Notes under the pieces: generated by a model
The model's input: only the letters and a program-made list of their open reading frames with translations
Told to the model about the DNA's origin: nothing
Databases searched by the model: none
Source of the DNA: Escherichia phage MIZ4
Length of the DNA stretch: 64,000 nucleotides
Sequence record: OR167180
Strand: one strand, 5' to 3'
Part shown: positions 1 to 64,000 of the stretch, in pieces
Layout of the letters: every line of letters starts with the position of its first letter
Numbering within the stretch: the stretch's first letter is position 1
Position numbers and translations under genes: made by a program

Positions 1-1215
1 TCCACGGTGATATTTTTCAAGAACTAGCTTTGATTTTTCATTAGTAATCTCTACCAGTTCGTGTTCCAGTTTAGCAAGTTCTTCGGAATTGTCAACCCTT
101 TCTTTTTGTAATTCCTGAATTGCTTTCTGGATCTGTTTAGCCCGACCTACAGATGCCGTTAAATTCGCTCTCTGTGACTCTATAGCGCGTTTAATTTCCA
201 AGACCTTAGTTTGTGCTGTCTGGAAAGAATTGGCCTTCTCTGCGTATTCTACGCGTTTCTCGTCAATCAGAGACAGTTTATGTTCTGCTTGTGCTTTTTG
301 TTCGCGTACAGCTTGATCATTACCCTGAATGATCGGTTGTGTGCACGTAGGACAGACCCCGCCTTTCTCATGCATATGAATAACACGGTCAAAGTTCTGG
401 ATCTGCGCACCAATCTGTGCGATAGCCGTATTAATTTTAGCCAATGCCGCGCTAGGATCTTCCGGCATAACAACAGCCAATAGCTCATCGGTCAAGCGCG
501 TTTCTTCGGCTTTAAATGCTTTAGCCGATTCTACCTCTTTATCATACATATTCTGTAAACGCTGGAGATTCTCGGCACTCGCCTTGCTAGCGTCTTCTAT
601 GTACTTTTTATGAGTGTTGATTTGTTGCTGAACGTGATTAGCTTTCATTTCCTGCATTTGGATATTCTGGGTTATCTCGCGCACATACGCTTTATTCAGT
701 TTATCCATTTCTCCCAATGTGGCAATATCAAGCAAATCCTCGACCAGCTTACGGCGACCCGCTGCCGGAAGACTCATAAACGGAACATAACCAGCAGTGC
801 CTAAAACAACGATCTGTTTAAAGCTGGCTAGGTTCATGCCTATGATACCTTCAAAATATTCCTGAAAGTCTTTGGTGCTTGCGCTCTCGTCGATCTTTTG
901 TCCGTCGCGATGCACTTCGAATACTTCCGGCTTTTGTCCACGTTTAATATAAAATTCTTTCCCGTCCAGTTCAAACCAGACTTCGACTAACAGTTTCTTT
1001 TTGTTGACGCTGTTAATCAATTGGCCTTTCTTGATACTACGAAACGGTTTACCAAACAATACAAAGCAAAGCGCCTCAATCATGGTCGATTTACCAGCAC
1101 CGTTAACACCAGTGATTAGTGTCTTTTTGAATCCGTCTAGCTGAATCTCAACAGGTTCAGCACCCACGCTCATTATATTTTGATAGCGCAAGGTTTTAAA
1201 ATTTAACTTTGCCAT
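1..1215 (-). CDS. 46: Recombination endonuclease subunit gp46 (Rad50/SbcC-like ATPase), N-terminal ~405 aa; C-terminus lies beyond window start
   Basis: Minus-strand translation from ATG at 1213-1215 reads MAKLNFKTLRYQNIMSVGAEPVEIQLDGFKKTLITGVNGAGKSTM with Walker A motif, matching recalled T4 gp46 N-terminus; absent from ORF track because truncated at window edge; downstream of gp47 as in T4. Confidence 0.85.
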   Translation of the reverse strand, partial: MAKLNFKTLRYQNIMSVGAEPVEIQLDGFKKTLITGVNGAGKSTMIEALCFVLFGKPFRSIKKGQLINSVNKKKLLVEVWFELDGKEFYIKRGQKPEVFEVHRDGQKIDESASTKDFQEYFEGIIGMNLASFKQIVVLGTAGYVPFMSLPAAGRRKLVEDLLDIATLGEMDKLNKAYVREITQNIQMQEMKANHVQQQINTHKKYIEDASKASAENLQRLQNMYDKEVESAKAFKAEETRLTDELLAVVMPEDPSAALAKINTAIAQIGAQIQNFDRVIHMHEKGGVCPTCTQPIIQGNDQAVREQKAQAEHKLSLIDEKRVEYAEKANSFQTAQTKVLEIKRAIESQRANLTASVGRAKQIQKAIQELQKERVDNSEELAKLEHELVEITNEKSKLVLEKYHRG

Positions 1216-1459
1216 TAATCCACTCCGCAATCACACATTCCATAATATTAAATGCTAACACATCTTCATCAATGTTGTAAACACTTGCCGCCTTCACTTT
1301 AACTAATGTGTCTCTGCGATCTGGCAACATGATCACATAATCCAGTGTCGCCGGATCATATGTCATAAAGGGATCAACATAAATCCCTTTATTCAATGCC
1401 AGATATTCGCGAAGACCTTCTATAACCCTGTGTCTAAGGTAGGTCATCGATAGAATCAT
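1196..1459 (-). CDS. Hypothetical protein (87 aa) between gp47 and gp46
   Basis: ORF track; same strand and tightly packed with neighbours; overlaps gp46 start by ~20 nt; no recognisable motif. Confidence 0.5.
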   Translation of the reverse strand: MILSMTYLRHRVIEGLREYLALNKGIYVDPFMTYDPATLDYVIMLPDRRDTLVKVKAASVYNIDEDVLAFNIMECVIAEWINGKVKF

Positions 1460-2052
1460 TTTAGTTTATGTTCCTCTAAAAATTCTTCAATTTCACCTTG
1501 CAGGTCTTCCGCTTGTTGTTCCAGAATATCGCGAAATTCACCTACAGTCAAGCGGTAATCACACTTCACTAGTCGATGCGGGAGAATATACCCTTTATAC
1601 ATTGTCTCTGACGCTTCCAGGAATACCCCACTATGCATGACAGAGATCCAACCTGTTAGCGTCAATGGAGTATTCGGAAAATAATACTTGCTGGATTGTT
1701 TCCACTGGACGAAAGCACCATATACAATCGGATTATATTCACCAACCACACTCTTAATAATGGATTCTACTTTGTCTTTTACAAAGTCGCCAATGCCCAT
1801 AGTCACCATCAACTCTTGTGGGTGAATCACTTTAAGGTAACGACGGTAGCCGTCATCATACCACAGCTTAACCACTGGCTGACCCCACATTTTAGCAATA
1901 CGCGCTTTCAGATAACCATAGATCGGATTCTTGTAATATGATTGTTTTAGTGTGTATGCGTGCACCAATTCAATAAAATATTCCATTGCTATCGAATCAG
2001 GATCAGCCGCGACCATAGTCGTATTCATAATATGTTCCTCGTTCAATTTCAT
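1456..2052 (-). CDS. Hypothetical protein (198 aa)
   Basis: ORF track; long ORF in compact minus-strand array; no recognisable motif. Confidence 0.55.
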   Translation of the reverse strand: MKLNEEHIMNTTMVAADPDSIAMEYFIELVHAYTLKQSYYKNPIYGYLKARIAKMWGQPVVKLWYDDGYRRYLKVIHPQELMVTMGIGDFVKDKVESIIKSVVGEYNPIVYGAFVQWKQSSKYYFPNTPLTLTGWISVMHSGVFLEASETMYKGYILPHRLVKCDYRLTVGEFRDILEQQAEDLQGEIEEFLEEHKLK

Positions 2053-2320
2053 ATTGTTTCAGGTCTTCTAAAAGTTCATCCACTGCTTGTTTCAGTGTAT
2101 GACGCAGCGTAAAGTAATAGCTTTCATCAAATTCTATTTCCGCGCGAGGAATAGAGCGAATCTTACACTTAACAGTAGTATCGGTGAGTCGCTTTTCGAC
2201 CATCATCCGAACTTCTTCATGCTCTTTGGAATACCATACATCAACGGAGATTCCCTTACGGCGAGCGAACATAGGCAACGCTGCATTAAATTCCATTACT
2301 TTTTGTGCAAGTGTTTTCAT
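2003..2320 (-). CDS. Hypothetical protein (105 aa)
   Basis: ORF track; overlaps downstream ORF by 50 nt so true start may be internal. Confidence 0.45.
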   Translation of the reverse strand: MKTLAQKVMEFNAALPMFARRKGISVDVWYSKEHEEVRMMVEKRLTDTTVKCKIRSIPRAEIEFDESYYFTLRHTLKQAVDELLEDLKQYEIERGTYYEYDYGRG

Positions 2321-2580
2321 CGTACAGACTCCATAGATCCACGGGCAATTACATTCTGGGTAATATCAGCAATCTTACGGGATACGATATTTGTTAGCCC
2401 CTCTTTGGTGATATTTTCACGATCAAATGGGATTTCGTCATGAGTCCATAAACCATAGTTAGACCGAAATGATAGCATATACTGACCATCTCGCACAACC
2501 TCAAATACATGGATCTTAGTGAATTTCGATAAACCTTCGTTGATTTCTTTCAGTGCATTAGTAATCATAACAACCTCCAA
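2317..2580 (-). CDS. Hypothetical protein (87 aa)
   Basis: ORF track; ATGA-type overlap with next gene; preceded by promoter-like cassette at ~2595-2625. Confidence 0.5.
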   Translation of the reverse strand: MEVVMITNALKEINEGLSKFTKIHVFEVVRDGQYMLSFRSNYGLWTHDEIPFDRENITKEGLTNIVSRKIADITQNVIARGSMESVR

Positions 2581-2622
2581 TCAATTTTTATAGAGTATAA
2601 CGGGGATTTCTCCCCGCGTCAA

Positions 2623-3657
2623 CTAACTTTTTGCGCTATTTACTTCGGCTAAAAGTTCATCAGAAATACGCTTGACCGCCGCAAGTTCTTCCGGTTCTAG
2701 GTTTTGTTCTTCCAGATATTCATAGACCATCTGAATAGTGCTTTTAACTTCAATAACACCTGTTTCCTGTGATGCGCTACTCTCCAGCTTATGGACCACT
2801 TTTAGCTTGTGTACAACGGCCTCTAACGCGCTTTCTAACTTAGTTAACCCATTATCAGCGACCGTTGCGATAAGACGCACACTAAGCCCCTTAAAGCGTT
2901 CTACATCGATTTTATCATCTGACGGGTAAGTGATACGCACATGATAAGTTTTGTCATTCTGGATAAACTCTTTTTTGTGTGTATCGGTATCGAATACCCA
3001 AAACCCACGCGGATCGTTTTCGTCACCCGCCGTTAGTGTGTATGGTGTACCTATATACGTTACGTTACCGCCATCACTGATAGTATGAAAGTGACCCGAA
3101 AACACTTCACGGTATTTCTTTAGGAAGTCCGCGCTATAACCTTCGGATTTTAGCCCTTTATAGAAATAGTAACCGGACAATTCCCAATGGCCTACACAAT
3201 ATTCGCTGAATGAGTTTTGAATAAACTCTAAAATCTCTGATTTATTGTCATCACAAAACCACGGGAACAGATCAAATGATACACCATCAAAGGTGACTGT
3301 TTCCGGCTTATCAATAACCTTAATGCAATCATACTGGCTTAACACTTCACGCGGTGCGTTAGGCTGGATCTTGTTTCGTTTAAACATATCATGATTCCCA
3401 ACCGTGATATAACAAGTAATACCAGCCTCTTCCAGTAGCGGGATGATTTTCGTTCTATTAAAACGCATAGTTGCATGTGTGATTGCTTTTCGGCAATCAA
3501 ACCAGTCCCCTGTCTGAATCCATGCCTTAATATTATGTTTTTTTGAATAATCGACTGCCTTTTTAATAGTATCAAGAATATACTCATGTATCCACGGATC
3601 ATCGTTGCCGATACCAGTATGCAGATCACCCAAAAGCAAAATTTTCATATTATACAT
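2623..3657 (-). CDS. 47: Recombination endonuclease subunit gp47 (Mre11/SbcD-like phosphoesterase)
   Basis: MKILLLGDLHTG...IQTGDWFD...GNHD calcineurin-like phosphoesterase motifs; N-terminus aligns with recalled T4 gp47; true start may be the internal Met at ~3648. Confidence 0.9.
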   Translation of the reverse strand: MYNMKILLLGDLHTGIGNDDPWIHEYILDTIKKAVDYSKKHNIKAWIQTGDWFDCRKAITHATMRFNRTKIIPLLEEAGITCYITVGNHDMFKRNKIQPNAPREVLSQYDCIKVIDKPETVTFDGVSFDLFPWFCDDNKSEILEFIQNSFSEYCVGHWELSGYYFYKGLKSEGYSADFLKKYREVFSGHFHTISDGGNVTYIGTPYTLTAGDENDPRGFWVFDTDTHKKEFIQNDKTYHVRITYPSDDKIDVERFKGLSVRLIATVADNGLTKLESALEAVVHKLKVVHKLESSASQETGVIEVKSTIQMVYEYLEEQNLEPEELAAVKRISDELLAEVNSAKS

Positions 3658-3663
3658 AATCTC

Positions 3664-4218
3664 CTAAAAATTTTTAACACCATATTCACCAAAATAAAGA
3701 TCAACCGCTTTGTCATAAGCTCTGGCCGCATCTTCTTCGTTGACATAATACCCAAGAGATATTAGTTTATCATTATTTCGTATTCTTGCAACCCATTTCT
3801 TCGTATGTTTATGCCAGCTAACCCCTTTATACTTGCTTGCTTTATTCTTGTACTTTCCAACGTTACAAGCATTTTTCTTTGCGTCGGACTCTCTAAGATT
3901 GCGTGGTGCGTTGTTTAAAGGATTTCGGTCTATATGATCTATAATTTCTGGTTGTGTTCCATGCTCAAGAAACCATACAATACGATGTACATATGGCTTT
4001 AAAACCCTCCCATTATCCATAACAATTGCAATTTGGAGATGATCCTGACTTTTAAAAGTTTTTACTTTATCTCCTGCCTTATAAAACTTTCCTTCGTAAT
4101 TCTTTCCTCCGGCTCGGCTATTCTTTAAATGATAAAGAATACCATCGTCGTCATGTCTATATCTTTCTCGTATAATTCGTTGCGTTTCTTCATCCCACAA
4201 TTTGGAACGTCTACTCAT
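3664..4218 (-). CDS. HNH homing endonuclease with C-terminal AP2-type DNA-binding domain
   Basis: HNH motif IDHIDRNPLNN followed by AP2-like YKGVSWHKHTKKWVARIRNNDKLISLGYYVNEEDAARAYD; SD GAGGAAG upstream; sits where T4 carries alpha-gt. Confidence 0.75.
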   Translation of the reverse strand: MSRRSKLWDEETQRIIRERYRHDDDGILYHLKNSRAGGKNYEGKFYKAGDKVKTFKSQDHLQIAIVMDNGRVLKPYVHRIVWFLEHGTQPEIIDHIDRNPLNNAPRNLRESDAKKNACNVGKYKNKASKYKGVSWHKHTKKWVARIRNNDKLISLGYYVNEEDAARAYDKAVDLYFGEYGVKNF

Positions 4219-4308
4219 AGTCTCTTCCTCTCTTCGTTTTCGATGCTCTCACTATATCACAGAAAAATAAAAAGGGAAACCCCTTTCAGAGTCTCCCTTA
4301 TAAAGCCA

Positions 4309-4596
4309 TTACAGCATACTTAATACCGTTTGCCGTGTACTAATCCACATAGCAGAAAGCAGTTCTGGTGTGTGTGGCTGTTTGTAGATATCACGTAATT
4401 TTCCGATAGCGTAGATATACGCATCACGATTATCATCGATGATAGCTTGCTCAGCCCACCGCTTAAGTCGTGCAATCTCTCGCGAGTTCTTACGCAAGAT
4501 CTTTTCCGCTTTCTTAGCGGCTTTAGCCTCTAGTTCTGCTTGTACTTTGTCTACTTCATTCACTGCAATCTTGTCATGCTGTTCATTGCAAGTCAT
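4309..4596 (-). CDS. Hypothetical protein (95 aa), charged/coiled-coil
   Basis: ORF track; minus-strand array; no motif. Confidence 0.5.
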   Translation of the reverse strand: MTCNEQHDKIAVNEVDKVQAELEAKAAKKAEKILRKNSREIARLKRWAEQAIIDDNRDAYIYAIGKLRDIYKQPHTPELLSAMWISTRQTVLSML

Positions 4597-4597
4597 A

Positions 4598-4831
4598 TTA
4601 TTTTACCTCTGGGATATAATCAATTATTAAAGAAAATTCATCTTCTGATACATTATAGCTATGTGAGATTGTACCCGTCAAGACCTCAAGATCCGGTGAT
4701 TTGATATTGCACGGATCGATAATCACCGGAACGCCGCAATCTCTCAAAAATAATTTGGCGAAATACGGCACAAGGTCAGTTTCAAACTCTGCTTCTTCCA
4801 GCAAACGGGAAATGTTAATTTTCAATCTCAT
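4598..4831 (-). CDS. Hypothetical protein (77 aa)
   Basis: ORF track; abuts neighbours on same strand. Confidence 0.45.
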
Positions 4832-5348
4832 AAAATTGGTCCAGGCTAGGCAATTCCTCGGTCAATACATCTTCAACCTTTGGCGCTTTCGGTTTATTGA
4901 CCGATTCCTCGTAGTTGTTGATTTTATCGTAAATGTCCTGTATGAATGCCTCATCAGCAATCTGGCACATATCAGCGTCGCGTTCGTCATATACATGATG
5001 CACAAAATATTTGTATTTTGCGGCTGTCGCTGTTCTTTCTTTTTTAATGCGCTGCACAAAAGCATTAAAGCACGCTTGCGTGATGTAAGCATGAGGATTT
5101 TTATACTTTGTCTCGTCAAAATTAATCAAACCCTTGACCGCCGCTTCGATTCCATCGTCGATCATTTCTTCGCGCCATGTTTGACTATAGCCAGAAAAGT
5201 TAAAACGCCGTGATAGATTTTTAGAGATTTGCATAATTGCCAGGCCGATTTGGTCACTCATTGGCACTTGCCGACCTTCTGCTGCAATTCGTTGTTTCCA
5301 ACGGCAAATTTCTTCGTAAAGCTCTTTATTGTTTACATAATCAGACAC
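4815..5348 (-). CDS. 55: Late-transcription sigma factor gp55
   Basis: Central region [57 protein letters not shown] is nearly identical to recalled T4 gp55. Confidence 0.93.
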
Positions 5349-5388
5349 TTCGCACCCTCGCTATTATTTAGGAAATAACCCTTTCGGG

Positions 5389-6858
5389 CTATTCCCCATT
5401 ACCATTATACTTTCTTTGCTTAGTTATCCACACTCTAACCATCTCTACTGATTCACCGTCAGAGGGATCAAGAGTTTTTCCTTTTTTCTTCATGCGGTAC
5501 TTAAATCCGTTAAATCTTGCATTCTCTTGCTCGTTAAAGTCGAACATCTTTTTAAATGATTTTCTCCCTTTACGCTCACCGCATTCTAGCGGAATCATTC
5601 GGTCTGTTATTACATTGGCATTAGGTAGAAACGTTTTTAGATAATCTACCAACGCCCAATCAGGAACATATAGATTAACATTCTCCTTGCTCTCGTTGTC
5701 TCTCAGGTTACAACGCAAACATAATTGAAATGCTGGTTCCAGATAATCAGACACATGACGCGCTTTCAAAAACTCATTTGTCGGGAGATCACAACTATTA
5801 GCAAGACCTTTTAAAATATCAATCTCCCATCGTTGAGGGTTAAAGCTGAACATCACAGCAACATTTTTATGATGAATGTAAGAGTTAAGACCATAAGATC
5901 CGTAAGGTATCCGCTCACCAATACCATTTGTACACGCTTCACGGTCCCGATTCACGGTATAAATGAAGTCATCACCACATTCATTTTTAACCATATCAAC
6001 CAGACGTTCAAAGGTATTGTTTGTTTCTGACTGGTGACGCGACCATCGTTCGGAGTCCGTCATAAGGATGATGTTAACTCTATCTGTATTTTTATACTCT
6101 TTGAAATATAGTCTGGATTCTAGCGCACTCGGAACAAAATCGCAATTTGCATAGTATCGTAGATACTTCCCACTATATGTATCAAAGAGATTTGCACATG
6201 CTATCGTAACCTTTTTAAAGTCTCCCCACGTACCGTGTTTGTTATCGTTCAAGAAAACAATTTTCGACCCATTCTTCCGGTGGCCTTCGTTATGTTTTAC
6301 CATAACGTTGATTTTCTTCTCTAATAACGCCTCATAAAGCCCTCTAAGAGAAGAATCGATCATATCAGTACCATCCTTTGCACTTTCTATCTTTTCTTTG
6401 ATAGCGGCCTTCTCAGAGTCTTTTAGAACTAAGTTCTGTAGGCATTCCGATTCGTCGGCGATTGGTTCGCAATGCTTCGTGATAAGTTCAAGATTAGACT
6501 TAAACGGATACTCATTAAATTCAACCAGTTGAGGAACTTCATCAATGTAAAGAGCATAATCACCAAACATTTTTGAACGTTCCATATTAGATAACGCTGT
6601 ATGTGTAATGAATATCACATCAGCACCATCTTTAACTGATTGCATTATCGACGCTTGCACTGTCTTAAGGCTTCTTAGTCTTGTGCTATCAATCAAGACA
6701 GCACGACCGCCCATTCTTTTAAACTTATTGTAAGATTGTTCACTTAAAACACGAGATGGCGAAGCAATAACCGCTTTTTCTTTTGTCTCTAGGACGTGGG
6801 AAAGTATAGCATCAGTTTTCCCCGCCGCTGGCAATGCGATTAATGTTTCAATCTTCAT
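5389..6858 (-). CDS. P-loop NTPase of unknown function (489 aa)
   Basis: N-terminal Walker A-like ALPAAGKT and Walker B-like ALYIDEV; remainder Cys-containing with no recognised fold; not resembling T4 alpha-gt. Confidence 0.6.
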   Translation of the reverse strand: MKIETLIALPAAGKTDAILSHVLETKEKAVIASPSRVLSEQSYNKFKRMGGRAVLIDSTRLRSLKTVQASIMQSVKDGADVIFITHTALSNMERSKMFGDYALYIDEVPQLVEFNEYPFKSNLELITKHCEPIADESECLQNLVLKDSEKAAIKEKIESAKDGTDMIDSSLRGLYEALLEKKINVMVKHNEGHRKNGSKIVFLNDNKHGTWGDFKKVTIACANLFDTYSGKYLRYYANCDFVPSALESRLYFKEYKNTDRVNIILMTDSERWSRHQSETNNTFERLVDMVKNECGDDFIYTVNRDREACTNGIGERIPYGSYGLNSYIHHKNVAVMFSFNPQRWEIDILKGLANSCDLPTNEFLKARHVSDYLEPAFQLCLRCNLRDNESKENVNLYVPDWALVDYLKTFLPNANVITDRMIPLECGERKGRKSFKKMFDFNEQENARFNGFKYRMKKKGKTLDPSDGESVEMVRVWITKQRKYNGNGE

Positions 6859-7163
6859 TAGAAACCCTTACGTCGTGCTTTCTGGCATTTCTTGATCATT
6901 TTATCAGAAATTTCGCGCTTAGGTGCAATCTCTTTCACACCGAAAGCACTAATGCCAAATTCAGAGAGAATATATTCAACTAACAATTCACGCACACGCG
7001 CTTTACCGATATTCACGCCGTTATTTTTCAGATATGTCTGGCCTTCGACTTGCATCAGATCTAAATCAGCGTCGGTAATATTGATTTCTTCCATGCGCCC
7101 AAATCGAGAATAAACCATGTGTGCGATTGCATTGTGTACTAACATAATATATTCCTCACTCAA
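6858..7163 (-). CDS. Hypothetical protein (101 aa)
   Basis: ORF track; stop/start overlap with downstream P-loop gene. Confidence 0.5.
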   Translation of the reverse strand: MSEEYIMLVHNAIAHMVYSRFGRMEEINITDADLDLMQVEGQTYLKNNGVNIGKARVRELLVEYILSEFGISAFGVKEIAPKREISDKMIKKCQKARRKGF

Positions 7164-7164
7164 G

Positions 7165-7326
7165 AATTACTTAATGATACTTACTTTACCAGATCCATGA
7201 CAATGAGCGCAACACCCATCACCACGCAATCCTGTTCCGTTACAGTGTTTACACTTCTTCAACGGTAAAGCCATTATAGCAAATAAAGCAATAATGAACA
7301 CCGAAACTAAATTCTCAATAATCATA
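7165..7326 (-). CDS. Putative small membrane-anchored zinc-finger protein (~54 aa), not in ORF track
   Basis: Manual translation MIIENLVSVFIIALFAIMALPLKKCKHCNGTGLRGDGCCAHCHGSGKVSIIK: hydrophobic N-terminus then two CxxCxGxG repeats like a DnaJ-type zinc finger; start overlaps stop of upstream gene; coordinates approximate. Confidence 0.3.
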
Positions 7327-7584
7327 AATCTCCCTCAGTTCTTTATAGCCTCCAATGTGCTCGTTGTCAATGAATATCTGGGGGTATACAAATCGGAGGC
7401 TCTTTGAGTTCAGCCTCCCCGCCAGTTCTTCAATCATATCACGGTCGGGAATAATGTCAACCCCAACCTGCTTGAATACTGGTTTAAGTGTATACGGAAT
7501 ACCCAGATCATCCAGTAGCTTCATTGCACTAATACAACCATAACAATGATAAGCCTCTTTCGGTATGCCGTATATCTCGATCAT
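7315..7584 (-). CDS. nrdH: Glutaredoxin-like protein (NrdH-like redoxin)
   Basis: CxxC motif HCYGC near N-terminus, YPQIF and IGGYKEL motifs typical of glutaredoxin fold; positioned near nrdG/nrdD as in T4. Confidence 0.6.
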   Translation of the reverse strand: MIEIYGIPKEAYHCYGCISAMKLLDDLGIPYTLKPVFKQVGVDIIPDRDMIEELAGRLNSKSLRFVYPQIFIDNEHIGGYKELREIYDY

Positions 7585-8102
7585 TTCTCAGCCTTTAATC
7601 TTTCTAGTTCTTCTTCCAGTTCCTTGATCCGTTGGTCACGTTCAAAGTCACGCTGCAACTTAGTGGCGAATACTCGTTTAAACTGATTGTAATCATCGAT
7701 TTTAAACACTTCTTCTTCGCCATAGCGACGCACAGAAACTTCGTAGTTGTTGAAAAATTGTTCCAACATTGCATCAGTAGTCAGTTCTGACGACACCACT
7801 TTAAAATAACGTTCTTCGGATTGCAAAAACCAGTTGTGCGCGTATTCCCGTACATCATCAACATCTCGACAGGTGTATGTTTTTCCATCAATTTCAATCG
7901 CAGAAACATATTCGATATCTGATGCAATTTTTTCAAAAGCGATAACTTTAAATGTACGGTCACCGATAAAGTCTGCTATTGCATCATTTGCAACACTGGT
8001 TGCAAAGGCTTTCCGCGCTCGCTCGTTTTTCCACTGATAGGTCATACCAACAACAAACATATTACCATCAACAAACATATTACCATCCTCGCTCTTTACC
8101 AA
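7581..8102 (-). CDS. Hypothetical protein, member of paralogous family A/B with C-terminal coiled coil
   Basis: Shares VGMTY.WK, IEIDGKTYT and ERYFKVV blocks with the ORFs at 8080-9922 and 14285-16374; C-terminal RIKELEEELERLKAEK coiled coil. Confidence 0.55.
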   Translation of the reverse strand: MVKSEDGNMFVDGNMFVVGMTYQWKNERARKAFATSVANDAIADFIGDRTFKVIAFEKIASDIEYVSAIEIDGKTYTCRDVDDVREYAHNWFLQSEERYFKVVSSELTTDAMLEQFFNNYEVSVRRYGEEEVFKIDDYNQFKRVFATKLQRDFERDQRIKELEEELERLKAEK

Positions 8103-8904
8103 TCAAAAATTCAACTTCACGACGTTTAATGTCTTCTTGAAGGTCTTTAATCTTCTGGCGATCTTGCATTATTTCGTCCATCTTGTCAAGTGCTGCGATG
8201 AAATCATCGAAACGTTCAAAGGTTTTACCTTCATTTGCTTCGCCAAATTTAACCATTGTCAGGCCGTAACGACTACTAAACAGACGTTTCAACTGTCCAA
8301 CGATTTTAGAATCAGTGGTTATAACTTCCAATTCTTCTACTTCACGAAAGAATTTTCTATCAGAATCAATAAACCAGCTAGTTCCTTTATGGTTGCTATC
8401 TTCGGTTGCACTCATTAGAGTATGGTCTTTACCATCAATTTCAATTACATCAATTTGCCCACATGGACGAACATTTTTAACAGTAAAAGGTCTATAATTT
8501 ATTGCTCGTGCAATAACATAATTAAGATTAGATACGTTTTCAGCATAATGGCAGAAGTCGGTCATAGCATTCACGTCTTTCCAAGTATAAGTTTTACCAA
8601 CTTCCCATTTCTGGGGAACTTCTTCAACTTCACGAAAGAATTTTCTATCGAATGGACTAAAGAAATATGTTGCAGTCCAAATGTCTTTTCCTGTAGCAGT
8701 TTTCGCCGTATGATAAACACCGTCTAGCTCTATTGCATTAATCCAACCGTTGCCATCGATCTCGATGATGGTAAATGGCTTGTCACCAATAGCTGCACTA
8801 ATATCGCTGTTAAGTGGAGAAAGAACACCTTCTCCGTTAGTAATAAACTCAGTTTTAGCGTTTACATCTTTCCAAGTGTAAGTTTTACCAATTTCCCATT
8901 TCAT
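8080..8904 (-). CDS. Hypothetical protein with two tandem copies of the family A domain
   Basis: Internal duplication: MKWEIGKTYTWKDVNA...FDRKFFREVEE and KWEVGKTYTWKDVNA...DRKFFREVEE; C-terminal coiled coil. Confidence 0.6.
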   Translation of the reverse strand: MKWEIGKTYTWKDVNAKTEFITNGEGVLSPLNSDISAAIGDKPFTIIEIDGNGWINAIELDGVYHTAKTATGKDIWTATYFFSPFDRKFFREVEEVPQKWEVGKTYTWKDVNAMTDFCHYAENVSNLNYVIARAINYRPFTVKNVRPCGQIDVIEIDGKDHTLMSATEDSNHKGTSWFIDSDRKFFREVEELEVITTDSKIVGQLKRLFSSRYGLTMVKFGEANEGKTFERFDDFIAALDKMDEIMQDRQKIKDLQEDIKRREVEFLIGKERGW

Positions 8905-8916
8905 AATATATTCCCC

Positions 8917-9396
8917 TTAACCGATTTTATCAAGTTCGTTTAATGCTTTCTCAGCTTCCTGTATAGCTTGCACCCTTTCCGGCATTTTGTCAAGAAAATC
9001 TTTCAACTCTTCAAAACTGGAGATATGACGCAAGGCATTAGCACCGATAGCCGCATGTGATTTGCATTCAAAGCGAATTTTATAATTATCCATAGCCAAT
9101 TTGAGAAGATCAATTAATTTAGATTCTTCTGGAATAATAATTTCTTCAAATCTGCTACGGTCATGATCCAGAAACCAACAAGATAGACCTACATCGGTTG
9201 AACTCATATAAGTTCCATCATGAAGATAAACAGACCGCACGTATCCTTTTTTCGCATCAACCGACGCAACTTTAAACGGTAATCGCAGATATTTCAAATA
9301 ATCAACATCATACCATTTAAAAAATTGATTTGCATCTTTTACATCTTTCCACGCATAGGTCTTACCAGCTTCCCATTTCATAATATCATCTCTCAT
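8917..9396 (-). CDS. Hypothetical protein, family A paralog
   Basis: N-terminus MKWEAGKTYAWKDV; C-terminal coiled coil LKDFLDKMPERVQAIQEAEKALNELDKIG. Confidence 0.6.
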   Translation of the reverse strand: MRDDIMKWEAGKTYAWKDVKDANQFFKWYDVDYLKYLRLPFKVASVDAKKGYVRSVYLHDGTYMSSTDVGLSCWFLDHDRSRFEEIIIPEESKLIDLLKLAMDNYKIRFECKSHAAIGANALRHISSFEELKDFLDKMPERVQAIQEAEKALNELDKIG

Positions 9397-9922
9397 TTTT
9401 GATACGTGATTCTAATTGGATCATACGGTCGCGCGTTTGTTTGTATTCTCGGATAGCACCGATCCGGCTAGGCATACCATCCAGTACGCTCTTAATACCT
9501 TCTAGGGTAGTAATTTTGGCAATGCTATTATGTAACCCCATCTTATCGATCAACTGAATGTCGTAGGCTTCCATAAGCAGACCCAGGCGTTCTAAAGTTA
9601 GGTCTTCTTCTTTTTCTTCCGAATCTGGAATCTTATGTTCAATAGTAACTTCGGTAAAGAAACGACGCTCACCCGACCAAAACCACACGCCGGAACAGCC
9701 AATAGGGGATTCTTTTAACGTCATAGAGTCGAAATTACTACCAATAATAGTAATTTCTCTAACATCACCATCATCGTCAAGGTCTTCTACCCTAAACGGG
9801 CGACCAGCCAACAAGTCAACAATACATCTGTTAATAGACGACGAAAATTTAGTCAGTTCGGCTTTCGACGCTTCGCATTCAATCTTGTAAGTTTTACCAA
9901 CTTCCCATTCCATAATAATCAC
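9386..9922 (-). CDS. Hypothetical protein, family A paralog
   Basis: N-terminus MEWEVGKTY; RRFFTEV block; C-terminal coiled coil. Confidence 0.6.
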   Translation of the reverse strand: MIIMEWEVGKTYKIECEASKAELTKFSSSINRCIVDLLAGRPFRVEDLDDDGDVREITIIGSNFDSMTLKESPIGCSGVWFWSGERRFFTEVTIEHKIPDSEEKEEDLTLERLGLLMEAYDIQLIDKMGLHNSIAKITTLEGIKSVLDGMPSRIGAIREYKQTRDRMIQLESRIKNER

Positions 9923-9923
9923 C

Positions 9924-10433
9924 TCAAATAATTTTCACTGGAATACTATTAACAATCTTGTATTGTACTTGATTGTCAGACCCCCGCCACGGCTTCTTCG
10001 TTGGCATATCTTTAATATAACGCCCATCGATGAACATGTCAACTGATTCTACAATTTTTCTTTGCTCATCATTCAATTGGTCAAGGGTATAACCAGACCA
10101 TAGCCAAATATCTTTATTTGGCATCCATGATTTTACTTCATCGATGATCCGCTGTACACCCTTTAAATTGCGTTTATACAGTGGATCGCCACCTAAGAAT
10201 GTTAGCCCCTGAATAAAATCAGGTCTAAGCAGATCCAGAATCAATCCCATTGTATCATCGGTGAATGGTTCCCCGTTCTTAGGATTGAGTAGGCTAGCAT
10301 TAAAGCAACCATCACATGCGTGTGAACATCCGGTAACGTAAAGGGAGACTCTCACTCCCTCACCGTTCACCATATCACAATCTTTAATATCGGCATAGCG
10401 TAGTTTGCCGTATGTATCAGAACTCATATTCAA
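9924..10433 (-). CDS. nrdG: Anaerobic ribonucleotide reductase activating protein NrdG (radical SAM)
   Basis: CxxxCxxC radical-SAM cluster motif CSHACDGCFN; LTFLGGDPL and KDIWLWSGY blocks match recalled T4 NrdG. Confidence 0.9.
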   Translation of the reverse strand: MNMSSDTYGKLRYADIKDCDMVNGEGVRVSLYVTGCSHACDGCFNASLLNPKNGEPFTDDTMGLILDLLRPDFIQGLTFLGGDPLYKRNLKGVQRIIDEVKSWMPNKDIWLWSGYTLDQLNDEQRKIVESVDMFIDGRYIKDMPTKKPWRGSDNQVQYKIVNSIPVKII

Positions 10434-10569
10434 TTACCCCGAACTCGTTTACAATCTGCGCTTTATAGTAACCACCGCGAGATGCTAATAGATAAGCTGG
10501 GCTTAGGTATTCGTATTCACGGATTTCTACTTGTGCGTTTTCAGTTTCCCAAATCAGTAAAGTCCACAT
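10417..10569 (-). CDS. Hypothetical small protein (~50 aa)
   Basis: Track ORF 10417-10644 trimmed to the ATG that follows the conserved GGAGAATCAAAT leader; the longer reading runs through the upstream promoter cassette. Confidence 0.4.
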   Translation of the reverse strand: MWTLLIWETENAQVEIREYEYLSPAYLLASRGGYYKAQIVNEFGVIEYEF

Positions 10570-10644
10570 ATTTGATTCTCCTGTAAAGTTGTATCTCGTC
10601 TTGATGAATATAGTATAGGGGATCTCGTGATCCCCGTCAAGCAT

Positions 10645-11178
10645 TTATTTTAAATTTTTTCGAATGTATTCAGACCATTCCTTCCCTGTCATTTCGGACC
10701 CATTCTGGAAACTGAAATATTCATACGGCATCGAGTCAAGATAAAACAGGATCATACATCGCGCCATATAATACCAATCACGATTAAAGTAAACTACGTT
10801 ATCGCCAGTACCATCAACCCCTTTATCATAACCATCGCGGGTACGGGCGACCCATTGAATAGTATCAGTTTTCTCACGGATAGTAACAGGTTCCCAATAT
10901 CCAGCACATCCAGCATGACCACACGAACAAGTAAGGAAATATTGACCTTTTGCTTTGTTGTCATCCCATTCACGATGAATTGGTTTGATTTCGTGAAACA
11001 GTGCCAAACAATCATGATTATGCAACACTGGCTTACCATCAATCAATGCATGGAATGTATACAAACGACCCGTAGACAAATAGCTATCCTCACGCTCAAC
11101 CAGTTCAATAGCAATCTTTTTAGCTCGTTCTTTGTGTCGTTGTGCTTTACGTTTACGGTTTAATGATTTCATAGTCAC
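10645..11178 (-). CDS. Hypothetical Cys/His-rich protein (177 aa)
   Basis: ORF track; HNHDC and CSCGHAGC clusters suggest metal binding; no confident family. Confidence 0.55.
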   Translation of the reverse strand: MTMKSLNRKRKAQRHKERAKKIAIELVEREDSYLSTGRLYTFHALIDGKPVLHNHDCLALFHEIKPIHREWDDNKAKGQYFLTCSCGHAGCAGYWEPVTIREKTDTIQWVARTRDGYDKGVDGTGDNVVYFNRDWYYMARCMILFYLDSMPYEYFSFQNGSEMTGKEWSEYIRKNLK

Positions 11179-11189
11179 CTCACATTATT

Positions 11190-11729
11190 TCAAAGATCGC
11201 GATATTGTACATTATGAAAATGAGAACTTGCATTACCAATATTGTAGATAACAAATTCTTCATCCGGCGCTTGCGCTACAAATTGAGTATGAGCAACCGC
11301 TACGACTTTAAAAATACGATCCGTGATCTTGTGCTTAATTTCTGCCCCTACTTCCATAGGAACATATTCATTTGTTTCTGTTTCAGTCGCAAAACAGCCA
11401 TCTTCTTCATAAGCACGAACAAATCGGTCGCAATCAGTACGCTTAACAAATTCAAGAGTATATAATTCTCGTGAATTGTCGGTATAGACCAATACAGAAT
11501 TATTATGATAGCGAATCACATACAGGTTATTATCATCGTCAATTACGCAAAAGCTACGGATTCCTTCGCCTTGACTCCAGCAGACATTAACCACCGTTCC
11601 TCTAATAAAAAAACTTTCCTTTAAATTAAAACTAGTCAATGTGCTAGCGTGCATTTTAACAACAACACCATCACCAATTTCCAGTTTACGAAGTTTAACT
11701 TCTTTGCTCAGTACACAAAACATCATCAT
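11190..11729 (-). CDS. Hypothetical protein (179 aa)
   Basis: ORF track; start MMMFCVLSK directly after promoter cassette at 11758-11786. Confidence 0.55.
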   Translation of the reverse strand: MMMFCVLSKEVKLRKLEIGDGVVVKMHASTLTSFNLKESFFIRGTVVNVCWSQGEGIRSFCVIDDDNNLYVIRYHNNSVLVYTDNSRELYTLEFVKRTDCDRFVRAYEEDGCFATETETNEYVPMEVGAEIKHKITDRIFKVVAVAHTQFVAQAPDEEFVIYNIGNASSHFHNVQYRDL

Positions 11730-11789
11730 GTTGTCCTCTCGTTGTTTTCGATGTGAGCATTATACATTAGCTAATCATATTGTCAACAC

Positions 11790-11821
11790 CCCAAAACGAA
11801 AAGCCGACCCTTTCGGATCGG
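11790..11821 (-). terminator. Intrinsic terminator downstream of nrdD
   Basis: Hairpin GCCGACCC-TTTCGG-ATCGGC at 11802-11821 followed on the minus strand by TTTTCGTTTTGG. Confidence 0.6.
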
Positions 11822-11828
11822 CTAAAAA

Positions 11829-13691
11829 TTACATGTGCTTAACGCGGTTTACCATCTCGGAGTGTTTCCCGTGGTTGAATGGACGCAGATCAACAGATCC
11901 AAGATATCCACTAACGCGACGGATAACATTCATCTTTTCCAGATTGTCATTGCCGCAATCAGGACAAACAAAACCAGACTCGGTCGCTCTCATTTCCTTA
12001 GTAGATCCGCATACATGACATACATCAGAAGGAGTATTAACACCGAAGTAGTGCAATTTATCCATTGCATAATCGACTACAGTTTCAAGACCTTTCAGGT
12101 TGTTTTTCATGTCTGGGAACTCAACATAAGAGATCATGCCACCGGACGCCAGCCAGTGATAATCTTTCTCAAAGTCGATTTTCTCAAATGGAGTGACTTT
12201 CCGGTCTACGTCAAGGTGGAATGAGTTTGTGTACCAGTCTTTATCGGTAGCACCCTTAACAATACCAAACTGCTCTCTGTCCAGTCGATTAAATCGATAG
12301 CAAAGGCTCTCGGCTGGCGTACCGTAAAGACTAAACCCAAGTCCGGTTTCGTCCTTCCATTTTTCAGTATAATGACGCAAGATCTTAAGAATATGTTTAC
12401 CGTATCGCTGCGCATCTTCCGAATCAAACGGATGAACACCAAACAGGACGCTCAATACCTCATGTAAACCAATATATCCAAGAGAGATACTAGCGCGACC
12501 ATCTTTCAACACTTCCAAAATTTCATCGTTTTGATGAATACGGAAAAATGCACCTTCTGTATACAGCACCGGAGCAACATTGGCTTTAGCCCCTTTTAAA
12601 GCGTCTACGCGACTCATGAGCGCATCAAAGCAAATATGCATACGATTAGCTAGCTCTTGTTCGAATAGCTCAATTCTGCGCATTACAGACGCTTTACCAG
12701 CACGACGAGCGGCAATAAGGGCAATACGCGGAAGATTCAGAGTCACAACACCTAAGTTATTACGTCCGTCTAATACTTCCTCGCCTTTCTCATTATGCCA
12801 CACACCCAGGAAGCTACGACAACCCATCGGGCTAACCGGAACACTAGATCCAGTGATGCTACGGTTATTCTTCGCAGAGATATAATCAGGGTAAAGACGC
12901 TTACTAGAACATTCCAATGCAAGTTGCTTAATGTCGTAGTTCGGATCTTCCGGTTTAAGGTTTAATCCTTCTTCTAAGAACATCACCAGCTTAGGAAACA
13001 CCGGAGTGATACCATCTTTACCTAAACCTTTAGTTCGAACGTTCAGGATCGCTTTCTGAATCAGTTTTTCTTCCCAGCTAGTACCCATACCAAAGGTTAA
13101 AGTCACAAAAGGCGTTTGACCGTTGGTGGAGAACAAAGTGTTGATTTCATATTCCAACGCTTGATACCCGTCTAGCGTTTCTTTTTCTGTCTTCTCTTGT
13201 GCATAGAGAGTATCAGCTTTGATTCCGTAGGTCTCGGCATCAGCAAGGTGTTTATGATATGTTTTCTCAACGTATGGCGCTAAAACCTGATCGATGTTTG
13301 CAATTGTGGTCCCGCCATATTGATGACTTGCCACCTGTGCGATAATTTGAGCGGTTACAGCACAAGCAACGCCGATTGATTTCGGACTTTCGATTTGTGC
13401 GCTACCCAATTTAAAACCATTCTCTAACATGTCTTTGAGATTAACAAGACAGCAGTTAGTAAACGGCATAGCGGGTGCATAATCCATATCATGATAATGA
13501 ATGTCACCGTCTACATGCGCTTTATAGATGTGCTCAGGTAACACGGTTTTAGCAATCTGTTTAGACACAGCACCAGCAATCAGATCTCGACGTGTCGGGA
13601 ATGTTCGCGCGTCTTTGTTCGCGTTCTCTTTGCTTACTTCGTTTTCTTTACCCGTTGCGATCTCTGTAATGTCTTTGATTAGTTTTTCCAT
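11829..13691 (-). CDS. nrdD: Anaerobic ribonucleoside-triphosphate reductase NrdD (glycyl radical enzyme), uninterrupted
   Basis: 620-aa ORF aligns along its length with recalled T4 NrdD; C-terminal zinc ribbon CHVCGS...CPDCG and glycyl radical motif RRVSGYLG; no intron (T4 nrdD carries a group I intron). Confidence 0.95.
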   Translation of the reverse strand: MEKLIKDITEIATGKENEVSKENANKDARTFPTRRDLIAGAVSKQIAKTVLPEHIYKAHVDGDIHYHDMDYAPAMPFTNCCLVNLKDMLENGFKLGSAQIESPKSIGVACAVTAQIIAQVASHQYGGTTIANIDQVLAPYVEKTYHKHLADAETYGIKADTLYAQEKTEKETLDGYQALEYEINTLFSTNGQTPFVTLTFGMGTSWEEKLIQKAILNVRTKGLGKDGITPVFPKLVMFLEEGLNLKPEDPNYDIKQLALECSSKRLYPDYISAKNNRSITGSSVPVSPMGCRSFLGVWHNEKGEEVLDGRNNLGVVTLNLPRIALIAARRAGKASVMRRIELFEQELANRMHICFDALMSRVDALKGAKANVAPVLYTEGAFFRIHQNDEILEVLKDGRASISLGYIGLHEVLSVLFGVHPFDSEDAQRYGKHILKILRHYTEKWKDETGLGFSLYGTPAESLCYRFNRLDREQFGIVKGATDKDWYTNSFHLDVDRKVTPFEKIDFEKDYHWLASGGMISYVEFPDMKNNLKGLETVVDYAMDKLHYFGVNTPSDVCHVCGSTKEMRATESGFVCPDCGNDNLEKMNVIRRVSGYLGSVDLRPFNHGKHSEMVNRVKHM

Positions 13692-13702
13692 TGTATCACC
13701 TA

Positions 13703-13726
13703 TGAAAAAGCGGGATTTCTCCCGCT
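13703..13726 (-). terminator. Hairpin/weak terminator between ORF 13736-14230 and nrdD
   Basis: AGCGGGA-TTTCT-CCCGCT hairpin at 13709-13726 followed on the minus strand by a 5-nt U run. Confidence 0.4.
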
Positions 13727-13735
13727 CGTTGATAG

Positions 13736-14230
13736 TTATTTTACCAGTTCTGCTAATTCTTTTTCCGCCGCTTCCAGTTCAGCTTTAAGCTGTTTAATCT
13801 CTTGTCGCTTCTTATTAGCGGCTTCCTGCTTACTATTTCGGATAACCTGATCTAGATACAACTCCCAATCCTGAATATTTTTGATAATGTATCCGTCAAC
13901 ATTAATTGGTCGGAGATTCAGTACAGCTTCCAGTTTAGTCGCAAAAACTTTAATTGCTGGTGTGAAGTATTCATATTCGTTATCTTCAAACCAATAACCT
14001 AGACTTGCATTATCAATACGAAGACGAAGTTTAAGATCAAGGTCTTTATCGTCGGTGTAAAGATCTTTCACCTGCCCCATCGAGCTAACAACAACTTTAA
14101 AACGAATTTTATCTACACCGCCAAAAACATCTTCAAGAATATCAGCAATTGAGCTATTAGCGCAAGATTGGTCGCTGAATGCGTCAAGGTTTTCTTTAGT
14201 TACAGTATACCAAACATCTTGTACCCACAT
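13736..14230 (-). CDS. Hypothetical protein with C-terminal coiled coil (164 aa)
   Basis: ORF track; C-terminal KQLKAELEAAEKELAELVK; weak resemblance to family A/B. Confidence 0.55.
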   Translation of the reverse strand: MWVQDVWYTVTKENLDAFSDQSCANSSIADILEDVFGGVDKIRFKVVVSSMGQVKDLYTDDKDLDLKLRLRIDNASLGYWFEDNEYEYFTPAIKVFATKLEAVLNLRPINVDGYIIKNIQDWELYLDQVIRNSKQEAANKKRQEIKQLKAELEAAEKELAELVK

Positions 14231-14260
14231 AATATAATCCTCTCGTTGTTAAGTGGGAGT

Positions 14261-14288
14261 ATTATAGCATACTCCCTTCGCATGTCAA
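14261..14288 (-). promoter_or_regulatory. Sigma70-type early promoter (repeated cassette) for ORF 13736-14230
   Basis: Minus-strand TTGACA (14283-14288), 16-nt spacer, TATAAT (14261-14266); -10 lies inside palindrome GGGAGTAT..ATACTCCC. Confidence 0.5.
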
Positions 14289-15463
14289 GCACTAACTTTT
14301 TTCTTTACTGCTTTCACCTTCTGGCGAATTGCTCGAATCTCTTCGATCTCTTTTTCAGTATCTTTAACAATTTCTTTGCGATTCTGAATATCTTTATCGA
14401 GATTATCATCAAGTTTAGGCAGCATGTCAATCAAGAACTTTTTAAGGTCTTTCAGGTTGCGAATAACAGTACCTTCACCCATTACCGCCACGCCTACACC
14501 ATCCGGCAGATCACCAAACAGTTTAACCAGTTCAGACAGATGATCATGATCTTCTAGTGCTTCTTCCGGTTCAGATGGCAGTTCAACAAAGTAATAACGT
14601 TCATCATTGCTGATCAGGTGATACCAGCAAAGCCCAAAAGATTTAGGAGTATATTCTACACCACCAACTTCAACTGCGTCAACACTTCCATAATCATCTA
14701 CTTTAGTTACCTTAAATCCTTGTCCCAGCTTTTGAACAATTTCAACAACATGACTTGATACAGTTTCAGCGGTAAACCAATATGGCAAATTATGCTGATT
14801 TGGCTTGTAGCGTTCACCTACTTTAAATCTCTGACCAGCCGCTTGCATAGAATGAAATTGTTGTTTCGTGATTTCCGCGAAGTATTCAAATTCGCCACCA
14901 TCAAACACACAAGCCCATTGATCACAAAAACGATCTGCCTTAACAGTTTCACCTTTCGCGGTGATCATGGTAGCTGATCCGTGCAATTCTTCTTCAACTA
15001 AAAAGCCATATTCGACAAAATCAACAAGTTTCATAGCTTCTTTGTGATCTGGATCATGCTCTCCCCAGAATCGCTTAAATTCTTGCAAACCTTCTGGGGT
15101 AAACGAATAACATTTACCTTTTTCAAAGTAAGTCGGCATTGCATCCTCTTTCTTGTTCATCGCTTCGTATGCCTCTTTTGAGATGCGTTTAAAGTATTTA
15201 CGCTCATTGTGCATAATCATAGTAGCCCAATAATCAACAATATCATTAGCGGAATAAACTACATCTCCAGCTTCAATAGTAATAACATGACCGTGGTCAT
15301 CTTTTTCTAATACTTTAAAGCCCTTTTCTACGATTTCAGCAACTCGAATATGACCACGGCGCGAAGCATCGGTCAGAATAATTGAATAGCGAGAAAAGTC
15401 TAGAAACTCATCTTTACCGCCTTCACGGAATGCATAGTAATGACCTTCAAAGAATTTAGCCAT
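14285..15463 (-). CDS. Hypothetical protein (392 aa), family B, several domain repeats plus C-terminal coiled coil
   Basis: Contains NERKYFKRISK block shared with 15527-16105, and repeated F.KG..Y.F / GFKV..VD..G modules. Confidence 0.6.
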   Translation of the reverse strand: MAKFFEGHYYAFREGGKDEFLDFSRYSIILTDASRRGHIRVAEIVEKGFKVLEKDDHGHVITIEAGDVVYSANDIVDYWATMIMHNERKYFKRISKEAYEAMNKKEDAMPTYFEKGKCYSFTPEGLQEFKRFWGEHDPDHKEAMKLVDFVEYGFLVEEELHGSATMITAKGETVKADRFCDQWACVFDGGEFEYFAEITKQQFHSMQAAGQRFKVGERYKPNQHNLPYWFTAETVSSHVVEIVQKLGQGFKVTKVDDYGSVDAVEVGGVEYTPKSFGLCWYHLISNDERYYFVELPSEPEEALEDHDHLSELVKLFGDLPDGVGVAVMGEGTVIRNLKDLKKFLIDMLPKLDDNLDKDIQNRKEIVKDTEKEIEEIRAIRQKVKAVKKKVSA

Positions 15464-15526
15464 AATATAATCCTCTCGTTGTTTAGATGGGAGTATCTTA
15501 CTACTCCCGTTTCATCATGTCAAGCG

Positions 15527-16105
15527 TTAAAGTGACTTTTTAATCTCTTTCAGTTCTTCCACTTTCTCGGCGCTGAATTTAGCGTAGGTATCATGTCGAA
15601 TAATTTCACTTTCAAGAAAGGTTTCCAGTCGAGATCTATTTTCAATAAGGAACTCTTTCAGGTCTTCCGCGTTCTTGACAAAGATTTTATTGTCGGTAAT
15701 GTCATCTTCAATCGCAAAGGAGATAGAGCGAACTTTACCAAACAAGTTAATCAGATCTTCCAGAGATTCTTCTTTCTTAACTGGTTTCATTTCTTCAAAC
15801 TGCTTTTTAGTGATGCGTTTAAAGTATTTGCGCTCGTTTGCAGCAATCAGAACAGATGCACCTTCATACCCATGAGTTTCTACCAGATACACACGCCCCA
15901 TCGCATCAACAGTGAGAACTTTAAAGCCGTTACAAAGCACGTCATACAAGAACTTATTATGTTGCGGACATCGTTTGATAAATTCTGCGGCTGTTTCTGC
16001 ACTACGGAAAGTGTAATAACGACCTCGTTCAAAAACAGCATCATTTGAAGACTTAGCCGGATACAATTTATACATTTTCTGTACCATAATATAATCCTCT
16101 ATCAT
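15527..16105 (-). CDS. Hypothetical protein (192 aa), family B paralog
   Basis: GRYYTFRS...GFKVLTVDAMGRV...ANERKYFKRITKKQFEEM; C-terminal coiled coil. Confidence 0.6.
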   Translation of the reverse strand: MIEDYIMVQKMYKLYPAKSSNDAVFERGRYYTFRSAETAAEFIKRCPQHNKFLYDVLCNGFKVLTVDAMGRVYLVETHGYEGASVLIAANERKYFKRITKKQFEEMKPVKKEESLEDLINLFGKVRSISFAIEDDITDNKIFVKNAEDLKEFLIENRSRLETFLESEIIRHDTYAKFSAEKVEELKEIKKSL

Positions 16106-16374
16106 TTCACTAATTGAACAGCACGAAACAGAATGCGGTCACACGGAAGCAGCATAAATTCCCAACGCGGATCAAAGTCTTTAGCGGTGTATGTTTTCCC
16201 ATCAACAGAGATTTCACTTACATAACCAATAGGTGACACTTTAAGAACAGTAAATCCATTCTTGATTGCTTCGTAGGTATCTTTCAGACCTTCGTAGTCA
16301 TCCTCTAGGAAGTCTTTACGTGCTTGCTCAGATTTAAAAACATAGGCCACACCAGCTTTAAACATCTTACGCAT
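16102..16374 (-). CDS. Hypothetical protein (90 aa), single family A/B domain
   Basis: FKAGVAYVFKS...GFTVLKVSPIGYVSEISVDGKTYTAKDF...ILFRAV. Confidence 0.55.
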   Translation of the reverse strand: MRKMFKAGVAYVFKSEQARKDFLEDDYEGLKDTYEAIKNGFTVLKVSPIGYVSEISVDGKTYTAKDFDPRWEFMLLPCDRILFRAVQLVK

Positions 16375-16437
16375 TGTTGATTCTCCTTCTTGATTAGATG
16401 GGAGTATTTTACTACTCCCGTTTCATGTTGTCAACTC

Positions 16438-16926
16438 CTATCTTAATCTTTGTATGAATTGTTTCTTATACTTCTTCGTGATTTCTTCTCGTGTATCAGC
16501 GTCGCAGTATTCGAAACCTTCTGCGTCCATAATATCAACCATCTCCGCGCGTGTCAAGCGTGAAAATCGTTTTACTTTATCAACAGCATATTGAGGATGT
16601 AAATGATTGTTGGTGTAGTCTCCTTTGATGTAATTAACATAGTTTGTAGCCCAAACAACGAAATCAGCACCTAAAGCACCAACACCAAACCGTTTAAAGT
16701 CTCCGGTCAACGATCCTTCTAGGCGGTTGCAACACGAATGAAGCAATCCCCTTACGCGGCCTTGCCCTTTCCCATCTAGATCATGATCATGGTCAAGATG
16801 GTTTTTGCTCATATCCTCAAAAAGTGGCAATTGACAAAGGGGGCAAATGCCCCCCTGTTTTTCGAATAGTTCTTGTTTGTACTCTTTAGCACTCTTAGCA
16901 GTCAGTAACATAAATTCACCCTCCAA
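16438..16926 (-). CDS. 49: Endonuclease VII (Holliday junction resolvase gp49)
   Basis: NHLDHDHDLDGKGQGRVRGLL, KGDYTNNHLHP and FSRL blocks match recalled T4 endo VII; zinc-binding Cys pattern. Confidence 0.9.
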   Translation of the reverse strand: MEGEFMLLTAKSAKEYKQELFEKQGGICPLCQLPLFEDMSKNHLDHDHDLDGKGQGRVRGLLHSCCNRLEGSLTGDFKRFGVGALGADFVVWATNYVNYIKGDYTNNHLHPQYAVDKVKRFSRLTRAEMVDIMDAEGFEYCDADTREEITKKYKKQFIQRLR

Positions 16927-16935
16927 AGAAGGTAT

Positions 16936-17229
16936 TTAACCATTAATCTTGTTTTTGACTACAAAGGATCTGAACTCATCAAAACCACCTATATAATCAC
17001 CATTATAGAAAATCTGCGGCATGGTGGCAATAACTTCTACCCCTGCGCGATCCTGAATGTCGGCAATGATAGAATCAATCTTTACCGGACGACCGTTTTC
17101 GTCCACACCATCATTAACCGGAATGTAGATGTAAGGGATCTTACGCGATTCACAAAGGCGCTTTGCATTCTGGCAATACTTACAGTTGTAACCTTCAAAA
17201 CCAAAAATTTCTACCATGTTATACCTCAA
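16936..17229 (-). CDS. nrdC: Thioredoxin/glutaredoxin NrdC
   Basis: CKYCQNAKRL (T4 CVYCDNAKRL) and TMPQIF...IGGFDEFR match recalled T4 NrdC. Confidence 0.8.
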   Translation of the reverse strand: MRYNMVEIFGFEGYNCKYCQNAKRLCESRKIPYIYIPVNDGVDENGRPVKIDSIIADIQDRAGVEVIATMPQIFYNGDYIGGFDEFRSFVVKNKING

Positions 17230-18038
17230 TCTACGTTAGTTACATAAACTTCTTGCGTATCAGAAGACTTACCACCTGAACGATCTAGGCAATAGGTCTT
17301 ATTCAACAAGACGCAGTTTAAATCATTCCGCTTGATAAAGTCAAGAAGATGATCATTTACCTTTCCCTTATGATGTGTGACATTACTGATACCAAACTGA
17401 AAACCACGCGCCATAATAGATTCTACCCACTGATAGAATTTAATCTCTTCTTCTTCACTCCAGAACTTATTATATTCTGCCGATGTGATCCAATATGGCG
17501 GGTCCAAATAAACGAAATCACCTGGCAAGATCTCGATCTCGTCATAGCGACCAGACGTAAAACTGATTCGACCGTCTTTGTTTTCTTCCTTAAAATTCAG
17601 GACACGCTCTACCGCGTTTTCGTTAAAAGTCCGGCGACCAAAATTAGCATTAAATTCTCCCTTCCTGTTATGGCGGTTAATGTTGCTAAAACTGTGCTGA
17701 ATCAGAACAAACAGAGATAGCGGATCTGGATTCTCATTATACTTCTTACGGAATGCCATGTAAGCGTCTTTATCTTCGCGAGACAAACCATTTTCGGCAA
17801 TAATACGCTTGATCGTAGAAACCGGATCAGGACACTCGTCAATCGCTTTGTACGCGTCAATTAAGCGGTGATCATAGTCATTAGCCAGCACATCCCCTTC
17901 TACGTACAGAGACACGCTCAAGCCACCACAAAAGGCATCGACAAAGCGGTTATAGTGCTTAGGGAAATACTTACTAACACCAGGCAATAACTTTTCCTTA
18001 TTGCCCGTATAGGGAATTAAACCTAATGCTTTCTTCAT
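17226..18038 (-). CDS. dam: DNA N6-adenine methyltransferase Dam
   Basis: YTGNKEKLLP, FVDAFCGGLSVSL (AdoMet motif), GDFVYLDPPYWITSAEYNKFWSEEEE (DPPY) match recalled T4 Dam. Confidence 0.9.
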   Translation of the reverse strand: MKKALGLIPYTGNKEKLLPGVSKYFPKHYNRFVDAFCGGLSVSLYVEGDVLANDYDHRLIDAYKAIDECPDPVSTIKRIIAENGLSREDKDAYMAFRKKYNENPDPLSLFVLIQHSFSNINRHNRKGEFNANFGRRTFNENAVERVLNFKEENKDGRISFTSGRYDEIEILPGDFVYLDPPYWITSAEYNKFWSEEEEIKFYQWVESIMARGFQFGISNVTHHKGKVNDHLLDFIKRNDLNCVLLNKTYCLDRSGGKSSDTQEVYVTNVD

Positions 18039-18469
18039 TATCCCTTCCTCAAATAAGTTCGCTCAATCTCTACCAGTTCGAAAAATTCATCCCAATCACA
18101 CGGAAAGTTGCAGTTTCCAAAATGGTCTTCGTTATAGAGTTCTTTACCGGATGGCAGCTTAATATCTGTTACAGTATACCAACCGCAACAATCGCAATCA
18201 CCCTCAGCAACAGAAACCTTCGTAGGAATTTGCATCATTGCCAGATAGGTCGGTACGTCAGACTGCTCAAAGATCATGTAACCTTCATGGTCAAACGAGA
18301 CAAAATTGTCATCACCCAAAAAAGGAATGTAATGGTCATAATCGGTTACAGGTTGACCGTGCAATTCCCATTCTACAATTTTAACATTACCACTAAACTT
18401 TATACCCATCATATCAACCATAAAATGGGTATCATCAATGTAAATCTTACTAGGAGTTGGATAAACCAT
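18038..18469 (-). CDS. Hypothetical protein (143 aa)
   Basis: ORF track; compact minus-strand array. Confidence 0.5.
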   Translation of the reverse strand: MVYPTPSKIYIDDTHFMVDMMGIKFSGNVKIVEWELHGQPVTDYDHYIPFLGDDNFVSFDHEGYMIFEQSDVPTYLAMMQIPTKVSVAEGDCDCCGWYTVTDIKLPSGKELYNEDHFGNCNFPCDWDEFFELVEIERTYLRKG

Positions 18470-18479
18470 TATATAATCC

Positions 18480-18776
18480 TCATATCTCAGAGAATAGAAT
18501 CTCTGTTAGCTTCACTGACTGCTCTCTGAATGTTAGCGTATACTCGAAAGGAAAGTCAACACCTAATTTCAGAAGAGAATAGCCTACCGCCTCTTTATGC
18601 TTATCGGTTAGGGCGATCCTAACCAATTCCCGTTGAATCTCTTTAGGAGGTGAATGGATAGTAACACGGGTATCATGCAATGTCCAGTCACCATTACGAA
18701 TCAAGATTAACGGTTTATCGTCATTGAAGATCACCGACCCCTTTCCGGTCGGTGAGTGTTTTATACTAATCATCAA
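18480..18776 (-). CDS. Hypothetical protein (98 aa)
   Basis: ORF track. Confidence 0.5.
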   Translation of the reverse strand: MMISIKHSPTGKGSVIFNDDKPLILIRNGDWTLHDTRVTIHSPPKEIQRELVRIALTDKHKEAVGYSLLKLGVDFPFEYTLTFREQSVKLTEILFSEI

Positions 18777-18987
18777 ATTCTAAGAAATATTCTGGAACGA
18801 TATAACCGTTAAAGTCATTACACTTATAAAAATGTGGTGCATTTAATGCTGGATGAGCATTAGTAAAGAGTTTACCCTCTAGAAACAGAATGTAATTAAT
18901 AGGTCTAATACCTACAGAATCAGGGTCTAAACCTTTTTCTTTCAGTTCAGCCAGCGTTAAAACTCGTCCAGATCGTAACTTAGCCAT
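18766..18987 (-). CDS. Hypothetical protein (73 aa)
   Basis: ORF track. Confidence 0.45.
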   Translation of the reverse strand: MAKLRSGRVLTLAELKEKGLDPDSVGIRPINYILFLEGKLFTNAHPALNAPHFYKCNDFNGYIVPEYFLEFDD

Positions 18988-19273
18988 GATTTACCCCTAA
19001 TTCATCAAGATTATGTCGCAGCATTTCAGAGTATTTTTCTACTTCCTTGATCTTAGTGTGGATCTCCACGATCTCATCTTCACTATCAGATAGTTTAATG
19101 GCAATCGCGAGCGTGCTTTTACCAGCCTTGATCGCTTCTTTCAGTTCAACCAACATGTCCGCGTGTTTCAATAGCAATTCTTCACGTCGAACATAAGCGA
19201 CGGTCAAAGCCTCATCAGCGATTTCTAAAGCATTTTCAGCGACACCAACAACCATTTTACGAGTAGACAGCAT
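18980..19273 (-). CDS. Hypothetical coiled-coil protein (97 aa)
   Basis: ORF track. Confidence 0.5.
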   Translation of the reverse strand: MLSTRKMVVGVAENALEIADEALTVAYVRREELLLKHADMLVELKEAIKAGKSTLAIAIKLSDSEDEIVEIHTKIKEVEKYSEMLRHNLDELGVNHG

Positions 19274-19287
19274 AAATTCACCTCACA

Positions 19288-19596
19288 TTATTTCACATTA
19301 ACGCCGTTATCAATCCAGCCGACGCTATTTGGTTTAACAGTTTTACCATAGGATGCATACTTAATCAAGCATGGTTTAACATAATTATCAAATCTTCCTA
19401 AACGTACTCCCAAATCAGGAATATCCATGTATGCGGCTTTATATCCCCATGTGCCATATTCAGAATCAATCTCAACCGGACGGCCTTTAAAAGCATAAAC
19501 TACACCGTGACGGTCAACGATAACATAACAATAACCAGCCGGAAGATACACAGTTTCGCCGTAAACTTTAACTGGAGTAGCAGAAGAGATAAACAT
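19288..19596 (-). CDS. Hypothetical protein (~103 aa)
   Basis: Track ORF trimmed to MFISSATPV, the ATG after the GAGGATTATATT leader. Confidence 0.5.
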   Translation of the reverse strand: MFISSATPVKVYGETVYLPAGYCYVIVDRHGVVYAFKGRPVEIDSEYGTWGYKAAYMDIPDLGVRLGRFDNYVKPCLIKYASYGKTVKPNSVGWIDNGVNVK

Positions 19597-19630
19597 AATA
19601 TAATCCTCACATCGTTCATTTGATGCGGTC

Positions 19631-19659
19631 ATTATATGATAACCGCATTTTCATGTCAA
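19631..19659 (-). promoter_or_regulatory. Sigma70-type early promoter cassette
   Basis: Minus-strand TTGACA (19654-19659), 17-nt spacer, TATAAT (19631-19636); flanked by inverted repeat ATGCGGT..ACCGCAT. Confidence 0.5.
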
Positions 19660-19665
19660 CAGTTT

Positions 19666-20040
19666 TTAAAAATCTTCTTCCGGTTTATATCGACCGTCAT
19701 CGACTGGTTTTGGACTGAATCCTTTATGTGTGCGCGGCTTCGCTTCCGGTTTACCAGCAATCATCAAACCAAAACATTTCAGCCCTTTATAACACATAAC
19801 AATATTAACCACGGTCCAAGTTATAGGCCATATAATAGAACAAATGGCATATGCTCCAATATCGACCTCTTTGGTGTCCTTGTCGAATCTGGCGTACAAG
19901 CAAATTATAAGATAGGTGATCATTGCACCAGTAGGCCAAATATAAAGCACATTAACAATATCTTGTGTTGTCACGTTATCCTCCTTACATGTCTTGCAGT
20001 GCATAAAAGCATTTTTCTTCGTAGTCATAGAAAATGTCAA
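19666..20040 (-). CDS. Hypothetical membrane protein (124 aa)
   Basis: ORF track; two or three hydrophobic segments. Confidence 0.5.
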   Translation of the reverse strand: MTFSMTTKKNAFMHCKTCKEDNVTTQDIVNVLYIWPTGAMITYLIICLYARFDKDTKEVDIGAYAICSIIWPITWTVVNIVMCYKGLKCFGLMIAGKPEAKPRTHKGFSPKPVDDGRYKPEEDF

Positions 20041-20263
20041 AGTATGCTTTTTCTACATACTCACCATTGATCCAAGCGGCAGTAACAATCAGAGTGGTCC
20101 AGTTAGATCCGCTCTCAACGGTAAAGGTTTTAATACCCAGCTTAACAGCCAAGTCACGAGCAAACTGGTCGCAACCACGGCAGGAAGTGATATTGGAAGT
20201 TTTGATTTTAAAGCCACCGCGAGTTTTAGAAATTTCTACTTTAGCGAAAGACAGGTTGCTCAT
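19985..20263 (-). CDS. Hypothetical protein (92 aa)
   Basis: ORF track; start follows conserved leader after promoter at 20307-20335. Confidence 0.5.
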   Translation of the reverse strand: MSNLSFAKVEISKTRGGFKIKTSNITSCRGCDQFARDLAVKLGIKTFTVESGSNWTTLIVTAAWINGEYVEKAYFDIFYDYEEKCFYALQDM

Positions 20264-20342
20264 TTTTGATTCTCCTTAAGAAAGTATGTTTCGTTTTGAT
20301 GTGTGTAGTATAGGGGATACGTGATCCCCTGTCAACAACTTT

Positions 20343-20648
20343 TTATGATTTTAGTGAATTAACTAATACATCAAAATGATGTACAGAGCACACCTTATTA
20401 AACACATATTCATCATGTTTAGGAATAGCGCCTAACCGCTTTATTTCGCTCGTTGACACGATAAACCGTTTATCCGGTGCATTTACCTTATATGCTTCAA
20501 CAACGCACGGGAAACGCGTTTCAGAGAGTTCTGGATAGTTTTCTGAATCCATCAGGACAATGAATACCCTGTTACATTGATTGTAGAATCCTGTTTTTGA
20601 TTTCATCAAGTTTTCTTCTCTGTACAATTCGTGCAATCTTCCTTTCAT
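20343..20648 (-). CDS. Hypothetical protein; start uncertain
   Basis: Track ORF 20343-20672 begins at a GTG; first ATG at ~20648; overlaps upstream ORF in a different frame. Confidence 0.35.
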   Translation of the reverse strand: MKGRLHELYREENLMKSKTGFYNQCNRVFIVLMDSENYPELSETRFPCVVEAYKVNAPDKRFIVSTSEIKRLGAIPKHDEYVFNKVCSVHHFDVLVNSLKS

Positions 20649-20913
20649 GATTTCGTTGGTTCTTGTCTTCACAGTTTACCCACTCAACAAGATCTTTACC
20701 TAACTCGAAAGCCCATTCTCGGTCTTGCTTTACATTTTGTAGGTATGGACTTTCCGACACTCGACGAAGTGATCTTGTCGTAACAAGAATGATCCCAGGA
20801 ATGTTCGGATGTTCCTTTCCATATACAATAGGACGCGAGTCACTATCAATACCCTGTAAGAAGGTGTATCCTGAATCACTTAGGATCATATACATTTTCA
20901 TTTCATCCATCAC
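20572..20913 (-). CDS. Hypothetical protein (113 aa); overlaps next ORF by ~77-100 nt
   Basis: ORF track; unusually long out-of-frame overlap with ORF 20343-20672. Confidence 0.4.
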   Translation of the reverse strand: MMDEMKMYMILSDSGYTFLQGIDSDSRPIVYGKEHPNIPGIILVTTRSLRRVSESPYLQNVKQDREWAFELGKDLVEWVNCEDKNQRNHERKIARIVQRRKLDEIKNRILQSM

Positions 20914-21167
20914 AGTTTCCTCAACCAGTTATTAAAGCGAGTAAACCATGATGCTTTTCGTGCTTCTTTTACTTTATATGCACGCAAACCACTGAAACAC
21001 CATTCATAATCATCACTGAAACATGATTCAACAGGAACACCCGCATTTCGTAGTTCTCTGGTCTTTATCATAAATCCTTGACATAAGGGGCGACCTTCAA
21101 CAATGATAGGAAGTTTAACTTTTTCCATGAAAGTATACCCAGCACGGTCAATAATTTCAATCTTCAT
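20910..21167 (-). CDS. Hypothetical protein (85 aa), family C paralog
   Basis: MKIEIIDRAGYTFMEKVKLPIIVEGRP closely resembles 21186-21389. Confidence 0.5.
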   Translation of the reverse strand: MKIEIIDRAGYTFMEKVKLPIIVEGRPLCQGFMIKTRELRNAGVPVESCFSDDYEWCFSGLRAYKVKEARKASWFTRFNNWLRKL

Positions 21168-21185
21168 AATATAATCCTCAATTGA

Positions 21186-21389
21186 TTACACTTCCCAGGC
21201 TTCTTTGCTAAGAAAACACCATTTATACTCAGGAGAATAACCTTTAATCGGTACTCCAGCTTTTTGTAATTCCTGCGTTTCAACAACATAATCATGCCCA
21301 TACGGTCGGCCTTCCACGATGATAGGAAGTTTAACACCTTTCATGAAAGAATATCCACCATCGTCAAAAATTTCAATTTTAATTTTCAT
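21186..21389 (-). CDS. Hypothetical protein (67 aa), family C paralog
   Basis: MKIKIEIFDDGGYSFMKGVKLPIIVEGRP. Confidence 0.5.
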   Translation of the reverse strand: MKIKIEIFDDGGYSFMKGVKLPIIVEGRPYGHDYVVETQELQKAGVPIKGYSPEYKWCFLSKEAWEV

Positions 21390-21634
21390 TTTACATTATC
21401 TCCATAGATCTTTCCATCAATATCAATTTCACCAGCGCGAACATCTAGGATAAGATGCGGTAGGTGTATGCAATTTTCCCAACCAATGCGCTTCATTTCT
21501 TCTACGGTAACGTAAGCCCACCCGTTCGCTGTAATAAAGTCTACTTCAACCTTGAGAGGAAAGCAAGACTTTTCTATGTTTTCAAATCCGATAATGTGTT
21601 TTGTCGTTGAATATGGAATATATCCGGTGATCAT
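21386..21634 (-). CDS. Hypothetical protein (82 aa)
   Basis: ORF track. Confidence 0.5.
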   Translation of the reverse strand: MITGYIPYSTTKHIIGFENIEKSCFPLKVEVDFITANGWAYVTVEEMKRIGWENCIHLPHLILDVRAGEIDIDGKIYGDNVK

Positions 21635-22065
21635 TTTGTGATCTCCTTATACTCAACACACCATAAGCGGGTAGCCCATGATAAACGCTCATAACGCTGG
21701 CAGAAATCGGACCATAGATATTGTTTACCGTCTTGCATAGTTGAAATATGCGTTTTCTCGCCTACTTTCACGAAAGAAGTATTCGATTTTGTGATCTCGA
21801 CCGGAGTATATCCGAAAGCGGGTTCCAAGTCAACATCTAAACTAAATGCCAATTTAACAGAATTTGTTTTTCTGACCGCTGTCCGGTTTCCTTCTGGGTA
21901 TAGCACAGCAGGTTTAGCGCCTAAGCGGATAAACTCAGTATTTTTAATGAACAGAATATCATGATCACCGTCATATTCCGACACTTCCATAGTAACAGGA
22001 AAATCGATATGTGCTAAACCTGGTAGATCTCGCATATCATGAAATGTAGCCATCAACTTTTTCAT
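21631..22065 (-). CDS. Hypothetical protein (~144 aa)
   Basis: Track ORF trimmed to MKKLMATFHD, the ATG following an SD-like GAGGAATACAGG. Confidence 0.5.
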   Translation of the reverse strand: MKKLMATFHDMRDLPGLAHIDFPVTMEVSEYDGDHDILFIKNTEFIRLGAKPAVLYPEGNRTAVRKTNSVKLAFSLDVDLEPAFGYTPVEITKSNTSFVKVGEKTHISTMQDGKQYLWSDFCQRYERLSWATRLWCVEYKEITK

Positions 22066-22075
22066 CCTGTATTCC

Positions 22076-22312
22076 TCACTCTTCTGTTTCATTTCTTTTA
22101 TATGGTACTATAACAGGATTAATACAGCAAGCACCAATTACGTTATGAGCACCACAATTTAAGCATTTATAATCATGGAACTTATTAAGGAATCGCCCGA
22201 ACTCATAACCGACTAACGCCGCGTGTACTTGAGTCTCGATCTCATCCATATCAGCCAATGTTTTAACCTTCATAATATAATCCTCAAATACTGGTTTTGC
22301 GAAGATGGTCAT
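22076..22312 (-). CDS. Hypothetical Cys-containing protein (78 aa)
   Basis: ORF track; CLNCGAH...CC pattern. Confidence 0.45.
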   Translation of the reverse strand: MTIFAKPVFEDYIMKVKTLADMDEIETQVHAALVGYEFGRFLNKFHDYKCLNCGAHNVIGACCINPVIVPYKRNETEE

Positions 22313-22574
22313 TACATGATTTTAATGCATCAGTCGAGGTGTCATAGCGAGTATTATCATAGCACCAATAACCATCTGTCAACTGATAAATTAATCCATC
22401 CTTTTTAGCGTCGATGAAAGACAATTCTTTGAAAGTTTCTACTTTCTTTGCTGATACTCCACGGTCACGGCGTTTATAGAGTTTAGCTAAAACGCGTTCA
22501 GCTTGTTCCTCTTTATCGCCAGACAGATCCCAGATGACGTTTCTGATATGCTTGATTAATTGTTCAGTGGTCAT
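22284..22574 (-). CDS. Hypothetical protein (96 aa)
   Basis: ORF track; start follows promoter cassette 22605-22632. Confidence 0.5.
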   Translation of the reverse strand: MTTEQLIKHIRNVIWDLSGDKEEQAERVLAKLYKRRDRGVSAKKVETFKELSFIDAKKDGLIYQLTDGYWCYDNTRYDTSTDALKSCNDHLRKTSI

Positions 22575-22604
22575 ATTTGATTCTCCTTAGTTGGTATGGT
22601 TATC

Positions 22605-22632
22605 ATTATACGGGGATTTCTCCCCGTGTCAA
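22605..22632 (-). promoter_or_regulatory. Sigma70-type early promoter cassette with palindromic spacer
   Basis: Minus-strand TTGACA (22627-22632), spacer CGGGGAGAAATCCCCG (perfect palindrome), TATAAT (22605-22610). Confidence 0.55.
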
Positions 22633-22635
22633 CAA

Positions 22636-22858
22636 TTAAATGATCTCTGCTTCACCGTTAAGGAAGAAGGACCATGTTTTGTTAGGATAACGAAGCGCCC
22701 ATGATTCAGCAGTTTTAACACCAGCTTCGAACAATTGACGGCTGGTTACTTTAGCCATACCATCTTCGATGGCAACGTTTTCAATAATCATCGGGTACTT
22801 AGCGCCACGCATGAAACCGAAGCCAGCGGAAGATTTGATAATTTTAACAGTTGCCATT
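22636..22858 (-). CDS. Hypothetical protein (~74 aa), family C paralog
   Basis: Trimmed to MATVKIIKSSAGFGFMRGAKYPMIIEN; the track start at 22911 runs through the upstream promoter. Confidence 0.5.
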
Positions 22859-22943
22859 TTTGATTCTCCTAGAAAGTGTCGTGTTTCGATGGGTGTATTA
22901 TGCAATAACACCGGATCGCTGTCAACACTTTATAAGAAAAATT

Positions 22944-23228
22944 TTAAATTAATCGAATATAACCAAGAATTTCAGCGCCTTTAGCCAGTCCTAAAACTTC
23001 CCATTCAAGGTCGCCGTAGTCATAATTTGCAACCATCAACTGACCATTTTTCATGCAGCAATCATGAGAGAAAATTTGCCCAGCATAAACTACGATAGTA
23101 ATAAACTTTCCTGATTCTGGCGGTGTGGAAGACAAAGCGACCATATGACCATTCAGCTTAGTAACCAGTGATGGAACAATAAAATTCGGGCTTACCTTAA
23201 TACCGTTAAATTCGTTTGTGTCTTTCAT
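22944..23228 (-). CDS. Hypothetical protein (94 aa)
   Basis: ORF track. Confidence 0.5.
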   Translation of the reverse strand: MKDTNEFNGIKVSPNFIVPSLVTKLNGHMVALSSTPPESGKFITIVVYAGQIFSHDCCMKNGQLMVANYDYGDLEWEVLGLAKGAEILGYIRLI

Positions 23229-23575
23229 GCCAGACCTCGCAAAACACTAATAGCATAATCATGCTGGTTATTCATAATATCAATTGCATTGTGATAACGA
23301 GCTAAACCATCAAGGATAAATTCTTGTTTATCCTGTTTCAGTTTGGTATCACGCGCAGCCATAAGAGCATCGAGAACAGGTCCAAAGTGATTATCTAATT
23401 CATCTTCGGTTGCAATGTTTCCTATTGCCTCGTCGATCCGTGATTCTAATGCTTGCTTTTCGTTGATCACTTGCTGGGTATATTCCAACACATCAAGAAT
23501 ATCGCGGGTAACGTCGCCATGATAAGGTATTCCCGCATGAAGATGATCAATTAATCGCTGAATATCAATGTTCAT
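23225..23575 (-). CDS. Hypothetical protein (116 aa)
   Basis: ORF track; ATGA overlap with neighbours. Confidence 0.5.
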   Translation of the reverse strand: MNIDIQRLIDHLHAGIPYHGDVTRDILDVLEYTQQVINEKQALESRIDEAIGNIATEDELDNHFGPVLDALMAARDTKLKQDKQEFILDGLARYHNAIDIMNNQHDYAISVLRGLA

Positions 23576-23910
23576 TTGTAACCCTCCTCTGAAAGCACAT
23601 CCCAGATCGTTGAGTCAAGATGCATTAAATTCCACATAATAGAGTCATAACTACCGAAGCCAGAAGTAAAAATTACATCACACTGGCGATAGGTCTTATG
23701 AAAATCGGTGGCTGTCTCTGCATCAATAGGCATATCGTCACCGGAAAGCACCAGACATTTAAGAATCATAACTCTGTTAGCCGTTGGCGCTTGCTTAGTC
23801 TTTTCAGCATATTTTTCGATGATCCGTTTTGCCTTTTCTTCTTTGATACGTCCAGACCAAATCCGGTTTCGGTATTGATTCATAATAATTTCAATCACAT
23901 CATTTTGCAT
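23572..23910 (-). CDS. Hypothetical protein (112 aa)
   Basis: ORF track. Confidence 0.5.
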   Translation of the reverse strand: MQNDVIEIIMNQYRNRIWSGRIKEEKAKRIIEKYAEKTKQAPTANRVMILKCLVLSGDDMPIDAETATDFHKTYRQCDVIFTSGFGSYDSIMWNLMHLDSTIWDVLSEEGYK

Positions 23911-24109
23911 TCTTCACGGTCTCCATAATTGTTTTGTAAGCCAGTTTAAGATGATCACCGAAAAACTTTGCATTGTTACCCTTCGGATCGCGGAGCATGG
24001 TTTCTACGATCTCATAGGCAGTAACAATTTCTCCTTTCTTTGCTGCATGTTCTACCATATACTTCAAAGTTTCTTCGGAGGAAAGTGCTGCGGCTACTGG
24101 ATTAATCAT
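23900..24109 (-). CDS. Hypothetical protein (69 aa)
   Basis: ORF track; start directly after conserved leader of promoter cassette. Confidence 0.5.
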   Translation of the reverse strand: MINPVAAALSSEETLKYMVEHAAKKGEIVTAYEIVETMLRDPKGNNAKFFGDHLKLAYKTIMETVKNAK

Positions 24110-24138
24110 TTTGGTTCTCCTTTGTTGTCGATGTGTGC

Positions 24139-24167
24139 ATTATGCTATACCATATTCCGGTTGTCAA
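24139..24167 (-). promoter_or_regulatory. Sigma70-type early promoter cassette
   Basis: Minus-strand TTGACA (24162-24167), 17-nt spacer, CATAAT (24139-24144), immediately downstream of terminator hairpin. Confidence 0.55.
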
Positions 24168-24171
24168 CACC

Positions 24172-24207
24172 TAAAAACGAAAAAGCCACCCTTTCGGATG
24201 GCTTTTT
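24172..24207 (-). terminator. Intrinsic terminator (hairpin flanked by A and T runs)
   Basis: GCCACCC-TTTCGG-ATGGC hairpin at 24185-24202 with flanking AAAAA/TTTTT; terminator plus promoter forms a PeSL-like unit. Confidence 0.6.
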
Positions 24208-24437
24208 GATTATATTTTATTCACGTCCATTTGTATAGTAGTGTTTGAATCGACCTTTGCTAAACTCGTTAAACATAGTAACCAATTCACCATCCCTTTC
24301 CAATGATAAACCTTCCTCGTCTTAGACGGGTCTTCCGATTAGGTAGTAATTGAACACGCGAAAGTATGAGGAAGCCAAATAGTTGTGTTAATGCTAGTAT
24401 TCTTTTACTTCTGGTATGCATCCCACAGTGACTAACA

Positions 24438-24836
24438 TTAAGCCAGTCGAGTGAGTTTATAAATTGTTTTAAAGCATAGAGCTTTGATATCGTCTAAAAC
24501 GCTCTGTAACGAGCTATCAACATCATTATAAATCTCACTAGCCATTTGCGTTAACTCTTGCAAATAGGCAATTTCGCTAATCTCCTTGCGGACGACCAAC
24601 TTTGGCTGATAACGACCAGTGATCCCAATATTGGTTTCAGTGAAATTATCAACCAATTCTTGCATTTCAAGATAGAACTCTTCTAGAGCCTTATGTTTTG
24701 CATAAGATCCAGGACCAGTTACCCCAAAATGCGCAGAATGCATATAAGTAACACTCATCAGACATTCACCGATAAAGCGGTCAACTTTATTAGCCTTTCC
24801 CTCTTCGGACGTCTTTAGAAAATCACTGAATTTCAT
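24438..24836 (-). CDS. Hypothetical protein (132 aa)
   Basis: ORF track; followed by ~230 nt ORF-free spacer. Confidence 0.5.
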   Translation of the reverse strand: MKFSDFLKTSEEGKANKVDRFIGECLMSVTYMHSAHFGVTGPGSYAKHKALEEFYLEMQELVDNFTETNIGITGRYQPKLVVRKEISEIAYLQELTQMASEIYNDVDSSLQSVLDDIKALCFKTIYKLTRLA

Positions 24837-25125
24837 GTTCTCGATTCTCCATATTATTCAACAGAACAAATTGTTGTGCGGCATATCCCCCCATAATAAA
24901 ACACTGCCTAGAATCCATACATTTACTACGAGCATACATCTTCATAATATGGGCATGAAATTTCTGGCTGGTTTCAATGGAAGGAGATATTTTGTTTACA
25001 TATACTATCATTGCGCCGTCGAAATAATCAGTAAAGTCACCAGTTGGATCATATTGATCAGCACTGACACTTCCGACCGCAGTCAAGCATATTGCCGCTG
25101 TTAGAGTTTTACGAATAAATGACAT
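24823..25125 (-). CDS. Hypothetical secreted protein (100 aa) with N-terminal signal peptide
   Basis: MSFIRKTLTAAICLTAVGSVSADQ looks like a Sec signal peptide with AxA cleavage site. Confidence 0.5.
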   Translation of the reverse strand: MSFIRKTLTAAICLTAVGSVSADQYDPTGDFTDYFDGAMIVYVNKISPSIETSQKFHAHIMKMYARSKCMDSRQCFIMGGYAAQQFVLLNNMENREHEIQ

Positions 25126-25193
25126 AAGTCATTCCCCCAGATTGAAAATATTCAATTATATTTATAATCTGGGGCTTTATTTATGATTAACTC

Positions 25194-25790
25194 TTATTTG
25201 GTAGTACCGTCAATAAAATGTTTACGGCACACAGAAACATATTTATCCTCTGCACCAACTTCTATTTGAGCACCATCGCGAATAACATTACCCTCTTTAT
25301 CTACACGAAGGACCATTGTTGCTTTCTTACCACAATGACAAATACCCTTCATTTCGACCAGTTTATCAGCAAATGCCATTAATGCCGCAGATCCTTCAAA
25401 TAGATTGCCCTGAAAGTCAGTGCGAAGGCCATAGCACAGTACAGGGATATTAGCATCATCAACAAGCGCACACAAGCCTAAAACATGCTCTTTAGTCATA
25501 AATTGGGCTTCGTCTACAAAAACTGCATCTGGACGCCATCGATCCGGTCTACGCTTACCTAACGATTCACGATAAACCAAGTCGAAAAGATCATCCGATT
25601 TAGTGAAGGTGATCGCTGGAGCACTTAGACCAATTCGGGAAACGACTTCACTTTCTGAATCTCGATTATCAATCGCTGGCTTAAGAATTAATACTCGCAT
25701 ATCACGTTCGGTATAGTTATAAGCACTTTGTAACAGGGAAGTTGATTTGCCAGCGTTCATAGATGCATAGTAGAAATATAATTGCGCCAT
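25194..25790 (-). CDS. tk: Thymidine kinase
   Basis: YASMNAGKSTSLL (P-loop), VLILKPAIDNRDS, VFVDEAQF, GLRTDFQGNLFEGS, CHCGKKAT, VCRKH match recalled T4 Tk. Confidence 0.93.
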   Translation of the reverse strand: MAQLYFYYASMNAGKSTSLLQSAYNYTERDMRVLILKPAIDNRDSESEVVSRIGLSAPAITFTKSDDLFDLVYRESLGKRRPDRWRPDAVFVDEAQFMTKEHVLGLCALVDDANIPVLCYGLRTDFQGNLFEGSAALMAFADKLVEMKGICHCGKKATMVLRVDKEGNVIRDGAQIEVGAEDKYVSVCRKHFIDGTTK

Positions 25791-26083
25791 TAATTAATCT
25801 CCAAAAATCCAGCAAGACCTAAACCGATATAAGTCCAGATACAAAGGAAAAAGAAGCAAACACCCATAGCAAAGATAAATCCGCGTAGTGTCTTTGGATA
25901 ACCTACCCAATATTCCCGACCATCTTCTAACCGGATCAGTTTATTTCCTTGCGAGTCCATATCAACTACAACATGTTTATTTCGAGATTGCAATAGATAT
26001 TGTTTTACAATCTCAATACCCGCCATAATAACAATAACGAAAATAAAAGTCCACACAACAAGATTAATGATAGTCTCAAGCAT
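25790..26083 (-). CDS. Hypothetical membrane protein (97 aa)
   Basis: ORF track; two hydrophobic helices. Confidence 0.5.
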   Translation of the reverse strand: MLETIINLVVWTFIFVIVIMAGIEIVKQYLLQSRNKHVVVDMDSQGNKLIRLEDGREYWVGYPKTLRGFIFAMGVCFFFLCIWTYIGLGLAGFLEIN

Positions 26084-26318
26084 TTTCTATCACCTCCACC
26101 CAATCAGGTGTTTCCTGAAAGACTCCTTCACCTTCATGATGGTCACAACCTTTATTGCTGCAATACATCCACCAATCCCACATTCCCCACGGTAAACGCT
26201 GCATATCGTCGTTACAGCAAGTGAATATAATAGGCCAACCACATCTAACACATTGGCAGTTTTCTTTCATGTGAGCGGTATTCGGCTTCTTCATAGATGA
26301 CTCCAATATAATCGACAT
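26076..26318 (-). CDS. Hypothetical Cys/Trp-rich protein (80 aa)
   Basis: ORF track; CQCVRCGW...CCNDD...CSNKGCDHH suggests zinc binding. Confidence 0.45.
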   Translation of the reverse strand: MSIILESSMKKPNTAHMKENCQCVRCGWPIIFTCCNDDMQRLPWGMWDWWMYCSNKGCDHHEGEGVFQETPDWVEVIENA

Positions 26319-26521
26319 TTACATTTAGGGCAATGCGGTTCTTTAATATAATACCCGTCTGTCTTTGGAACACTAACAGGAGCGGTTTTTATATTGTATT
26401 CAGTGAAACAACGAAAACAAGTTACGTTTTCTACAGACTGACGTTTCACCCAATCACCGGAATATAGATCATTTTTATTTGTCATATTCAACCACCACAA
26501 TGTTAATGTCTGGAGTAGCAA
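26291..26521 (-). CDS. Hypothetical zinc-ribbon protein (76 aa)
   Basis: ORF track; CFRC...CPKCKC pattern. Confidence 0.45.
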   Translation of the reverse strand: MLLQTLTLWWLNMTNKNDLYSGDWVKRQSVENVTCFRCFTEYNIKTAPVSVPKTDGYYIKEPHCPKCKCRLYWSHL

Positions 26522-26930
26522 TATTAATGATCTCTTCTACACATTCCCACTCAAGGCCACCGATACCGCAACCGATTTTAGGAATATAGAAAGGCTGTAT
26601 AGCACCTTCAAAAACATCATTGATAGTCTCAAATCCTTTCAGGATAGCACCATATTCAGCATTTGGACCCGGTCGGAATTGGGTATATAGATTCACCCCG
26701 CACCAGTTATAACCATTAACTTGATGCGTCCAGACACTAAACCAACCCAGCTTTTCTACCTTACCGCGAGAAGTTTGCTTGTCAATCTCTAACGTTTGCG
26801 GGAACTCTTTCGCGATCTTTGCAGCAATACCAGCGCCCATAGTATGAAAACAATTACAACCATGAATTAAATGACCGTTTCCTTGTTTAAACAGGGCGAT
26901 GAGATCGCCCTTTACAGTATCAATAATCAT
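26475..26930 (-). CDS. Putative macro-domain (ADP-ribose binding/processing) protein
   Basis: GDLIALFKQGNGHLIHGCNCFHTMGAGIAAKI resembles macro-domain N-terminal Gly-rich ADP-ribose loop; second Gly-rich loop IPKIGCGIGGL; motif-level only. Confidence 0.5.
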   Translation of the reverse strand: MIIDTVKGDLIALFKQGNGHLIHGCNCFHTMGAGIAAKIAKEFPQTLEIDKQTSRGKVEKLGWFSVWTHQVNGYNWCGVNLYTQFRPGPNAEYGAILKGFETINDVFEGAIQPFYIPKIGCGIGGLEWECVEEIINIATPDINIVVVEYDK

Positions 26931-26945
26931 AATATAAACCTCTCA

Positions 26946-27305
26946 TTAGTCACGGGAAGACAACCCAGCCATAAAACGGCTTAACAGTGTGTCGCGATAA
27001 GCAAAGCATAATTGCTTATCAGGGGCAGTATCACAAAGGTTGCGTTTTGTTTTAGCAAAGCTGGCAATACTCAGATCCCACGCTCGATTTTTTCGTTTTT
27101 CGTCTCGACCTTGTTTGTATGCTTCATCAAGTTCGAGCGCGATAAAATCACTACACATGTTATCATCATCACAGAAAGTTTTAATGATCTTTTTGTTGAT
27201 CTCAAATCCTTTGTATTCAAACTTTGGATAAGGGCGCTCATTACTAGCAAGCGCACCAGCCGAGAACATCATAGCAATCATAGCAATTATTGTCAACTTT
27301 TTCAT
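26946..27305 (-). CDS. Hypothetical secreted protein (119 aa)
   Basis: N-terminal signal peptide MKKLTIIAMIAMMFSAGALASNE; several Cys. Confidence 0.5.
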   Translation of the reverse strand: MKKLTIIAMIAMMFSAGALASNERPYPKFEYKGFEINKKIIKTFCDDDNMCSDFIALELDEAYKQGRDEKRKNRAWDLSIASFAKTKRNLCDTAPDKQLCFAYRDTLLSRFMAGLSSRD

Positions 27306-27312
27306 ATATTCC

Positions 27313-27903
27313 TCAATAGCGTTTAGTCTTAAGAATGCCTTTACTCTTTAGATGGTTAGCCTTTTTTAGTACGTCATCAGCATAACCTAATCCGGCTTTA
27401 TAGTTCCATCCAGCATTGTAAGAAGCTAGCGCGAGTCGGATATTACCGTTTCGAACATCCAGCCAGTATGCTAACTCATCCATCGCGTAGAATGCAGAAA
27501 CCTCGCGATTCATGATAAAGTTGATAGTCTGGCGATCACTCATTTTAACACCGCGCTTTGCATTTTTCGCTTTCACCGTTTTAAGGTAATTTTGAAATAA
27601 TCCATAAGCATGATGATTTTTCTTTGGTGCTAAGTTTGCACCCGCGCTTGATTCTTGCCATGCGATACCCGCCAGGATGTGACCTAAACCCTTTCCGTTA
27701 TAGCGAATATTCGGATGGTACTTTTTCAACTTACCGCTTTTCTCGAATTGCTCGCCGTATTGATAGGCGAAATGTAAATTATCTAGTTGGTGTGCTGTAA
27801 AGTTGTCTATCGGCGCTTTTTTGATCGGTGCGCTAGTCGATGCGTGTGTAGCACCAACGGCTAGTGACAGACTCAATACTATCGCTTTTAGAACTTTTAA
27901 CAT
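27313..27903 (-). CDS. Secreted SLT-domain lytic transglycosylase-like protein
   Basis: Signal peptide MLKVLKAIVLSLSLAVGATHAST; catalytic-type motifs AWQESSAG (E-S), AYGLFQ, ASYNAGWNY. Confidence 0.65.
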   Translation of the reverse strand: MLKVLKAIVLSLSLAVGATHASTSAPIKKAPIDNFTAHQLDNLHFAYQYGEQFEKSGKLKKYHPNIRYNGKGLGHILAGIAWQESSAGANLAPKKNHHAYGLFQNYLKTVKAKNAKRGVKMSDRQTINFIMNREVSAFYAMDELAYWLDVRNGNIRLALASYNAGWNYKAGLGYADDVLKKANHLKSKGILKTKRY

Positions 27904-27988
27904 TAATTTCTCCTGTTTGGCTTAACTTTCTGATTCCATAATATAGCCCTATCACCAGAAAGTCAAGCATTATTTTAACCAATTTCCA

Positions 27989-28411
27989 TTATTGGTCTAC
28001 CTTCAAAACAACCGCCGACATTTTACCCGCCAGTCGTTTTGGATTCTCTATAATCATTCGGCAGCATAGACCGTGATATGGCTTACCCTCTTCGATTAGA
28101 TCTACTGTCATCCCGATCCACATGTTACCGTCAGTAATTTCTAATCGATTCGGTCGGTCTTCCATTTTCAGGAAGTCGAAGATCTCCGGCAAACGAGTTT
28201 CTATCTTATTGAATAGTTCCATTGTCTTATGTTCATCGATATGACGATCGGTTAGACGGTCGATCATATGCGGACTAAATCGAATGAAAATATACTCACC
28301 GTAACCATCATTCAAGCACTTTTCTTTGATCTGCGCATTGGTTTTGCGCATTTCGGTTTCGAAGAATCTACGCAGCTTACTACGGCGAACATGTACGTTA
28401 ATTGTTTCCAT
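27989..28411 (-). CDS. regB: RegB-like sequence-specific endoribonuclease
   Basis: Trimmed to METINVHVRRSKLRRFFETE...NRLEITDGNMWIG, which resembles the recalled T4 RegB N-terminus and RLEITDGNLW block; position between tk and the endolysin fits T4. Confidence 0.5.
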   Translation of the reverse strand: METINVHVRRSKLRRFFETEMRKTNAQIKEKCLNDGYGEYIFIRFSPHMIDRLTDRHIDEHKTMELFNKIETRLPEIFDFLKMEDRPNRLEITDGNMWIGMTVDLIEEGKPYHGLCCRMIIENPKRLAGKMSAVVLKVDQ

Positions 28412-28415
28412 TTTA

Positions 28416-28751
28416 TTATCCTTTCTTAAACAAATTGCGAAGCCAGTATACAAACGGGATTTCTTTAAACTTGAATTTCTCAATAGTTAATTCTTTAGTA
28501 GCAAGATGAATACCATAAGCATCATGTGTAACTATATGCCATTTTCTATAGTCCAAATGTGAACAACCGTCTGGATCTAGGTTAATAAGAGTTTCTCGCT
28601 CACTAGGATTATTTTTCCACAATTTTGTAATAGGATCGCACATAATTCGACCTAGCGTACCATGAATAATCTCACAACGGTAAAGTTTTCCAGCAGTGAG
28701 ATAGGCGCACCCGTCATAGTCGGTATAAACAAACACTTCTTTAACACTCAT
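28416..28751 (-). CDS. Hypothetical protein (~111 aa), family D paralog
   Basis: Trimmed to MSVKEVFVYTDYDGCAYL; shares CSHLDYRKWHIV-type C-terminal block with the next two ORFs. Confidence 0.5.
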   Translation of the reverse strand: MSVKEVFVYTDYDGCAYLTAGKLYRCEIIHGTLGRIMCDPITKLWKNNPSERETLINLDPDGCSHLDYRKWHIVTHDAYGIHLATKELTIEKFKFKEIPFVYWLRNLFKKG

Positions 28752-28782
28752 TTTAATACTCCTTTGTTGTTTCGATGGGGGT

Positions 28783-28811
28783 ATATTACTACCCCCGATC
28801 ATGTGTGTCAA
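28783..28811 (-). promoter_or_regulatory. Sigma70-type early promoter cassette
   Basis: Minus-strand TTGACA (28806-28811), 17-nt spacer, TAATAT (28783-28788) within palindrome GGGGGTA..TACCCCC. Confidence 0.45.
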
Positions 28812-29072
28812 CTACTTTTTCAAGATTTTTTTAATTGCATTCCAAAGACCTTTATTCCCAGGTTGTTTTGGTTCTTCGATCAGTGTCCATGTTCGACCGT
28901 CTAAGTGTGCACAATTTTTAAGACAAATAAAAATCTGGTGTCCTTTATCATCACGGATATAACCACTATTCGCAAATCTTTCATGTGGTGTATATTCATA
29001 CAGTGTATTTGGTGTAATATACTTGCGGTTACTATAAGGTGTCATCACATACATCATGGTACTAACTCCCAT
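28812..29072 (-). CDS. Hypothetical protein (86 aa), family D paralog
   Basis: YEYTPHERFANSGYIRDDKGHQIFICLKNCAHLDGRTWTLI. Confidence 0.5.
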   Translation of the reverse strand: MGVSTMMYVMTPYSNRKYITPNTLYEYTPHERFANSGYIRDDKGHQIFICLKNCAHLDGRTWTLIEEPKQPGNKGLWNAIKKILKK

Positions 29073-29248
29073 TTATCACCGCGAAGATGAGAACATACAC
29101 CATCAAGAAGGATCGTAATACGATAACCTATATCATCTTTGATGTAACCGATTGTCGGTGGATGTTCGTCGTCTCGTGCCGGGGTAAAATCATACATCTT
29201 TCCAGGCGTAATATCTTGTCCTTTATTGCTATTGGTATAAACTTGCAT
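29054..29248 (-). CDS. Hypothetical protein (64 aa), family D paralog
   Basis: YDFTPARDDEHPPTIGYIKDDIGYRITILLDGVCSHLRGDKWELV. Confidence 0.5.
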   Translation of the reverse strand: MQVYTNSNKGQDITPGKMYDFTPARDDEHPPTIGYIKDDIGYRITILLDGVCSHLRGDKWELVP

Positions 29249-29269
29249 TTTCTTAATCTCCTATATTAA

Positions 29270-29968
29270 CTAACCACGGGTATAGTGTTCCAGAACAACT
29301 GTCAGATGAATATATTCTAATAGATCTTTCCAAAAGTCAACATCTGGTTCTTCCGGCATACCGTTTTTCTTTGCCTCTTCACGCGCGAGTTTAACACGCT
29401 CGTAGAGATCTTTCAATTCTTCCCGCACATTATCAAAGGTTCTTTCTCCTAACTTACACGCTAAAATAGAAGAACGTCGCGCGAGCGGGAATTGTAGATC
29501 ACCAGTTTGATAGATTTCAAGTAGCTGATAACCAACACGCAGAGCATGAGAAAGATCTTTCCAGTTACTGAAATACTTTTCAGATTTTGCTACCTGTTTC
29601 TTGAGATAACCAGACAAACCCCACATCCCAACATGATAGAATTTATCGCGATGTGTTCGGATGTATTCCCATTCTCTGGAGGATTCAACCAACATGTTAC
29701 TAGGCGCGTGCACCATATCAATAGCGCCGATATCACCTTTACATGCCAGATTGATAAACCGTTTTAGACTGAACATATTAACGTCAATATCGTCTTTGGT
29801 GTTCTTGATACCTTGACCGCTAGTGCTTTGGTCATAGTGTTCTTTCATAGATCCTAAGATAATTTCTTTCGCAGTCGGAACAAAGATACCACGATAATCT
29901 TTATCTGAATTTTCAGTATCAAGGCCGTACAAGTGAGATCCGAAGACCATTTTAACCATTGTATGCAT
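29270..29968 (-). CDS. Predicted pol-beta-superfamily nucleotidyltransferase
   Basis: N-terminal FGSHLYGLDTENSDKDYRGIF fits the GS-x(9-13)-DxD minimal nucleotidyltransferase signature. Confidence 0.55.
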   Translation of the reverse strand: MHTMVKMVFGSHLYGLDTENSDKDYRGIFVPTAKEIILGSMKEHYDQSTSGQGIKNTKDDIDVNMFSLKRFINLACKGDIGAIDMVHAPSNMLVESSREWEYIRTHRDKFYHVGMWGLSGYLKKQVAKSEKYFSNWKDLSHALRVGYQLLEIYQTGDLQFPLARRSSILACKLGERTFDNVREELKDLYERVKLAREEAKKNGMPEEPDVDFWKDLLEYIHLTVVLEHYTRG

Positions 29969-29986
29969 AATTAAACCCTCAGTTGA

Positions 29987-30580
29987 TTAAACGTATTCAG
30001 CAACAACATTATGTTTAAAATTACCGCTCCTTTTTGGATTTGGATTTTTCAATCGACTATGTATTAAATTTTTGTTGTATCCGGTTGCTTTAGACGCTTC
30101 GCCAATACTTTGATAAACAACACCATTAACACGAATCGGACGAGACTTATTAAACAGTTTATTCAATCCGGCATCATATGCATGGTTTTGGTTTTCTTGC
30201 CTCGTTGCGATCTCAAGATTCCAAACACAATTACAAGATTTTACCCCACTTTTATGATTAATTTCAAGACCTTCACAATCACCTATAAAGTGTTCAGCAA
30301 CTAGTCTATGAATATAGCGATATTTCTTACTTTCCCCATCATGCAAGCATACATTATAATAACCATCACCAGCGCGTTTAGGTCGGAGTAGTTTACCTTT
30401 AACACGTTTTATAGTAGGGAACTCACCAAATTGATTTCTCTGGATAAACGGAATCTCGCGGTCTAATGAACGGATTCGACCATAGTTAGACACTTGATAA
30501 AAACTTTCATATCCTTTAATTGGCTTCCATATCTCAGGGATTTCTACACCATCAATAACAACAAGTTTAAATTCTTCCAT
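29987..30580 (-). CDS. HNH homing endonuclease (NUMOD4-HNH-NUMOD1-like architecture)
   Basis: YQVSNYGRIRS (NUMOD4-like), HNH region CLHDGESKKYRYIHRLVAEHF...INHKSG...NLEIATRQEN, C-terminal VNGVVYQSIGEASKATG helix-turn-helix-like. Confidence 0.8.
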   Translation of the reverse strand: MEEFKLVVIDGVEIPEIWKPIKGYESFYQVSNYGRIRSLDREIPFIQRNQFGEFPTIKRVKGKLLRPKRAGDGYYNVCLHDGESKKYRYIHRLVAEHFIGDCEGLEINHKSGVKSCNCVWNLEIATRQENQNHAYDAGLNKLFNKSRPIRVNGVVYQSIGEASKATGYNKNLIHSRLKNPNPKRSGNFKHNVVAEYV

Positions 30581-30587
30581 ACTTCAC

Positions 30588-30622
30588 CTCATAAAAATAA
30601 AGCCAACCCTTTCGGATTGGCT
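30588..30622 (-). terminator. Intrinsic terminator downstream of GrcA-like gene
   Basis: AGCCAACCC-TTTCGG-ATTGGCT hairpin at 30601-30622 followed on the minus strand by TTATTTTTAT. Confidence 0.55.
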
Positions 30623-30628
30623 TGTTGA

Positions 30629-31042
30629 TTACATAGATTCCGTAAAGGTACGGGTGATAATATCAAGTTGTTGTTCGCGTGTCAAGGCGTTGAAGCGGGT
30701 AGCATAACCACTGATTCGAATTGTAAGCTGCGGGTACTTCTCAGGATGTTCAACCGCATCAAGAAGAGTCTCCCGACGCAGTACATTCGCGTTGAGATGA
30801 TGACCCGCGTTACTATTTACCCCGTTATCAATTGCTAAAGGACGGAAGCTAGTTGTGTGCAGTTCCAGCGAATCGACGTCTTCTGCGGTGATCACATGAT
30901 CTTCTGCGAAAGTTTTACTAACAATTACTTTAGCGCCGATCAGTGCTTTCGGTTCGGATACCAGAATCATAGGCGCGAAATGTCCACCGATAATAGTACC
31001 TTTATGCTCACCTTTCATGATTTGAATTGCTTTAAATTCCAT
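30629..31042 (-). CDS. Autonomous glycyl radical cofactor (GrcA/YfiD-like, PFL C-terminal domain homolog)
   Basis: C-terminal [29 protein letters not shown] matches the PFL/GrcA glycyl-radical signature; a T4 YfiD homolog is known. Confidence 0.85.
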
Positions 31043-31177
31043 AATTCACCTCTTATAGATCAGGACGTTCGTCATTAATTTTACCAACCAAAACCCCATA
31101 GAGTTTATCAGGTTGGACTTTACGATTCTTATTGATTGTAGCACGGAATCGACGAGCCACGCTATCTTTATTTTTCA

Positions 31178-31663
31178 TTAGTTGATACCTAAGCCAATGA
31201 AAATAGGTTGGTCTTCTACATTACCCATCCCAACACTAAGTCGATTTACTTCTAAAAACTGCAATACGCTGTCAGTAAATCCGCGCATGGTAGTATCTAG
31301 GATAAAAATTGTTTTGTCAAGACTACGACCTCGCCATGTGATCGGATTCAGGAAAGTTCGGATCGACGTACAATCTACATTTGAAATATTTACATTTTCA
31401 CCGCGACCGCGATCTCGGATCGTTTTTGCATGTTCCCGCGTCGTTGAAACGATAAAGACACTATAGCCTTTTCTCGTATAATGGTCATATAACTTGATTG
31501 TAGCGTCTGTATGCCCTGTCTGACGGCCTAAATTGATTGAGACAATGGAATCTAGGTCATCAGCAAAATTGCGTCGCTTACGACGTTCTATGATGCCATT
31601 TACGGCAGAAATACACGCAGCATAAATCAAATCTTTACTTTCTAATTTTACATCAATATTCAT
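31178..31663 (-). CDS. Hypothetical protein (161 aa)
   Basis: ORF track; no motif recognised. Confidence 0.55.
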   Translation of the reverse strand: MNIDVKLESKDLIYAACISAVNGIIERRKRRNFADDLDSIVSINLGRQTGHTDATIKLYDHYTRKGYSVFIVSTTREHAKTIRDRGRGENVNISNVDCTSIRTFLNPITWRGRSLDKTIFILDTTMRGFTDSVLQFLEVNRLSVGMGNVEDQPIFIGLGIN

Positions 31664-31725
31664 GGTAAAGTCTCCAGTGAACGGGGAGAGATCCTTAGAT
31701 TGTCTCCCCGTTGATGGTTAATATT

Positions 31726-32115
31726 TTATTTTGGATCTGGGTATTTGCTGTGTGGTAGCTGAAAATGAACACCGTCTTTAAAACTAGTCCAATCCCCACC
31801 CCATTCAACAGGAACACCCAATTCTCGACCAGCTTGTTTAAATGCATCCGCGATCATGCGGTAGTATTTCATGTTCCATGTATCCTTATCTTTCGGATAC
31901 GCTACAACGTCAACCGCGAAACCGTGAAGATGACGAGATTTCATAGTCTTAGATTTACCTTCCGCAACATATTTCTTTTGCGTTTCTAGACTACGTACAC
32001 CTTCCGTAATACCAAAATCGACCGGAGTCAGTTCTAACGCACGATGAACGACTTTTACCAGGTCAGGATGCACACCAACAAGCCGATCTTTGCTTCTTTG
32101 AGATAATTTAAACAT
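31726..32115 (-). CDS. Endolysin, peptidase M15 family (L-alanyl-D-glutamate endopeptidase-like)
   Basis: Zinc-ligand pattern SRHLHGFAVDV ... DGVHFQL; overall resemblance to recalled T5-type endolysin; replaces T4 lysozyme e at the equivalent position. Confidence 0.8.
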   Translation of the reverse strand: MFKLSQRSKDRLVGVHPDLVKVVHRALELTPVDFGITEGVRSLETQKKYVAEGKSKTMKSRHLHGFAVDVVAYPKDKDTWNMKYYRMIADAFKQAGRELGVPVEWGGDWTSFKDGVHFQLPHSKYPDPK

Positions 32116-32143
32116 TATTCACCCCCTTTGTGAGTGATAATAT

Positions 32144-32335
32144 TTAGATTCCGGCGATCCTGCATAGATTTCTTGTATTAGCACCAATCAGGATCGCATT
32201 AACGACAACCATTCCCCAATCAACCCACTGATTATTATAAATGCTAAACCCGTTTGCAAGACCAAATACAAGCATTCCGGTCCACATACTCAGAGCAATA
32301 ATCAACATCAAAGTAAAACCAAATGCAAATTTCAT
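32144..32335 (-). CDS. Small hydrophobic membrane protein (63 aa)
   Basis: ORF track; two predicted TM helices. Confidence 0.5.
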   Translation of the reverse strand: MKFAFGFTLMLIIALSMWTGMLVFGLANGFSIYNNQWVDWGMVVVNAILIGANTRNLCRIAGI

Positions 32336-32336
32336 A

Positions 32337-32603
32337 TTATTTTCCTTTTCTCTGTTTACGTTTATAAAAGTAATACATTACCTCATCACGTCCGGTGATC
32401 CAACATGCTAGGGCGGTAAACAGGTTTACAATTCCCAACACACCTACTGACGCGGCGCTGTCAACAGACATAGGAACAGTAAAGGCCATAGATAACATAG
32501 CAACGCCACAAATGACATTAAGCACCATTATAATAAGACCGAAGAAAACCATTGTCAATCCTCCGACACAAGAAAACCAACAATCACGCCAGTGATAAGA
32601 CAT
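32337..32603 (-). CDS. Small hydrophobic membrane protein (88 aa)
   Basis: ORF track; hydrophobic core, basic C-terminus KRKQRKGK. Confidence 0.5.
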   Translation of the reverse strand: MSYHWRDCWFSCVGGLTMVFFGLIIMVLNVICGVAMLSMAFTVPMSVDSAASVGVLGIVNLFTALACWITGRDEVMYYFYKRKQRKGK

Positions 32604-32746
32604 GATGCGCCGCTAATCAGACAACCCGCACCAAGTGATTCCCACCAGATCAGAGAAGCGACAACAACACAGAATCCCCATACTACCGCAATCACAACAT
32701 AGACAAGGGTCGCCCACAACATATATTTGTTCATAATAAATCCCAT
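32555..32746 (-). CDS. Small hydrophobic membrane protein (63 aa)
   Basis: ORF track; overlaps neighbour so start uncertain. Confidence 0.45.
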   Translation of the reverse strand: MGFIMNKYMLWATLVYVVIAVVWGFCVVVASLIWWESLGAGCLISGASCLITGVIVGFLVSED

Positions 32747-32919
32747 TCACCAAACAAATAAGAAAAAAGCCATATCAACAGAAACGAGGCAATTGATCCG
32801 GCAAGCAAAATGATATTAGAGAATCCGCCGTCTATCCAGGCGACAAAACAGAATACGCCAGTATAGAAGCATAAACCAATTACAAAGCATACTATAAGCA
32901 ACCATAGACAAAACGCCAT
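32731..32919 (-). CDS. Small hydrophobic membrane protein (62 aa)
   Basis: ORF track. Confidence 0.45.
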   Translation of the reverse strand: MAFCLWLLIVCFVIGLCFYTGVFCFVAWIDGGFSNIILLAGSIASFLLIWLFSYLFGEWDLL

Positions 32920-32980
32920 AGAAAGCCCTCCATCGAGATAAATTAGTGCGGGTAGGGGACTGCACTACCCGCTTTGTTAA

Positions 32981-33139
32981 TCATCGCAGAGCTTCTTCTA
33001 GCGCGATCCCAAACCATCCACAAACAACTCCCATACAGACAGCTACAAGAAGATTCATTCTCTCTTTAGGGATCATTGCAATCATAACAACAACCATACA
33101 GAAAGCCATTACCATTGAAGTTAACATTTGTTCAACCAT
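32981..33139 (-). CDS. Small hydrophobic membrane protein (~52 aa), not in ORF track
   Basis: Manual translation MVEQMLTSMVMAFCMVVVMIAMIPKERMNLLVAVCMGVVCGWFGIALEEALR; coordinates approximate. Confidence 0.3.
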   Translation of the reverse strand: MVEQMLTSMVMAFCMVVVMIAMIPKERMNLLVAVCMGVVCGWFGIALEEALR

Positions 33140-33141
33140 TA

Positions 33142-33480
33142 TCACACCTTTAAAGTCATAGACGCATAAACATTAATGCCAGGCCAGTTAGGATCGCAAT
33201 TATACTCAACATCCCACAAATAAAGCGGTTTAGATGTATCAGCCAAGTTTTTAAAATCTTCTACCCACATTTCAAGGCTATATGATGGATAAACTAGGCT
33301 ATCATATCCGCCGTAACGTTGGCCTACTGGTCGGTCAGTAAAAACTACATCAAGATCCGGTAATTCTTTTTCAAGGATAACCGCCAGCGCATAAATCAGA
33401 CGGTCTTCCTTGTTACGCTGCCGTAGGACCGTTGTCAGTTGGTTTTTCTGGTTCACTAGCAAGCACCTCCACATTTTCAC
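33142..33480 (-). CDS. Hypothetical protein (112 aa)
   Basis: ORF track; overlaps upstream ORF by ~68 nt so start uncertain. Confidence 0.45.
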   Translation of the reverse strand: MKMWRCLLVNQKNQLTTVLRQRNKEDRLIYALAVILEKELPDLDVVFTDRPVGQRYGGYDSLVYPSYSLEMWVEDFKNLADTSKPLYLWDVEYNCDPNWPGINVYASMTLKV

Positions 33481-33733
33481 AGAATGAAATTTTCACAGAC
33501 ACAATTTTACCATAAGTGAAGAATGAATATACATTATCGATATATTCAACGTCACCTACAATCACATCAAACTGCGGATCAGCAACCGCCGCAACATATT
33601 CTACCAGTTCATCAAGAGAATGCAACTTAATTTCATCAATTCGGCTGTATTTGGTTGCATCTTTGATTTTAAAACCACGTTCTTTCAGCTTATCAATTAG
33701 AATTTCACGCGGAGTTTCAAACAGTTTGCTCAT
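33413..33733 (-). CDS. Hypothetical protein (106 aa)
   Basis: ORF track. Confidence 0.5.
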   Translation of the reverse strand: MSKLFETPREILIDKLKERGFKIKDATKYSRIDEIKLHSLDELVEYVAAVADPQFDVIVGDVEYIDNVYSFFTYGKIVSVKISFCENVEVLASEPEKPTDNGPTAA

Positions 33734-33755
33734 AGTATAATCCTCACATAGTTAA

Positions 33756-33950
33756 TCAATGGTCAATAATCTTGCACATTATAACAGAAAGAACAAAGAC
33801 CGCAACCCACATATAGATCCCAGCAATCAATGCAATTTCAATATCACAATATCCAAGATATACAACAGGAATAAAAACAAACATACAGACCAGCGCAAAG
33901 AAACTAGCAAAGGCGCTAGAAAATCCGATAGCAGTATTAGTAATATTCAT
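33756..33950 (-). CDS. Small hydrophobic membrane protein (64 aa)
   Basis: ORF track. Confidence 0.5.
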   Translation of the reverse strand: MNITNTAIGFSSAFASFFALVCMFVFIPVVYLGYCDIEIALIAGIYMWVAVFVLSVIMCKIIDH

Positions 33951-33951
33951 A

Positions 33952-34134
33952 TTAACAATCCTCGCGGCTTAAGTCAACAGCAATTGCATACAGCATAATG
34001 AATATGCTAGCCGATCCGAGAATCAATACACCCTCACATTTTGAAACTCGCTCATCAAAATGTAACATTATCCATCCGAGGATGTTAAAGGCGCAGACCG
34101 CGCCTATGTTCGCTAACCAATTAATCTTTTTCAT
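33952..34134 (-). CDS. Small hydrophobic membrane protein (60 aa)
   Basis: ORF track. Confidence 0.5.
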   Translation of the reverse strand: MKKINWLANIGAVCAFNILGWIMLHFDERVSKCEGVLILGSASIFIMLYAIAVDLSREDC

Positions 34135-34142
34135 AATATACC

Positions 34143-34469
34143 TTAGAAAGAAACAGTTTTCAAGAAATCCAGATTTTTAGTACCGAAAACAGAAAAGTAG
34201 TGTTTTCCTTTTTCGGTTTTAGAGAAAGCGATTGTCTTCTCTACATGGTGACGGAAGCCAGACAGACGATCACCCAGGTCAAGGCGGCAAGCGTAAGTAG
34301 TGCCGTTTTCGAAAGTAACCTCGATTTGAGTTTTGTCATATTCGCTTTCATAGGCTTTTGCTGCCGCTTCCAGTGCTTTACGCTCGAAGTCTTCGAAGTG
34401 GAATACTTCGTTTGCGTTAGCGAATACAGAAGATTCAGAGAAGATAACTTTAACAGATACTGGTTTCAT
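34143..34469 (-). CDS. Hypothetical protein (108 aa)
   Basis: ORF track; start directly after conserved leader GGAGTATCAAA. Confidence 0.55.
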   Translation of the reverse strand: MKPVSVKVIFSESSVFANANEVFHFEDFERKALEAAAKAYESEYDKTQIEVTFENGTTYACRLDLGDRLSGFRHHVEKTIAFSKTEKGKHYFSVFGTKNLDFLKTVSF

Positions 34470-34511
34470 TTTGATACTCCTTAGTAGTTCGTGTTTCGTT
34501 TCGATGGGTGT

Positions 34512-34540
34512 ATTATGCTATACACCCTCTCGCGTGTCAA
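34512..34540 (-). promoter_or_regulatory. Sigma70-type early promoter cassette
   Basis: Minus-strand TTGACA (34535-34540), 17-nt spacer, CATAAT (34512-34517); palindrome GGGTGTAT..ATACACCC spans the -10. Confidence 0.55.
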
Positions 34541-34548
34541 CAACTTTT

Positions 34549-34737
34549 TTAGTATTTTTTCATAATTTCTAGAGCAGTTTCTACAGCACCTTTCCAACCT
34601 TCCCACATAATGGACATAGTAAGGAAGTTAAAGCACCCGCAGGAATCAACCTTTTTAGAGATAAACCATTCTACAAACGCTTCGCTCATACCATGCTCTT
34701 TAGCGGATTCGCGTAATTGTTCAATTTGGTCTTCCAT
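34549..34737 (-). CDS. Hypothetical protein (62 aa)
   Basis: ORF track. Confidence 0.45.
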   Translation of the reverse strand: MEDQIEQLRESAKEHGMSEAFVEWFISKKVDSCGCFNFLTMSIMWEGWKGAVETALEIMKKY

Positions 34738-34746
34738 AGTATCACC

Positions 34747-34935
34747 TCAGCATTTAACATTATTCAAACGATTTTGAAAGTACACATAGCAAGCATAATT
34801 TTGCTTTGGCTGTACTGTATCAGATAAACATGCTTTTACAGCCTCGCGGTCCGATGGGTCTACACCCTCAGCTTTAAGTAATGCTAAAATCTGGTTATAG
34901 CGTACTCTTAGTTGCACTAATGGTTTCTCCCCCAT
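34747..34935 (-). CDS. Hypothetical protein (62 aa)
   Basis: ORF track. Confidence 0.45.
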   Translation of the reverse strand: MGEKPLVQLRVRYNQILALLKAEGVDPSDREAVKACLSDTVQPKQNYACYVYFQNRLNNVKC

Positions 34936-34945
34936 ATTACCCCCC

Positions 34946-35167
34946 TTATAGTTGGTCAGCGATGTAAGCGTGACAAGCGCGGAGTTTCATTAATGCACTA
35001 CCTTTCACTTCGCCTACGATGTTCATAACTTCTAAGCGGTCGGATGGATTCATCTTAGAGCACCAGATCTGGTTAGCCAATTCCAGTTTACTCATATTTG
35101 GTTCCATCTCAAACAGTTCACGCTCAAAGTCGATAATTTCTTTTGCTGCGTCTTTAAAGTTAATCAT
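34946..35167 (-). CDS. Hypothetical protein (73 aa)
   Basis: ORF track; start after conserved leader GGGAGAATCAAA. Confidence 0.5.
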   Translation of the reverse strand: MINFKDAAKEIIDFERELFEMEPNMSKLELANQIWCSKMNPSDRLEVMNIVGEVKGSALMKLRACHAYIADQL

Positions 35168-35233
35168 TTTGATTCTCCCGTTTCGTTGATGGTTGTATTG
35201 TAGGGGAGTTATCCTCCCCTGTCAACACTTTTA

Positions 35234-35419
35234 TCAGAAATATGCAATATAGTTTGCCAGTCCTACAGAGTCATCATTCGGCATTGCTTTTACTGCCAGT
35301 TCAAACCCTGCTTCAACTTTCTGTTTAGCGGATTCTTCGTTATAACCCCAGATTACCAGAATAGCTACTACGTTTTCTTTGCTTACTGCTTTCAGTGCTT
35401 TAGTGATGCGACGTGCCAT
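35234..35419 (-). CDS. Hypothetical protein (61 aa)
   Basis: ORF track; start after conserved leader. Confidence 0.5.
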   Translation of the reverse strand: MARRITKALKAVSKENVVAILVIWGYNEESAKQKVEAGFELAVKAMPNDDSVGLANYIAYF

Positions 35420-35471
35420 AATTTGATTCTCCGTTTAAGAAAGTGTGTTTCGTTTCGATGGGTGTATTATG

Positions 35472-35500
35472 CTATAGGCCGGATCTGGTGTCAACAACTT
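35472..35500 (-). promoter_or_regulatory. Sigma70-type early promoter cassette
   Basis: Minus-strand TTGACA (35495-35500), 17-nt spacer, CATAAT (35472-35477), then conserved leader CATCGAAACGAAACAC...GGAGAATCAAATT-ATG. Confidence 0.55.
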
Positions 35501-35515
35501 TTTTAAAAAAATTTT

Positions 35516-35547
35516 AGGCAATAAAAAAGCCACTCCGAAGAGTGGCT
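35516..35547 (-). terminator. Intrinsic terminator
   Basis: GCCACTC-TTCGG-AGTGGC hairpin at 35529-35546 followed on the minus strand by TTTTTTATTGCC. Confidence 0.65.
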
Positions 35548-35695
35548 TATAGGGAAGGTAGCGAATCTTCCTTGTCTCCAACCTGCTAGCGGCCTAGCAA
35601 GTGAATGCTTTAGCGTACCGGGTCGCCCATACGCTGTAATAAATGCGGCTAGGTGACGTCCAAATCATTCTAACCGCGCTGTCTTTAGTTCACTA
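35548..35695 (-). ncRNA. Candidate structured non-coding RNA / structured 3' UTR (uncharacterised)
   Basis: ~150 nt ORF-free segment between ORF 35696-35914 and the terminator; relatively GC-rich with several short inverted repeats (GGAAG..CTTCC, TGCTAG-CGGC-CTAGCA, GCGTA..TACGC, GCGG..CCGC); no tRNA-like T-loop. Confidence 0.25.
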
Positions 35696-35914
35696 TTATT
35701 TATATCGCTTTCTCTCGCGACGTTTTTGATCTTCTTCCTTGATAGAGTTAAATGCATCAAAAAGACACATGACACTAATAATAAACATAACCGTATTTTC
35801 TACGATATCCCACGGCTTCGCATCAGTACAGATCCCCCAAACGGTAAGAAATGCAAATAGTGCAGAAGAGATCACAAGCATGATACTTGCTAAGATATAA
35901 AAAGTCATTTTCAT
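35696..35914 (-). CDS. Small hydrophobic membrane protein (72 aa)
   Basis: ORF track; TM helices; basic C-terminus. Confidence 0.5.
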   Translation of the reverse strand: MKMTFYILASIMLVISSALFAFLTVWGICTDAKPWDIVENTVMFIISVMCLFDAFNSIKEEDQKRRERKRYK

Positions 35915-36105
35915 GGTTTTACCTCAATTCTTCGATATTCATCACACATCCACACAGTAAGCAAGAATCCCAACACATAAGCAACAAAATACGTTAATAC
36001 TTCTTCTGGTTCGGTGCTATGCGCCATCATCAGACCAGCGAGAAAGGTCTTAACAATTACATTTAAAATAATTAGCCACGCAAATAATTTCATCGTTTGC
36101 CCCAT
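35911..36105 (-). CDS. Small hydrophobic membrane protein (64 aa)
   Basis: ORF track. Confidence 0.5.
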   Translation of the reverse strand: MGQTMKLFAWLIILNVIVKTFLAGLMMAHSTEPEEVLTYFVAYVLGFLLTVWMCDEYRRIEVKP

Positions 36106-36329
36106 TTCGGTCGAGTCTTTTCAAACTTATACATTCCGTAACAATCTCGAATCATCCACGTAACAAGAGCACCAGTCAACACCGACAATACACAGAAGAA
36201 GTAAAACGGTCCGGTTGCATTATCAACATGAGCAAGCCAGGTAAAGAAAACACATGCTAAGAATGTAAAGAACATCATAAAGCACAAGAAAGCGAAATAT
36301 TTTATACTACTCATAGCGCCACCATACAA
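36090..36329 (-). CDS. Small hydrophobic membrane protein (79 aa)
   Basis: ORF track. Confidence 0.5.
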   Translation of the reverse strand: MYGGAMSSIKYFAFLCFMMFFTFLACVFFTWLAHVDNATGPFYFFCVLSVLTGALVTWMIRDCYGMYKFEKTRPKWGKR

Positions 36330-36417
36330 CAGATCATAAGAAACCCCAACGCAATAAGAATTGCATCAAATTTAGTGAACTCCGGTCCACCTATCAACAT
36401 CATTCGTTCCTGTTCAT

Positions 36418-36615
36418 TCATAGATCACAGAGCCATCTTAAAGCACCACATAAAGCGAGCAGAATACTAGGTATAAACGAGACTAAAACAAGTTTACAAA
36501 AATCATCTAAGGTAACACCGGAATAGCTACCTACTGTAACAACACCGATCATCAGACACAGAAAGAAAACAAATGCAATCAGAAACAAAGTATTGCTAAA
36601 CAGTTTAGTGATCAT
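36418..36615 (-). CDS. Small hydrophobic membrane protein (65 aa)
   Basis: ORF track. Confidence 0.5.
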   Translation of the reverse strand: MITKLFSNTLFLIAFVFFLCLMIGVVTVGSYSGVTLDDFCKLVLVSFIPSILLALCGALRWLCDL

Positions 36616-36639
36616 TAGACACCCCCACGACGATCAATT

Positions 36640-36810
36640 TCAAAAACTTTTTTTACCATCAACGAAGCATGTCACAACTGCCTCGTTGACTTCCGCAAAT
36701 TGTTGTGTTACCCACTTAAGGTCAGATCGAAACAATGTTCTATTAATAACAAATGTTTTACCGCTCTTATCCTTACCCATAAATTTTGCTTTAACCATAT
36801 CCAATTCCAT
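36640..36810 (-). CDS. Hypothetical small protein (~56 aa), not in ORF track
   Basis: Manual translation MELDMVKAKFMGKDKSGKTFVINRTLFRSDLKWVTQQFAEVNEAVVTCFVDGKKSF preceded by SD AGGTGA; coordinates approximate. Confidence 0.35.
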   Translation of the reverse strand: MELDMVKAKFMGKDKSGKTFVINRTLFRSDLKWVTQQFAEVNEAVVTCFVDGKKSF

Positions 36811-36819
36811 ATTATCACC

Positions 36820-36978
36820 TTATTTGCTAATCGCTAAACCTAATCCGAAGAGAGCACCCGAGGCTACAGTATACCCGAAAGTTTCAAAGGCAGTAAAGAC
36901 ATCTAAGCCACCAGCTAACAGAGTTGCAGTAAACAGAGTACCAGCTACGAACATAAAAGTTTTACCGATAAATTTCAT
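36820..36978 (-). CDS. Small hydrophobic membrane protein (~52 aa), not in ORF track
   Basis: Manual translation MKFIGKTFMFVAGTLFTATLLAGGLDVFTAFETFGYTVASGALFGLGLAISK directly after the conserved GGAGAATCAAA leader; coordinates approximate. Confidence 0.4.
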   Translation of the reverse strand: MKFIGKTFMFVAGTLFTATLLAGGLDVFTAFETFGYTVASGALFGLGLAISK

Positions 36979-37044
36979 TTTGATTCTCCTTTCGTTTGTT
37001 TGTGGGGGTATCTTACTACCCCCGTTTCATGTTGTCAACTATTT

Positions 37045-37422
37045 TTAAGAATATTTTACTTCGTCTACAATGTCTTTCATGACATTGATTTCCATTCCGG
37101 TCAGAACACGTTGGAACATGTGCTGCACATACGCTTTCAGGTATTCATTTGATGGCTTACTATCGAAAGTCTTTTTAGTGTAGTAGTCATCACCGAAAGC
37201 TACTGTAATTACATTTTCGTCGTCGTTCCAAGCGATATAAGCAAATTTGCCGTTATCCCAGAAGCGAGCACTAATTGCTACTTTTGTTGAATCGAATCCT
37301 ACTTCGCTGTGAGATTCAAGAACTACTTGCGTACCAGTTTCTTTATGAATGTAGTAGCGGGATACTAAGTCAAAGTTACGGGTGTAGTGACATTCGAATT
37401 TATCTTTAAACATCATCATCAT
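37045..37422 (-). CDS. Hypothetical protein (~125 aa)
   Basis: Trimmed to MMMMFKDKFECHY, the ATG after the GGAGAATCAAA leader; the track start at 37491 runs through the promoter. Confidence 0.5.
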   Translation of the reverse strand: MMMMFKDKFECHYTRNFDLVSRYYIHKETGTQVVLESHSEVGFDSTKVAISARFWDNGKFAYIAWNDDENVITVAFGDDYYTKKTFDSKPSNEYLKAYVQHMFQRVLTGMEINVMKDIVDEVKYS

Positions 37423-37459
37423 TTTGATTCTCCTAAGTGTGTTTCGTTTCGATATGTGC

Positions 37460-37488
37460 ATTATGCTATAGTCGTTTATGGTTGTCAA
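37460..37488 (-). promoter_or_regulatory. Sigma70-type early promoter cassette
   Basis: Minus-strand TTGACA (37483-37488), 17-nt spacer, CATAAT (37460-37465), immediately downstream of terminator hairpin. Confidence 0.55.
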
Positions 37489-37493
37489 CACCT

Positions 37494-37524
37494 AAAAACA
37501 AAAAACCCCGAAAAATTTTCGGGG
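37494..37524 (-). terminator. Intrinsic terminator downstream of 57B-like gene
   Basis: CCCCGAAAA-ATTTTCGGGG hairpin at 37506-37524 followed on the minus strand by TTTTTTGTTTTT. Confidence 0.65.
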
Positions 37525-37531
37525 TATAAAA

Positions 37532-38002
37532 TTACAGTTTGGTCGTCCACTCCAGGTCTAGATCTTCGACATACTCATGAGATCGGACAATCTCTAAATC
37601 GAACTCTAGGTCAGTGCCAAATTTACGCGCACCAACATCATAAGAAAGCGTGATATGCGGTACATATTCAGGATAATCCCACGTCGCACCTAAAGCAGTG
37701 CCGATATCGTGTCTGAATTGCATGTAGTCGCTTTCAAATGCCAGCACAAGCGCATTAGTACTGGATTGAGTTTCAAACACTTTCAGATGGCATAGAGAGC
37801 CTAAGAACTTCTCCCCTTCTTCTGGGATAAACGGAACATAGACACGAGAATATAAGATAGTGCTATGCAGTTTATCACGAGGAACGGCATTAGGCAGATC
37901 GTAGAACTCCTGCAATTTTTCAATGCGGTCTAGTGTATCCTCAGTGAATTTAACCGCAGCATATGTACCTTTAACGGATTCTCGAAACGGGGTCATAATC
38001 AA
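37532..38002 (-). CDS. 57B: 2H-phosphoesterase family protein, gp57B-like (candidate Acb1-type cyclic-oligonucleotide phosphodiesterase)
   Basis: Two H-x-T/S-x motifs (HSTILYS and HITLSY) spaced as in 2H phosphoesterases; position immediately before 57A and gene 1 matches T4 57B. Confidence 0.55.
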   Translation of the reverse strand: MIMTPFRESVKGTYAAVKFTEDTLDRIEKLQEFYDLPNAVPRDKLHSTILYSRVYVPFIPEEGEKFLGSLCHLKVFETQSSTNALVLAFESDYMQFRHDIGTALGATWDYPEYVPHITLSYDVGARKFGTDLEFDLEIVRSHEYVEDLDLEWTTKL

Positions 38003-38265
38003 GCCTCCGTGATCAGTTCTACTTCCTCTTCTGCTTCTTCTGCGGCTTCGTCTTTAGGGAGAAGTGCTTTCACTTCTTCGACGATAGCATCAAGGGAAAC
38101 AGTCCCGTTTTCGTCTGGCTGAATACCCAGAATGCGTACCAGTTCCATCAATACACGCTCACGATCTTTCAGTTGGCCTTCTAAGAATGCGGCCTTTTCT
38201 TGAGTGTCAAACAGACGTACTTTCAGGACATTAATCATTTGTTCATGCTGATTGGACATATTCAC
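37999..38265 (-). CDS. 57A: gp57A-like tail-fibre assembly chaperone (small coiled-coil protein)
   Basis: 88-aa coiled-coil with acidic C-terminus; positional equivalence between 57B and gene 1; similarity not verified. Confidence 0.5.
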   Translation of the reverse strand: MNMSNQHEQMINVLKVRLFDTQEKAAFLEGQLKDRERVLMELVRILGIQPDENGTVSLDAIVEEVKALLPKDEAAEEAEEEVELITEA

Positions 38266-38291
38266 ATCTCCTACTTGTTGATAACTTTTTA

Positions 38292-38948
38292 TTAAATGTT
38301 CGCGAGAATCGCGCTTTCAAATTCTTCTAATGTACCATTATTTATGATAATGGTTTCACCGTCAATAGGCAAAATTCCTTTTTCGGTGGAGTGAGTCGAT
38401 ACAATACCAGTATCACGCTGAATATGCAACACCTTAGCACCCATAGCACGCACGAGAGCAATTTCAATAGGCTGACGCACATCAACCACTACAAAATAAC
38501 CTTCTTCATTTTTGCGCTTCATAAACTCATTCACGAAGAGATTACACCAATAAAGCGGATTGATCAAGTTAACCATTATATCAGTACCGAGAGTGGTTAA
38601 CATGAGACGAATAGACCAGACGTTATTATGTTTTTCGCCGATCTCATTAACGACCTTGTAAATCTCAGCCAGACAATCACAAGTAAAGGAACTACCGCCA
38701 TACTTCGAATCTAGCATAAGCAGACACTGAATAAACCACTTATGCGCGGTATAGGTATCAATACCTAGATCGGCTTCTCTGTCACGCCCTAACCCGTCAA
38801 AGTCAAGATAAGTCAGACCTAAGTCTGGTTGACATTCGCATAAGATTTCTTTGATCGGTGCTGCCAGTTGATAACTGTGTCCATCAATGATTAACGCGGC
38901 AGTGTCTTTTCCTACTCGCTTTTTACCACAAAGTGCAATCAATTTCAT
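38292..38948 (-). CDS. 1: Deoxynucleoside monophosphate kinase gp1
   Basis: MKLIALCGKKRVGKDT (P-loop), QLAAPIK, SIRLMLTTLGTD, VVVDVRQ...ALVRAMGAKVLHIQRD match recalled T4 gp1. Confidence 0.9.
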   Translation of the reverse strand: MKLIALCGKKRVGKDTAALIIDGHSYQLAAPIKEILCECQPDLGLTYLDFDGLGRDREADLGIDTYTAHKWFIQCLLMLDSKYGGSSFTCDCLAEIYKVVNEIGEKHNNVWSIRLMLTTLGTDIMVNLINPLYWCNLFVNEFMKRKNEEGYFVVVDVRQPIEIALVRAMGAKVLHIQRDTGIVSTHSTEKGILPIDGETIIINNGTLEEFESAILANI

Positions 38949-38963
38949 TATATAAGCCTCTTA

Positions 38964-39554
38964 TTACTTTCTAAAAGCAGGGTGCATAGCTTTAATACCT
39001 TCCACCCGCTGACGATCCGCCGCCTGAATTGCTGGGCGAGGAACGATCAGTTGACCATCACGTTCAATGCTCATTGTCTTAAATGGAAGAATTGCAGTAC
39101 ACACCAGAGATTCATGCATATCATCGGTGTATGTTAACTCAAGTTCCCCCAATTGTGAACACCAACAACCATAAAAGTTAAAAGTGCACACAATGTTACG
39201 TCGTTCATTGTCCATCATATGAACTTGAACGGCTTCCGGCATTGAATCCTTCCACGCTGTGGAGTTACCGTTATTATAGTCTACTATAGAAAGCATCCAT
39301 GTGTAAAGGTTTAGATAGCTTTCCAAATGCTCATCGACAATAAACCGGACTACCAACGGGTCAAACTCCACATGACTAGACGGATAATCAGCGACCGCCA
39401 AACCATATTGACCAGCAACTTGCTTAGTCGGTGGAATGGTTATAGCCGGAAGTGTAACACCTTGACAGTTTAAAGTAAAGCCTTTTGTTAGTTGACCATC
39501 TGGAATGGCAATCTGCCAGTTGCTAGGGTTAGCATAGTTAAAGAGATTAGACAT
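38964..39554 (-). CDS. 3: gp3-like tail completion / sheath stabiliser (positional assignment)
   Basis: 196-aa ORF immediately after gene 1 as in T4; assignment is positional only. Confidence 0.5.
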   Translation of the reverse strand: MSNLFNYANPSNWQIAIPDGQLTKGFTLNCQGVTLPAITIPPTKQVAGQYGLAVADYPSSHVEFDPLVVRFIVDEHLESYLNLYTWMLSIVDYNNGNSTAWKDSMPEAVQVHMMDNERRNIVCTFNFYGCWCSQLGELELTYTDDMHESLVCTAILPFKTMSIERDGQLIVPRPAIQAADRQRVEGIKAMHPAFRK

Positions 39555-39743
39555 TACTGATTCCTCAAATGAAAATATTTATTAACAATTGTCGCTTTGC
39601 GACGTGCCGTAGGCACTGACTACTTTTTAACCGAAACAAATTTTTATTATTCTAAAGATCTTTCTTCGTTTTGGTTATGTTTTAACCAATAACTATATTT
39701 TTATACAGTAATAAATAAAACGGGTACTATACGAGGACTTCTT

Positions 39744-39998
39744 ATGACAGAAGACATTTTGTTAAAACTCTATGATCGTTTGGATAACGAATTAGCAACA
39801 TTGCGGGGTGAAGTTCTCTATTTGTCGAAATGCAATACAGATCTGCTTAAGCAGATTGCAGAAAGGGATGATCAAATAAAATCCCTTTCAGGTGCATTAC
39901 GTGATCGCGACAAGGCATTAGAGATTTTACAGCGTGTTACCAATAAGGAAGAATTAAAAGACTTCTTACATGGTTATGCTCATGCCATCGATCTATAA
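39744..39998 (+). CDS. Hypothetical coiled-coil protein (84 aa), plus-strand gene inside minus-strand block
   Basis: ORF track; SD GAGGA before ATG; upstream TAATAAATA late-promoter-like box; no equivalent between genes 3 and 2 in T4. Confidence 0.35.
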   Translation: MTEDILLKLYDRLDNELATLRGEVLYLSKCNTDLLKQIAERDDQIKSLSGALRDRDKALEILQRVTNKEELKDFLHGYAHAIDL

Positions 39999-40023
39999 TA
40001 AAAAAGCCCGTCATTGACGGGCT
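39994..40023 (-). terminator. Intrinsic terminator after gp2 (bidirectional hairpin)
   Basis: AGCCCGTCA-TTG-ACGGGCT hairpin at 40005-40023 followed on the minus strand by TTTTTTATTAT. Confidence 0.6.
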
Positions 40024-40028
40024 TAATC

Positions 40029-40850
40029 TTATGCATCCTTCCACACCTTCCTTGCATCATAGTTTTTACCTTTAGAAACAAATTTATATGTGTTAAGGTA
40101 GATAATATTGCTCCAGTCTTTCGGGCTAATCTCAACAAGTTTTGTTTTAATGTGTCCCGGTAGATATGCTTTGATCATGTGATCACTTCCACGCATACCT
40201 TTTACATCGCTCCATTTGATTTTTAAGCGTGTTTTATTGCTCAAGGTAGGAGTAGATGCATATTGCTTTAAAAGTGCTTCCAGAAACTGCTGACGGGCTT
40301 TAGGCGTTACATAGTGTAAGTTAAGACCCAGCATTACAGTATTACCCGCCTTTGTCTTAGAATCACCCAGACAAATGATCAGCGGGAAAACATCCCAATA
40401 TGGCAAAGTGTCTTTATACTTCGCATCATACATAAAGGTATAGATTCGCCCTACTTGCGGTTTTACAATCTGGTGTCCCTTTATTCCCGCTTTTATTGTT
40501 TTAGTAAACCACTCCTGTGATTTTTCTTTAGGACGACTCTTTGATACAGCACGCATAGACGCACGAAAATCATTAATCATCATCATTGCGCGTTGCTGCT
40601 TATTGAGACCCTTTGCGCCTTTCCCTTTTAGTTTTTCAACTTCTATTGCTGTTTTAATTTCGCTAGCATAACGAGACATACTTTTAGTGAAAGTCGCATA
40701 GGCTATTCCCTTAGAATCTGCAAATGCTTTAGCTGTCATGCCTTTGGCTTTTGCTTTCGCAAATTCTACACCCAATTCGACCCACTGTTTAGACTTTCGT
40801 TTTTGGGGAGACGGCTTTTCGTCTTCGGTGATTATTTCAAATACGCTCAT
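40029..40850 (-). CDS. 2: gp2-like DNA end protector protein
   Basis: 273-aa basic protein (T4 gp2 is 274 aa) directly downstream of gp4; positional and size match, sequence similarity not verified. Confidence 0.55.
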   Translation of the reverse strand: MSVFEIITEDEKPSPQKRKSKQWVELGVEFAKAKAKGMTAKAFADSKGIAYATFTKSMSRYASEIKTAIEVEKLKGKGAKGLNKQQRAMMMINDFRASMRAVSKSRPKEKSQEWFTKTIKAGIKGHQIVKPQVGRIYTFMYDAKYKDTLPYWDVFPLIICLGDSKTKAGNTVMLGLNLHYVTPKARQQFLEALLKQYASTPTLSNKTRLKIKWSDVKGMRGSDHMIKAYLPGHIKTKLVEISPKDWSNIIYLNTYKFVSKGKNYDARKVWKDA

Positions 40851-40861
40851 AATATTATCCT

Positions 40862-41335
40862 CTATTTGTTAAGCCCTTTAAAACCAAACACTTTCTTTAA
40901 TGCATGTTCGGTTATGATCTTAAACTCCATGTTATGCTTTTGGCATAATTTCACGGCAGCTAACCATTTTTCAGTATTTTTTGTGTACGTCCACACTTCA
41001 TGCATATATCGTTGCTTTGTCTTCGCGGTCATTCTTTTTGGCTTTTCCGGTGGCCTTGTCTCTTTAGCTGGTTTAACTTCCCATAAATGCTCCTTGCCAT
41101 CATCAAACTTAACGTAAAAATCCATAAAGTATCTGTGTCTTTTCCCGTCTGTTGATGACTCATAAGGAATTACTACGGTCTCAGATCCCCATTTTGCAAC
41201 TCTAGGATTGCGGTCTAGCCACTGCATGATCCATCTTTCCCAGCTTGAACGGTATGTGATCTTACGTATATCCCCTTTATACTTTTCCTTATTCTCAGGA
41301 ACATACTTGCCCTTATAAGTGTTAGATCCTCCCAT
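40862..41335 (-). CDS. 4: gp4 head completion protein
   Basis: YKGKYVPENKEKYKG...YRSSWE...VIPYESSTDGKRHRYFMDFYVKF...EVKPAKETRPP resembles recalled T4 gp4; divergent from gp53 as in T4. Confidence 0.7.
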   Translation of the reverse strand: MGGSNTYKGKYVPENKEKYKGDIRKITYRSSWERWIMQWLDRNPRVAKWGSETVVIPYESSTDGKRHRYFMDFYVKFDDGKEHLWEVKPAKETRPPEKPKRMTAKTKQRYMHEVWTYTKNTEKWLAAVKLCQKHNMEFKIITEHALKKVFGFKGLNK

Positions 41336-41350
41336 TTTAGCACCCTTTAT

Positions 41351-41358
41351 TATAAATA
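41351..41358 (+). promoter_or_regulatory. T4-type late promoter box TATAAATA upstream of gp53
   Basis: Exact TATAAATA 33 nt upstream of the gp53 ATG; lies between the two arms of an 11-bp inverted repeat TTTAGCACCCT/AGGGTGCTAAA. Confidence 0.6.
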
Positions 41359-41390
41359 CATAATACTATTTATCAATTGAGGGTGCTAAA

Positions 41391-41945
41391 ATGCTCTTTT
41401 CTTTCTTCCCTGCCATTGAATACAACGGCAAGATGATTACTGACATTGTGCGCAATTACCGCGCATATTTCAACGCAATAATTTCTGATTATAACATACA
41501 AACATATTACATTCAAGGTAGTCCACGACCGGAACAAGTTGCATATGAAGTATACGGAAACCAACAACTTTACTGGATCTTGCTGATGCTTAATGACGTA
41601 TACGATCCGTTCCATGACTGGATCACCGATCAAGAGACAGCATATGAATCAGCCGAACAACGATATGCAAATGTAGGAGGAAATCAAGTATTATACCACG
41701 TTGATATTGACGGAAACAAGTATTGGAATCTTACCGAATATCCGAAAGGATCAAGCAATTGGTATGATAAAGGGGATATTCATCATCGTCATTTGCAGTT
41801 TCAAGGTGCATTATCGGCGGTAGACACACTGGAAGATGCGATCCTCCGCAATGAGGAACGACGCAAGATCAAGATCATAGATCCTACACAAATTAAACAA
41901 TTTATTAACGCATTCATACGAGAAATGGAAAAGGCTGATGTGTAA
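41391..41945 (+). CDS. 53: Baseplate wedge protein gp53
   Basis: 184-aa ORF immediately upstream of gp5; size and position as T4 gp53. Confidence 0.75.
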   Translation: MLFSFFPAIEYNGKMITDIVRNYRAYFNAIISDYNIQTYYIQGSPRPEQVAYEVYGNQQLYWILLMLNDVYDPFHDWITDQETAYESAEQRYANVGGNQVLYHVDIDGNKYWNLTEYPKGSSNWYDKGDIHHRHLQFQGALSAVDTLEDAILRNEERRKIKIIDPTQIKQFINAFIREMEKADV

Positions 41946-41956
41946 GGTGATTAATT

Positions 41957-43756
41957 ATGCTAATGTTTAATAACTCCGTTAAATGGTTTACCGGAATTGT
42001 AGAAAACAGGGAAGACCCATTAATGCTGGGGCGTGTTCAGGTTAGGATTCATGGTATACATCCCTCGCTATCCGCACACGGTGACATTCAAGGTCTTCCA
42101 ACCGAAGATCTATTATGGATTACGCCAGTACAAGATATTACAAGCGCGGCGATCTCCGGTATAGGTCAAAGCCCTACTGGTATTGTTGAAGGTTCAATGG
42201 TATTTGGTTTGGCTTTAGATGAACGTTATTTAAACTGCGTTATTCTTGGTACTATTGCCGGACAATATACAGAGAAACCACTTACTACAGAGGGTTTTTG
42301 CGACCCTTCTGGTGCATATCCTCGTTATATTGGTAATGATGTTAATATTCTTGCTCGTGGCGGTATTAACCCAGAAACCGGACAAACAACAAAACCTGAT
42401 AGTGTCTATATTCGAGATGAAAACACTGGAGTTGCAGTAAATCCAGACGACGAGCCATTAGACCAAATTCCGGTTGATGATAATCCTGATTTTACAATCG
42501 AAAAAATGCTGCGGGGCGATGAGGGATATCGCGAGAAATGGTATCTTGATTCAGAAGGATATCCGACAATAGGCATCGGGCATTTGATCATTTATAAGAA
42601 AACCAGTGATCTGGGTATTATCAATAATGAACTTTCTAAGCTGGTAGGGCGTGAAGTTACAAACGGAAGACTTACCGCCGAAGAAGTTAGTAAAGTATTT
42701 GCTGACGATATAGAAAAGACTCGTCGTGATATGCGCAAACATCCACGAATTGCACCTGTCTATAATAAATGTAATGCCTCACGTCGTATGGCATTAGAAA
42801 ATATGGCGTTTCAAATGGGTGTTGGAGGATTGGGTAAATTTAAGAATAGTCTTGCTGCGATGTTAGCGGAAGAATGGAAACAAGCCTATGATGGATTACG
42901 TCAATCGGTATGGGCTAACCAAACTCCAGGACGCTCCAGCCGTGTTTCTAAAATTATTTTAACTGGTAACTTAGAATCATATGGCGTAATTGCTCCAAAG
43001 AAAGAGGAATCAATTTCGGATGATCCGCGAGCACGTTTGAGAAATGCCCGTATTGCTGCCTATAAGACGCAGAGAGCAGAAGAAGACCCAGAAGCACCGT
43101 TTACCCCACAAGACACACGAATCATGTTTAAAGAGCCTAAGAGTTCGTATTCTGCGAGGTATCCTTATAACCATGTGTACGAGTCAGAGAGCGGTCATAT
43201 TATCGAGATTGATGATACTCCTTCTCATGAGCGATATCATCGTAAACATCCTTCTGGTACATTTGAAGAAACCAGACCGGACGGAACGAGGGTAGAAAAG
43301 ATTGAAGGTGATGACTATTTGATCGTTAAGCAAGGCCGCAAAGTCAACGTTAAAGGCAATCTGCAAGTTGTTGTTGAAGGTGACGCGCAAGTTTATTATA
43401 TGGGTAATGTAATGCAAACCGTTGATGGTAACGTCACGGAATTTATTCGTGGCAATGTTAATCAGACCGTTGAGGGTACAGCTAATATGCATGTTGTAGG
43501 TGATGTTACCGCACAGCTTGACGCTAATTTGACGGCTAACGTCAAGGGTAATGCTGAATTAATGATCGAGGGTAACACTACCGAAACAATTAAAGGTAAC
43601 TATGATTTAACCGTTGAGGGTAATTTTAATATGACCGTCAATGGCACTAAATCAGATCAGGTTAATGGTGACTGGTCCCGTAATTGTGGTGCAAGCGTTA
43701 AAGATATTGCATCTGGTACAGTTAAAATTGATGGTAGCCGTATTGATCTTGGGTGA
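41957..43756 (+). CDS. 5: Baseplate hub and tail lysozyme gp5
   Basis: N-terminus VKWFTGIVENREDP...SAAISGIGQSPTG, lysozyme block GYPTIGIGHLI, and C-terminal beta-helix VxGx repeats match recalled T4 gp5 architecture. Confidence 0.93.
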   Translation: MLMFNNSVKWFTGIVENREDPLMLGRVQVRIHGIHPSLSAHGDIQGLPTEDLLWITPVQDITSAAISGIGQSPTGIVEGSMVFGLALDERYLNCVILGTIAGQYTEKPLTTEGFCDPSGAYPRYIGNDVNILARGGINPETGQTTKPDSVYIRDENTGVAVNPDDEPLDQIPVDDNPDFTIEKMLRGDEGYREKWYLDSEGYPTIGIGHLIIYKKTSDLGIINNELSKLVGREVTNGRLTAEEVSKVFADDIEKTRRDMRKHPRIAPVYNKCNASRRMALENMAFQMGVGGLGKFKNSLAAMLAEEWKQAYDGLRQSVWANQTPGRSSRVSKIILTGNLESYGVIAPKKEESISDDPRARLRNARIAAYKTQRAEEDPEAPFTPQDTRIMFKEPKSSYSARYPYNHVYESESGHIIEIDDTPSHERYHRKHPSGTFEETRPDGTRVEKIEGDDYLIVKQGRKVNVKGNLQVVVEGDAQVYYMGNVMQTVDGNVTEFIRGNVNQTVEGTANMHVVGDVTAQLDANLTANVKGNAELMIEGNTTETIKGNYDLTVEGNFNMTVNGTKSDQVNGDWSRNCGASVKDIASGTVKIDGSRIDLG

Positions 43757-43764
43757 GGTAACTA

Positions 43765-44334
43765 ATGGTTGAAATTCTTCCGATGAGTTCAAAATTGGAG
43801 GATATCAGCGAGCGAGAAATCTTTGAGGTGGTGTTCTCTTATAAAGCAACGCCACCGGATGCAAATACCACATACACGATTAAAGAGTTTAAGATCAGCG
43901 AGTATCGCCCTAATAAGGGCGTTACCGTTGAAGAAACTAAAATATCTGGTGAGTATCGGGATAGTTTTTCGCTTGGCGCGGATTCTCTTAAATATATAAC
44001 GAAAGATAGAATTAAAAAATCTGCCGGAAGTTTTGATGATTTACCAGATCCAACTACCGCAGATCTATATTATTTTAACGCTCCTACACGTCTACAGGAG
44101 GTTTATACTTATAAAGTAACCCTAACCTATATCCAATCTGTTTCAGAGTCTTCTGGTGGTTCTGATGAAGGAAATAGTGGTGGTTCCAATAGCCGAGAGG
44201 GTGCTGGTGAAACTAATCCGCCTCCGGTAGTAACCGAGCACACAATAGAGAAAGTTTATACTCAAACCGTTTTTGGAAATTGGGATGTGTGGAGTAAACA
44301 GTTAAGAGATTATGTTAGAAGAAGTGAGGGATAA
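43765..44334 (+). CDS. Hypothetical protein (189 aa), at the T4 5.1 position
   Basis: ORF track; Ser/Gly-rich segment; positional only. Confidence 0.5.
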   Translation: MVEILPMSSKLEDISEREIFEVVFSYKATPPDANTTYTIKEFKISEYRPNKGVTVEETKISGEYRDSFSLGADSLKYITKDRIKKSAGSFDDLPDPTTADLYYFNAPTRLQEVYTYKVTLTYIQSVSESSGGSDEGNSGGSNSREGAGETNPPPVVTEHTIEKVYTQTVFGNWDVWSKQLRDYVRRSEG

Positions 44335-44335
44335 T

Positions 44336-44875
44336 ATGATTGAAGTAATTCATTACACCAAAGAAGATGAAATTTTATATAATAGACTACATGAACTATT
44401 TTATGAAGTTGACGGAAAGGTTTATAGAAGGTTCTCTCGTGGACGTTCTAAAGCCGGAAGTCTAGTTGGTGGATTGAAGATAAATCCATGTGGATATAGA
44501 TATTGGAGACTTGCTGTTGATGGTAAAGAGTTTCAGAGGTCTCATGTTGTTTATCATATGCATCACGGACACACTCCGAGAAAACCACTACAAATAGATC
44601 ATATTAACACAAACTCCCTTGACGACCGAGTTAGCAATTTAAGACCAGCAACCGTTACCCAACAAATGTACAACCAAAATAAACAATCCGATTGCACATC
44701 TTCATATATTGGTGTTAATTGGAATAAAAATTCCAAAAAATGGGAAGCTAGAATTAGAGCTAATGGAAAACGAATCCGTTTAGGTCTATTTGATAATGAA
44801 ATTGACGCTGCGATTGCCTATAACACCGCTGCATTATCTAGAGATTCAAAAGTTAACAAATTAAACAATGTATGA
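44336..44875 (+). CDS. HNH homing endonuclease with AP2-type DNA-binding domain
   Basis: HNH motif HVVYHMHHGHTP...IDHINTNSLDD and AP2-like YIGVNWNKNSKKWEARIRANGKRIRLGLFDNEIDAAIAYN; start set at ATG 44336 (SD GAGGGA 5 nt upstream); same architecture as ORF 3664-4218. Confidence 0.75.
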   Translation: MIEVIHYTKEDEILYNRLHELFYEVDGKVYRRFSRGRSKAGSLVGGLKINPCGYRYWRLAVDGKEFQRSHVVYHMHHGHTPRKPLQIDHINTNSLDDRVSNLRPATVTQQMYNQNKQSDCTSSYIGVNWNKNSKKWEARIRANGKRIRLGLFDNEIDAAIAYNTAALSRDSKVNKLNNV

Positions 44876-44890
44876 AGATGGGGGTGTTTA

Positions 44891-45184
44891 ATGGCTGGAT
44901 TATCCTACGATAAAGCTAAAACTACAGGGCACGGAAACTACCCACCTACTGTAATTAATGCAACTCAATCTAAGGTATTTGTTGAGGGTATCCCTGTATT
45001 AGTCGAAGGAGACCCAATTACACCACATACAAAAACAACAAAGCCTTATGATACACACGGGGGAACTACGGTCGCCAGTACCCCGAAAGTATTTGTTACC
45101 GGAAAGAAAGCAATTCAAATGGCAGATCGTATTAGCTGTGGCGATACCGTCGCTATGGCATCACCGAAGGTATTCATAAAATGA
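44891..45184 (+). CDS. 5.4: PAAR-repeat tail spike tip protein gp5.4
   Basis: 97 aa (same as T4 gp5.4); PAAR-like repeats [18 protein letters not shown]...[19 protein letters not shown]. Confidence 0.8.
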
Positions 45185-47085
45185 CAAAGCAAAAGATTAC
45201 ACAAATTCCTGATATTTTTAATGCTGCTACATTCGATGAAATTAAAAGCGCATTAACAGACTGGATGAGAAACCAGGAAGAATTTAAAGATTTTGATTTT
45301 AATGGTGCTGGTATTAACGTATTGATGGACTTGCTCGCATATAATACCCTTTATATTCAGCAATTCGCCAACGCCGCGCTATATGAATCTTTTATCAGAA
45401 CGGCAATTAAGCGTAGTTCAGTTGTTCAAGCCGCGCAAGATTTAGGATATTTGCCAGCAAGTAAAACTAGTGCATCGACTACAATTATGTTGCATGTATC
45501 ACATCCGCGAAATCCGGCAAGTATTCGAATCCCACGAGGAACTAAATTTATTGCAAGTGTGGATCGCCAGACGTCTTATCCGTTTGTGACTACAGAAGAC
45601 GTTGTGAGCGTTTTAGGTTCAATTGGTTTATATACGCCTATGCTTAAAGTCGCACAAGGTCGTATTGTTCGTACAGAAATGTTATTTGATCCGAAGAAAC
45701 AAATTCTGATCCGCGATCCTGATATTGACCGCGCTCAGGTTAAGTTGTGGGTAGACGGCGCTGAATGGAAAGACTGGACGCGAGAAAGCATTGTTAATGC
45801 AACTGGCGCTAGTAATATTTTCTATATGCGTGAAACCGTAGACGGTCATACAGAAATCTTCTTTGGTGAGGGTGAATCAACTTTATCTGCTGCTGGCGGT
45901 GCACTGGAAGCAAATTATATTGGTGGACTTAAGCCGTCAACTGGCGCTAATATTGTTATCGAATATATCAGCACTAAAGGCGCGGAAGCAAACGGTTCAG
46001 TTAATTTCACATACGCGGATACCCTTGCATCTATCTCTATTGTTAAAATTATTGAGAATCCGACAAATGACCGTGATTATGTCGGTGCGGATGGTGGTGG
46101 TGATCCTGAATCAATCGAACGTATCCGTGAACTTGCTCCGGTAATGCGTGAATCTCAGCGTCGTTGTGTAACTGCTTCCGACTATGAGGCTTTTGTGTCT
46201 AGCCGTTTTGGTAGTATTGTTCAGGCGGTACAATGTTTCACCGACCGAGAAAAACCGGGTTATGCTTTTGTTGCTGTTAAGCCTAAATCTGGCTTGCGCT
46301 TGACAACCGTTCAAAAAGAAGATATGCGGGATTATCTGGCAAAATATAACCTTGCCCCTATCACGCCGAGCATCATTGACCCTAACTATCTGTATATTAA
46401 ACAGAATATTAAAGTTTCCTATTCAATCAACGACTTGTCAGAATCAGAGCAGTGGTTGCGCGGTGCGGTTATTGATCAGATTGATGCATATTATACCGAC
46501 GAAGTGGAAATTTTTAACCAGACCTTTAGTAAGTCTAAAATGCTTGCGCGTATTGACAAAGCTGATGTATCTGTGATAGGTTCTAGTGCAGAAATCGAGA
46601 TGGTGCGAGAGATCGACAACTTCTATAAAGCACCGATGGCTGGAATCAAGTTTTTAAACCAGTATAAGAGCGGAATCAAGTCTAGTTCATTCAACTTCGA
46701 AAAGGACGACAAGCAATATCCGATCCATTATGTAAGTACAGAAATGAACAAAGAATCCGGTTTAGCTAAATTGCTGGTTGGACCTTTCCCTGTTGATTCT
46801 ACAATCGCTTTACCGCACTATTCCGGCACTGATTTTGATAAAGAGGTTATCGACGGTGCGGACCTATACTTTGAGGTTGGAGAGGTTCAGCATTATGACG
46901 ACCTTATTTCATGGGATCTGGGTAAACTGAATATCAATAGCGATCGCTTTACTGGTTCATATATTGAGTTGACAGCTAAACCGATTGCTGATAACATCTT
47001 TACTAAAGACGGTTCTTTGATCGTGTTTGAAAACGATCTCCGTCCTCAGTACACAACTATTAGTCTGGAGGCAATTGCTCAATGA
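45181..47085 (+). CDS. 6: Baseplate wedge protein gp6
   Basis: [47 protein letters not shown] nearly identical to recalled T4 gp6. Confidence 0.93.
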
Positions 47086-50000
47086 TTAAAGCGCCTAGTG
47101 TAACTAGCTTGACAATAGAAAAATTGTCTGCTAATCAGGCGTATATCACATGGGATGACGTAGGCGAAAACTTCTTTTATTTTGTGGAGTTAGCCGAAAC
47201 CAGAACACGAGACGGGGAGATCATCCCCGTCGATGAGTTAAGCTGGGTAAACCTGGGATATACTGCCGAACAAAACTGGTTTGAGGATAAAAACCTTTTT
47301 CCAGAATATTATTACAAGTTTCGTGTAGCAGTAGCCGCAGAAGGATTTGAACAAAGTAAATGGGTTGAGACCGAAGAGTTTCAGACATTTAAAACAAACG
47401 CATATAATTTTTCTATGATGCGAGAGTTCAACCTTGCAAACGAGTTTATAAAGGAAAAATTTACATACGATAATCGAGAGTATGTCAAGTTTAATACCGA
47501 CCTTATTCAAGCATCATTGATGAAGGAAGATTTTGTCTTTAGTCCTGAATATGCAAACATGACAAATATCTCAAACTACATTGTAGTTGATGAGAACTTT
47601 CATGAAATACAGGACCACATAGAAAAAGTTTGTACTGATATAAACCGCACAATGTTAGCGGAAATGAACGGTGTTTTGTACCTTTTCGAACGGTTCCAGC
47701 CGATCGTGAAAGTGTCAAATGATAAAGGTCAATCATGGAAAGCATACAAGGCTTTTAATGATCGTGTAGGCAATCCGGTTTCCCGCACATGCGTTTATCA
47801 GTCTAAAACCACTACTTACGTTTTAGGATATGACCGAATCTTTTACGGACGACAAGCTAGCGATACTCGATGGAGCGCGGACGATGTTCGATTTAGTGAT
47901 GATACGATCACTTTTGCAAAGGTTGGTGACGAGAACGATTTAGGATTTGACGTTGAGGTCTTTGGTGTATTTTCCAGATTAACAGGGGACACCACAAAAT
48001 ACGCCGAAGCTATGGCGTGCAGTGATGACTATTTGTGGGTTGGTGCTAAAGATGTTATTCGCCGGATTCGTCTTAAGAATACTCCTGTTGATACCGTACA
48101 GGGTTCTCCTACGTTTGGAGAAAAAATATTCGATCCTGATGTTATCCGAGTAACAGGAAATGATAAAGCTGTCATTCAGAAAATGGATGTGATCGACGGT
48201 AAATTGCTTGTATTTGTTACTGGTGAAGTTAAACAGCGTTATCAAGATCCGACTAAACCTGAAAACGTTGTCCCGTCAGACGATGCGGGTGTATACTTAA
48301 TTGGGAGTGATGGTCTGTCTTTTCAGAGAGTATTTGGCAACACTCCGCAGGAAAGGGAATATATTCAGCATGGGTTCAGTAATATGTCAACAAACGGTGA
48401 TGAGGTGTTCATAAGCCATTATAATCATCACTTCGAAAGCATTTTACCAGATCCAGAAACTGCCGCGAAATATGAATTAAGCGAAGCTGTAAAATATTCT
48501 CAGGAGCCAACTTATCTAACTGATAAGAAAATACATCAAACTACTTTCAGAGCAAGTTATGATGATTTGCGTATTTGGGAATTAGGACCGCAAGCGTATT
48601 ATAATGAGGCTGATTATACATGGATGCGTCGAAACGGTGTTCGTGTATGGATCACAAATGATAATCGCCCGTTGGTTGTTTATCCAGAAGTTGTCTATAC
48701 GCAGGAAGTTGATACTTCCGGCATTCTTGATAAAAACAGAATTAACCGTGAAGTTTATGATAAAGGGACCGTGACCTGTTATCTTAACAATGTTAAATTT
48801 GAAGGATTCAAACAATATGCATCCGGTGTAATGTTCCATAAAAACACGGGGGAGATCATTGGGTTCTATCAATTTAACTATCGCGTTCGTGATCAGGTTG
48901 GTGTATATTGGAAACCTACAAATGTAGCATTTGTAGCTGAATTGCAAAATCAGGTTCGGGAGGTTCCCTGGGTTCCGGTTCACTACGATCGAGAGCAAGA
49001 TCCAGATTTGCGACCTTTACTGAATAAGATGACACCGGATAGCTTTTTACTTGAGAACGAAAATTTCAGAAAATTCTCTGAATATTATCTGCAATTCTTA
49101 AGTGATGGTTCAGGAACATATTATAATAAACTAAAAAATCTGATTAAAAACAAATATCCACGCGAGCAAGATGCATATGAGTATCTTTGGTCAGAGATGA
49201 ACAAACGAAACATCTATGCAGATAAAAACAAGCGAGATGCGGTCGTAAGATTCTTTGAATCCCGCAAATCAGATTTTTATTCCACTAAGGGCGTGGAGGC
49301 TTCTTACAAGTTCTTGTTTAAGTTACTTTATAATGAAGATGTGGAAATTGAGGTTGAATCACAAGCCGGACTAGAGTATGATATTGTTGTTAGTTCAACG
49401 AACATTGACGAGGATATCGTAGGTCGCACGATTTATACTCCAACCGGACGGGCTAACGTGACGTATCTTGAAAGGGAATATGAAGGTGGACGTCTACGCT
49501 GGCGAGTAACCATTCATAACCTGATCGGGCGGTTTGAAGAAGGTCAAGTGATCAAATCAGAGAAAACAGCGTTTGAGGGGATGATCCTTGTTGGTGTACG
49601 TGGTAAAGAGTTGTTGAGTAGTTCAATCGACTATATCAACCGCTCACGAAGCCAATACACCATGAAGATTAAAAGTGCATTGCCAGTTTCGCGCTATGCA
49701 AATGATGTAATGCGATTCGTTCATCCTGTCGGCTTTGGGTTTATCGGTGTTACCCTGCTTACGATGTTCATTAACAGTGGGTTGAGCATGAAGCACACCG
49801 AGACTATAATTCAATCTCTGAAAAATTATAAGTTTGACAGCGGATTGCCTAGCGTGTATCCTGATCGGGTGGCAGACCTTGACGTTGACGGAAACATTAA
49901 GAAAGACCCGCTTACCGGAAAAGCATTATACTTAACGTCACCGACAATGGGCGAAGAGTTCCCCGTTCCTCCTGAATATGATCAGGAGAACAGCGAATTG

Positions 50001-50168
50001 TTCCACGGACTTAAAGCAAGCGAACGAAGATTTGCAATGAGTCCACTGTTTGACCAGTCGGCGGTAACATTCTCTATGTTCCGTGAACTTGTAGATAAAC
50101 GGTTGAAGGATAATATAGGAAATCCACGCGATCCGAAGAATCCGACACAGAGGAAAATTAATGGCTAA
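47082..50168 (+). CDS. 7: Baseplate wedge initiator gp7
   Basis: 1028-aa ORF (T4 gp7 1032 aa) between gp6 and gp8 with overlapping start/stop codons. Confidence 0.88.
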   Translation: MIKAPSVTSLTIEKLSANQAYITWDDVGENFFYFVELAETRTRDGEIIPVDELSWVNLGYTAEQNWFEDKNLFPEYYYKFRVAVAAEGFEQSKWVETEEFQTFKTNAYNFSMMREFNLANEFIKEKFTYDNREYVKFNTDLIQASLMKEDFVFSPEYANMTNISNYIVVDENFHEIQDHIEKVCTDINRTMLAEMNGVLYLFERFQPIVKVSNDKGQSWKAYKAFNDRVGNPVSRTCVYQSKTTTYVLGYDRIFYGRQASDTRWSADDVRFSDDTITFAKVGDENDLGFDVEVFGVFSRLTGDTTKYAEAMACSDDYLWVGAKDVIRRIRLKNTPVDTVQGSPTFGEKIFDPDVIRVTGNDKAVIQKMDVIDGKLLVFVTGEVKQRYQDPTKPENVVPSDDAGVYLIGSDGLSFQRVFGNTPQEREYIQHGFSNMSTNGDEVFISHYNHHFESILPDPETAAKYELSEAVKYSQEPTYLTDKKIHQTTFRASYDDLRIWELGPQAYYNEADYTWMRRNGVRVWITNDNRPLVVYPEVVYTQEVDTSGILDKNRINREVYDKGTVTCYLNNVKFEGFKQYASGVMFHKNTGEIIGFYQFNYRVRDQVGVYWKPTNVAFVAELQNQVREVPWVPVHYDREQDPDLRPLLNKMTPDSFLLENENFRKFSEYYLQFLSDGSGTYYNKLKNLIKNKYPREQDAYEYLWSEMNKRNIYADKNKRDAVVRFFESRKSDFYSTKGVEASYKFLFKLLYNEDVEIEVESQAGLEYDIVVSSTNIDEDIVGRTIYTPTGRANVTYLEREYEGGRLRWRVTIHNLIGRFEEGQVIKSEKTAFEGMILVGVRGKELLSSSIDYINRSRSQYTMKIKSALPVSRYANDVMRFVHPVGFGFIGVTLLTMFINSGLSMKHTETIIQSLKNYKFDSGLPSVYPDRVADLDVDGNIKKDPLTGKALYLTSPTMGEEFPVPPEYDQENSELFHGLKASERRFAMSPLFDQSAVTFSMFRELVDKRLKDNIGNPRDPKNPTQRKING

Positions 50169-51156
50169 TGAAAATAGTGTGATCTATCGCTCAATCATTA
50201 CTAGCAAATTCAGAACAGAAAAACTTCTGAACTTCTATAATTCTGTAGGCGATGGAGCAAATCAAATTACAATTTATGGAACGTTTGGACGTTCGGAGCC
50301 GTGGTCAGAAAACGAAAAAGAGGTGGGCTTTGCCCCACCTTATCCGACCGATTCAACGGCTGGTGTTGTTGACATGTGGACCCATATGATGGGGGCGGTT
50401 AAGATTAACAAATCACTTCTTGATGCGGTTATCCCTCGTAAAGATTGGGGTGATACCGGACAGGATAACCCGCGCACGTTCTTTATCAATGACATTGTTG
50501 TCGTAAACTCAGCACCATATAACCGAACTGATGTTGGTAGCGGCTGGATGGTGTATCGCGTAACCGATGTTCCTGATCGCGGTTACTGCTCGATTTCAAG
50601 CATTGACGCTAAAGTAGAGTGTTTGAAGTTGGGCGGAAAGTGGACCCCCACTCATGAATCAATTGCGCCACCTGTAGGAAAGGGCGATTCTATTGATATG
50701 GGTGATGGGTATCGTTGGGAATATCTGTACACAATTCCACCTGATGCGGCGATCAACCGTTGCACCAATGAACATATTGTTGTACCGTTCCCCGATGAAC
50801 TGCGACAAGATCCGGCGCGTTGGGGCTATGACAATGTGATCACCTGGTATAATGACTATAATCTGCTTTATCGGCTGAAAGTAGTAACTTTGCGTTTTCA
50901 GGCTTATATGGACTCTGCGCAATTCCCAACTACCGCGTTAGTGGGTAATACTGGTTTCCGTCAGTTAAGCATTATCCTTAACCCATTGGAAAAGAAAGCA
51001 CGCCCTAGCGATCCAGACGTTAAAGCGGTCAAAGATAAGTACCGACCGCAAGACTTAGAGCCACACTCAGGCGAAATGATCTACATGGAAAACCGACAAC
51101 CTATCGTTCGGTCATTAGATCAAACAGAACTTGTTTCTGTATTGTTTGAGTTCTAA
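50161..51156 (+). CDS. 8: Baseplate wedge protein gp8
   Basis: SVIYRSIITSKFRTEKLLNFYNSVG, FGRSEPWSENEKEVGFAPPYPTDS, CLKLGGKWTP, SGEMIYMENRQPI match recalled T4 gp8. Confidence 0.95.
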   Translation: MANENSVIYRSIITSKFRTEKLLNFYNSVGDGANQITIYGTFGRSEPWSENEKEVGFAPPYPTDSTAGVVDMWTHMMGAVKINKSLLDAVIPRKDWGDTGQDNPRTFFINDIVVVNSAPYNRTDVGSGWMVYRVTDVPDRGYCSISSIDAKVECLKLGGKWTPTHESIAPPVGKGDSIDMGDGYRWEYLYTIPPDAAINRCTNEHIVVPFPDELRQDPARWGYDNVITWYNDYNLLYRLKVVTLRFQAYMDSAQFPTTALVGNTGFRQLSIILNPLEKKARPSDPDVKAVKDKYRPQDLEPHSGEMIYMENRQPIVRSLDQTELVSVLFEF

Positions 51157-51170
51157 GTGTATGATTTTAA

Positions 51171-51206
51171 AAGCCAATTCGAGAGAGTTGGCTTTTCCAT
51201 TTTTGG
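51171..51206 (+). terminator. Intrinsic terminator after gp8
   Basis: AAGCCAA-TTCGAGAGAG-TTGGCTT hairpin followed by TTCCATTTTTGG. Confidence 0.55.
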
Positions 51207-51208
51207 TG

Positions 51209-51236
51209 TTGACAATCTTATTTGGTAAGGTATAAT
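51209..51236 (+). promoter_or_regulatory. Near-consensus sigma70 (early) promoter driving the methyltransferase cassette
   Basis: TTGACA (51209-51214), 16-nt spacer, TATAAT (51231-51236), ~30 nt upstream of ATG 51266. Confidence 0.65.
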
Positions 51237-51265
51237 ACACACATCTAAACAACGGAGGATAAATT

Positions 51266-51523
51266 ATGGCACGTCGTAAATTTACAGATAATTGTGAAGC
51301 AATTCAGGTATCCCCTTGCGGTTGGGATGTGATCGCGAACGGTGAAAAGATTGGAGAGATCATCGATCATACTCATTCATCACTAGCCGATTACACCGAT
51401 GAACTATGGGAGGGTATCAACTTCATGAATGACACTAAACGATTCAAGACTATCGACGAAGCTATCTATTTTGTGTATAATCCAACTTTCGGTATGTGGG
51501 GAACTAGAAAATGGCACGCGTAA
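51266..51523 (+). CDS. Hypothetical protein (85 aa), first gene of inserted cassette
   Basis: ORF track; SD GGAGGA; starts MARRKF as do the next two genes. Confidence 0.55.
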   Translation: MARRKFTDNCEAIQVSPCGWDVIANGEKIGEIIDHTHSSLADYTDELWEGINFMNDTKRFKTIDEAIYFVYNPTFGMWGTRKWHA

Positions 51524-51840
51524 ATATTAAACTGCATTATACAATGGGTAAACCAAAACATCCAATGCATAAAGTGTTTTGGGGCTTGCATCTTCAAGAA
51601 AAATGGCATGATAACTATTGGTTTTGTGACCATGATAAGAAGTGGCATTCTCAAGATGAAGTTAATGCGATGATGGAACAGGGTATCAAATTTAATTACT
51701 CTAATTATGACCATAGCATTACTTGTATTCGAAAATTGAAACGGTTTATTCGAAAGAATCCGCAATTTAAAAACTTTGTGTTCTTTATGTCTCATGTTTA
51801 TTTGGGGCATAGCGTTACCGTAACAGTAAAGGTTAAATAA
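51511..51840 (+). CDS. Hypothetical His/Trp-rich protein (109 aa), second gene of inserted cassette
   Basis: ORF track; overlapping start/stop with neighbours. Confidence 0.55.
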   Translation: MARVNIKLHYTMGKPKHPMHKVFWGLHLQEKWHDNYWFCDHDKKWHSQDEVNAMMEQGIKFNYSNYDHSITCIRKLKRFIRKNPQFKNFVFFMSHVYLGHSVTVTVKVK

Positions 51841-52679
51841 TGGCACGACTTTCTAAACAAGAGCAAAAATTACACGATCGGGCGATGGAGTTGATTAATT
51901 CAGATCGTCCATTGACATTTGAAGAAAAAGAATTTTGCTATAACAACTATCATGGCGATGGACTAGGTGGTTCCGGTGCATTCTTTACCCCAGAATGGCT
52001 TGCCTGGGATTTTACCATTGATGCATATTGCACCGGAAAAGTATTAGATCTTTGTGCGGGGATCGGTCGCTTATCTTTTTGTATGTTACATCGTTGTAAG
52101 CCAGAAAAGATCGTATGCGTCGAACTCAATCCAGAATTTGCGCGGATTGGCAAGCGACTATTACCGGAGGCAGAATGGATCACCAGCGATGTATTCGAAT
52201 TTGAGTCAAACGAAAAATTCGATGTGGTGATCAGCAATCCACCTTTCGGTAAAATCAATACTACAGACACAAAGGATGTATTTGAATATACTGGCGGTGA
52301 GTTTGAATTTAAGGTTATGACGTTAGGCCAGAAGTTTGCCGATGTAGGTTATTTTATTGTTCCTGCTAGTTCCGCTGGGTTTGCTTATTCCGGCAGACCT
52401 TATTATGATGAATCAGTGAAGTCTAATAAATATCTAAAATGGAGCAAACAAACTGGTTTGGTGACTTACGCCGGATGTGGGATCGATACATCAATCTATC
52501 GCGATGAATGGCATAGTACCAACGTTTTAACAGAAGTGGTTGAGGTTCGGTATTACGAGAAAGAAGCCGTAGAAGCGCCTAAATCACGTCCCAACGAACA
52601 AATAGAAGAAAGTAAGGAGATTACCTTACCGAAACAGGAAAGCGAGTCTGGGACGCTCTCAGATTTGTTTGACATTTAA
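51840..52679 (+). CDS. Gamma-class amino-methyltransferase (probable DNA N6-adenine MTase), orphan
   Basis: Motif X GAFFTPEWL, motif I VLDLCAGIGRLS, motif IV VISNPPFG in X-I-IV order; no adjacent specificity or restriction subunit. Confidence 0.7.
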   Translation: MARLSKQEQKLHDRAMELINSDRPLTFEEKEFCYNNYHGDGLGGSGAFFTPEWLAWDFTIDAYCTGKVLDLCAGIGRLSFCMLHRCKPEKIVCVELNPEFARIGKRLLPEAEWITSDVFEFESNEKFDVVISNPPFGKINTTDTKDVFEYTGGEFEFKVMTLGQKFADVGYFIVPASSAGFAYSGRPYYDESVKSNKYLKWSKQTGLVTYAGCGIDTSIYRDEWHSTNVLTEVVEVRYYEKEAVEAPKSRPNEQIEESKEITLPKQESESGTLSDLFDI

Positions 52680-52683
52680 TTAT

Positions 52684-52709
52684 AAGCCGTCCTTGTGGGC
52701 GGCTTTTTT
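52684..52709 (+). terminator. Intrinsic terminator closing the methyltransferase cassette
   Basis: AAGCCG-TCCTTGTGGG-CGGCTT hairpin followed by TTTTTT. Confidence 0.65.
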
Positions 52710-52719
52710 GTATGTATTT

Positions 52720-52727
52720 TATAAATA
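52720..52727 (+). promoter_or_regulatory. T4-type late promoter box TATAAATA upstream of gp9
   Basis: Exact TATAAATA ~28 nt upstream of gp9 ATG at 52755. Confidence 0.6.
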
Positions 52728-52754
52728 ATACATCATAACATGAGGAATTAAACA

Positions 52755-53609
52755 ATGGCACAAGTTCCAAAGAAAAGAATAGACACAGGTACTGTCGGCA
52801 ATCCATCGACTGGCGATATCTTATATGATGGCGGTAATAAAATTAACGATAACTTTGATTCAATATATGACGCATTTGCTGATCAACGGTTTAAAGACGT
52901 AGACCACGGCGTAGGAAGAATGGTTATTCATGCAACCGGATACTATCAGAAACATCCACGTCAAAGCTACGCTGGGTCCGCTGTTGAGATTGGGAGTCTA
53001 CACGATATCGATACAACTCAAGGCGCACTTATTGCTATTCTACCTAAAGCAAAGGTTGGTGAGGGTGTTGTATTCATAAATAGTAACGGTAGCTTTTCAA
53101 CGACGACACCGCTCAATATTAGAACTCAAGCAGGTGATTCTATTAGCGGGTATTCCGGTGATGCTATAATAACACAACCATTTTCAAAAGTCACTGTTTG
53201 GTGTACTGCCGTTGAAGGTAGTCGCGTAACATGGCGATTGGGTATCGAAAGTATGTTTACCGATACAACAACGCCATTAGATAAAACAGTTAACGTAACT
53301 GGAGTAGCAACAAACGTTGCTATTTCCGCAAAAACAGAATACGTTTCCATCAAATTATTAACTACCGCTAGCAATACATCCGGTTCAAAAATGCGTTCAA
53401 GTGAAACGCTACTGATGATTGATTCTAAAGCCGGAAAAGTTTATGCGACGGAATATGCAGTTTTGCAGAAGACAGAAGATGAGCTATACACGGTTCGTTA
53501 TTTCATCGGTTCCGGCGATAAAGTATATGCAGAGTATAAGGCTACTGGCGAAAATATTCGTTTAGCAGTTAAAGCCGTAGACACTATTAAAATCGGGGTT
53601 GCTACATGA
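52755..53609 (+). CDS. 9: Baseplate wedge tail-fibre connector gp9
   Basis: KKRIDTGTVGNPSTGDILYDGGNKINDNFDSIYDAF, IHATGYYQKH, NSNGSFSTTTPLNI match recalled T4 gp9. Confidence 0.93.
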   Translation: MAQVPKKRIDTGTVGNPSTGDILYDGGNKINDNFDSIYDAFADQRFKDVDHGVGRMVIHATGYYQKHPRQSYAGSAVEIGSLHDIDTTQGALIAILPKAKVGEGVVFINSNGSFSTTTPLNIRTQAGDSISGYSGDAIITQPFSKVTVWCTAVEGSRVTWRLGIESMFTDTTTPLDKTVNVTGVATNVAISAKTEYVSIKLLTTASNTSGSKMRSSETLLMIDSKAGKVYATEYAVLQKTEDELYTVRYFIGSGDKVYAEYKATGENIRLAVKAVDTIKIGVAT

Positions 53610-55408
53610 AACAATTAATTAATATCGGTAACGTTGTTGATGACGGTACAGGTGATTATCTAAGAAAAGGCGGTCAAAAGATTAATGACAACTTTTCTGA
53701 ACTTTATACTAAGCTGGGGGACGGTGATATCCCTCATGCATCCGGAGCGTGGAAAACTCACACACAACCAGTATTAAAACCAAATTTTGGTGATGCATGG
53801 GCGATTAATACAACGAACAACGCTGTTTCTGTTGAATTGCCTAAAGGAAGCGCGAGTGATTACAATAAAACAATTAAACTTCGTGATGTTTGGCGCTCAT
53901 GGGCTGCACATAACGTAACATTGAAGCCAGCACAAGGTGATACCATTAAGGGATCTCCAATCGACCGTGAGTTGTATAAAGATTTTATGGATGTTGAACT
54001 GGTTTATTGTGCGCCTGGACGCTGGGAATATATCGAAAACAAGCGAGTTGACACGATCACCACGTCTGACCTAAGCACAGTAGCTAAGGAAGTTTATATT
54101 GCCACAGAAGGGCAAACAGATTTCCCTAATGTATTTGGTTCTAACACATATAACACTCGAAATGTTGAAGTATATTATCGAGGAAACCTTTTATATTATG
54201 GCAAGTCTTTTAGTAATGACTCTAACTACGGTTCAATTGGTGAGGATGGATCACTTGTTGAACTTGATGGCAAAAGCATAAAACTTCGTTTTCCTTGTTC
54301 GGCTGGGGATACCGTTCAAATTATTACATATATGGACGGAATTGCATCATTCCGATCTAGTTATATCACACACACAATTAGAGTGTATGATACCGGAATG
54401 ACAGCACTAGAAACTATTCCGGGTGAAGTGTGGGTAGGTGATTTATCGACGAAAAAAGAATTTACCAATGCTGATTTGGGAGTTAGTAAACGTGATATAA
54501 TTAACCCAAATTCATTTGAGTTATTAATAAATGGTACTCAAATGATTAAAGCTGGTGATGCTGATCTTCCTTCGTTTGTTTGTGAAGGTGCTGACGGAGA
54601 AACCGAAGAGAGTTGCGCACTTGCTGGCGGTCAGTGGGTACAGTCTGGAGAAGATTATTCACTGGTATTTGATGAGAATAGCATTGTAACAGGGATTAAA
54701 TTAGCTAAAGCGTTGGACAATAGAGATACTATAACAATTCGTTGGTTTAATAACGATATCGGAACTCTATTAGAATGGGATGGTGTCGGCGGAATTAAAG
54801 AAAAAGCAGACAAGATTTATCTCAATAACGAAGACGAAGTTAATTTAACAAAACAAATTGAATATACTGACTTCCAGAATCCTAGCCAGAAAAACACTCG
54901 TCCGGCAGAAGAGTATTCAGGTCGAATTATGGATATATATGCACTGTTTGATATTTTCCATCCGATCGGCACGATATACGAAAACGCACATAACCCAGCT
55001 AACCCAGCGACCTATATGGGGTTTGGTATCTGGGTTCGGTATGCGGAAGGAGAATTTCTTGCTGGTTGGTCTTCCGATGCCAACGACCAGAATTTTGCAT
55101 TAAACAATAACGATCTTGATATTCATGGACAACCTACACACACCGCTGGTGGTACTGGTGGTGAAGTTGCCTATCAAATCAAGAAAGATATGATTCCTGA
55201 ATTACAATCCAGCGATCGTGTTTTGGTGAAAGACGATACAGGGTCAATTATCATTGGTGGTTGTCAAGTTGATCCTGATGCGGCAGGTCCAGCGTTTACG
55301 AAATATAGAGAGGATATCGTAAAAGTTAATTCTGGAAATGCTGATCCATCAATGATGGGTATTCTTCCTCCATATCGCACCGTTCATCGCTGGTTAAGGG
55401 TAGGTTAA
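53606..55408 (+). CDS. 10: Baseplate wedge subunit and tail pin gp10
   Basis: MKQLINIGNVVDDGTGDYLRKGGQKINDNFSELY, ELVYCAPGRWEY, TIRWFNNDIGTLL, IGTIYENAHNPANPATYMGFG, NFALNNNDLD, HTAGGTGG, TKYRE match recalled T4 gp10. Confidence 0.95.
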   Translation: MKQLINIGNVVDDGTGDYLRKGGQKINDNFSELYTKLGDGDIPHASGAWKTHTQPVLKPNFGDAWAINTTNNAVSVELPKGSASDYNKTIKLRDVWRSWAAHNVTLKPAQGDTIKGSPIDRELYKDFMDVELVYCAPGRWEYIENKRVDTITTSDLSTVAKEVYIATEGQTDFPNVFGSNTYNTRNVEVYYRGNLLYYGKSFSNDSNYGSIGEDGSLVELDGKSIKLRFPCSAGDTVQIITYMDGIASFRSSYITHTIRVYDTGMTALETIPGEVWVGDLSTKKEFTNADLGVSKRDIINPNSFELLINGTQMIKAGDADLPSFVCEGADGETEESCALAGGQWVQSGEDYSLVFDENSIVTGIKLAKALDNRDTITIRWFNNDIGTLLEWDGVGGIKEKADKIYLNNEDEVNLTKQIEYTDFQNPSQKNTRPAEEYSGRIMDIYALFDIFHPIGTIYENAHNPANPATYMGFGIWVRYAEGEFLAGWSSDANDQNFALNNNDLDIHGQPTHTAGGTGGEVAYQIKKDMIPELQSSDRVLVKDDTGSIIIGGCQVDPDAAGPAFTKYREDIVKVNSGNADPSMMGILPPYRTVHRWLRVG

Positions 55409-55409
55409 T

Positions 55410-56054
55410 ATGATTTCTAAAACACGTTCTAAAGCAAGCGTATTTTCTAGCGACGCAGCATTCATTTCATACGATCCGGGGTCGAAAGACCCCATTATTG
55501 GTGACATTCGCCCAATTGGTGGATTAAACGTAGACCAATCTCGCAAAGGTTCTTTTATTAACAACGTACAATCAGCCATTGATGATTTGTATAGCATTTC
55601 TATGCTTAATGTCGGTGATGTATTGGTAACTACAAATTCAACTCCACCGGAAGCGGCTGGACAAATAGAAACTCTTTCTTTCACTGGAACGGTAACAAAT
55701 AAACACGATCCAGCCGCGACAAAAGTTGTAATTGAAGTTTTGGGTTATCCATTTGTTGTTAATGTTGGAACATCGAATGTTGCATTATGCGAAATGGTCA
55801 CAACAAAATTTACTGAATTGAAAGACAAAAGTATCTTATTCTCTAAAGTTGAGAGGAAAGGTACTGGTAATGATAAAATAGAGATTCAGTATATTGATTC
55901 AAACGCACACGAAGCAACGGTCGTAGAAAAATATGGTATTAGCGTTCGTGGGGAAATAAATTCCCCTGCTCGTTATGGTTATGGTGCATGGTCCAGATTG
56001 GGAACGGAAGAAAAATTTGATTCAACACTATTTTATTTTAAGCGTATTGCGTAA
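55410..56054 (+). CDS. 11: Baseplate wedge subunit and tail pin gp11
   Basis: 214 aa; C-terminal YGYGAWSRLGTEEKFDSTLFYFKRIA resembles T4 gp11 C-terminus. Confidence 0.9.
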   Translation: MISKTRSKASVFSSDAAFISYDPGSKDPIIGDIRPIGGLNVDQSRKGSFINNVQSAIDDLYSISMLNVGDVLVTTNSTPPEAAGQIETLSFTGTVTNKHDPAATKVVIEVLGYPFVVNVGTSNVALCEMVTTKFTELKDKSILFSKVERKGTGNDKIEIQYIDSNAHEATVVEKYGISVRGEINSPARYGYGAWSRLGTEEKFDSTLFYFKRIA

Positions 56055-56065
56055 GGTGTAAAATT

Positions 56066-57469
56066 ATGAATAACACTATTAATCACGTAAAAGACGATGC
56101 ACAGTATGTTAAGTTTGACCCTACCGGAAATTGGCCTAGCAATATAAAAAACGTACAAGCGGCATTAGCCGCTATTCAGGGATTTGCTATTGCAGGTCTT
56201 CCAACGGCAACCGAAGAAACAGCGGGTATTGCTGAAATTGCTACTCAACAAGAAGTAGATGATGGGTTGGATGGAACTAAAATTGTTACCCCCAAAACAT
56301 TGGCTGTTAAGCTGTCAAGACCGGACGCAACAAAACTTGTCAAAGGGATCACTCGCTATGCTAATAACGATGAAGCTATGGGCGATACTCCAAATATTGC
56401 AATTGGTCCTGATACATTAACCCATGTATTCGAGAACAAGAAAGCAACGGAAACCGTACAGGGTACAATTAAAATCTGTTCTATGGATGCGGCAAAAATA
56501 GGTAGCGATGACACTATGGCAGTAACTCCTAAAAAGATGCACGCTGCTATTGCTCAGATTGTTCCAGGGTTGATTCCAGAACAAAACACGGCGACCGAGT
56601 CCCGTGAGGGTTTAGTTAGACTGGCGACAAGCCAACAAACGCTTGCTGGTATTATCAGAGAAGGATTTGCCGTTAGTCCATATGCATTTTCCAACGCAAG
56701 AGCCAATGAAAATCAGGCGGGTACTGTTAAAATTGCCTCATCCCAACAAATGATTGACGGCAATGACAACACAGTAGTAGTATCAGCACAAAAATTTGCG
56801 AACACTAAAGCAACCACTGGACAATTCGGTGTTGTTAAGCTAACAGATAACCCAGGATCAGGCGAGGCAAACACAGCACTGTCGGCAAATGCTCGTGTAT
56901 TGCCTCTAAGTGGTGGTGTCGTTACTGGTGATGTGTATCGTCATAGCGGAGGCGACGGAAACCAGTTTATCATTAAAAATGAACTGGATGGTCTTTGTAT
57001 GCCTATTGGTGGCATCATTCTTACAGCATTTAACAGTTTCGACCACGCACAATTCAAAATCTGTAACGGTCAATGGTTAAATAAACACCAATATCCAGTA
57101 TTATTTTCACGAATCGGTTTCACTTACGGCGGAGATGGCGGAGACAACTTTGCTCTACCCGATATGCGAGGGCTTGTTGCTAGAGGATGCGACCACGGTC
57201 GAGGACTAGACCCAGGTCGTGGATTTGGTACTTATCAAGACGACACCATGCAACATATGACAGGTAACTTCCCTGTAGCTAACCGTTGGCGCGGTTGGAC
57301 TGGTGGTGCATTTACCATCACAGGTGGTCAATGGAGCACGAACTATAAAAACGGTGGTGGTGATGATTGGGGTAGTATTGTTAACTTTGACAGCGCAAGA
57401 CAGGTTAGAACGTCTGGCGAAACTCGCGTTAAAAGCCTTGCATTAAACTACATGATAAGGGTACAATAA
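56066..57469 (+). CDS. 12: Short tail fibre protein gp12
   Basis: 467-aa ORF at gene 12 position; repetitive Gly/Thr-rich fibre sequence. Confidence 0.85.
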   Translation: MNNTINHVKDDAQYVKFDPTGNWPSNIKNVQAALAAIQGFAIAGLPTATEETAGIAEIATQQEVDDGLDGTKIVTPKTLAVKLSRPDATKLVKGITRYANNDEAMGDTPNIAIGPDTLTHVFENKKATETVQGTIKICSMDAAKIGSDDTMAVTPKKMHAAIAQIVPGLIPEQNTATESREGLVRLATSQQTLAGIIREGFAVSPYAFSNARANENQAGTVKIASSQQMIDGNDNTVVVSAQKFANTKATTGQFGVVKLTDNPGSGEANTALSANARVLPLSGGVVTGDVYRHSGGDGNQFIIKNELDGLCMPIGGIILTAFNSFDHAQFKICNGQWLNKHQYPVLFSRIGFTYGGDGGDNFALPDMRGLVARGCDHGRGLDPGRGFGTYQDDTMQHMTGNFPVANRWRGWTGGAFTITGGQWSTNYKNGGGDDWGSIVNFDSARQVRTSGETRVKSLALNYMIRVQ

Positions 57470-59238
57470 TGATCGAACAGTTAAACATTCGAAAGATCCC
57501 TAACGTCGATGGTGTCCCTGGAGAGGGACAGCATTCTATTAGCTGGATTAAAAATGGTGAATGTCTAAGCGCAGCAACCACAGAAACAGGACACGAGGGG
57601 ACGCTTAACCGCGCCCCTTATGCGATTCAAGAAAATATTGTTCGTCTGGATGAAAATTCTAAGACAACGGTAACAAAAGTTAACGAAGTTGTTACAGCAG
57701 TTAATGATATTAAAACTACTTTAGGCGCGGTTGCTGATGGTAGTATTATTGATATTGTCAATCAAACTATTTCAAAGGTTGAGTCTGTAGAAGAAAATTT
57801 AGGAGAAACTTCAAGGACATTACAAACCACAGTAGATGAACTGGCGGAGACCGGAAAGAAAATTGGTGTTCGTCCGGCAGCAGATCCGAGCACACGAACA
57901 ATATATGGTGATATTTCTTTCATCAAACAAGAATTGGGCGCTTTCCCTAACTTCAATATCAACGGTTATCCAGATCCAGGTAGTTCCGGTTCCGGTATCA
58001 AATATCGAGTTATCCAGAATACGGAAGCATTAAACAACCACGGTCAGCGAATCCGCCAACTAGAAAACGACTGGCAAGATTCTGACGTTGGAGAGCTAAC
58101 AGAACAAGTTAACAAAATGCGAAGCGAGCTAGGCGACACATCACTAGCAACACAGGACAATGTTTATCTTCGTCTTCGCACAAATACTCGCAATATCGCT
58201 AGTATATCAAACGAAGTTCAGGAAGTAAAGAAAGCGATTCGATTTGAATCAATTCCTGATATCGGTACTAAAGTAACTAAGCTACAATCTGATTATACAC
58301 AGCTTAATGATGAAGTCAACGGCGTTGACGCTGGTATCCGTCCTCGTTTAACTCTTCTGGAAAATACGATTGGCAGTCCTCAAGCCGCTGGAAGTATTGA
58401 TTATCGATTGACTAATCAAGAAAGGGAATTTGTAGATCTTAAATCTATTGTCGGTGTTAGTGGTGCTGATGGCCTACGTGGTGAGGTTGCACGAATCTCT
58501 AACACAGTTGGTACTGATAGTGAGCGTCATACTATCGCAGGTCGTCTAAAAATTGTAGAAAATACACAGGGACGACTAGAAGCTAGCGTACAGGATATCG
58601 AGCAAATGATCGGAGATCGAGATTCCGGTCTAACCGCCGGGGTTATTAAGCTGTCAAGCGACATGTACGGCAATCCAGAAGGAAGCACGCAGCTTGAACA
58701 AGATGGGATCGTGAAAACTGTTAAGGAATTGAGCACATCAAATGCAAGCAAGGTAACAGACGTTCCTGATGATGGTTTCCATTATCTACGTAAGCACGGG
58801 GAATGGGTTCAGGTCGCATGGGCGGCTGGTACATTTAAAAACACCGCTCAGATTGATATTACTCTCGACGGACAAGATCAATACAAAGGAATCCCGCTAA
58901 ACGATATGACCGAAGAAGTTCCTGCGCGTGGAATGGTTAAGAGCGAATCTCTTGTTACGGTTAACGACAAAGGCTTATTCCGTTGTGATTTCCGTTGTTC
59001 TGTACATGCGGCAAATAACGCTACTTTCGTAGTCGGTATTGCTAAAAATGGTCTGATTGTACATGAGGTACGAAATGGTCATTATGGAACTGATGATTTA
59101 ATTAGCTATTCTACCAGTGCTTTCCTAAATATTGAAAAGGGCGACCGGATCGATATTCGCATTAAGGGCGTATCCGAAGAAACATTAGCGCAACAGCTAC
59201 AAATTAAAGAGTTCCTCTTTGGAATTTCTCCGGTATAA
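57469..59238 (+). CDS. wac: Fibritin (whisker antigen control, Wac) with extended C-terminal domain
   Basis: N-terminus PNVDGVPGEGQHSISWIKNGE matches recalled T4 Wac; long coiled-coil middle; foldon-like GFHYLRKHGEWVQV followed by an extra ~110 aa. Confidence 0.88.
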   Translation: MIEQLNIRKIPNVDGVPGEGQHSISWIKNGECLSAATTETGHEGTLNRAPYAIQENIVRLDENSKTTVTKVNEVVTAVNDIKTTLGAVADGSIIDIVNQTISKVESVEENLGETSRTLQTTVDELAETGKKIGVRPAADPSTRTIYGDISFIKQELGAFPNFNINGYPDPGSSGSGIKYRVIQNTEALNNHGQRIRQLENDWQDSDVGELTEQVNKMRSELGDTSLATQDNVYLRLRTNTRNIASISNEVQEVKKAIRFESIPDIGTKVTKLQSDYTQLNDEVNGVDAGIRPRLTLLENTIGSPQAAGSIDYRLTNQEREFVDLKSIVGVSGADGLRGEVARISNTVGTDSERHTIAGRLKIVENTQGRLEASVQDIEQMIGDRDSGLTAGVIKLSSDMYGNPEGSTQLEQDGIVKTVKELSTSNASKVTDVPDDGFHYLRKHGEWVQVAWAAGTFKNTAQIDITLDGQDQYKGIPLNDMTEEVPARGMVKSESLVTVNDKGLFRCDFRCSVHAANNATFVVGIAKNGLIVHEVRNGHYGTDDLISYSTSAFLNIEKGDRIDIRIKGVSEETLAQQLQIKEFLFGISPV

Positions 59239-59244
59239 GAAATT

Positions 59245-59273
59245 AAAGGGGCGTTAAGCCCCTTTTCCGTTTA
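59245..59273 (+). terminator. Intrinsic terminator after wac
   Basis: AAAGGGGC-GTTA-GCCCCTTT hairpin followed by TCCGTTTAT. Confidence 0.6.
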
Positions 59274-59284
59274 TAGGTGATATT

Positions 59285-60217
59285 ATGTCAGGATATGTAA
59301 CCAATAACCCAAGAGAATTAAAAGACGCTATTCTGCGTCGTTTAGGCGCACCAGTAATTAACGTAGAAGTCACAGAAGACCAGATTTACGATTGTATTCA
59401 GAGAGCACTAGAACTCTATGGGGAATATCATTTCGATGGTGTGAATAAAGGATATAAAGTATTTCGTGTTAGTGCAGAGCAAGCTCAACACGGGGTATTT
59501 GATTTAAGCGATTCTGGTGTATTCGCAGTAACTAAAATAATTCGAACAAACGTAGGTAGCGCGGCTACGATGGATGGTACTGCCGTTTATCCGTGGTTTA
59601 CTGACTTTCTGTTGGGTTTAGCGGGTGTAAATGGCGGTTTAGGATCTGGCTGTAGTAAATTTTATGGTCCAAATGCGATGGGCGGTGATCTGGGATATTT
59701 CGAACAGCTTATGAGCTATCGCGCAACTATGCAAAACATGCTTAATCCGCTGCCAGATTATTGGTATAATAGCGCAAACGGACAACTTAAGATCACTGGT
59801 AATTTTCGAGAAGGTGATCTCATTGTTGTTGAATTATATGTTAAAAGCTATGTAGACGTTCCTGATATGATCGGCGCGGTTGCTGGTTATGCTCATGCGG
59901 GAGGATGTTCTACCGCTGGCGGGATTAGCGCCGTTTATGATAATCCAACTGCTGGTTTAAGCGGGATTGTTGCGGGCATGGGACCAATTAGAGAAAACAA
60001 GCAGGGCGCATATAATAACCGTTGGGTTAAAGACATGGCAACCGCTTTCACTAAGGAGGTGTGGGGGTCCATCATGGCTAAACATCAAGGTCTGCAATTG
60101 CCCGGCGGTGTCACTGTTGATGGTATACGAATCATTGAAGAAGCACGCGCCGACATTGAGAAATTGCGGCAAGAATTACTTGACTTAGATCCACCATTTG
60201 GTATACTAATGATATAA
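59285..60217 (+). CDS. 13: Neck protein gp13
   Basis: [72 protein letters not shown] match recalled T4 gp13. Confidence 0.95.
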
Positions 60218-60270
60218 AATAAATATGGGTATATGTTATCATATACCCTATGTTATATCGGAGATACTAA

Positions 60271-61086
60271 ATGGAACATTATGTGTACAAAATAACCAAC
60301 AAAATAAACGATAATATTTACGTGGGTGTTCGGTCTTGTGATGGATTGGCAGAAGACGATACAAAATACATGGGAAGCGGAAAAATAATAAAACAAGCTA
60401 TTAAGCATCACGGATTAGAAAATTTCACTAAAGAGATATTGTCAAAATTTGATAGCAGAGAAGACGCTGATAAAGAAGAGGCAAGGATTGTTACGGTTGA
60501 TTTTGTCAGGAGAGAAGACACATATAATATAGCAGAAGGCGGTGGCACTGTTTGTATGTGGAAGGTTTCTGATGAAGCAAAGATAGAAGAAATGAGAAAA
60601 AAGATCTCAGAGAAAAATACCGGCAGAAAACATACTAAAGACGCAAGACAAAAGATGTCCGCATCTCAAAAGGGAAGGAAGCACACGGAAGAAACAAAAG
60701 AAAAGATGAGGCAAAATAACTTAGGAAAAGTTATTGCAGAAGAGACAAAAGAAAAGTTAAGGATGATTAATTTAGGAAAAAGACATACAGAAGAAACGCG
60801 AAGAAAAATGTCTGATTCACATAAGGGTCTATCGTTATCCGATGAGGTGAAAGATAAGATAAGACAAAAACACACCGGACGTGTTTTTACTAAAGAATGG
60901 AGAGAAAGAATTAGTAAATCTAGACTCGGAATAACTAGCACTAGATCAAGAAGAATAAGCATCAACGGAGTGATATACAATAGCATAGGAGAAGCTGTTA
61001 TAAAATTAAACGTTAAGCGAGGATTGATTGTCGGAAGACTTAAATCAAATACCGATAAAAACAAAAATTATTTCTTCGTAGATTAA
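60271..61086 (+). CDS. GIY-YIG homing endonuclease (Seg-like) with repeated NUMOD3-type DNA-binding motifs
   Basis: N-terminal YVYKITNKINDNIYVGVRS...YMGSG GIY-YIG-type module; four KHTEET/RHTEET repeats; inserted between genes 13 and 14. Confidence 0.8.
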   Translation: MEHYVYKITNKINDNIYVGVRSCDGLAEDDTKYMGSGKIIKQAIKHHGLENFTKEILSKFDSREDADKEEARIVTVDFVRREDTYNIAEGGGTVCMWKVSDEAKIEEMRKKISEKNTGRKHTKDARQKMSASQKGRKHTEETKEKMRQNNLGKVIAEETKEKLRMINLGKRHTEETRRKMSDSHKGLSLSDEVKDKIRQKHTGRVFTKEWRERISKSRLGITSTRSRRISINGVIYNSIGEAVIKLNVKRGLIVGRLKSNTDKNKNYFFVD

Positions 61087-61122
61087 TAAATTGGGGGAGT
61101 ATTCCCCCATTTGGAGTAACAT

Positions 61123-61863
61123 ATGTTTAACAACACTCTTTTTGCTCGCCTTGAATCGCAGAAGGACTACGAGAATACACGACAAACAGAGATTCTTAAT
61201 CCTTATGTGAACTTTCACAAATATACAAATACTCAGACGTTAGCCGACGTTATGGTCGCCGAAGCTATTCAGATGCGAGGTGTAGAATTATATTACATCC
61301 CTCGTGAATTTGTCAAACCAGATATGATCTTTGGTGAGGATGTTCAAAGCAAATTTACTAAAGCATGGAAATTTGCGGCTTATATTAACTCATTTGATGG
61401 GTATGAAGGAGCGGGTAATTTCTTCTCTAGTTTCGGGTATCAAGCTAATGATGAACTAACTTTTACGGTTAACCCCAACCTATTCAAGCATCAAGTAGAT
61501 GATCAAGAGCCAAAATCAGGTGACTTAATTTATATTCCTATGAGCAATGATTTATTTGAAATCTCATATGTAGAGCCATATCAGCCGTTTTTTCAGGCTG
61601 GCAAAAATGCCATGCGTAAAATTATTGCAGAGAAATTCGTGTATAGCGGTGAGGAATTGCGACCAGAATTACAACGCAATGAGGGAATTAATGTTGATGA
61701 GTTTGCGGATCTGGATCTTGCACCGATCACTAATCTGGACGGGTTAACAGATATCAACTTAGATCAGTACAAAGAAGATAAGCAATTCAGAAGCGAAGGA
61801 CAAGATTTTATTGATCCGTTTGATCCTATTAATGGCAAGGGTTCACCTTTCGCCGATTTTTGA
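61123..61863 (+). CDS. 14: Neck protein gp14
   Basis: [81 protein letters not shown] match recalled T4 gp14. Confidence 0.95.
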
Positions 61864-61903
61864 TAAATACTTGTATTGATATAATATAAGGATCTAATGA
61901 CTT

Positions 61904-62659
61904 ATGAAAAACTATTATCTATACGAAATAAAGAACAATATAAATGGTAAGATATATGTTGGCATTCGTGGGTATGATGGTGACATAAGTCAAGATCCTT
62001 ATATGGGTAGTGGATTGACTCTTAAGAGGTCTATTAAAAAGAACGGGATAGAAAACTTCACAAAAACAATTCTCAAAACGTTTGACTCATGGAAAGAGGC
62101 AAGGAAAGCAGAAAGAGAAATAGTTACAGAGGAATTTGTAAAAAGAGAAGATACCTATAATGTTTCGGTTGGTGGACAAGGTGGAAATACTCACGCTGGG
62201 ATGAGCGAAGAACGAAGAAAACTTGCAAGCGAAAGACACGCAGAAGCAAACCGAAATAGAGTATGGAAGCAAGAATCTAGAGATAAGGTTAGCGCAAGAT
62301 TCAAAGGTCATAAGCTATCACAGAAGCAGATAGACGCGCTAAAGAAGGCAAACACAGGAAGAAAGTTCACAGAAGAACACAAGTTCAAAATAGGTAAAAC
62401 GTGGCGAGGAAAGAAACGACCAGATATAGGAGAGAAGGTTGCGGCAAAATTAACAGGGAGAAAACTACCCCCAGAACATGTGGCAGCAATAACGCAAAAT
62501 ACACCGAGAGGAAAACAACACTTTAGGGCAAAAAGATTCTTCATCGACGATATGGAATTTTATATTTTGAGTGATGCAGCTAAAATGTTTGATATAAGTT
62601 ATAAAACGGTTAAAGCTAGACTTCTCTCAGATAAGTTTCCTACATGGAGATATGAATAA
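61904..62659 (+). CDS. GIY-YIG homing endonuclease (Seg-like)
   Basis: N-terminal YYLYEIKNNINGKIYVGIRG...YMGSG; related to ORF 60271-61086; inserted between genes 14 and 15. Confidence 0.8.
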   Translation: MKNYYLYEIKNNINGKIYVGIRGYDGDISQDPYMGSGLTLKRSIKKNGIENFTKTILKTFDSWKEARKAEREIVTEEFVKREDTYNVSVGGQGGNTHAGMSEERRKLASERHAEANRNRVWKQESRDKVSARFKGHKLSQKQIDALKKANTGRKFTEEHKFKIGKTWRGKKRPDIGEKVAAKLTGRKLPPEHVAAITQNTPRGKQHFRAKRFFIDDMEFYILSDAAKMFDISYKTVKARLLSDKFPTWRYE

Positions 62660-63493
62660 ATGTTTTCACATTTTTACAATTCGTCAATTAGACGGTATAT
62701 TGTATTGCTGGGTAATTTATTCTCCGGCGTACAAATTAAAAGGGTGCGTAGCGACGGTGAGCGTTTTATTAAAGTTCCTATCACCTACGCAAAGAAAGAA
62801 AAATTCATGATGAGTCTAGACAAATATAACAATATCTTAAGCGAGGAAGACGTCGCAAAGGTAGAAACTATTTTACCTCGTATGTGTCTTTCTTTGATTG
62901 ATATGACATACGCCCAGAACTTTAAAACAAATATTGCAAATAAGACAGTACCAAAATATACAGCGGATGGAATCAGGAGCGTAACACAATATAATCCTGT
63001 ACCATATAAGTTTACTTTCGAGTTAGGGATTTATACGCGCAACGAAGATGATATGTTTCAGATAATTGAACAGATTCTTCCTTACTTCCAGCCTCATTTT
63101 AACTGTAAGATTAAAGAACTACACGGTAATGATGTATGGATTGATCGAGATATTCAGGTCACAATTAGTTCTATTACTCCAGATGAACAGGTAGGCGAAG
63201 ATAAGTTTTCTCGTCGTCGTCTTGAGTGGACCATTATGTTTGAGTTCATCGGGTTTATCTATCCTCCAGCTACCGACGTTAAGGGGGAAATCAGAACGAT
63301 TTATCTTGATTTTCATGCTAATTCTCGTGAATTAAATCCTAGCGGTAATTTTGAATCAGTGGACCATGAAGTTGTTAAACGTGACGTCGAGCAAGAAGAA
63401 TGGGATGGAACTGTCAAAGAATCATATTCTAGTGATATTCCAATACCAGTTGCACCGACTCCACCGGGTCCACGTATTGTAAGAGAATTTTAA
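62660..63493 (+). CDS. 15: Tail sheath stabiliser / connector protein gp15
   Basis: FIKVPITYAKKEKFMM, EDVAKVETILPRM, DDMFQIIEQILPYFQPHFN, SRRRLEWT, TPPGPR match recalled T4 gp15. Confidence 0.95.
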   Translation: MFSHFYNSSIRRYIVLLGNLFSGVQIKRVRSDGERFIKVPITYAKKEKFMMSLDKYNNILSEEDVAKVETILPRMCLSLIDMTYAQNFKTNIANKTVPKYTADGIRSVTQYNPVPYKFTFELGIYTRNEDDMFQIIEQILPYFQPHFNCKIKELHGNDVWIDRDIQVTISSITPDEQVGEDKFSRRRLEWTIMFEFIGFIYPPATDVKGEIRTIYLDFHANSRELNPSGNFESVDHEVVKRDVEQEEWDGTVKESYSSDIPIPVAPTPPGPRIVREF

Positions 63494-63506
63494 GAGGTAA
63501 TTTATT

Positions 63507-64000
63507 ATGTCAGATCTAGGCTTAGATATGAAGCAATTAATGAATTTCGAAAGTCTAGGTCTTCCGGGGACATTCGACGCGGAAGAAGATCGAGTGAGCT
63601 ATGATCCGCTCGTCTTGACTCCGGTCGAAAGCCATCCAGAAGATCGTAATATTGACTTACAACGAGATTATAATGAGGCACGTCAGAATATTCATTTTCA
63701 GAATCAGATGATGATGGACGCAGCAAAGATTTATCTTGAACTTGCAAAAAACAGTGAGTCTCCGAGGTTCTTACAAGCATTTAACGGCCTCATGCAGCAA
63801 ATGAGCAACAACAATAAAGAATTGCTGAATATCCATAAGGATATGAAGAAAATCACCGAGCAAGCTGGAGAGAAAAAGAAAGATAATACTCCAGCCGCAC
63901 CAGTTAATATCCAGAATGCGACCGTCTTTATGGGTTCTCCTAGTGATTTAATGGATGAAATCGAAGACGAGGAAGCGCGAGTTATTGAAGGCGAGACAGT
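63507..64000 (+). CDS. 16: Terminase small subunit gp16 (N-terminal part; continues beyond window end)
   Basis: Translation from ATG 63507: MSDLGLDMKQLMNFESLGLPG...NIHFQNQMMMDAAKIYLELAKNSESPR...HKDMKKITEQ...NIQNATVFMGSPSDLMDEI matches recalled T4 gp16; the track lists only an opposite-strand shadow ORF. Confidence 0.9.
   Translation, partial: MSDLGLDMKQLMNFESLGLPGTFDAEEDRVSYDPLVLTPVESHPEDRNIDLQRDYNEARQNIHFQNQMMMDAAKIYLELAKNSESPRFLQAFNGLMQQMSNNNKELLNIHKDMKKITEQAGEKKKDNTPAAPVNIQNATVFMGSPSDLMDEIEDEEARVIEGET

What the first reader, a model, noticed from the sequence alone, without database searches (positions are those of the whole stretch)
7581..16374. Expanded family of paralogous small proteins (WE-GKTY-WKDV domain plus coiled-coil tail) in two tandem clusters flanking nrdG/nrdD
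At least seven genes (7581-8102, 8080-8904, 8917-9396, 9386-9922, 14285-15463, 15527-16105, 16102-16374, possibly 13736-14230) share a ~90-aa module with conserved blocks ([WF]E.GK.Y.[WF]K, GF.V..VD..G, [ND]ER.[YF]F..V); individual members carry subsets of these. Two members contain internal tandem duplications, and most end in a charged coiled coil. Amplification of one domain to about 10 copies within 9 kb of an otherwise compact phage genome suggests a diversifying accessory function such as host-takeover, exclusion or anti-defence. I do not recognise the domain.
Basis: seen in the sequence. Interest (0 to 1): 0.68.

Follow-up and report, generated by a model that had tools for sequence, protein, structure and literature searches.

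The report
Expanded GoF-like early-gene family in phage
Eight neighbouring genes of this RB49-like coliphage are real, old paralogs of the enigmatic T4 early protein GoF; this phage group has far more copies of the domain than other phages, and related isolates swap individual copies as precise cassettes.

Summary
The window is Escherichia phage MIZ5 (Krischvirus, RB49-like). Eight minus-strand genes flanking nrdG/nrdD carry 11 copies of one ~90-aa module: 14285-15463 has three, 8080-8904 has two, and the rest have one. A profile built from six copies finds the others at E 4e-15 to 3e-4.

The domain is recognisable. It is the N-terminal domain of T4 GoF (hhalign 96%, E 4e-9) and Frd.2. Kim et al. 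2025 described this family as an 'LSm-like'/SH3-like barrel of unknown wild-type function. Two of the eight genes are already annotated 'goF mRNA metabolism modulator'.

The following appear to be new:
- The family is expanded to 9 genes and 12 modules in the genome, against 3 in T4. A consensus tblastn finds about 8 places per Krischvirus record and about 1 in most other phages.
- The modules are only 16-36% identical to each other, so the expansion is old.
- Among isolates that are 98-100% identical in core genes, single modules are replaced at module-precise breakpoints (42-66% identity, dS 0.9-2.0) while the C-terminal tails stay about 95% identical.
- Known PeSL promoter/stem-loop cassettes precede three of the genes.

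The function remains inferred. I favour early host-takeover adaptors acting on RNA metabolism, with anti-defence as a serious rival.

The parts
7581..8078 (-). g7581, 165 aa: one GoF-like module (about 7785-8063) plus a charged helical tail
   Evidence: Annotated CDS. HMM E 4e-35. phrog_5347 E 2e-53. The module region is 65-77% identical in RB49, E26 and JK32, against 94-95% for the tail.
8080..8904 (-). g8080, 274 aa: two tandem modules (a 8617-8904, b 8329-8613) plus a tail
   Evidence: Two HMM domains, E 1e-38 and 1.5e-41. Modules a and b are 54% identical. Phage E26 lacks module b. Module b is replaced in FL04 and JK32.
8917..9381 (-). g8917, 154 aa: one module (9133-9381) plus a tail
   Evidence: HMM E 4.5e-30. 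The module is dimorphic in 58 isolates (28 at >=95% identity, 29 at <60%), while the tail is >=95% in all 58.
9386..9913 (-). g9386, 175 aa: one module (9635-9913), a disordered linker, then a helix, a beta-hairpin and a long helix
13736..14230 (-). g13736, 164 aa: one divergent module (13961-14230) plus a tail with clear heptad periodicity
   Evidence: HMM built without it gives E 2.8e-4. Cross-hit to phrog_3710 at 2.3e-5. Heptad test p=0.015. The JK32 allele has 49% module identity and 80% tail identity.
14285..15463 (-). g14285, 392 aa: three modules (a 15173-15457, b 14861-15127, c 14573-14833) plus a tail. Its RB49 ortholog is named frd.2 and annotated 'goF mRNA metabolism modulator'
   Evidence: Three HMM domains. 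phrog_8944 E 5e-213. RB49 annotation. The AlphaFold2 model is poor (pLDDT 61), so nothing can be said about how the modules pack.
15527..16087 (-). g15527, 186 aa: one basic module (15785-16039, pI 9.4) plus a tail. It looks like g14285 without modules b and c
   Evidence: HMM E 1e-6. Collinear alignment with g14285 module a and tail. pI. Orthologs have two tail allele classes (93-98% versus 56-61%). One metagenomic relative encodes module and tail as separate genes.
16102..16374 (-). g16102, 90 aa: a module only, with no tail
   Evidence: HMM E 2e-32. phrog_16115.
16375..16441 (-). PeSL-type cassette upstream of g16102: sigma-70 promoter (TTGACA-17-TAAAAT) with a 7-bp stem-loop GGGAGTA/TACTCCC over the -10 box, then a Shine-Dalgarno sequence
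   Evidence: 76% identical over 79 nt to the cassette at 15445-15523. Element type described in PMC2839356.
15464..15530 (-). PeSL-type cassette upstream of g14285
14231..14297 (-). PeSL-type cassette upstream of g13736 (perfect TTGACA-16-TATAAT with TG, and a stem-loop over the -10 box)
8550..9918 (-). Four copies of a 69-nt DNA repeat (8550-8618, 8841-8909, 9318-9386, 9850-9918). Each covers the start of a cluster-1 module (at three of the four also the ribosome-binding site) and encodes the MKWE.GKTY.WKDV block
   Evidence: family D1, 65-78% DNA identity. Together with the conserved tail it brackets the exchangeable part of each module.

Best explanation
SHOWN: identity of the genes.
The eight genes are Krischvirus paralogs of the T4 early proteins GoF and Frd.2. 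Each carries one to three copies of the GoF N-terminal domain, an SH3-like beta-barrel of about 90 aa with two helices inserted after strand 1. Seven of the eight continue through a disordered linker into a small helix, a hairpin and a long charged helix.

SHOWN: evolution of the array.
- The array arose by old tandem gene duplications and internal module duplications.
- All 56-58 sequenced Krischviruses keep it.
- Individual modules are replaced between near-identical phages at breakpoints that coincide with module borders, while the tails stay constant.

INFERRED: expression.
The genes are transcribed early by host sigma-70 RNA polymerase. Cluster 2 has its own PeSL promoter/stem-loop cassettes. 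Cluster 1 is probably co-transcribed with nrdG. The proteins are cytoplasmic.

INFERRED: mechanism I commit to.
Each protein is a host-takeover adaptor. The variable barrel is the specificity surface, and the constant tail provides self-association or docking. By homology with GoF, the process acted on is post-transcriptional: stability or Rho-dependent truncation of phage early and middle mRNAs. Most modules are acidic, so I think they bind a host RNA-metabolism protein rather than naked RNA. The basic g15527 module is the best candidate for direct RNA binding.

LIKELIHOODS: family membership about 0.95; module-cassette exchange about 0.9; early expression about 0.75; action on RNA metabolism about 0.3.
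For: Family membership:
- A profile of window modules hits T4 GoF at E 7.8e-11 and Frd.2 at 3.8e-4. With a wider profile these become 1.5e-16 and 9.2e-8, and MotB.1 scores 6e-3.
- hhalign gives GoF 96% (E 3.8e-9) and Frd.2 82%.
- PHROG cross-hits include the 'goF' families 2980, 8944 and 13003.

Fold:
- The module is modelled at pLDDT about 90, followed by a disordered linker.
- Foldseek finds 64 uncharacterised viral relatives.

Link to GoF function:
- GoF(D25Y) stabilises gene 41 mRNA post-transcriptionally (PMC12152347).
- In my alignment D25 follows the near-invariant F of helix 1, and G84 lies in the ERxYF block.
- Four of the 11 modules have an aromatic residue at the D25 position.

Early expression:
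- Consensus sigma-70 promoters precede g16102, g14285, g13736 and g8080.
- No late TATAAATA motif lies on that strand.
- The PeSL structure is present. PeSL promoter and attenuator activities were shown experimentally in phi1/RB49 (PMC2839356).

Cassette exchange.

Expansion:
- MIZ5 has 9 genes and 12 modules against 3 genes in T4.
- Consensus tblastn finds 8 places per Krischvirus record against about 1 elsewhere.

Acidity: module pI is 4.2-6.2, except g15527 (9.4) and g8917 (7.8).
Against: - No wild-type member of the family has a demonstrated activity. Wild-type GoF and MotB.1 had little effect in the mRNA reporter, and pull-downs of GoF recovered only GoF itself (PMC12152347).
- The Krischvirus tails are not detectably related to the GoF or Frd.2 C-terminal parts, so function may have diverged.
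- Promoters are consensus matches only.
- Tail self-association is untested, and heptad periodicity is weak in most tails.
- The copy-number comparison uses a consensus biased towards Krischvirus sequences.
Confidence: 0.4

Rival explanations
1. Counter-defence or host-range array. Each barrel neutralises, or evades recognition by, a variable host defence or prophage-encoded exclusion factor. The alternative module alleles are kept in the population by frequency-dependent selection.
For: - Module-precise allelic replacement occurs in otherwise 98-100% identical phages.
- The g8917 module shows a near 50:50 dimorphism over 58 isolates.
- Allele lineages are ancient (dS 0.9-2.0) yet under purifying selection.
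- The T4 homologs are dispensable on laboratory strains (PMC12152347).
- The genes sit in a hyperplastic region with mobile PeSL cassettes (PMC2839356).
Against: - No similarity to any known defence component was found (PADLOC: none convincing). Known anti-defence proteins were not screened.
- No member has a defence-related phenotype.
- The only genetics for the family (goF suppressors of rho alleles) points to RNA metabolism.
- Mosaicism is general in T4-type hyperplastic regions. The unrelated neighbour c11190 also has a divergent allele.
Confidence: 0.25
2. General protein-binding takeover factors unrelated to RNA. SH3, Tudor and KOW-type barrels commonly bind peptides or protein surfaces. 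The paralogs would each sequester a different host protein, for example a transcription, replication or metabolic factor, and nrd-linked functions are possible given their position.
For: - The nearest folds are protein-binding barrels: FeoA, the PcrA/UvrD Tudor domain that binds RNA polymerase, KOW, and Mib repeats.
- Most modules are acidic.
- The genes are abundant-early-protein-like and carry strong promoters.
Against: - GoF pull-downs found no host partner (PMC12152347).
- Linkage to the nrd genes is not seen in T4, where family members sit elsewhere.
Confidence: 0.2
3. Largely dispensable 'ORFan' passengers. The genes persist and multiply mainly because PeSL-mediated recombination duplicates and moves them, with little contribution to phage fitness.
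For: - PeSL repeats flank g16102 plus g15527, and PeSL mini-circle formation is documented (PMC2839356).
- Module number varies (E26 lacks g8080 module b), and a split g15527 exists.
- Loss of the T4 homologs gives no phenotype.
Against: - All eight genes are kept, in the same order, in the RB49, E26, JK32 and FL04 loci compared, and the whole region is covered in 55 of 58 Krischvirus records.
- dN/dS is 0.2-0.6 even between very old alleles.
- Motif residues are conserved across paralogs that are only 16-36% identical.
- Cluster 1 has no PeSLs between its genes.
Confidence: 0.1
4. The shared blocks are chance similarity among unrelated small acidic proteins.
For: Pairwise identities are low (16-36%).
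Against: Cross-validated profile E-values reach 4e-15. Independent PHROG cross-hits support the relationship. A search of 1.8 billion proteins returns 85 clusters, most of them 120-190-aa proteins that match from residue 1. The fold prediction is consistent.
Confidence: 0.01

Closest known systems
T4 GoF (comC-alpha), 141 aa early protein
   Same: The N-terminal ~90-aa domain is homologous over its full length (hhalign 96%, 84 columns). Both are acidic. The sites of both rho-suppressor mutations fall in blocks conserved in the window modules. The predicted fold and its nearest PDB neighbour (FeoA) are the same (PMC12152347).
   Different: GoF is a single-module, single-copy gene next to gene 39. 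MIZ5 has no family member at that locus. GoF has an acidic linker and a short C-terminal piece with no long charged helix, and the tail profile does not hit it.
T4 Frd.2 / Pfam PF03197 (FRD2)
   Same: Homologous module (hhalign 82%; HMM 9.2e-8). The RB49 ortholog of g14285 was named frd.2 by its annotators.
   Different: No window protein reaches PF03197, even at E<=1, whereas T4 Frd.2 scores 5e-39. Frd.2 has one module, against three in g14285.
T4 MotB.1 (third member of the Kim et al. 2025 family)
   Same: Weak partial profile match to the first half of the module (HMM 6e-3; hhalign 10%).
   Different: Too distant to place by sequence here. Its relationship rests on the published structure predictions.
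SH3-like barrels: FeoA, Tudor, KOW, and LSm/Hfq
   Different: There is no sequence relationship and Foldseek finds no PDB hit below E 0.1. Two helices are inserted between strands 1 and 2. There is no N-terminal Sm helix, no Sm1/Sm2 motif, and no evidence of ring formation.
PeSL promoter/stem-loop cassettes of RB49 and phi1 (Arbiol et al. 2010, PMC2839356)
   Same: The intergenic elements before g16102, g14285 and g13736 have the described make-up: a sigma-70 consensus promoter, a stem-loop overlapping the -10 box, a Shine-Dalgarno sequence and a start codon.
   Different: PeSLs explain whole-gene shuffling. The exchanges seen here are within genes, at module borders, and also occur in cluster 1, which has no PeSLs between its genes.

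Membership tests
GoF/Frd.2/MotB.1 family (Kim et al. 2025) | N-terminal ~85-90-aa domain related by sequence profile to the GoF and Frd.2 N-terminal domains | tested here: met
   Window-only HMM: GoF 7.8e-11, Frd.2 3.8e-4. Wider HMM: 1.5e-16 and 9.2e-8. hhalign: 96% and 82%.
GoF/Frd.2/MotB.1 family (Kim et al. 2025) | Predicted bent antiparallel beta-sheet barrel whose nearest solved neighbours are FeoA-type SH3 domains | tested here: met
GoF/Frd.2/MotB.1 family (Kim et al. 2025) | Flexible linker followed by a C-terminal domain of variable structure | tested here: met
   Residues 93-103 of g9386 have pLDDT below 50, followed by a helix, a hairpin and a long helix. The tails are not related to the GoF tail.
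GoF/Frd.2/MotB.1 family (Kim et al. 2025) | Early expression in a T4-type phage | tested here: inconclusive
   The phage is a straboviral Krischvirus. Consensus sigma-70 promoters and PeSLs lie upstream, and there is no late promoter motif. No expression data were available.
GoF/Frd.2/MotB.1 family (Kim et al. 2025) | Effect on mRNA level or stability (shown only for the GoF D25Y mutant) | not testable with these tools
   This needs the reporter or RT-qPCR assay of PMC12152347.
Pfam PF03197 FRD2 | Score above the gathering threshold (29 bits) | tested here: not met
   No hit for any of the eight proteins at E<=1. T4 Frd.2 scores 133 bits.
LSm/Hfq | Sm sequence motifs (Pfam LSM or Hfq models) | tested here: not met
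   No such Pfam hit at E<=1. No PDB sequence relative.
LSm/Hfq | N-terminal helix followed by five strongly bent strands, with Sm proteins among the nearest folds | tested here: not met
LSm/Hfq | Ring-shaped homo-oligomer | not testable with these tools
   Only monomer prediction was available. The three-module model was too poor to judge packing.
FeoA | Sequence membership (Pfam FeoA) and linkage to feoB | tested here: not met
   No Pfam hit. There is no feoB in the neighbourhood. The similarity is at fold level only.
PeSL cassette (Arbiol et al. 2010) | Sigma-70 consensus promoter plus an overlapping or adjacent stem-loop plus a Shine-Dalgarno sequence, repeated in hyperplastic regions of RB49-type phages | tested here: met
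   Three elements have a 7-8-bp stem over the -10 box. There is a 79-nt direct repeat at 76% identity.
Known anti-phage defence or exclusion proteins (PADLOC) | Match to a defence-system protein model | tested here: not met
   The only hit is a 13-bit, E 0.0096 match of g8080 to CARF_PIN.

The most novel reading that the evidence does not exclude
The Krischvirus GoF-like array is a combinatorial specificity system. A constant tail (scaffold or docking part) carries swappable SH3-like barrels, and conserved DNA patches at module borders let phages exchange single barrels. This would retarget a post-transcriptional takeover or counter-defence activity to variable host factors. Paralogs that naturally carry an aromatic residue at the GoF D25 position would be the 'active' RNA-stabilising forms that T4 reaches only by mutation.
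Probability: 0.2. Interest if true: 0.7.

Novelty: new variant of a known kind. Interest (0 to 1): 0.42.

Why it matters
GoF has been a puzzle since the 1970s: an abundant early T4 protein known only through suppressors of host rho alleles. The family it belongs to was recognised only in 2025, and no wild-type function is known.

RB49-type phages offer a natural experiment that T4 lacks:
- nine paralogs;
- two- and three-module proteins;
- a module-only protein;
- a basic module among acidic ones;
- natural variants at the position of the gain-of-function mutation;
- pairs of almost isogenic phages that differ in a single module.

Each of these can be put directly into the published reporter assay or into host-range tests.

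The module-precise cassette exchange also shows recombination operating at domain rather than gene level in T4-type hyperplastic regions.

Tried and rejected
- Pfam, NCBIfam and PADLOC scans of the eight proteins gave nothing usable.
- A PDB sequence search with the module profile gave only weak, chance-level hits (best E 0.0026). Foldseek against PDB gave no hit below E 0.1.
- The AlphaFold database library was not available.
- The search for related loci failed with the module alignment because no conserved stretch was long enough. With a three-module metagenomic protein it found nothing.
- The search for homologous proteins with the module profile returned only 7 proteins, a limit of its word index.
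- The AlphaFold2 model of the three-module protein was too poor (pLDDT 61) to test whether modules pack into an arc or ring.
- Two further window ORFs with marginal HMM scores were checked. 37048-37491 is rejected (hhalign 1.6%). 33416-33751 is unproven (31%, partial).
- A common origin of all seven tails could not be shown. Leave-one-out profiles recover only two of them.
- Variant modules are not copies of other paralogs. Each is closest to its positional ortholog, so gene conversion between loci is rejected for the sampled phages.
- dN/dS between paralogs was not attempted because synonymous sites are saturated.
- Long metagenomic proteins (1,000-2,300 aa) with repeated 30-residue matches to the strand 2-3 hairpin of the profile were not examined; I take them to be unrelated repeat proteins.
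- One literature search on 'goF' was swamped by 'gain of function' papers.

Full report
**Source and layout**

The region is 100% identical to Escherichia phage MIZ5 (OR167181.1, Krischvirus, Straboviridae) and 94-97% identical to RB49, phi1 and about 55 other isolates. All genes in the region lie on the minus strand.

The order, in the direction of transcription, is:
- gene 49;
- g16102, g15527, g14285, g13736 (cluster 2);
- nrdD;
- two unrelated ORFs;
- nrdG;
- g9386, g8917, g8080, g7581 (cluster 1);
- nrdH.

Yes.
- BLASTP links the eight proteins in a network of significant pairs, and control ORFs from the same region give nothing below E 0.1.
- A profile built from six modules only (cluster 1 plus g16102) recovers the remaining proteins. 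g14285 scores E 4e-15, g15527 scores 1e-6 and g13736 scores 2.8e-4. The search set was all 623 ORFs of the window, and the best unrelated ORF scored 0.059.
- Iteration resolves 11 modules: three in g14285, two in g8080, and one in each of the other six.
- A search of 1.8 billion representative proteins with the module profile returns 85 clusters. Most are 120-190-aa proteins that match from residue 1. About ten are two-module proteins and two are three-module proteins.

Minor corrections:
- The 'coiled coil' is only partly supported. AlphaFold2 predicts a long charged helix. Heptad periodicity is convincing only in g13736.
- A common origin of all seven tails is not demonstrable by leave-one-out profiles.

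**What is it?**

PHROGs places the proteins in phrog_5347, 8944, 16115 and 15067. They cross-hit about 18 further PHROGs, three of which are labelled 'goF mRNA metabolism modulator'.

Sequence evidence for the link to T4:
- The window-derived profile hits T4 GoF (E 7.8e-11) and T4 Frd.2 (3.8e-4).
- With a profile widened by metagenomic relatives these become 1.5e-16 and 9.2e-8, and MotB.1 appears at 6e-3.
- hhalign gives 96% probability for GoF over 84 columns and 82% for Frd.2.

These three T4 proteins are exactly the family defined by Kim et al. 2025 (PMC12152347). That paper describes an N-terminal 'LSm-like' five-stranded barrel, a flexible linker and a variable C-terminal part. The family is conserved in T4-like phages, and its wild-type function is unknown. 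Amber mutants of all three genes and deletions of goF and motB.1 grow normally, and GoF is abundant early in infection. Only the GoF(D25Y) suppressor stabilises gene 41 mRNA.

Structure evidence:
- My AlphaFold2 model of g9386 is confident for the module (pLDDT about 90) and has a disordered linker at residues 93-103.
- Foldseek finds no PDB hit below E 0.1.
- Foldseek finds 64 uncharacterised viral relatives. They come from Aeromonas, Edwardsiella, Proteus, Morganella, Pectobacterium, Citrobacter and Serratia phages, and from phAPEC8- and CBB-type phages.
- I would call the fold SH3-like. The specific LSm features were tested and not met.
- Pfam has a model only for Frd.2 (PF03197), and the window proteins do not reach it.

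**Size of the expansion**
- T4 has three dispersed single-module genes.
- MIZ5 has the eight window genes plus a ninth at MIZ5 89661-90296, just downstream of gene 41 (hhalign 92%). That makes 12 modules.
- MIZ5 has no family member at the T4 goF locus beside gene 39.
- A tblastn with the profile consensus finds the module in 911 of 50,697 phage records. Krischviruses show 8 places per record and almost all others show 1. The consensus is biased towards Krischvirus sequences, so this comparison understates other genera.

**Age and history**
- Modules are 16-36% identical to one another, no closer than they are to GoF. The exception is the g8080 pair at 54%. The expansion is therefore old and has been maintained.
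- g15527 aligns with module a and the tail of g14285, as if modules b and c had been inserted or deleted.
- Phage E26 has a one-module g8080.
- One metagenomic relative encodes the g15527 module and tail as two separate genes.

**Unexpected result: module-precise cassette exchange**

I compared MIZ5 with RB49, E26, JK32 and FL04.
- Core genes (gp55, nrdH, nrdG, nrdD, gp49, dam) are 97-100% identical, with dS of 0.02-0.28.
- Family genes drop to 63-89% identity in a different subset of genes in each phage.
- The divergence sits in the module. For example, g8917 is 42% identical in the module and 96% in the tail. E26's single g8080 module is 94% identical to MIZ5 module a, module b is missing, and the tail is 99% identical. 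g9386 in FL04 is 45% against 85%.
- Module dS is 0.9-2.0 against tail dS of 0.04-0.24 in these cases, and dN/dS is 0.2-0.6. These are ancient allele lineages, not recent positive selection.
- A 60-nt sliding comparison shows identity falling from 97-100% to 30-65% and back, exactly at module borders. Each module behaves independently.

Across all 58 isolates:
- The g8917 module is dimorphic: 28 records at >=95% identity and 29 below 60%. Its tail is >=95% in all 58.
- The g9386 module has 5 divergent alleles among 56 records, while its tail is >=90% in all.
- Thirty-six metagenomic g9386 orthologs span 48-97% identity in the module and 87-99% in the tail.

Further points:
- g15527 orthologs have two tail classes instead, so tails can also be exchanged.
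- Variant modules are always closest to their positional ortholog, not to another paralog.
- A 69-nt DNA repeat (65-78% identity) covers the first codons of every cluster-1 module, and the ribosome-binding site at three of the four. Together with the conserved tail it could supply the homology arms for exchange. This is inference.

**Regulation**
- Consensus sigma-70 promoters precede g16102, g14285 and g13736. A weaker one precedes g8080.
- In the first three, a 7-8-bp stem-loop overlaps the -10 box. Two of the elements form a 79-nt direct repeat.
- This matches the PeSL cassettes of RB49 and phi1. Their promoter and attenuator activities, and their role in ORF shuffling through mini-circles, were shown experimentally (PMC2839356).
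- No late promoter motif lies on this strand in the region. Early expression is therefore likely but not shown.

**Mechanism**

Shown:
- family membership;
- modular architecture;
- maintenance under purifying selection;
- cassette exchange.

Inferred:
- The barrels are specificity surfaces and the tails are a constant self-association or docking part.
- The process targeted is post-transcriptional. This rests on GoF genetics and on my alignment, in which D25 and G84 fall in the two most conserved blocks. Four of the 11 modules carry an aromatic residue at the D25 position, although the alignment around that loop is uncertain.
- Nine of the 11 modules are acidic (pI 4.2-6.2) and only g15527 is basic (pI 9.4). 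I therefore favour binding of a host RNA-metabolism protein over direct RNA binding for most members.

The main rival is a counter-defence or host-range role. The balanced module dimorphism fits it well, but no test here addresses it.

**Novelty**

The genes are deposited and two are labelled goF-like. The family and its fold were published in 2025, and PeSLs in 2010. The searchable literature does not describe the following:
- the Krischvirus-specific expansion;
- the multi-module proteins;
- the Krischvirus-type tail;
- the module-precise allelic replacement.

I rate this a new variant of a known kind, of moderate interest.

Noticed in passing
window 11190-11729 (-): An unknown 179-aa protein (phrog_14838) lies between nrdG and nrdD. 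It is not a family member by HMM (E 0.18) but is also hypervariable: the JK32 allele is 59% identical with dS 1.7. It has its own perfect sigma-70 promoter (11759-11786), placed directly after the nrdD terminator (11802-11823).
   Followed up: partly
MIZ5 genome 89661-90296 (L008:39661-40296, -), outside the window: This is a ninth GoF-like gene (211 aa, phrog_16187; hhalign 92%). It lies immediately downstream of the gene 41 helicase, roughly where T4 has dmd. T4 GoF(D25Y) acts on gene 41 mRNA, so the position is suggestive but may be coincidence.
   Followed up: partly
window 5389-6858 (-): A conserved 489-aa ORF lies between gp55 and 55.2 (phrog_2467, with a weak Pfam DEAD hit recorded for its ortholog). 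It is 99-100% identical among Krischviruses, and T4 has no ORF of comparable size at this position.
   Followed up: no
window 33416-33751 (-): A 112-aa ORF (phrog_16584) has a partial, weak match to the helix 2 to strand 3 part of the module (HMM E about 0.005; hhalign 31%). It may be a remote relative or chance.
   Followed up: partly
L012:4219-4786 (metagenomic Krischvirus contig, Logan SRR22356019): The g15527 ortholog is encoded as two adjacent genes, a 97-aa module and an 89-aa tail. Either separate expression is tolerated or the gene is decaying.
   Followed up: no
search of 1.8 billion representatives: P0087, P0089, P0105, P0108: Very long proteins (1,059-2,281 aa) match 4-10 times, each time on only 20-40 positions around strands 2-3 of the profile. 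They are probably unrelated repeat proteins with a similar beta-hairpin motif.
   Followed up: no
MIZ5 93461-97253 (L008), outside the window: The DNA polymerase gene is annotated in two parts, separated by an HNH endonuclease gene.
   Followed up: no
window about 42000: GC skew changes sign. This suggests a switch from minus-strand to plus-strand genes. Gene orientation there was not checked.
   Followed up: no

Follow-up and report, generated by a model that had tools for sequence, protein, structure and literature searches.

The Krischvirus orthologue of T4 nrdC.11, a compact nucleotidyltransferase of the RlaP family

The gene on the minus strand at positions 29270-29968 of the DNA analysed here (64,000 nucleotides of Escherichia phage MIZ4, record OR167180; hereafter the window) is the Krischvirus orthologue of T4 nrdC.11, in the RlaP family, and is already known rather than new. 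Its 232-aa product is predicted, from the sequence and from an AlphaFold2 model, to be a two-domain nucleotidyltransferase (NTase) of the Pol-beta superfamily with its catalytic residues intact. The explanation that serves best overall, and which we regard as likely, is an RlaP-family NrdC.11 orthologue that adds NMPs to RNA ends, for which we infer a role in tRNA repair. An earlier note on this DNA had treated the protein as uncharacterised; the orthologue NrdC.11 is known, however, and the RlaP family has been both named and characterised.

Gene and family assignment

The nrdC.11 ORF runs from ATG to stop on the minus strand, and both the 232-aa reading frame and the N-terminus quoted earlier (MHTMVKMVFGSHLYGLDTENSDKDYRGIF) proved to be real. 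A Shine-Dalgarno sequence, GAGGG, was read directly at 29976..29980 (minus strand), 8 nt from the start codon. A promoter scan returned 14 sites where 9.4 +/- 3.1 were expected and was not informative. The assignment of the coding sequence draws on the ORF itself, on Pfam and PHROG matches and on the annotation of related phages: MIZ5 carries the gene as 'nucleotidyltransferase', and the RB49 counterpart is RB49p098, gene nrdC.11, product nucleotidyltransferase. Over the 4.2 kb around the gene, the DNA matches Escherichia phage MIZ5 (Krischvirus, RB49-like) at 100% identity and a further 57 RB49-like phages (Krischvirus, Straboviridae) at 90-99%.

Codon differences between this gene and that of RB49 comprise 9 synonymous and 0 non-synonymous changes, and the gene is therefore under purifying selection. 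Since homologues occur in 1620 phage records and in 3559 clusters, and since RB49 shows no non-synonymous change, the ORF is far beyond chance.

The Pfam search assigned the protein to PF10127, RlaP, with 54.1 bits against a gathering cut-off of 23 (E 2.3e-14), residues 7-191 being colinear with positions 24-198 of the 249-position profile. The full name of PF10127 is 'RNA repair pathway DNA polymerase beta family'. PHROG 388, 'nucleotidyltransferase', matches at 2e-79. In a search of 5.8 billion proteins, PF10127 was present in 120 of 120 relatives among the matches listed, and an exhaustive HMMER search gave the 3559 representative clusters at E<=1e-3, with 187 at E<=1e-30. The 1620 phage records were found by tblastn; they are T4-like phages of enterobacteria, Aeromonas and Acinetobacter, together with phages of Mycobacterium, Gordonia and Bacillus, and matches land on the nrdC.11 genes of RB32 and further phages of the genus Tequatrovirus.

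From 51 phage sequences a profile was built and aligned by hhalign with a canonical 255-aa RlaP from Bacillus tequilensis, which itself scores 74.6 bits over the whole Pfam model. The alignment had a probability of 99.6% and an E-value of 1.4e-24 and covered 232 columns and both domains, with the motifs GSHxYG, SDxD[YF]KGI and KNTKDD[IV]D common to the phage profile and the Bacillus protein. Identity between the nrdC.11 protein and bacterial RlaP members is only 25-29%. Placement by profile and by fold, the check proposed in the earlier note, gave RlaP with hhalign and two-domain NTases among PDB folds. Other searches gave nothing of use: NCBIfam had no match for the protein, the sole PADLOC match was to an unrelated model and not significant (E 0.031), and PDB chain sequences, searched with the protein alone and with a profile of 13 sequences, yielded chance-level matches only, such as haemoglobin and N-glycosylases. 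We conclude that the protein almost certainly belongs to the RlaP family.

The earlier note had set clear identity with a known RNA repair or ligase accessory protein of T4-like phages against its own reading, and such an identity is what was found, because the gene is orthologous to T4 nrdC.11, which is placed in the RlaP family (PMC12776372).

Many records in GenBank and UniRef wrongly name NrdC.11 homologues 'thioredoxin', 'glutaredoxin' or 'HNH homing endonuclease'. The first two of these labels probably arose from the gene name nrdC.11.

Active site, fold and the compact form

The AlphaFold2 model of the protein (pLDDT 92.4, pTM 0.88) consists of an NTase core and a helical domain. The N-terminal NTase domain covers about residues 1-96 (29681..29968, minus strand) and has a beta/alpha core, with strands at residues 2-9, 23-30, 44-48, 61-67 and 93-95 and helices at 11-14, 33-38, 68-76 and 80-86. 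G10-S11 of the hG[GS] motif lie at 29936..29941 (minus strand). D22-K-D24, at 29897..29905 (minus strand), hold the first two predicted metal-binding carboxylates and align with SDRDFKGI of Bacillus RlaP. The predicted third catalytic carboxylate is D60 or D62 of D60-I-D62, at 29783..29791 (minus strand), within the motif KNTKDDIDV that is also found in Bacillus RlaP. In the model D22/D24 sit where strand 23-30 begins, and D60/D62 where strand 61-67 does.

Seven residues of this domain (G10, S11, D22, D24, D60, D62 and D84) do not vary in either of two alignments, one with 13 homologues and one with 51. The same is true of W100, Y111, G120, Y121, W136, K137, H141, R144, K172, G174 and W213. 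The Pol-beta NTase signature hG[GS]-x(9-13)-DxD is present as G10 S11-x10-D22 x D24, followed by D60/D62; 'three strictly conserved aspartic acids' is the published mark of an RlaP (PMC12776372). The signature had been reported in the earlier note as GS-x11-DxD. It is intact, but the spacer from G10-S11 to D22 is 10 residues and not 11. The assignment to the Pol-beta type is borne out by the signature together with the invariant D60, D62 and D84 in the 51 homologues, and the second catalytic acidic residue, on which that assignment depended, is present as D24, likewise invariant in all 51.

The C-terminal helical (HEPN-like) domain covers residues 97-232 (29273..29680, minus strand), and the model ends with a long helix at 210-230. 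PfRlaP is described as built of an NTase domain, a helical domain and a terminal helix packed against the NTase domain (PMC12776372); our model matches this as far as the presence of the three elements goes. The remainder of the protein had been described as helical and acidic. The C-terminal part is indeed helical in the model, but the pI of residues 97-232 is 7.8, and it is only in the last 28 residues that the chain is acidic (pI 4.4); the whole protein has a pI of 6.5.

With Foldseek, the top PDB matches of the model were the kanamycin nucleotidyltransferase ANT(4') and the enzymes LinB and AAD(9), with E-values of 1e-5 to 1e-3, TM 0.26-0.42 and 10-14% identity. These are just the two-domain NTases with solved structures, in a PDB set that has no RlaP. 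In a library of viral structures the nrdC.11 protein had already been modelled (TM 0.98), and the fold is found again over its full length, at TM 0.7-0.84, in the 'nucleotidyltransferases' of numerous phages, in giant viruses and in baculovirus HE65.

The MIZ4 protein and T4-type NrdC.11 are orthologous, with 42-48% identity over their common parts and the same Pfam family, and they have the same invariant residues G10, S11, D22, D24, D60, D62, D84, W136, K137, H141 and R144. They differ in length, the MIZ4 protein having 232 aa and T4-type NrdC.11 about 336 aa (range 300-350). The MIZ4 protein lacks an insert of about 100 aa that in the T4-type proteins occupies residues ~131-240, at the boundary between the NTase and helical domains. 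In a model of a T4-type protein (pLDDT 86.8) this insert folds into an alpha/beta module with two helices and five strands. It is preceded by KYGxKGSR, which is nearly invariant in T4-type NrdC.11 and absent from the Krischvirus form.

The closest short-form relative is a 234-aa protein (P0002) with 57% identity to the MIZ4 protein; it likewise lacks both the insert and KYGxKGSR, and it covers RlaP profile positions 23-229. Along the RlaP Pfam model the short forms are colinear, but the match of T4-type proteins ends at about position 143. In a neighbour-joining (NJ) tree the Krischvirus protein and the 234-aa relative nest inside the long-form clade, and at least two further positions are occupied by other short forms. 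The tree suggests, tentatively since it has a single Bacillus outgroup and no bootstrap support, that the insert was lost secondarily and repeatedly in the short forms. As the Krischvirus form has neither KYGxKGSR nor the insert of about 100 aa, its handling of substrate may differ from that of T4-type NrdC.11.

The neighbouring homing-endonuclease cassette

The surroundings of nrdC.11 form a variable early region with genes for the RegB endoribonuclease, vs (valyl-tRNA synthetase modifier) and the macro-domain protein tk.4. Its direct neighbours are an HNH endonuclease gene and genes for small proteins of PHROG 6261 and 15978. The gene had been placed in an accessory region, and a position in the variable early region beside an HNH homing-endonuclease gene agrees with this.

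The HNH gene (29987..30580, minus strand) is predicted by Pfam to encode a free-standing homing endonuclease with NUMOD4, HNH_3 and NUMOD1-like parts; the NUMOD4 match has 67 bits and HNH_3 40 bits, and the matches to NUMOD1/I-TevI DNA-binding models are weak. It lies 18 nt from the nrdC.11 ORF, and in plus-strand coordinates it does follow immediately, as had been stated. In transcription, however, it is upstream of nrdC.11, because both genes are on the minus strand. A terminator-like hairpin (30600..30623, minus strand), with a 10-bp stem and then a T run, stands after vs.6 and upstream of the HNH gene and nrdC.11; it is also found in RB49. The HNH insertion, at about 29991-30588, replaces 17 nt of the RB49 intergenic region and is situated between this hairpin and the ribosome-binding site of nrdC.11.

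Identities on the two sides of the insertion were taken from BLAST HSPs. On the nrdC.11 side, identity to RB49 is 97-100% right up to the junction. On the other side lies vs.6, whose product is a glycyl-radical protein resembling GrcA (Pfam Gly_radical, 58.7 bits). Over the final ~290 nt of vs.6 (30589..30875, minus strand) identity to RB49 falls to 55-85%, after which it returns to 97-100%. The HNH gene is present in 8 of 58 Krischvirus records, and the variant vs.6 tract is at least 93% identical in exactly those 8 phages (8/8) and 70-74% identical in the others; in 2 of the 8 it is only 211 nt long. This is the pattern expected of a predicted free-standing homing endonuclease with its target in vs.6, and the divergent tract, inherited with the HNH gene, is presumably a co-converted donor allele that would resist cleavage.

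Since the divergent tract is in vs.6 and the nrdC.11 side keeps 97-100% identity, nrdC.11 adjoins the mobile cassette and is not part of it. The earlier suggestion of a recombination-prone locus therefore applies to the HNH cassette, with a mosaic tract that enters vs.6 and not nrdC.11. Comparison of the neighbourhood in related phages, which had been proposed as a check, accordingly gave a cassette carried by 8 of 58 Krischviruses and an nrdC.11 side unaffected by it.

In T4, too, a homing-endonuclease gene, mobD, is immediately upstream of nrdC.11 (PMC2988022). The further neighbours differ, being vs.6 and small ORFs here and mobD.1 and nrdC.10 in T4-type phages. We considered the HNH gene as a MobD relative that targets nrdC.11 and rejected this: it is not a MobD homologue, because its nearest relatives outside Krischvirus are less than 45% identical and belong to Gram-positive phages, and the divergence tract is in vs.6. 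The T4 mobD gene beside nrdC.11 appears to be an independent insertion.

Possible functions of NrdC.11

Matches of nrdC.11 orthologues to COG3541 nucleotidyltransferases were noted in comparisons of RB49 and T4 in 2006 (PMC1524935). The RlaP family was named in 2016 by Burroughs and Aravind, who, as cited in later work (PMC7824862, PMC12776372), found that some members share operons with RNA ligases and predicted that RlaP restores nucleotides lost from damaged RNA before ligation. In jumbo phages the distribution of RlaP mirrors that of RNA ligases (PMC7824862). A preprint of December 2025 characterises two Pseudomonas enzymes, PfRlaP and PaRlaP, biochemically and structurally (PMC12776372). 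Their genes lie between rtcB and rtcA. RNA, DNA and protein were tried and only RNA was a substrate; among E. coli macromolecules, RNA alone was labelled. The enzymes add 1-2 NMP to an RNA 3'-OH, do not accept 3'-phosphate ends, use all four NTPs and dATP, and favour Mn2+ or Co2+ (PMC12776372). Given a mimic of cleaved tRNA, they act preferentially on its 5' half, at the 3' end, ahead of free single strands or the acceptor end, and they partly rescue the aminoacylation of a tRNA from whose anticodon loop one nucleotide is missing (PMC12776372). The same work puts T4 NrdC.11 in cluster 5 of the RlaP network as an RlaP 'of unknown function', and presents repair in vivo as a proposal of its authors (PMC12776372).

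PfRlaP and PaRlaP resemble the MIZ4 protein in their PF10127 match, in the layout of an NTase and a C-terminal helical domain and in the conserved aspartates. The phage clade belongs to cluster 5, however, whereas the assayed enzymes belong to cluster 1a. By analogy with the Pseudomonas enzymes, NrdC.11 is probably an RNA 3'-end NMP transferase, and would add 1-2 NMP to an RNA 3'-OH in a Mn2+-dependent and template-independent manner.

The genetic setting also differs, in that rlaP of Pseudomonas is located between rtcB and rtcA while nrdC.11 has no adjacent ligase gene. No RNA ligase was found within +/-6 kb of nrdC.11. Gene 57B of MIZ5 and RB49, about 8 kb from nrdC.11, is annotated 'RNA ligase'. 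It was rejected as a case of ligase adjacency, its T4 counterpart (57B/Acb1) being a 2H phosphoesterase and not a ligase. In the RB49 genome pseT (Pnkp), rnlA (Rnl1) and another small gene resembling a kinase are about 75 kb away from nrdC.11, so that an RNA ligase is present in the same genome and not adjacent. Two bacterial RlaP loci out of 78, those of Bacillus tequilensis and Flagellimonas marina, were spot-checked and had no adjacent RNA ligase either. Both were in a prophage-like or mobile context, one with an SNF2 helicase and an IstB-like ATPase and the other with a NUDIX-NMNAT protein, a C5 methylase and an HNH gene.

The mechanism that we propose has NrdC.11 acting in trans with the tRNA-repair enzymes of the phage. 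RloC-type anticodon nucleases of the host would cut tRNA and trim nucleotides from it, NrdC.11 would restore these during infection, and Pnkp and Rnl1 would then reseal a functional tRNA and not a shortened one. 'Smart' anticodon nucleases such as RloC had been taken to defeat T4-type tRNA repair. The phage ligase Rnl1 is a 5'-phosphate ligase and not an RtcB of the kind encoded beside Pseudomonas RlaP. The product of RlaP is compatible with it, because Rnl1 joins a 3'-OH to a 5'-phosphate and RlaP leaves a 3'-OH, an end that suits 5'-phosphate ligases in general (PMC12776372). We put the chance that NrdC.11 works in tRNA repair with Pnkp and Rnl1 at slightly under even, and that it is the answer of the phage to nucleases such as RloC a little lower again. 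A fragment from nrdC.11 to mobD.3 is among the losses in a viable genome-reduced T4 (PMC9825161), which fits an accessory, host-dependent function and is silent on which one.

Among the alternatives, the one that survives best is that NrdC.11 is an RNA 3'-end nucleotidyltransferase outside anticodon-loop repair. It would then repair or alter tRNA 3' CCA ends, or tail host or phage RNA and so change its stability or translation during early host shut-off. The early RNA and translation genes around it (regB, vs, tk.4) and the lack of an adjacent RNA ligase agree with this, and tRNA/RNA tailing was among the roles offered in the earlier note. It is at odds with the characterised RlaPs, which on a mimic of cleaved tRNA favour the 5' half, at its 3' end (PMC12776372), and with the co-occurrence of RlaP with RNA ligases across phages (PMC7824862), and T4 has no known tailing phenotype. 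The two variants, taken together, are unlikely.

Synthesis of a nucleotide or oligonucleotide signal, by a CD-NTase-like synthase or by a maker of oligodeoxyadenylate such as HalB, is very improbable for this protein. Its likeness to HalB of the Hailong system (PDB 9dbh/9dbj) is at the level of the fold only: identity is 12-16%, a profile search with HMMER at E<=10 still missed it, and all two-domain NTases (KNTase, LinB, AAD(9)) score similarly. HalB is a tetramer that makes protein-primed poly-dA in a bacterial defence system (PMC13434031). The MIZ4 protein had no Pfam match to SMODS or CD-NTase and no significant match in PADLOC, and the characterised RlaPs require an RNA primer and halt after 1-2 additions (PMC12776372). 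Nothing points to a HalB-like activity. It is just as hard to believe that NrdC.11, like its structural neighbour HalB, makes short oligo(deoxy)nucleotides, here as an anti-defence decoy, which would keep an oligonucleotide-gated effector of the host, such as a Hailong-type channel, in the off state.

The earlier note had called the enzyme 'minimal' and offered a toxin or antitoxin component among its roles. As an MNT, it would AMPylate a HEPN partner. This part of the note is contradicted by architecture and family, and we give it hardly any credence. An MNT is a single NTase domain of about 100-150 aa, but here a helical domain is fused to the NTase in a protein of 232 aa that matches PF10127; Pfam NTP_transf_2 gave no match at E<=1, and the best MNT structure in Foldseek, 7ae9_G, reached only E 0.14 over 120 columns. 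Pfam searches of the neighbours found the HNH endonuclease and the PHROG 6261/15978 proteins, with no adjacent HEPN or other toxin gene, and PADLOC had no significant match of this kind.

ANT(4') and the MNT-HEPN pairs do share with the MIZ4 protein the order of an NTase and then a HEPN-like helical domain, fused in KNTase and separate in MNT-HEPN, at TM 0.37-0.40 and 10-11% identity, but their acceptors are aminoglycosides (ANT(4')) or a HEPN toxin (MNT) and not RNA. Nucleotidylation of a small molecule, in the manner of aminoglycoside and lincosamide nucleotidyltransferases, has in its favour that these enzymes top the Foldseek list; the low TM and identity of those matches, the finding that RNA was the sole substrate of the RlaPs assayed (PMC12776372) and the lack of an evident use for antibiotic modification in a lytic phage make it the least credible reading of all.

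The finding is real but ordinary: the gene was flagged in 2006, its family was named in 2016, and the family was characterised in 2025 with T4 NrdC.11 as a member. The remaining value lies in the role of phage RlaP in vivo, in the compact form without the insert and in the way the HNH gene and the vs.6 tract are linked. If NrdC.11 restores the nucleotides removed by RloC, it would be a third enzyme in the classic Pnkp/Rnl1 tRNA-repair pathway of T4, and the Krischvirus form, with its mere 232 aa, would offer a convenient minimal enzyme with which to study that role.

The HNH gene and the vs.6 tract

A free-standing HNH homing-endonuclease gene and the divergent 3' tract of vs.6 together occupy window positions 29987-30875, the gene lying at 29987-30580 (-) and the tract at 30589-30875 (-). 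Identity to RB49 within the tract is 55-85%. The gene and the divergent tract co-occur: of 58 Krischvirus records, 8 carry the gene, and exactly these carry the tract. In two of the eight the variant tract measures only 211 nt. This joint inheritance suggests that the endonuclease homes into vs.6, the gene of a GrcA-like glycyl-radical protein, and that the divergent tract is a product of co-conversion.

A strong sigma-70-like promoter match (11/12, with an extended -10 TG) is located on the minus strand at 30657-30685. This position is inside the variant part of vs.6, and both the vs.6 terminator hairpin and the HNH gene follow closely downstream. The HNH gene could be expressed from this putative promoter or controlled by it; alternatively, the match could be due to chance.

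Other genes of the window

Directly downstream of nrdC.11, three tandem small ORFs were found at window positions 28416-29248. They are mutual paralogues (PHROG 6261/15978) of 64, 86 and 131 aa as given by mechanical ORF calls, and the MIZ5 annotation has shorter CDSs for the last two. Divergence from RB49 is somewhat higher at about 29080-29260, where identity is 88-90%.

The gene annotated as 'RNA ligase' (57B) in MIZ5 and RB49 covers approximately 37532-38002 (about 155 aa) and adjoins 57A, the tail-fibre chaperone gene; around it, window and MIZ5 coordinates are offset by one base. Its T4 counterpart is Acb1, a 2H phosphoesterase (anti-CBASS) and not a ligase.

Long forms and naming of NrdC.11

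In T4-type NrdC.11, including that of RB32 (long form; locus L003, 3998-5011), the homologue P0017 and others, the N-terminal nucleotidyltransferase domain is separated from the helical domain by an alpha/beta insert of about 100 aa, consisting of two helices and five strands. Krischvirus NrdC.11 is without this insert.

NrdC.11 orthologues are misnamed in many records of GenBank and UniRef, where they are called 'thioredoxin', 'glutaredoxin' and even 'HNH homing endonuclease'. All three labels are annotation errors, the first two probably originating from the gene name nrdC.11.

Long-form NrdC.11-like genes of about 310-333 aa are also contained in bacterial assemblies, namely a Flagellimonas marina contig (L008) and Sulfurovum/Campylobacteraceae MAG loci (L019-L057). 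In the Flagellimonas contig its neighbours are genes for a NUDIX-NMNAT protein, a C5 DNA methylase and an HNH protein, a setting that looks more like a prophage or co-assembled DNA of a phage than like a cellular operon for RNA repair.

Follow-up and report, generated by a model that had tools for sequence, protein, structure and literature searches.

What is encoded by the crowd of very small hydrophobic ORFs between the endolysin gene and 57B of Escherichia phage MIZ4, an RB49-like Krischvirus, and what might the products do? We analyzed this locus within a 64,000-nucleotide stretch of the phage DNA (record OR167180), hereafter the window.

Composition of the interval

Between the M15-peptidase endolysin gene, which lies downstream, is transcribed in the same direction and bounds the array on its 3' side, and 57B, which encodes the anti-CBASS nuclease Acb1, we found 21 minus-strand ORFs: 13 for hydrophobic proteins of 36-74 aa, all within 4.8 kb, and 8 for small soluble proteins (Table 1). 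The initial annotation had the coordinates and strand right, and described a dozen membrane ORFs of 50-90 aa extending up to 57B. The cluster exists, but it has 13 members once a 36-mer found by the Kyte-Doolittle scan is included, and the ORFs earlier read as 88 and 79 aa had been extended to upstream in-frame starts, whereas in PHROG profiles and GenBank annotations they start from an internal ATG. Nor do the 13 membrane ORFs form a pure membrane-peptide array, since the eight soluble ORFs, including dmd, are scattered among them; the soluble ORF s8, with its own PeSL, separates the array from 57B.

Table 1. Features of the endolysin-57B interval (window positions)
Feature	Position	Strand	Description
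endolysin	31726..32115	-	Peptidase_M15_4, L-Ala-D-Glu peptidase type; Pfam E=1.4e-12; GenBank annotations
m1	32144-32335	-	63 aa; one helix by Kyte-Doolittle, two by TMHMM (RB49ORF103c); phrog_15016; pN/pS 0.28
m2	32337-32552	-	71 aa; two helices; basic C-terminal tail YKRKQRKGK; pN/pS 0.19
m3	32555-32734	-	59 aa; two helices; phrog_16151; pN/pS 0.25
m4	32731-32919	-	62 aa; two helices; 4-nt overlap with m3; pN/pS 0.52
m5	32981-33139	-	52 aa; two helices; RB49ORF107c; pN/pS 0.22
s1	33142-33456	-	104 aa; soluble; overlaps s2
s2	33413-33733	-	106 aa; soluble; overlaps s1
m6	33756-33950	-	64 aa; two helices; AlphaFold2 hairpin H5-31/H37-63, pLDDT 81
m7	33952-34134	-	60 aa; two helices; RB49ORF112c; pN/pS 0.30
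s3-s7 block	34143..35419	-	five soluble ORFs (Kyte-Doolittle scan and profile matches)
s3	34143-34469	-	soluble; LPD25 domain
early promoter (predicted)	34512..34540	-	sigma70-type, TTGACA-17-CATAAT; PeSL repeat copy; upstream of unit two; agrees with RB49 Pe:57746
s4	34549-34737	-	soluble; T4 55.3-like
s5	34747-34935	-	soluble
s6	34946-35167	-	soluble
early promoter (predicted)	35225-35197	-	before s6-s5-s4; agrees with RB49 Pe:58430
s7	35234-35419	-	soluble; DUF7421
early promoter (predicted)	35494-35466	-	before s7; agrees with RB49 Pe:58699
untranslated folded stretch	35520..35695	-	strongly folding, z=-4.18
intrinsic terminator	35548-35527		predicted by terminator scan; closes the folded stretch; end of m13-m8 unit
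m8	35696-35914	-	72 aa; two helices; MKM start; strongly charged C-terminal tail (KEEDQKRRERKRYK); AlphaFold2 H2-29/H34-71; pN/pS 0.15
m9	35911-36093	-	60 aa; two helices; 4-nt overlap with m8; pN/pS 0.24
m10	36090-36314	-	74 aa; two helices and basic tail; 4-nt overlap with m9; pN/pS 0.12
m11	36311-36421	-	36 aa; single C-terminal helix; RB49ORF121c; phrog_15282; 4-nt overlaps with m10 and m12; pN/pS 0.29
m12	36418-36615	-	65 aa; two helices; pN/pS 0.62
dmd	36640-36810	-	Pfam Dmd E=2.4e-11; tblastn with T4 Dmd E=4e-10
m13	36820-36978	-	52 aa; Gly-rich; one helix by Kyte-Doolittle, two by TMHMM (RB49ORF124c); pN/pS 0.15
early promoter (predicted)	37010..37038	-	sigma70-type, TTGACA-17-TAAGAT; upstream of unit one; agrees with RB49 Pe:60244 and GEC-3S promoter annotation
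s8	37045-37422	-	soluble; 5' boundary of array
s8 PeSL	37488-37460; 37525-37505	-	predicted promoter; predicted terminator
57B (Acb1)	37532-37996	-	Pfam Acb1 E=5.8e-51

A Kyte-Doolittle scan (19-aa window, threshold 1.6) called hydrophobic helices in all 13 membrane ORFs and none in s1 or s2. Twelve, 52-74 aa long, are two-helix hairpins; the 36-mer m11 has a single helix. The one or two transmembrane helices initially proposed for each ORF agree with the TMHMM predictions published in 2006 for RB49 ORF103c, 104c, 106c, 107c, 110c, 112c, 118c-122c and 124c, which assign two helices to each orthologue except ORF121c (PMC1524935, Additional File 2). Two proteins were modelled with AlphaFold2, m6 and m8, and both are two-helix hairpins (pLDDT about 81). 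Helix number is kept among orthologues, and 87% of in-helix substitutions remain apolar or small. The hairpins would lie in the cytoplasmic membrane; the charge distribution suggests that m2, m8, m9 and m10 have both ends in the cytoplasm, an acidic loop in the periplasm and a tail that is basic and cytoplasmic, and m11 is probably tail-anchored. The m4 protein lacks any Lys or Arg. The wording "putative membrane protein" already stands in one GenBank record.

Coding status and distribution

ORFs that are short, hydrophobic, consecutive and on one strand, several of them split by frame changes only, could have arisen by chance or be what frameshifts have left of a larger gene for a multi-pass membrane protein, but this is extremely unlikely. 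Twelve other Krischvirus genomes and a divergent metagenomic relative of 170 kb keep the start and stop codons, and ORF length is likewise maintained in 13 genomes. Purifying selection acts on the annotated frames and not on the others: pooled pN/pS is 0.30, compared with 1.04-1.69 in four off-frames and 0.45 in the fifth, an antisense frame with the wobble position in common, and 184 of the 347 variable sites fall in the third codon position. Profile searches detected no similarity to transporter or membrane families; each protein matches its own small PHROG end to end, 13 in all, with no function assigned in PHROG. The selection values and the conserved starts and stops contradict the initial concern about chance ORFs in AT-rich DNA, and on this sequence evidence the 13 are genuine small membrane-protein genes.

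The clustering is not due to chance. In RB49, a stretch of 22 of the 267 genes, 3% of the genome, contains 13 of the 24 small TM ORFs (hypergeometric P=2e-10), and the 9-kb segment downstream of 57B holds 0-4 such ORFs, on average 1.5, in 49 other T4-like phages, compared with 13 here. As initially stated, T4 has tRNA genes and e.x ORFs at this place: its e-57B interval includes nudE, e.2-e.8, eight tRNAs, rnaC/D, segB and ipI. The suggestion that a membrane array stands here instead is correct in that the 64-kb window has no tRNA genes; however, e.2, e.3, e.4 and trna.4 of T4 are predicted membrane ORFs too, and the contrast is one of density, not kind.

The 13 proteins appear from the searches to represent mutually unrelated, genus-restricted ORFan families. 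Comparisons among them gave E-values of 0.009 or worse (phmmer/blastp) and hhalign probabilities of at most 6.6%, and none belongs to a Pfam, NCBIfam or PADLOC family. In tblastn searches, array proteins matched 58 Krischvirus records only, and metagenome-scale searches with m2, m8 and m6 returned Krischvirus-like proteins only. An exhaustive HMMER search found a single full-length relative of m2 (79% identity), and m8 has only 6 clusters of relatives, at >=83% identity, among 5.8 billion proteins. The array is a Krischvirus-specific accessory ("hyperplastic") region.

This restriction, with no homologues found elsewhere, would also be expected if the ORFs were under weak selection, had perhaps arisen de novo and were carried as cargo in the hyperplastic region, each contributing little function. 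TM-like ORFs arise easily in T-rich sequence, and the coding strand is T-rich, the plus-strand AT skew reaching +0.2 to +0.39 exactly over the sub-clusters; the region is known for ORFan shuffling via PeSL cassettes (PMC2839356); and the membrane ORFs evolve faster than their soluble neighbours (pN/pS 0.30 versus 0.18). We nevertheless consider such cargo improbable, given that 10 of the 13 ORFs have pN/pS of 0.12-0.30, frames, lengths and hydrophobicity are kept even in the relative where most members show 67-86% amino-acid identity, Shine-Dalgarno motifs precede most of them, and 12 are found in practically all of the 58 Krischvirus records. Exclusion or counter-defence cargo typically turns over more than this.

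Individual members differ in stability. The most conserved is m10, with zero amino-acid variants within its helices and a version 95% identical in L018, the divergent relative; the least stable is m4, whose start is lost in PHB13 and which is fused in Whisky and absent in ELT4. The m6 slot is variable: m6 is an allele of RB49p110 at 34% identity, a deep replacement between phages otherwise about 96% identical, and RB49-type phages have an additional two-helix ORF (p111) there. Two allele classes of m12 occur (75-77% and 92-97% identity). The higher pN/pS of m4, m6 and m12 (0.52-0.65) could reflect relaxed constraint instead of an arms race. Among the soluble ORFs, s1 and s2 match phrog_16246 and phrog_16584 (pN/pS 0.13 and 0.09), and at the nucleotide level s7 and s5/s6 are 74-81% identical to sequences of unrelated siphophages.

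Expression and lysis control

Near-consensus sigma70 promoters and PeSL repeats are predicted in the array, at sites also predicted as early promoters in RB49. Host RNA polymerase would therefore transcribe the array genes immediately after infection, in two predicted units: m13-dmd-m12-m11-m10-m9-m8 (unit one, with m13 as its first gene) and s3-m7-m6-s2-s1-m5-m4-m3-m2-m1 (unit two), the latter possibly with read-through into the endolysin gene. The folded stretch at the end of unit one is 95-99% identical across the genus, more conserved than the adjoining m8. No late promoter is predicted in RB49 between 48.7 and 64.5 kb.

This timing bears on the possibility that the hairpins, especially m1-m5 and m8, are class II holins, pinholins or antiholins timing release of the M15-peptidase endolysin, taken to have replaced the T4-type lysozyme in the Krischvirus lineage. 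Only 28 nt separate the end of m1, intact in 13 genomes, from the endolysin start, with m2-m5 just upstream; the two helices, predicted topology and highly charged C-terminal tails of m2, m8, m9 and m10 are consistent with such a role; and the MKM start of m8 resembles that of dual-start holins. The endolysin gene is preceded by a late-promoter box with one mismatch (TCTAAATA, 32148-32141) and an RBS-occluding hairpin. Weak Pfam matches, of m2 to Phage_holin_3_5 (E=0.19) and m10 to Phage_holin_3_6 (E=0.076), are far under the curated cut-offs (13 bits versus 27-28), and no holin family is matched. However, RB49 carries all of the T4 lysis set at other loci (holin t, antiholin rI and spanins pseT.2/pseT.3), and rIIA/B also lie outside the array; the endolysin has no signal-anchor, and a pinholin would not release it; every array gene is in a predicted early unit and none has a canonical late promoter upstream; and tblastn and HMMER searches found no array homologue adjoining an endolysin in any other phage. 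Lysis control is disfavoured, and membership of the lysis machinery is unlikely.

Candidate functions at the host membrane

The initial remark that ORFs abut or overlap is borne out by five 4-nt ATGA overlaps (m12/m11, m11/m10, m10/m9, m9/m8 and m4/m3) and three 1-2-nt gaps (m3/m2 and m2/m1 among them), and many junctions look translationally coupled. This packing suggests stoichiometric co-expression, and m8-m13 are always found together in all genomes examined, as might be expected if m12-m11-m10-m9-m8 and m4-m3-m2-m1 assembled into one or two hetero-oligomeric complexes in the membrane (channel or scaffold). Such complexes are very unlikely: T4-like early genes are generally packed with overlapping starts and stops, the soluble pair s1/s2 among them; rates differ several-fold between neighbours (pN/pS 0.12 for m10 versus 0.62 for m12); m12 alleles are replaced without matching changes in adjacent genes; m4 is lost alone in some genomes; and profile searches matched no known complex of this kind.

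Judged by context and analogy, each protein most likely works individually at the host inner membrane as an accessory effector. Candidate roles are (i) keeping the genomes of superinfecting phages out, as Imm does in T4, (ii) disabling membrane-associated host or prophage defences, and (iii) adjusting host membrane physiology. A 2026 preprint (10.64898/2026.03.06.709160) reports that Imm, which T4 makes early as a small protein of the inner membrane, prevents entry by binding to the tape-measure protein. The comparison with Imm and Sp proposed initially gave no likeness for any of the 13 proteins; homologues of Imm and Sp (Spackle) are absent from the RB49 genome and the 64-kb window, where the controls dmd and 61.1 were found, and we counted this vacant function, like the neighbours Acb1 and Dmd, towards accessory effectors. 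Dmd, encoded inside the predicted m8-m13 operon, is an established counter-defence protein, an antitoxin against the RnlA/LsoA toxins, and the LPD25-domain protein s3 is possibly another. The allele replacement at m6 and the two m12 classes fit an arms-race locus. Superinfection exclusion is a candidate role of the array, and interference with host transport, also suggested initially, is neither supported nor excluded.

Two further features count against the effector reading: m1 and m2 occupy the usual holin place directly upstream of the endolysin gene, and the tight translational coupling of m12-m8 could instead signal a single complex. The membrane genes were already annotated and predicted to be membrane-spanning in 2006, and the array is a target for screening, not a discovery. 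With slightly better than even confidence, we read it as a Krischvirus-specific region of early accessory inner-membrane effectors, which may serve superinfection exclusion, counter-defence or host takeover, and not as a set of lysis proteins.

Organization of the locus and density of membrane ORFs

The 6-kb stretch around the array, a group of 13 hydrophobic ORFs designated m1 to m13, matches Escherichia phage MIZ5 (OR167181.1; Straboviridae, Krischvirus) at 100% identity and RB49, phi1, JSE, GEC-3S, and about 55 other records at 94-97%. All genes of the array region lie on the minus strand. The initial annotation had reported a dense cluster of at least twelve tiny membrane ORFs between the endolysin gene and 57B; a Kyte-Doolittle scan (19-residue window, threshold 1.6) recovered 13 such ORFs of 36-74 aa, each with one or two hydrophobic helices (window scores of 1.64-3.02 in all 13). 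Two ORFs at first taken as 88 and 79 aa long were counted from upstream in-frame starts: their PHROG alignments begin at residues 18 and 6, respectively, and the GenBank annotations at an internal ATG.

The 13 ORFs form three runs, with m13 set apart, and are interspersed with eight soluble ORFs, including the antitoxin gene dmd (see the table). Five junctions (m12/m11, m11/m10, m10/m9, m9/m8, and m4/m3) are 4-nt ATGA overlaps, and at three other array junctions the ORFs lie 1-2 nt apart. On the plus strand, AT skew is maximal (+0.2 to +0.39) exactly over the runs of membrane ORFs; these peaks reflect a T-rich coding strand, as expected from hydrophobic codons. The Pfam match of 57B identifies it as Acb1, and thus the array is flanked by a counter-defence gene misnamed in many records. 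Most records label the gene at this position '57B' or 'RNA ligase'.

Coordinates of the array, its flanking genes, and predicted expression signals
Feature	Position (nt)	Strand	Basis or remark
HNH homing-endonuclease gene	29987-30580	-	three ORFs downstream of endolysin in MIZ5
Endolysin, Peptidase_M15_4	31726-32115	-	downstream boundary of the array interval
Endolysin leader	32116-32148	-	hairpin at 32137-32119
Near-late box TCTAAATA	32148-32141	-	precedes endolysin hairpin
Run m1-m5	32144-33139	-	Kyte-Doolittle scan
Run m6-m7	33756-34134	-	Kyte-Doolittle scan
s3, soluble ORF	34143-34469	-	LPD25, E=3.1e-14
s5/s6 region	34777-35170	-	soluble ORFs
s7, soluble ORF	35234-35419	-	DUF7421
Untranslated stretch	35520-35695	-	between m8 stop and next PeSL promoter
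Run m8-m12	35696-36615	-	Kyte-Doolittle scan
Canonical late box TATAAATA	35704-35697		inside 3' end of m8
dmd	36640-36810	-	Pfam Dmd, E=2.4e-11
m13, apart from the three runs	36820-36978	-	Kyte-Doolittle scan
s8, soluble ORF	37045-37422	-	upstream boundary, followed by 57B
57B = Acb1 (anti-CBASS nuclease, 2H-phosphoesterase)	37532-37996	-	Pfam, E=5.8e-51
Predicted near-consensus sigma70 promoters	37488, 37038, 35494, 35225, 34540	-	sequence prediction
Predicted intrinsic terminators	37525-37505, 35548-35527	-	terminator prediction
61-nt promoter repeat, family D1, three copies	34491-34551, 35445-35505, 37439-37499	-	repeat comparison

The density of small membrane ORFs was assessed with a crude gene caller (ATG starts only, greedy non-overlap) applied uniformly. 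The complete RB49 genome contains 24 ORFs of at most 100 aa with a hydrophobic helix, 13 of which fall in the 5-kb stretch of the array; this stretch accounts for 22 of the 267 RB49 genes (hypergeometric P=2e-10, or 5e-6 when restricted to small genes). The published TMHMM table gives a similar picture: of the 20 novel RB49 ORFs predicted there to encode membrane proteins, 13 are located here (PMC1524935). For comparison across phages, we anchored 58 T4-like loci from IMG/VR on 57B/Acb1 and scored the 9 kb downstream. The Krischvirus locus has 13 small membrane ORFs in this interval, whereas the 49 non-Krischvirus loci have 0-4 (mean 1.5). In many of the latter (among L025-L079), small membrane ORFs, singly or in pairs, recur at about 0.1-0.9 kb downstream of 57B/Acb1, and trna.4 of T4 is similarly placed, just downstream of 57B; these placements hint that a mini membrane protein and Acb1 may be linked by a conserved position.

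The syntenic T4 interval between e and 57B contains nudE, e.2-e.8, rnaC/D, eight tRNAs, segB, trna.2-trna.4, and ipI, and ARAGORN finds no tRNA in the window; thus, the initial annotation correctly contrasted the tRNAs and e.x ORFs of T4 with the membrane ORFs found here. Four T4 ORFs, e.2, e.3, e.4, and trna.4, resemble the array in that they occupy the same interval, strand, and early region, with hydrophobic helices predicted in each (two per protein, except for a single one in e.2). They differ in being only four and mostly larger (102-130 aa; trna.4 has 61 aa), in an interval dominated by tRNAs, nudE, segB, and internal proteins, and their sequences are unrelated to those of the array (best E=0.006, 7.9 bits, in a 21-sequence database). 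Therefore, the membrane-ORF theme is shared with T4, whereas its density is specific for the genus.

Coding status, membrane character, and homology of the array proteins

To assess selection, orthologous loci were compared in 12 other Krischvirus genomes and in a more distant metagenomic contig of 170 kb, the endolysin of which shares 85% identity. Start, stop, and length are unchanged in almost every one of these genomes for 12 of the 13 ORFs; the exceptions are m4, whose start is mutated in PHB13 and which is fused in Whisky and absent in ELT4, and the m6 slot (see below). Pooled pN/pS is 0.30 for the membrane ORFs versus 0.18 for the soluble ORFs, while other frames of the same alignments yield 1.04-1.69, save the wobble-sharing antisense frame (0.45), and 184 of the 347 variable sites are third codon positions. 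The possibility raised initially, that these are chance ORFs in AT-rich DNA, is excluded by the conserved ORF ends and the low pN/pS in the annotated frame, and the same observations exclude a decayed larger gene. They likewise leave an artefact or pseudogene origin with a practically negligible probability. A pseudogenised transporter, also considered, was ruled out on these grounds. The constraint is weakest in m4 (pN/pS 0.52), m12 (0.62), and m6 (0.65). That the array is weakly selected cargo of de novo origin appears improbable.

The membrane assignment is based on the Kyte-Doolittle scan, published TMHMM predictions for orthologues, and two AlphaFold2 models. By the Kyte-Doolittle scan, each of the 13 proteins contains a hydrophobic segment long enough (about 19 residues) to be able to cross a bilayer. 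In RB49, TMHMM predicted two helices for ORF103c, 104c, 106c, 107c, 110c, 111c, 112c, 118c-122c, and 124c, except for ORF121c with one (Nolan et al. 2006, PMC1524935, Additional File 2); the listed ORFs are the orthologues of m1, m2, and m4-m13 (12 of the 13) and one extra ORF absent from MIZ5. The GenBank record of phage W115 already tags 11 array members as 'putative membrane protein'. AlphaFold2 modelled both m6 and m8 as two-helix hairpins (mean pLDDT 81). Hydrophobicity is evidently kept under selection: orthologues hardly ever differ in helix number, and among the amino-acid variants within helices, 87% are still apolar or small. The C-terminal tails of m2, m8, m9, and m10 contain 3-8 Lys/Arg residues, and the charge distribution predicts for these four proteins that both ends are cytoplasmic, with an acidic loop and a basic tail. 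Taken together, m1-m13 are very probably real early membrane proteins.

No credible relationship was detected among the 13 proteins: the best blastp and phmmer match had E=0.009 in a 21-sequence database, and hhalign probabilities did not exceed 6.6%, barely above shuffled controls. An origin of the array by tandem duplication was therefore rejected. Each protein matches its own small PHROG of unknown function, and Pfam, NCBIfam, and PADLOC searches gave nothing above cut-offs. With tblastn, all 13 match only 58 Krischvirus records among 50,697 phage records and none of 72,556 plasmids. An exhaustive HMMER search of 1.84 billion representative proteins with m2 returned one full-length relative (79% identity), and a word-indexed search of 5.8 billion proteins with m8 returned six clusters, all at least 83% identical, although such searches may overlook very remote relatives of short hydrophobic proteins. 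The m6-family profile retrieves only its two allele classes, on 165-170-kb contigs wherever these are long enough to judge. The fold search was limited to the m8 model because two-helix hairpins offer too little shape information; against BFVD, it found generic hairpins only (E of 0.9 or worse).

Several soluble ORFs of the interval have relatives elsewhere. At the DNA level, s7 shares 74-79% identity with many T1-like coliphages, whose size is about 50 kb, and the s7 protein is 100% conserved across Krischvirus; the s5/s6 region is 80.6% identical to siphophage vB_EcoS-BECP10. Since these phages are unrelated siphophages, the matches are direct evidence for gene exchange between phage families in the interval. 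The soluble s3 protein (108 aa) contains an LPD25 domain ('large polyvalent protein-associated domain 25'), here in a stand-alone early phage protein.

Predicted promoters, repeat cassettes, and predicted RNA structures

The predicted promoters coincide with the RB49 predicted early promoters Pe:60694, 60244, 58699, 58430, and 57746, and the GEC-3S record annotates equivalent promoters likewise; the RB49 predictions include no late promoter between 48.7 and 64.5 kb. Four genes, s3 (34466), s6 (35164), m13 (36975), and s8 (37419), share a conserved leader, AGGAGAATCAAAATG, with a Shine-Dalgarno sequence. From this arrangement, two early polycistronic units are predicted: (i) m13-dmd-m12-m11-m10-m9-m8 and (ii) s3-m7-m6-s2-s1-m5-m4-m3-m2-m1, the second possibly with read-through into the endolysin gene. 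The only canonical late-promoter box in the interval is upstream of no array gene.

The promoter repeats and leaders are PeSL-type (promoter-early-stem-loop) cassettes known from the hyperplastic regions of RB49 and phi1 (PMC2839356). The cassettes, proposed to shuffle adaptive genes (PMC2839356), resemble the locus in their phage group and database-orphan cargo (Arbiol et al. 2010, PMC2839356), and the array proteins likewise appear to lack homologues outside the group. The sigma70-like promoter with a GC-rich stem-loop terminator is also present, with repeats at about 34.5, 35.5, and 37.5 kb; the cassettes appear in ORF lists as spurious conserved peptides ('YSIIHPSKRNT'). However, the repeats bound the m13-m8 unit and soluble ORFs rather than each membrane ORF: unlike the cargo of PeSL cassettes, most membrane ORFs of the array lie in two long polycistronic runs, not singly flanked by PeSL, and are stable in the genus. 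Membrane proteins are not discussed in that paper, in which 'membrane' refers to filters only (PMC2839356).

The untranslated stretch downstream of m8 (176 nt) is predicted to fold into several stem-loops with an intrinsic terminator at the end (MFE -62.9 kcal/mol, z=-4.18; none of 200 shuffled sequences folded as well). Across Krischvirus its identity is 95-99%, even when a relative with only 83% identity in the neighboring m8 is counted, and its variation is mostly confined to one hairpin loop, with no compensatory changes among the sampled Krischvirus sequences. An Rfam scan of the interval gave nothing near gathering scores, and this stretch shows no similarity to rnaC and rnaD of T4. We consider it a candidate for a stable small RNA, either 3'-UTR-derived or independent.

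A further hairpin lies directly upstream of the endolysin start, its 3' arm holding a GGGGG Shine-Dalgarno sequence; it is preceded by TCTAAATA, which has one mismatch to the T4 late-promoter box TATAAATA. Early transcripts of T4 gene e are untranslatable, and its late transcripts begin inside a hairpin; the layout observed here recalls this control.

Allelic variation and possible functions

Presence or absence among close relatives differs only for m4 and for the m6 slot, between m7 and s2; the other 11 ORFs are in all genomes examined. In MIZ5, JSE, Whisky, SSG23, and Makalu the slot holds m6, whereas RB49-type phages carry a 34%-identical allele, p110, and an extra two-helix ORF, p111 (L010, 3728-4122). 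Outside the slot, genomes with m6 and with p110/p111 share about 96% of their DNA sequence, and the slot represents a deep allelic replacement in a near-clonal background. Two allele classes were also observed for m12, m5, and s6; the replacement of m6 and m12 looks like that of an arms-race locus. Two further differences concern neighboring genes. The Dmd protein of MIZ5 has 56 aa (T4 Dmd has 60 aa), while its C-terminus is 8-11 residues longer (64-67 aa) in all 12 other Krischvirus genomes, so that MIZ5 Dmd may be a truncated or variant antitoxin. The HNH gene of MIZ5 probably represents a mobile element inserted in this strain only, as the annotation of the equivalent RB49 stretch (nrdC.11, vs.6, p100, vs.8) lists no endonuclease.

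Dmd and Acb1 are established counter-defence proteins, and the T4 interval between e and 57B is a hotspot for host-range genes, such as ipI. We read the array as an accessory locus at the host interface because co-transcription with Dmd is predicted, Acb1 adjoins it, an LPD25 protein is encoded within it, m6 and m12 have divergent alleles, and the exclusion proteins Imm and Sp are absent. The reading we favor, by analogy and with roughly an even chance of being right, is that m1-m13 act individually as early inner-membrane effectors in superinfection exclusion and/or neutralization of membrane-linked defence, or on host physiology.

Imm of T4 may illustrate what a small early inner-membrane protein can do: it is reported to bind the tape-measure protein gp29 and to block genome translocation (2026 preprint, 10.64898/2026.03.06.709160). 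Like the array proteins, for which early expression is predicted, it is a very small (83 aa), early, hydrophobic protein encoded among non-essential early genes; unlike them, it was modelled with four helices rather than as a two-helix hairpin (10.64898/2026.03.06.709160), and its gene lies between T4 genes 42 and 43, outside the e-57B interval. The initial annotation suggested comparison with proteins of the Imm/Sp type, and no sequence likeness emerged. Against the 21 ORFs of the array region, Imm gave phmmer E values of 0.2 or worse, and no array protein has a Pfam match above the cut-offs; tblastn of the RB49 genome and the window found no Imm homologue (E of 0.74 or worse), and Sp gave E of 0.11 or worse by phmmer and tblastn against array ORFs, the RB49 genome, and the window. 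The positive controls, dmd and 61.1, were recovered by tblastn. Spackle (Sp) is a soluble periplasmic protein with a cleaved signal peptide, whereas a soluble domain is lacking in the array hairpins, and no homology of T4 61.4 to the array was found. In a more specific form of the favored reading, which we regard as unlikely, the array would supply many independent factors that block entry as Imm does or counter defences at the membrane. Every hairpin would then have its own target: the membrane-inserting ejection or tape-measure protein of one group of competing phages or, in the counter-defence variant, one membrane-embedded host defence sensor or effector. If true, the array would be the densest known island of exclusion or anti-defence membrane proteins, in 4.8 kb, and a source of 13 new effector families.

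Modulation of lysis was weighed against these readings. Class II holins and pinholins, such as S68 of phage 21, are proteins of about 60-75 aa with two helices and a charged C-terminal tail, a combination also found in m2, m8, m9, and m10, and m1 and m2 lie near the endolysin gene as a holin would. Against this, the genes for holin t, antiholin rI, spanins pseT.2/pseT.3, and rIIA/B are at other sites in RB49, early rather than late expression is predicted for the array, which does not form a late lysis cassette, the best Pfam holin matches (E=0.076 and 0.19, 12-13.5 bits) are far under the cut-offs of 27-28 bits, and no matched PHROG is annotated as holin. A role as lysis modulators thus has a low probability. 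The small type I toxins of E. coli (Hok, TisB, Ldr, Ibs, and Sho) are also tiny hydrophobic inner-membrane peptides, and m11, with 36 aa, is within their size range. Unlike them, the array ORFs have no evident antisense RNA partner and belong to phage polycistronic early operons, and no family in Pfam or NCBIfam matches above threshold (best, YohP-like, E=0.037, one member). That the 13 proteins are subunits of one complex seems very unlikely.

We place the array among the small accessory membrane proteins of T4-like phages. About 60 GenBank records already annotate its genes, the hyperplastic nature of the region is known, and the membrane character of its products was tabulated in 2006 (PMC1524935) and stated in one GenBank record. 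In the searchable literature, we found no mention of the array's statistical excess, of its restriction to the genus, or of its counter-defence setting; on membrane proteins and superinfection in RB49 and Krischvirus, the searches yielded the 2006 TMHMM table and the PeSL paper only, with no functional study of the array ORFs.

In the plastic regions of T4-like phages, few early genes have been assigned a function, and the small membrane proteins among their products are the least tractable by homology. The locus offers a compact, well-delimited test set of 13 unrelated mini-hairpins with purifying selection and predicted early expression, with Dmd and Acb1 in or beside it, in a phage without the T4 exclusion proteins Imm and Sp. 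Functional screening of the array could uncover new inner-membrane mechanisms of superinfection exclusion or anti-defence; if such a screen came out empty, the array would be a clean case for the origin and persistence of short hydrophobic ORFans in phage genomes.
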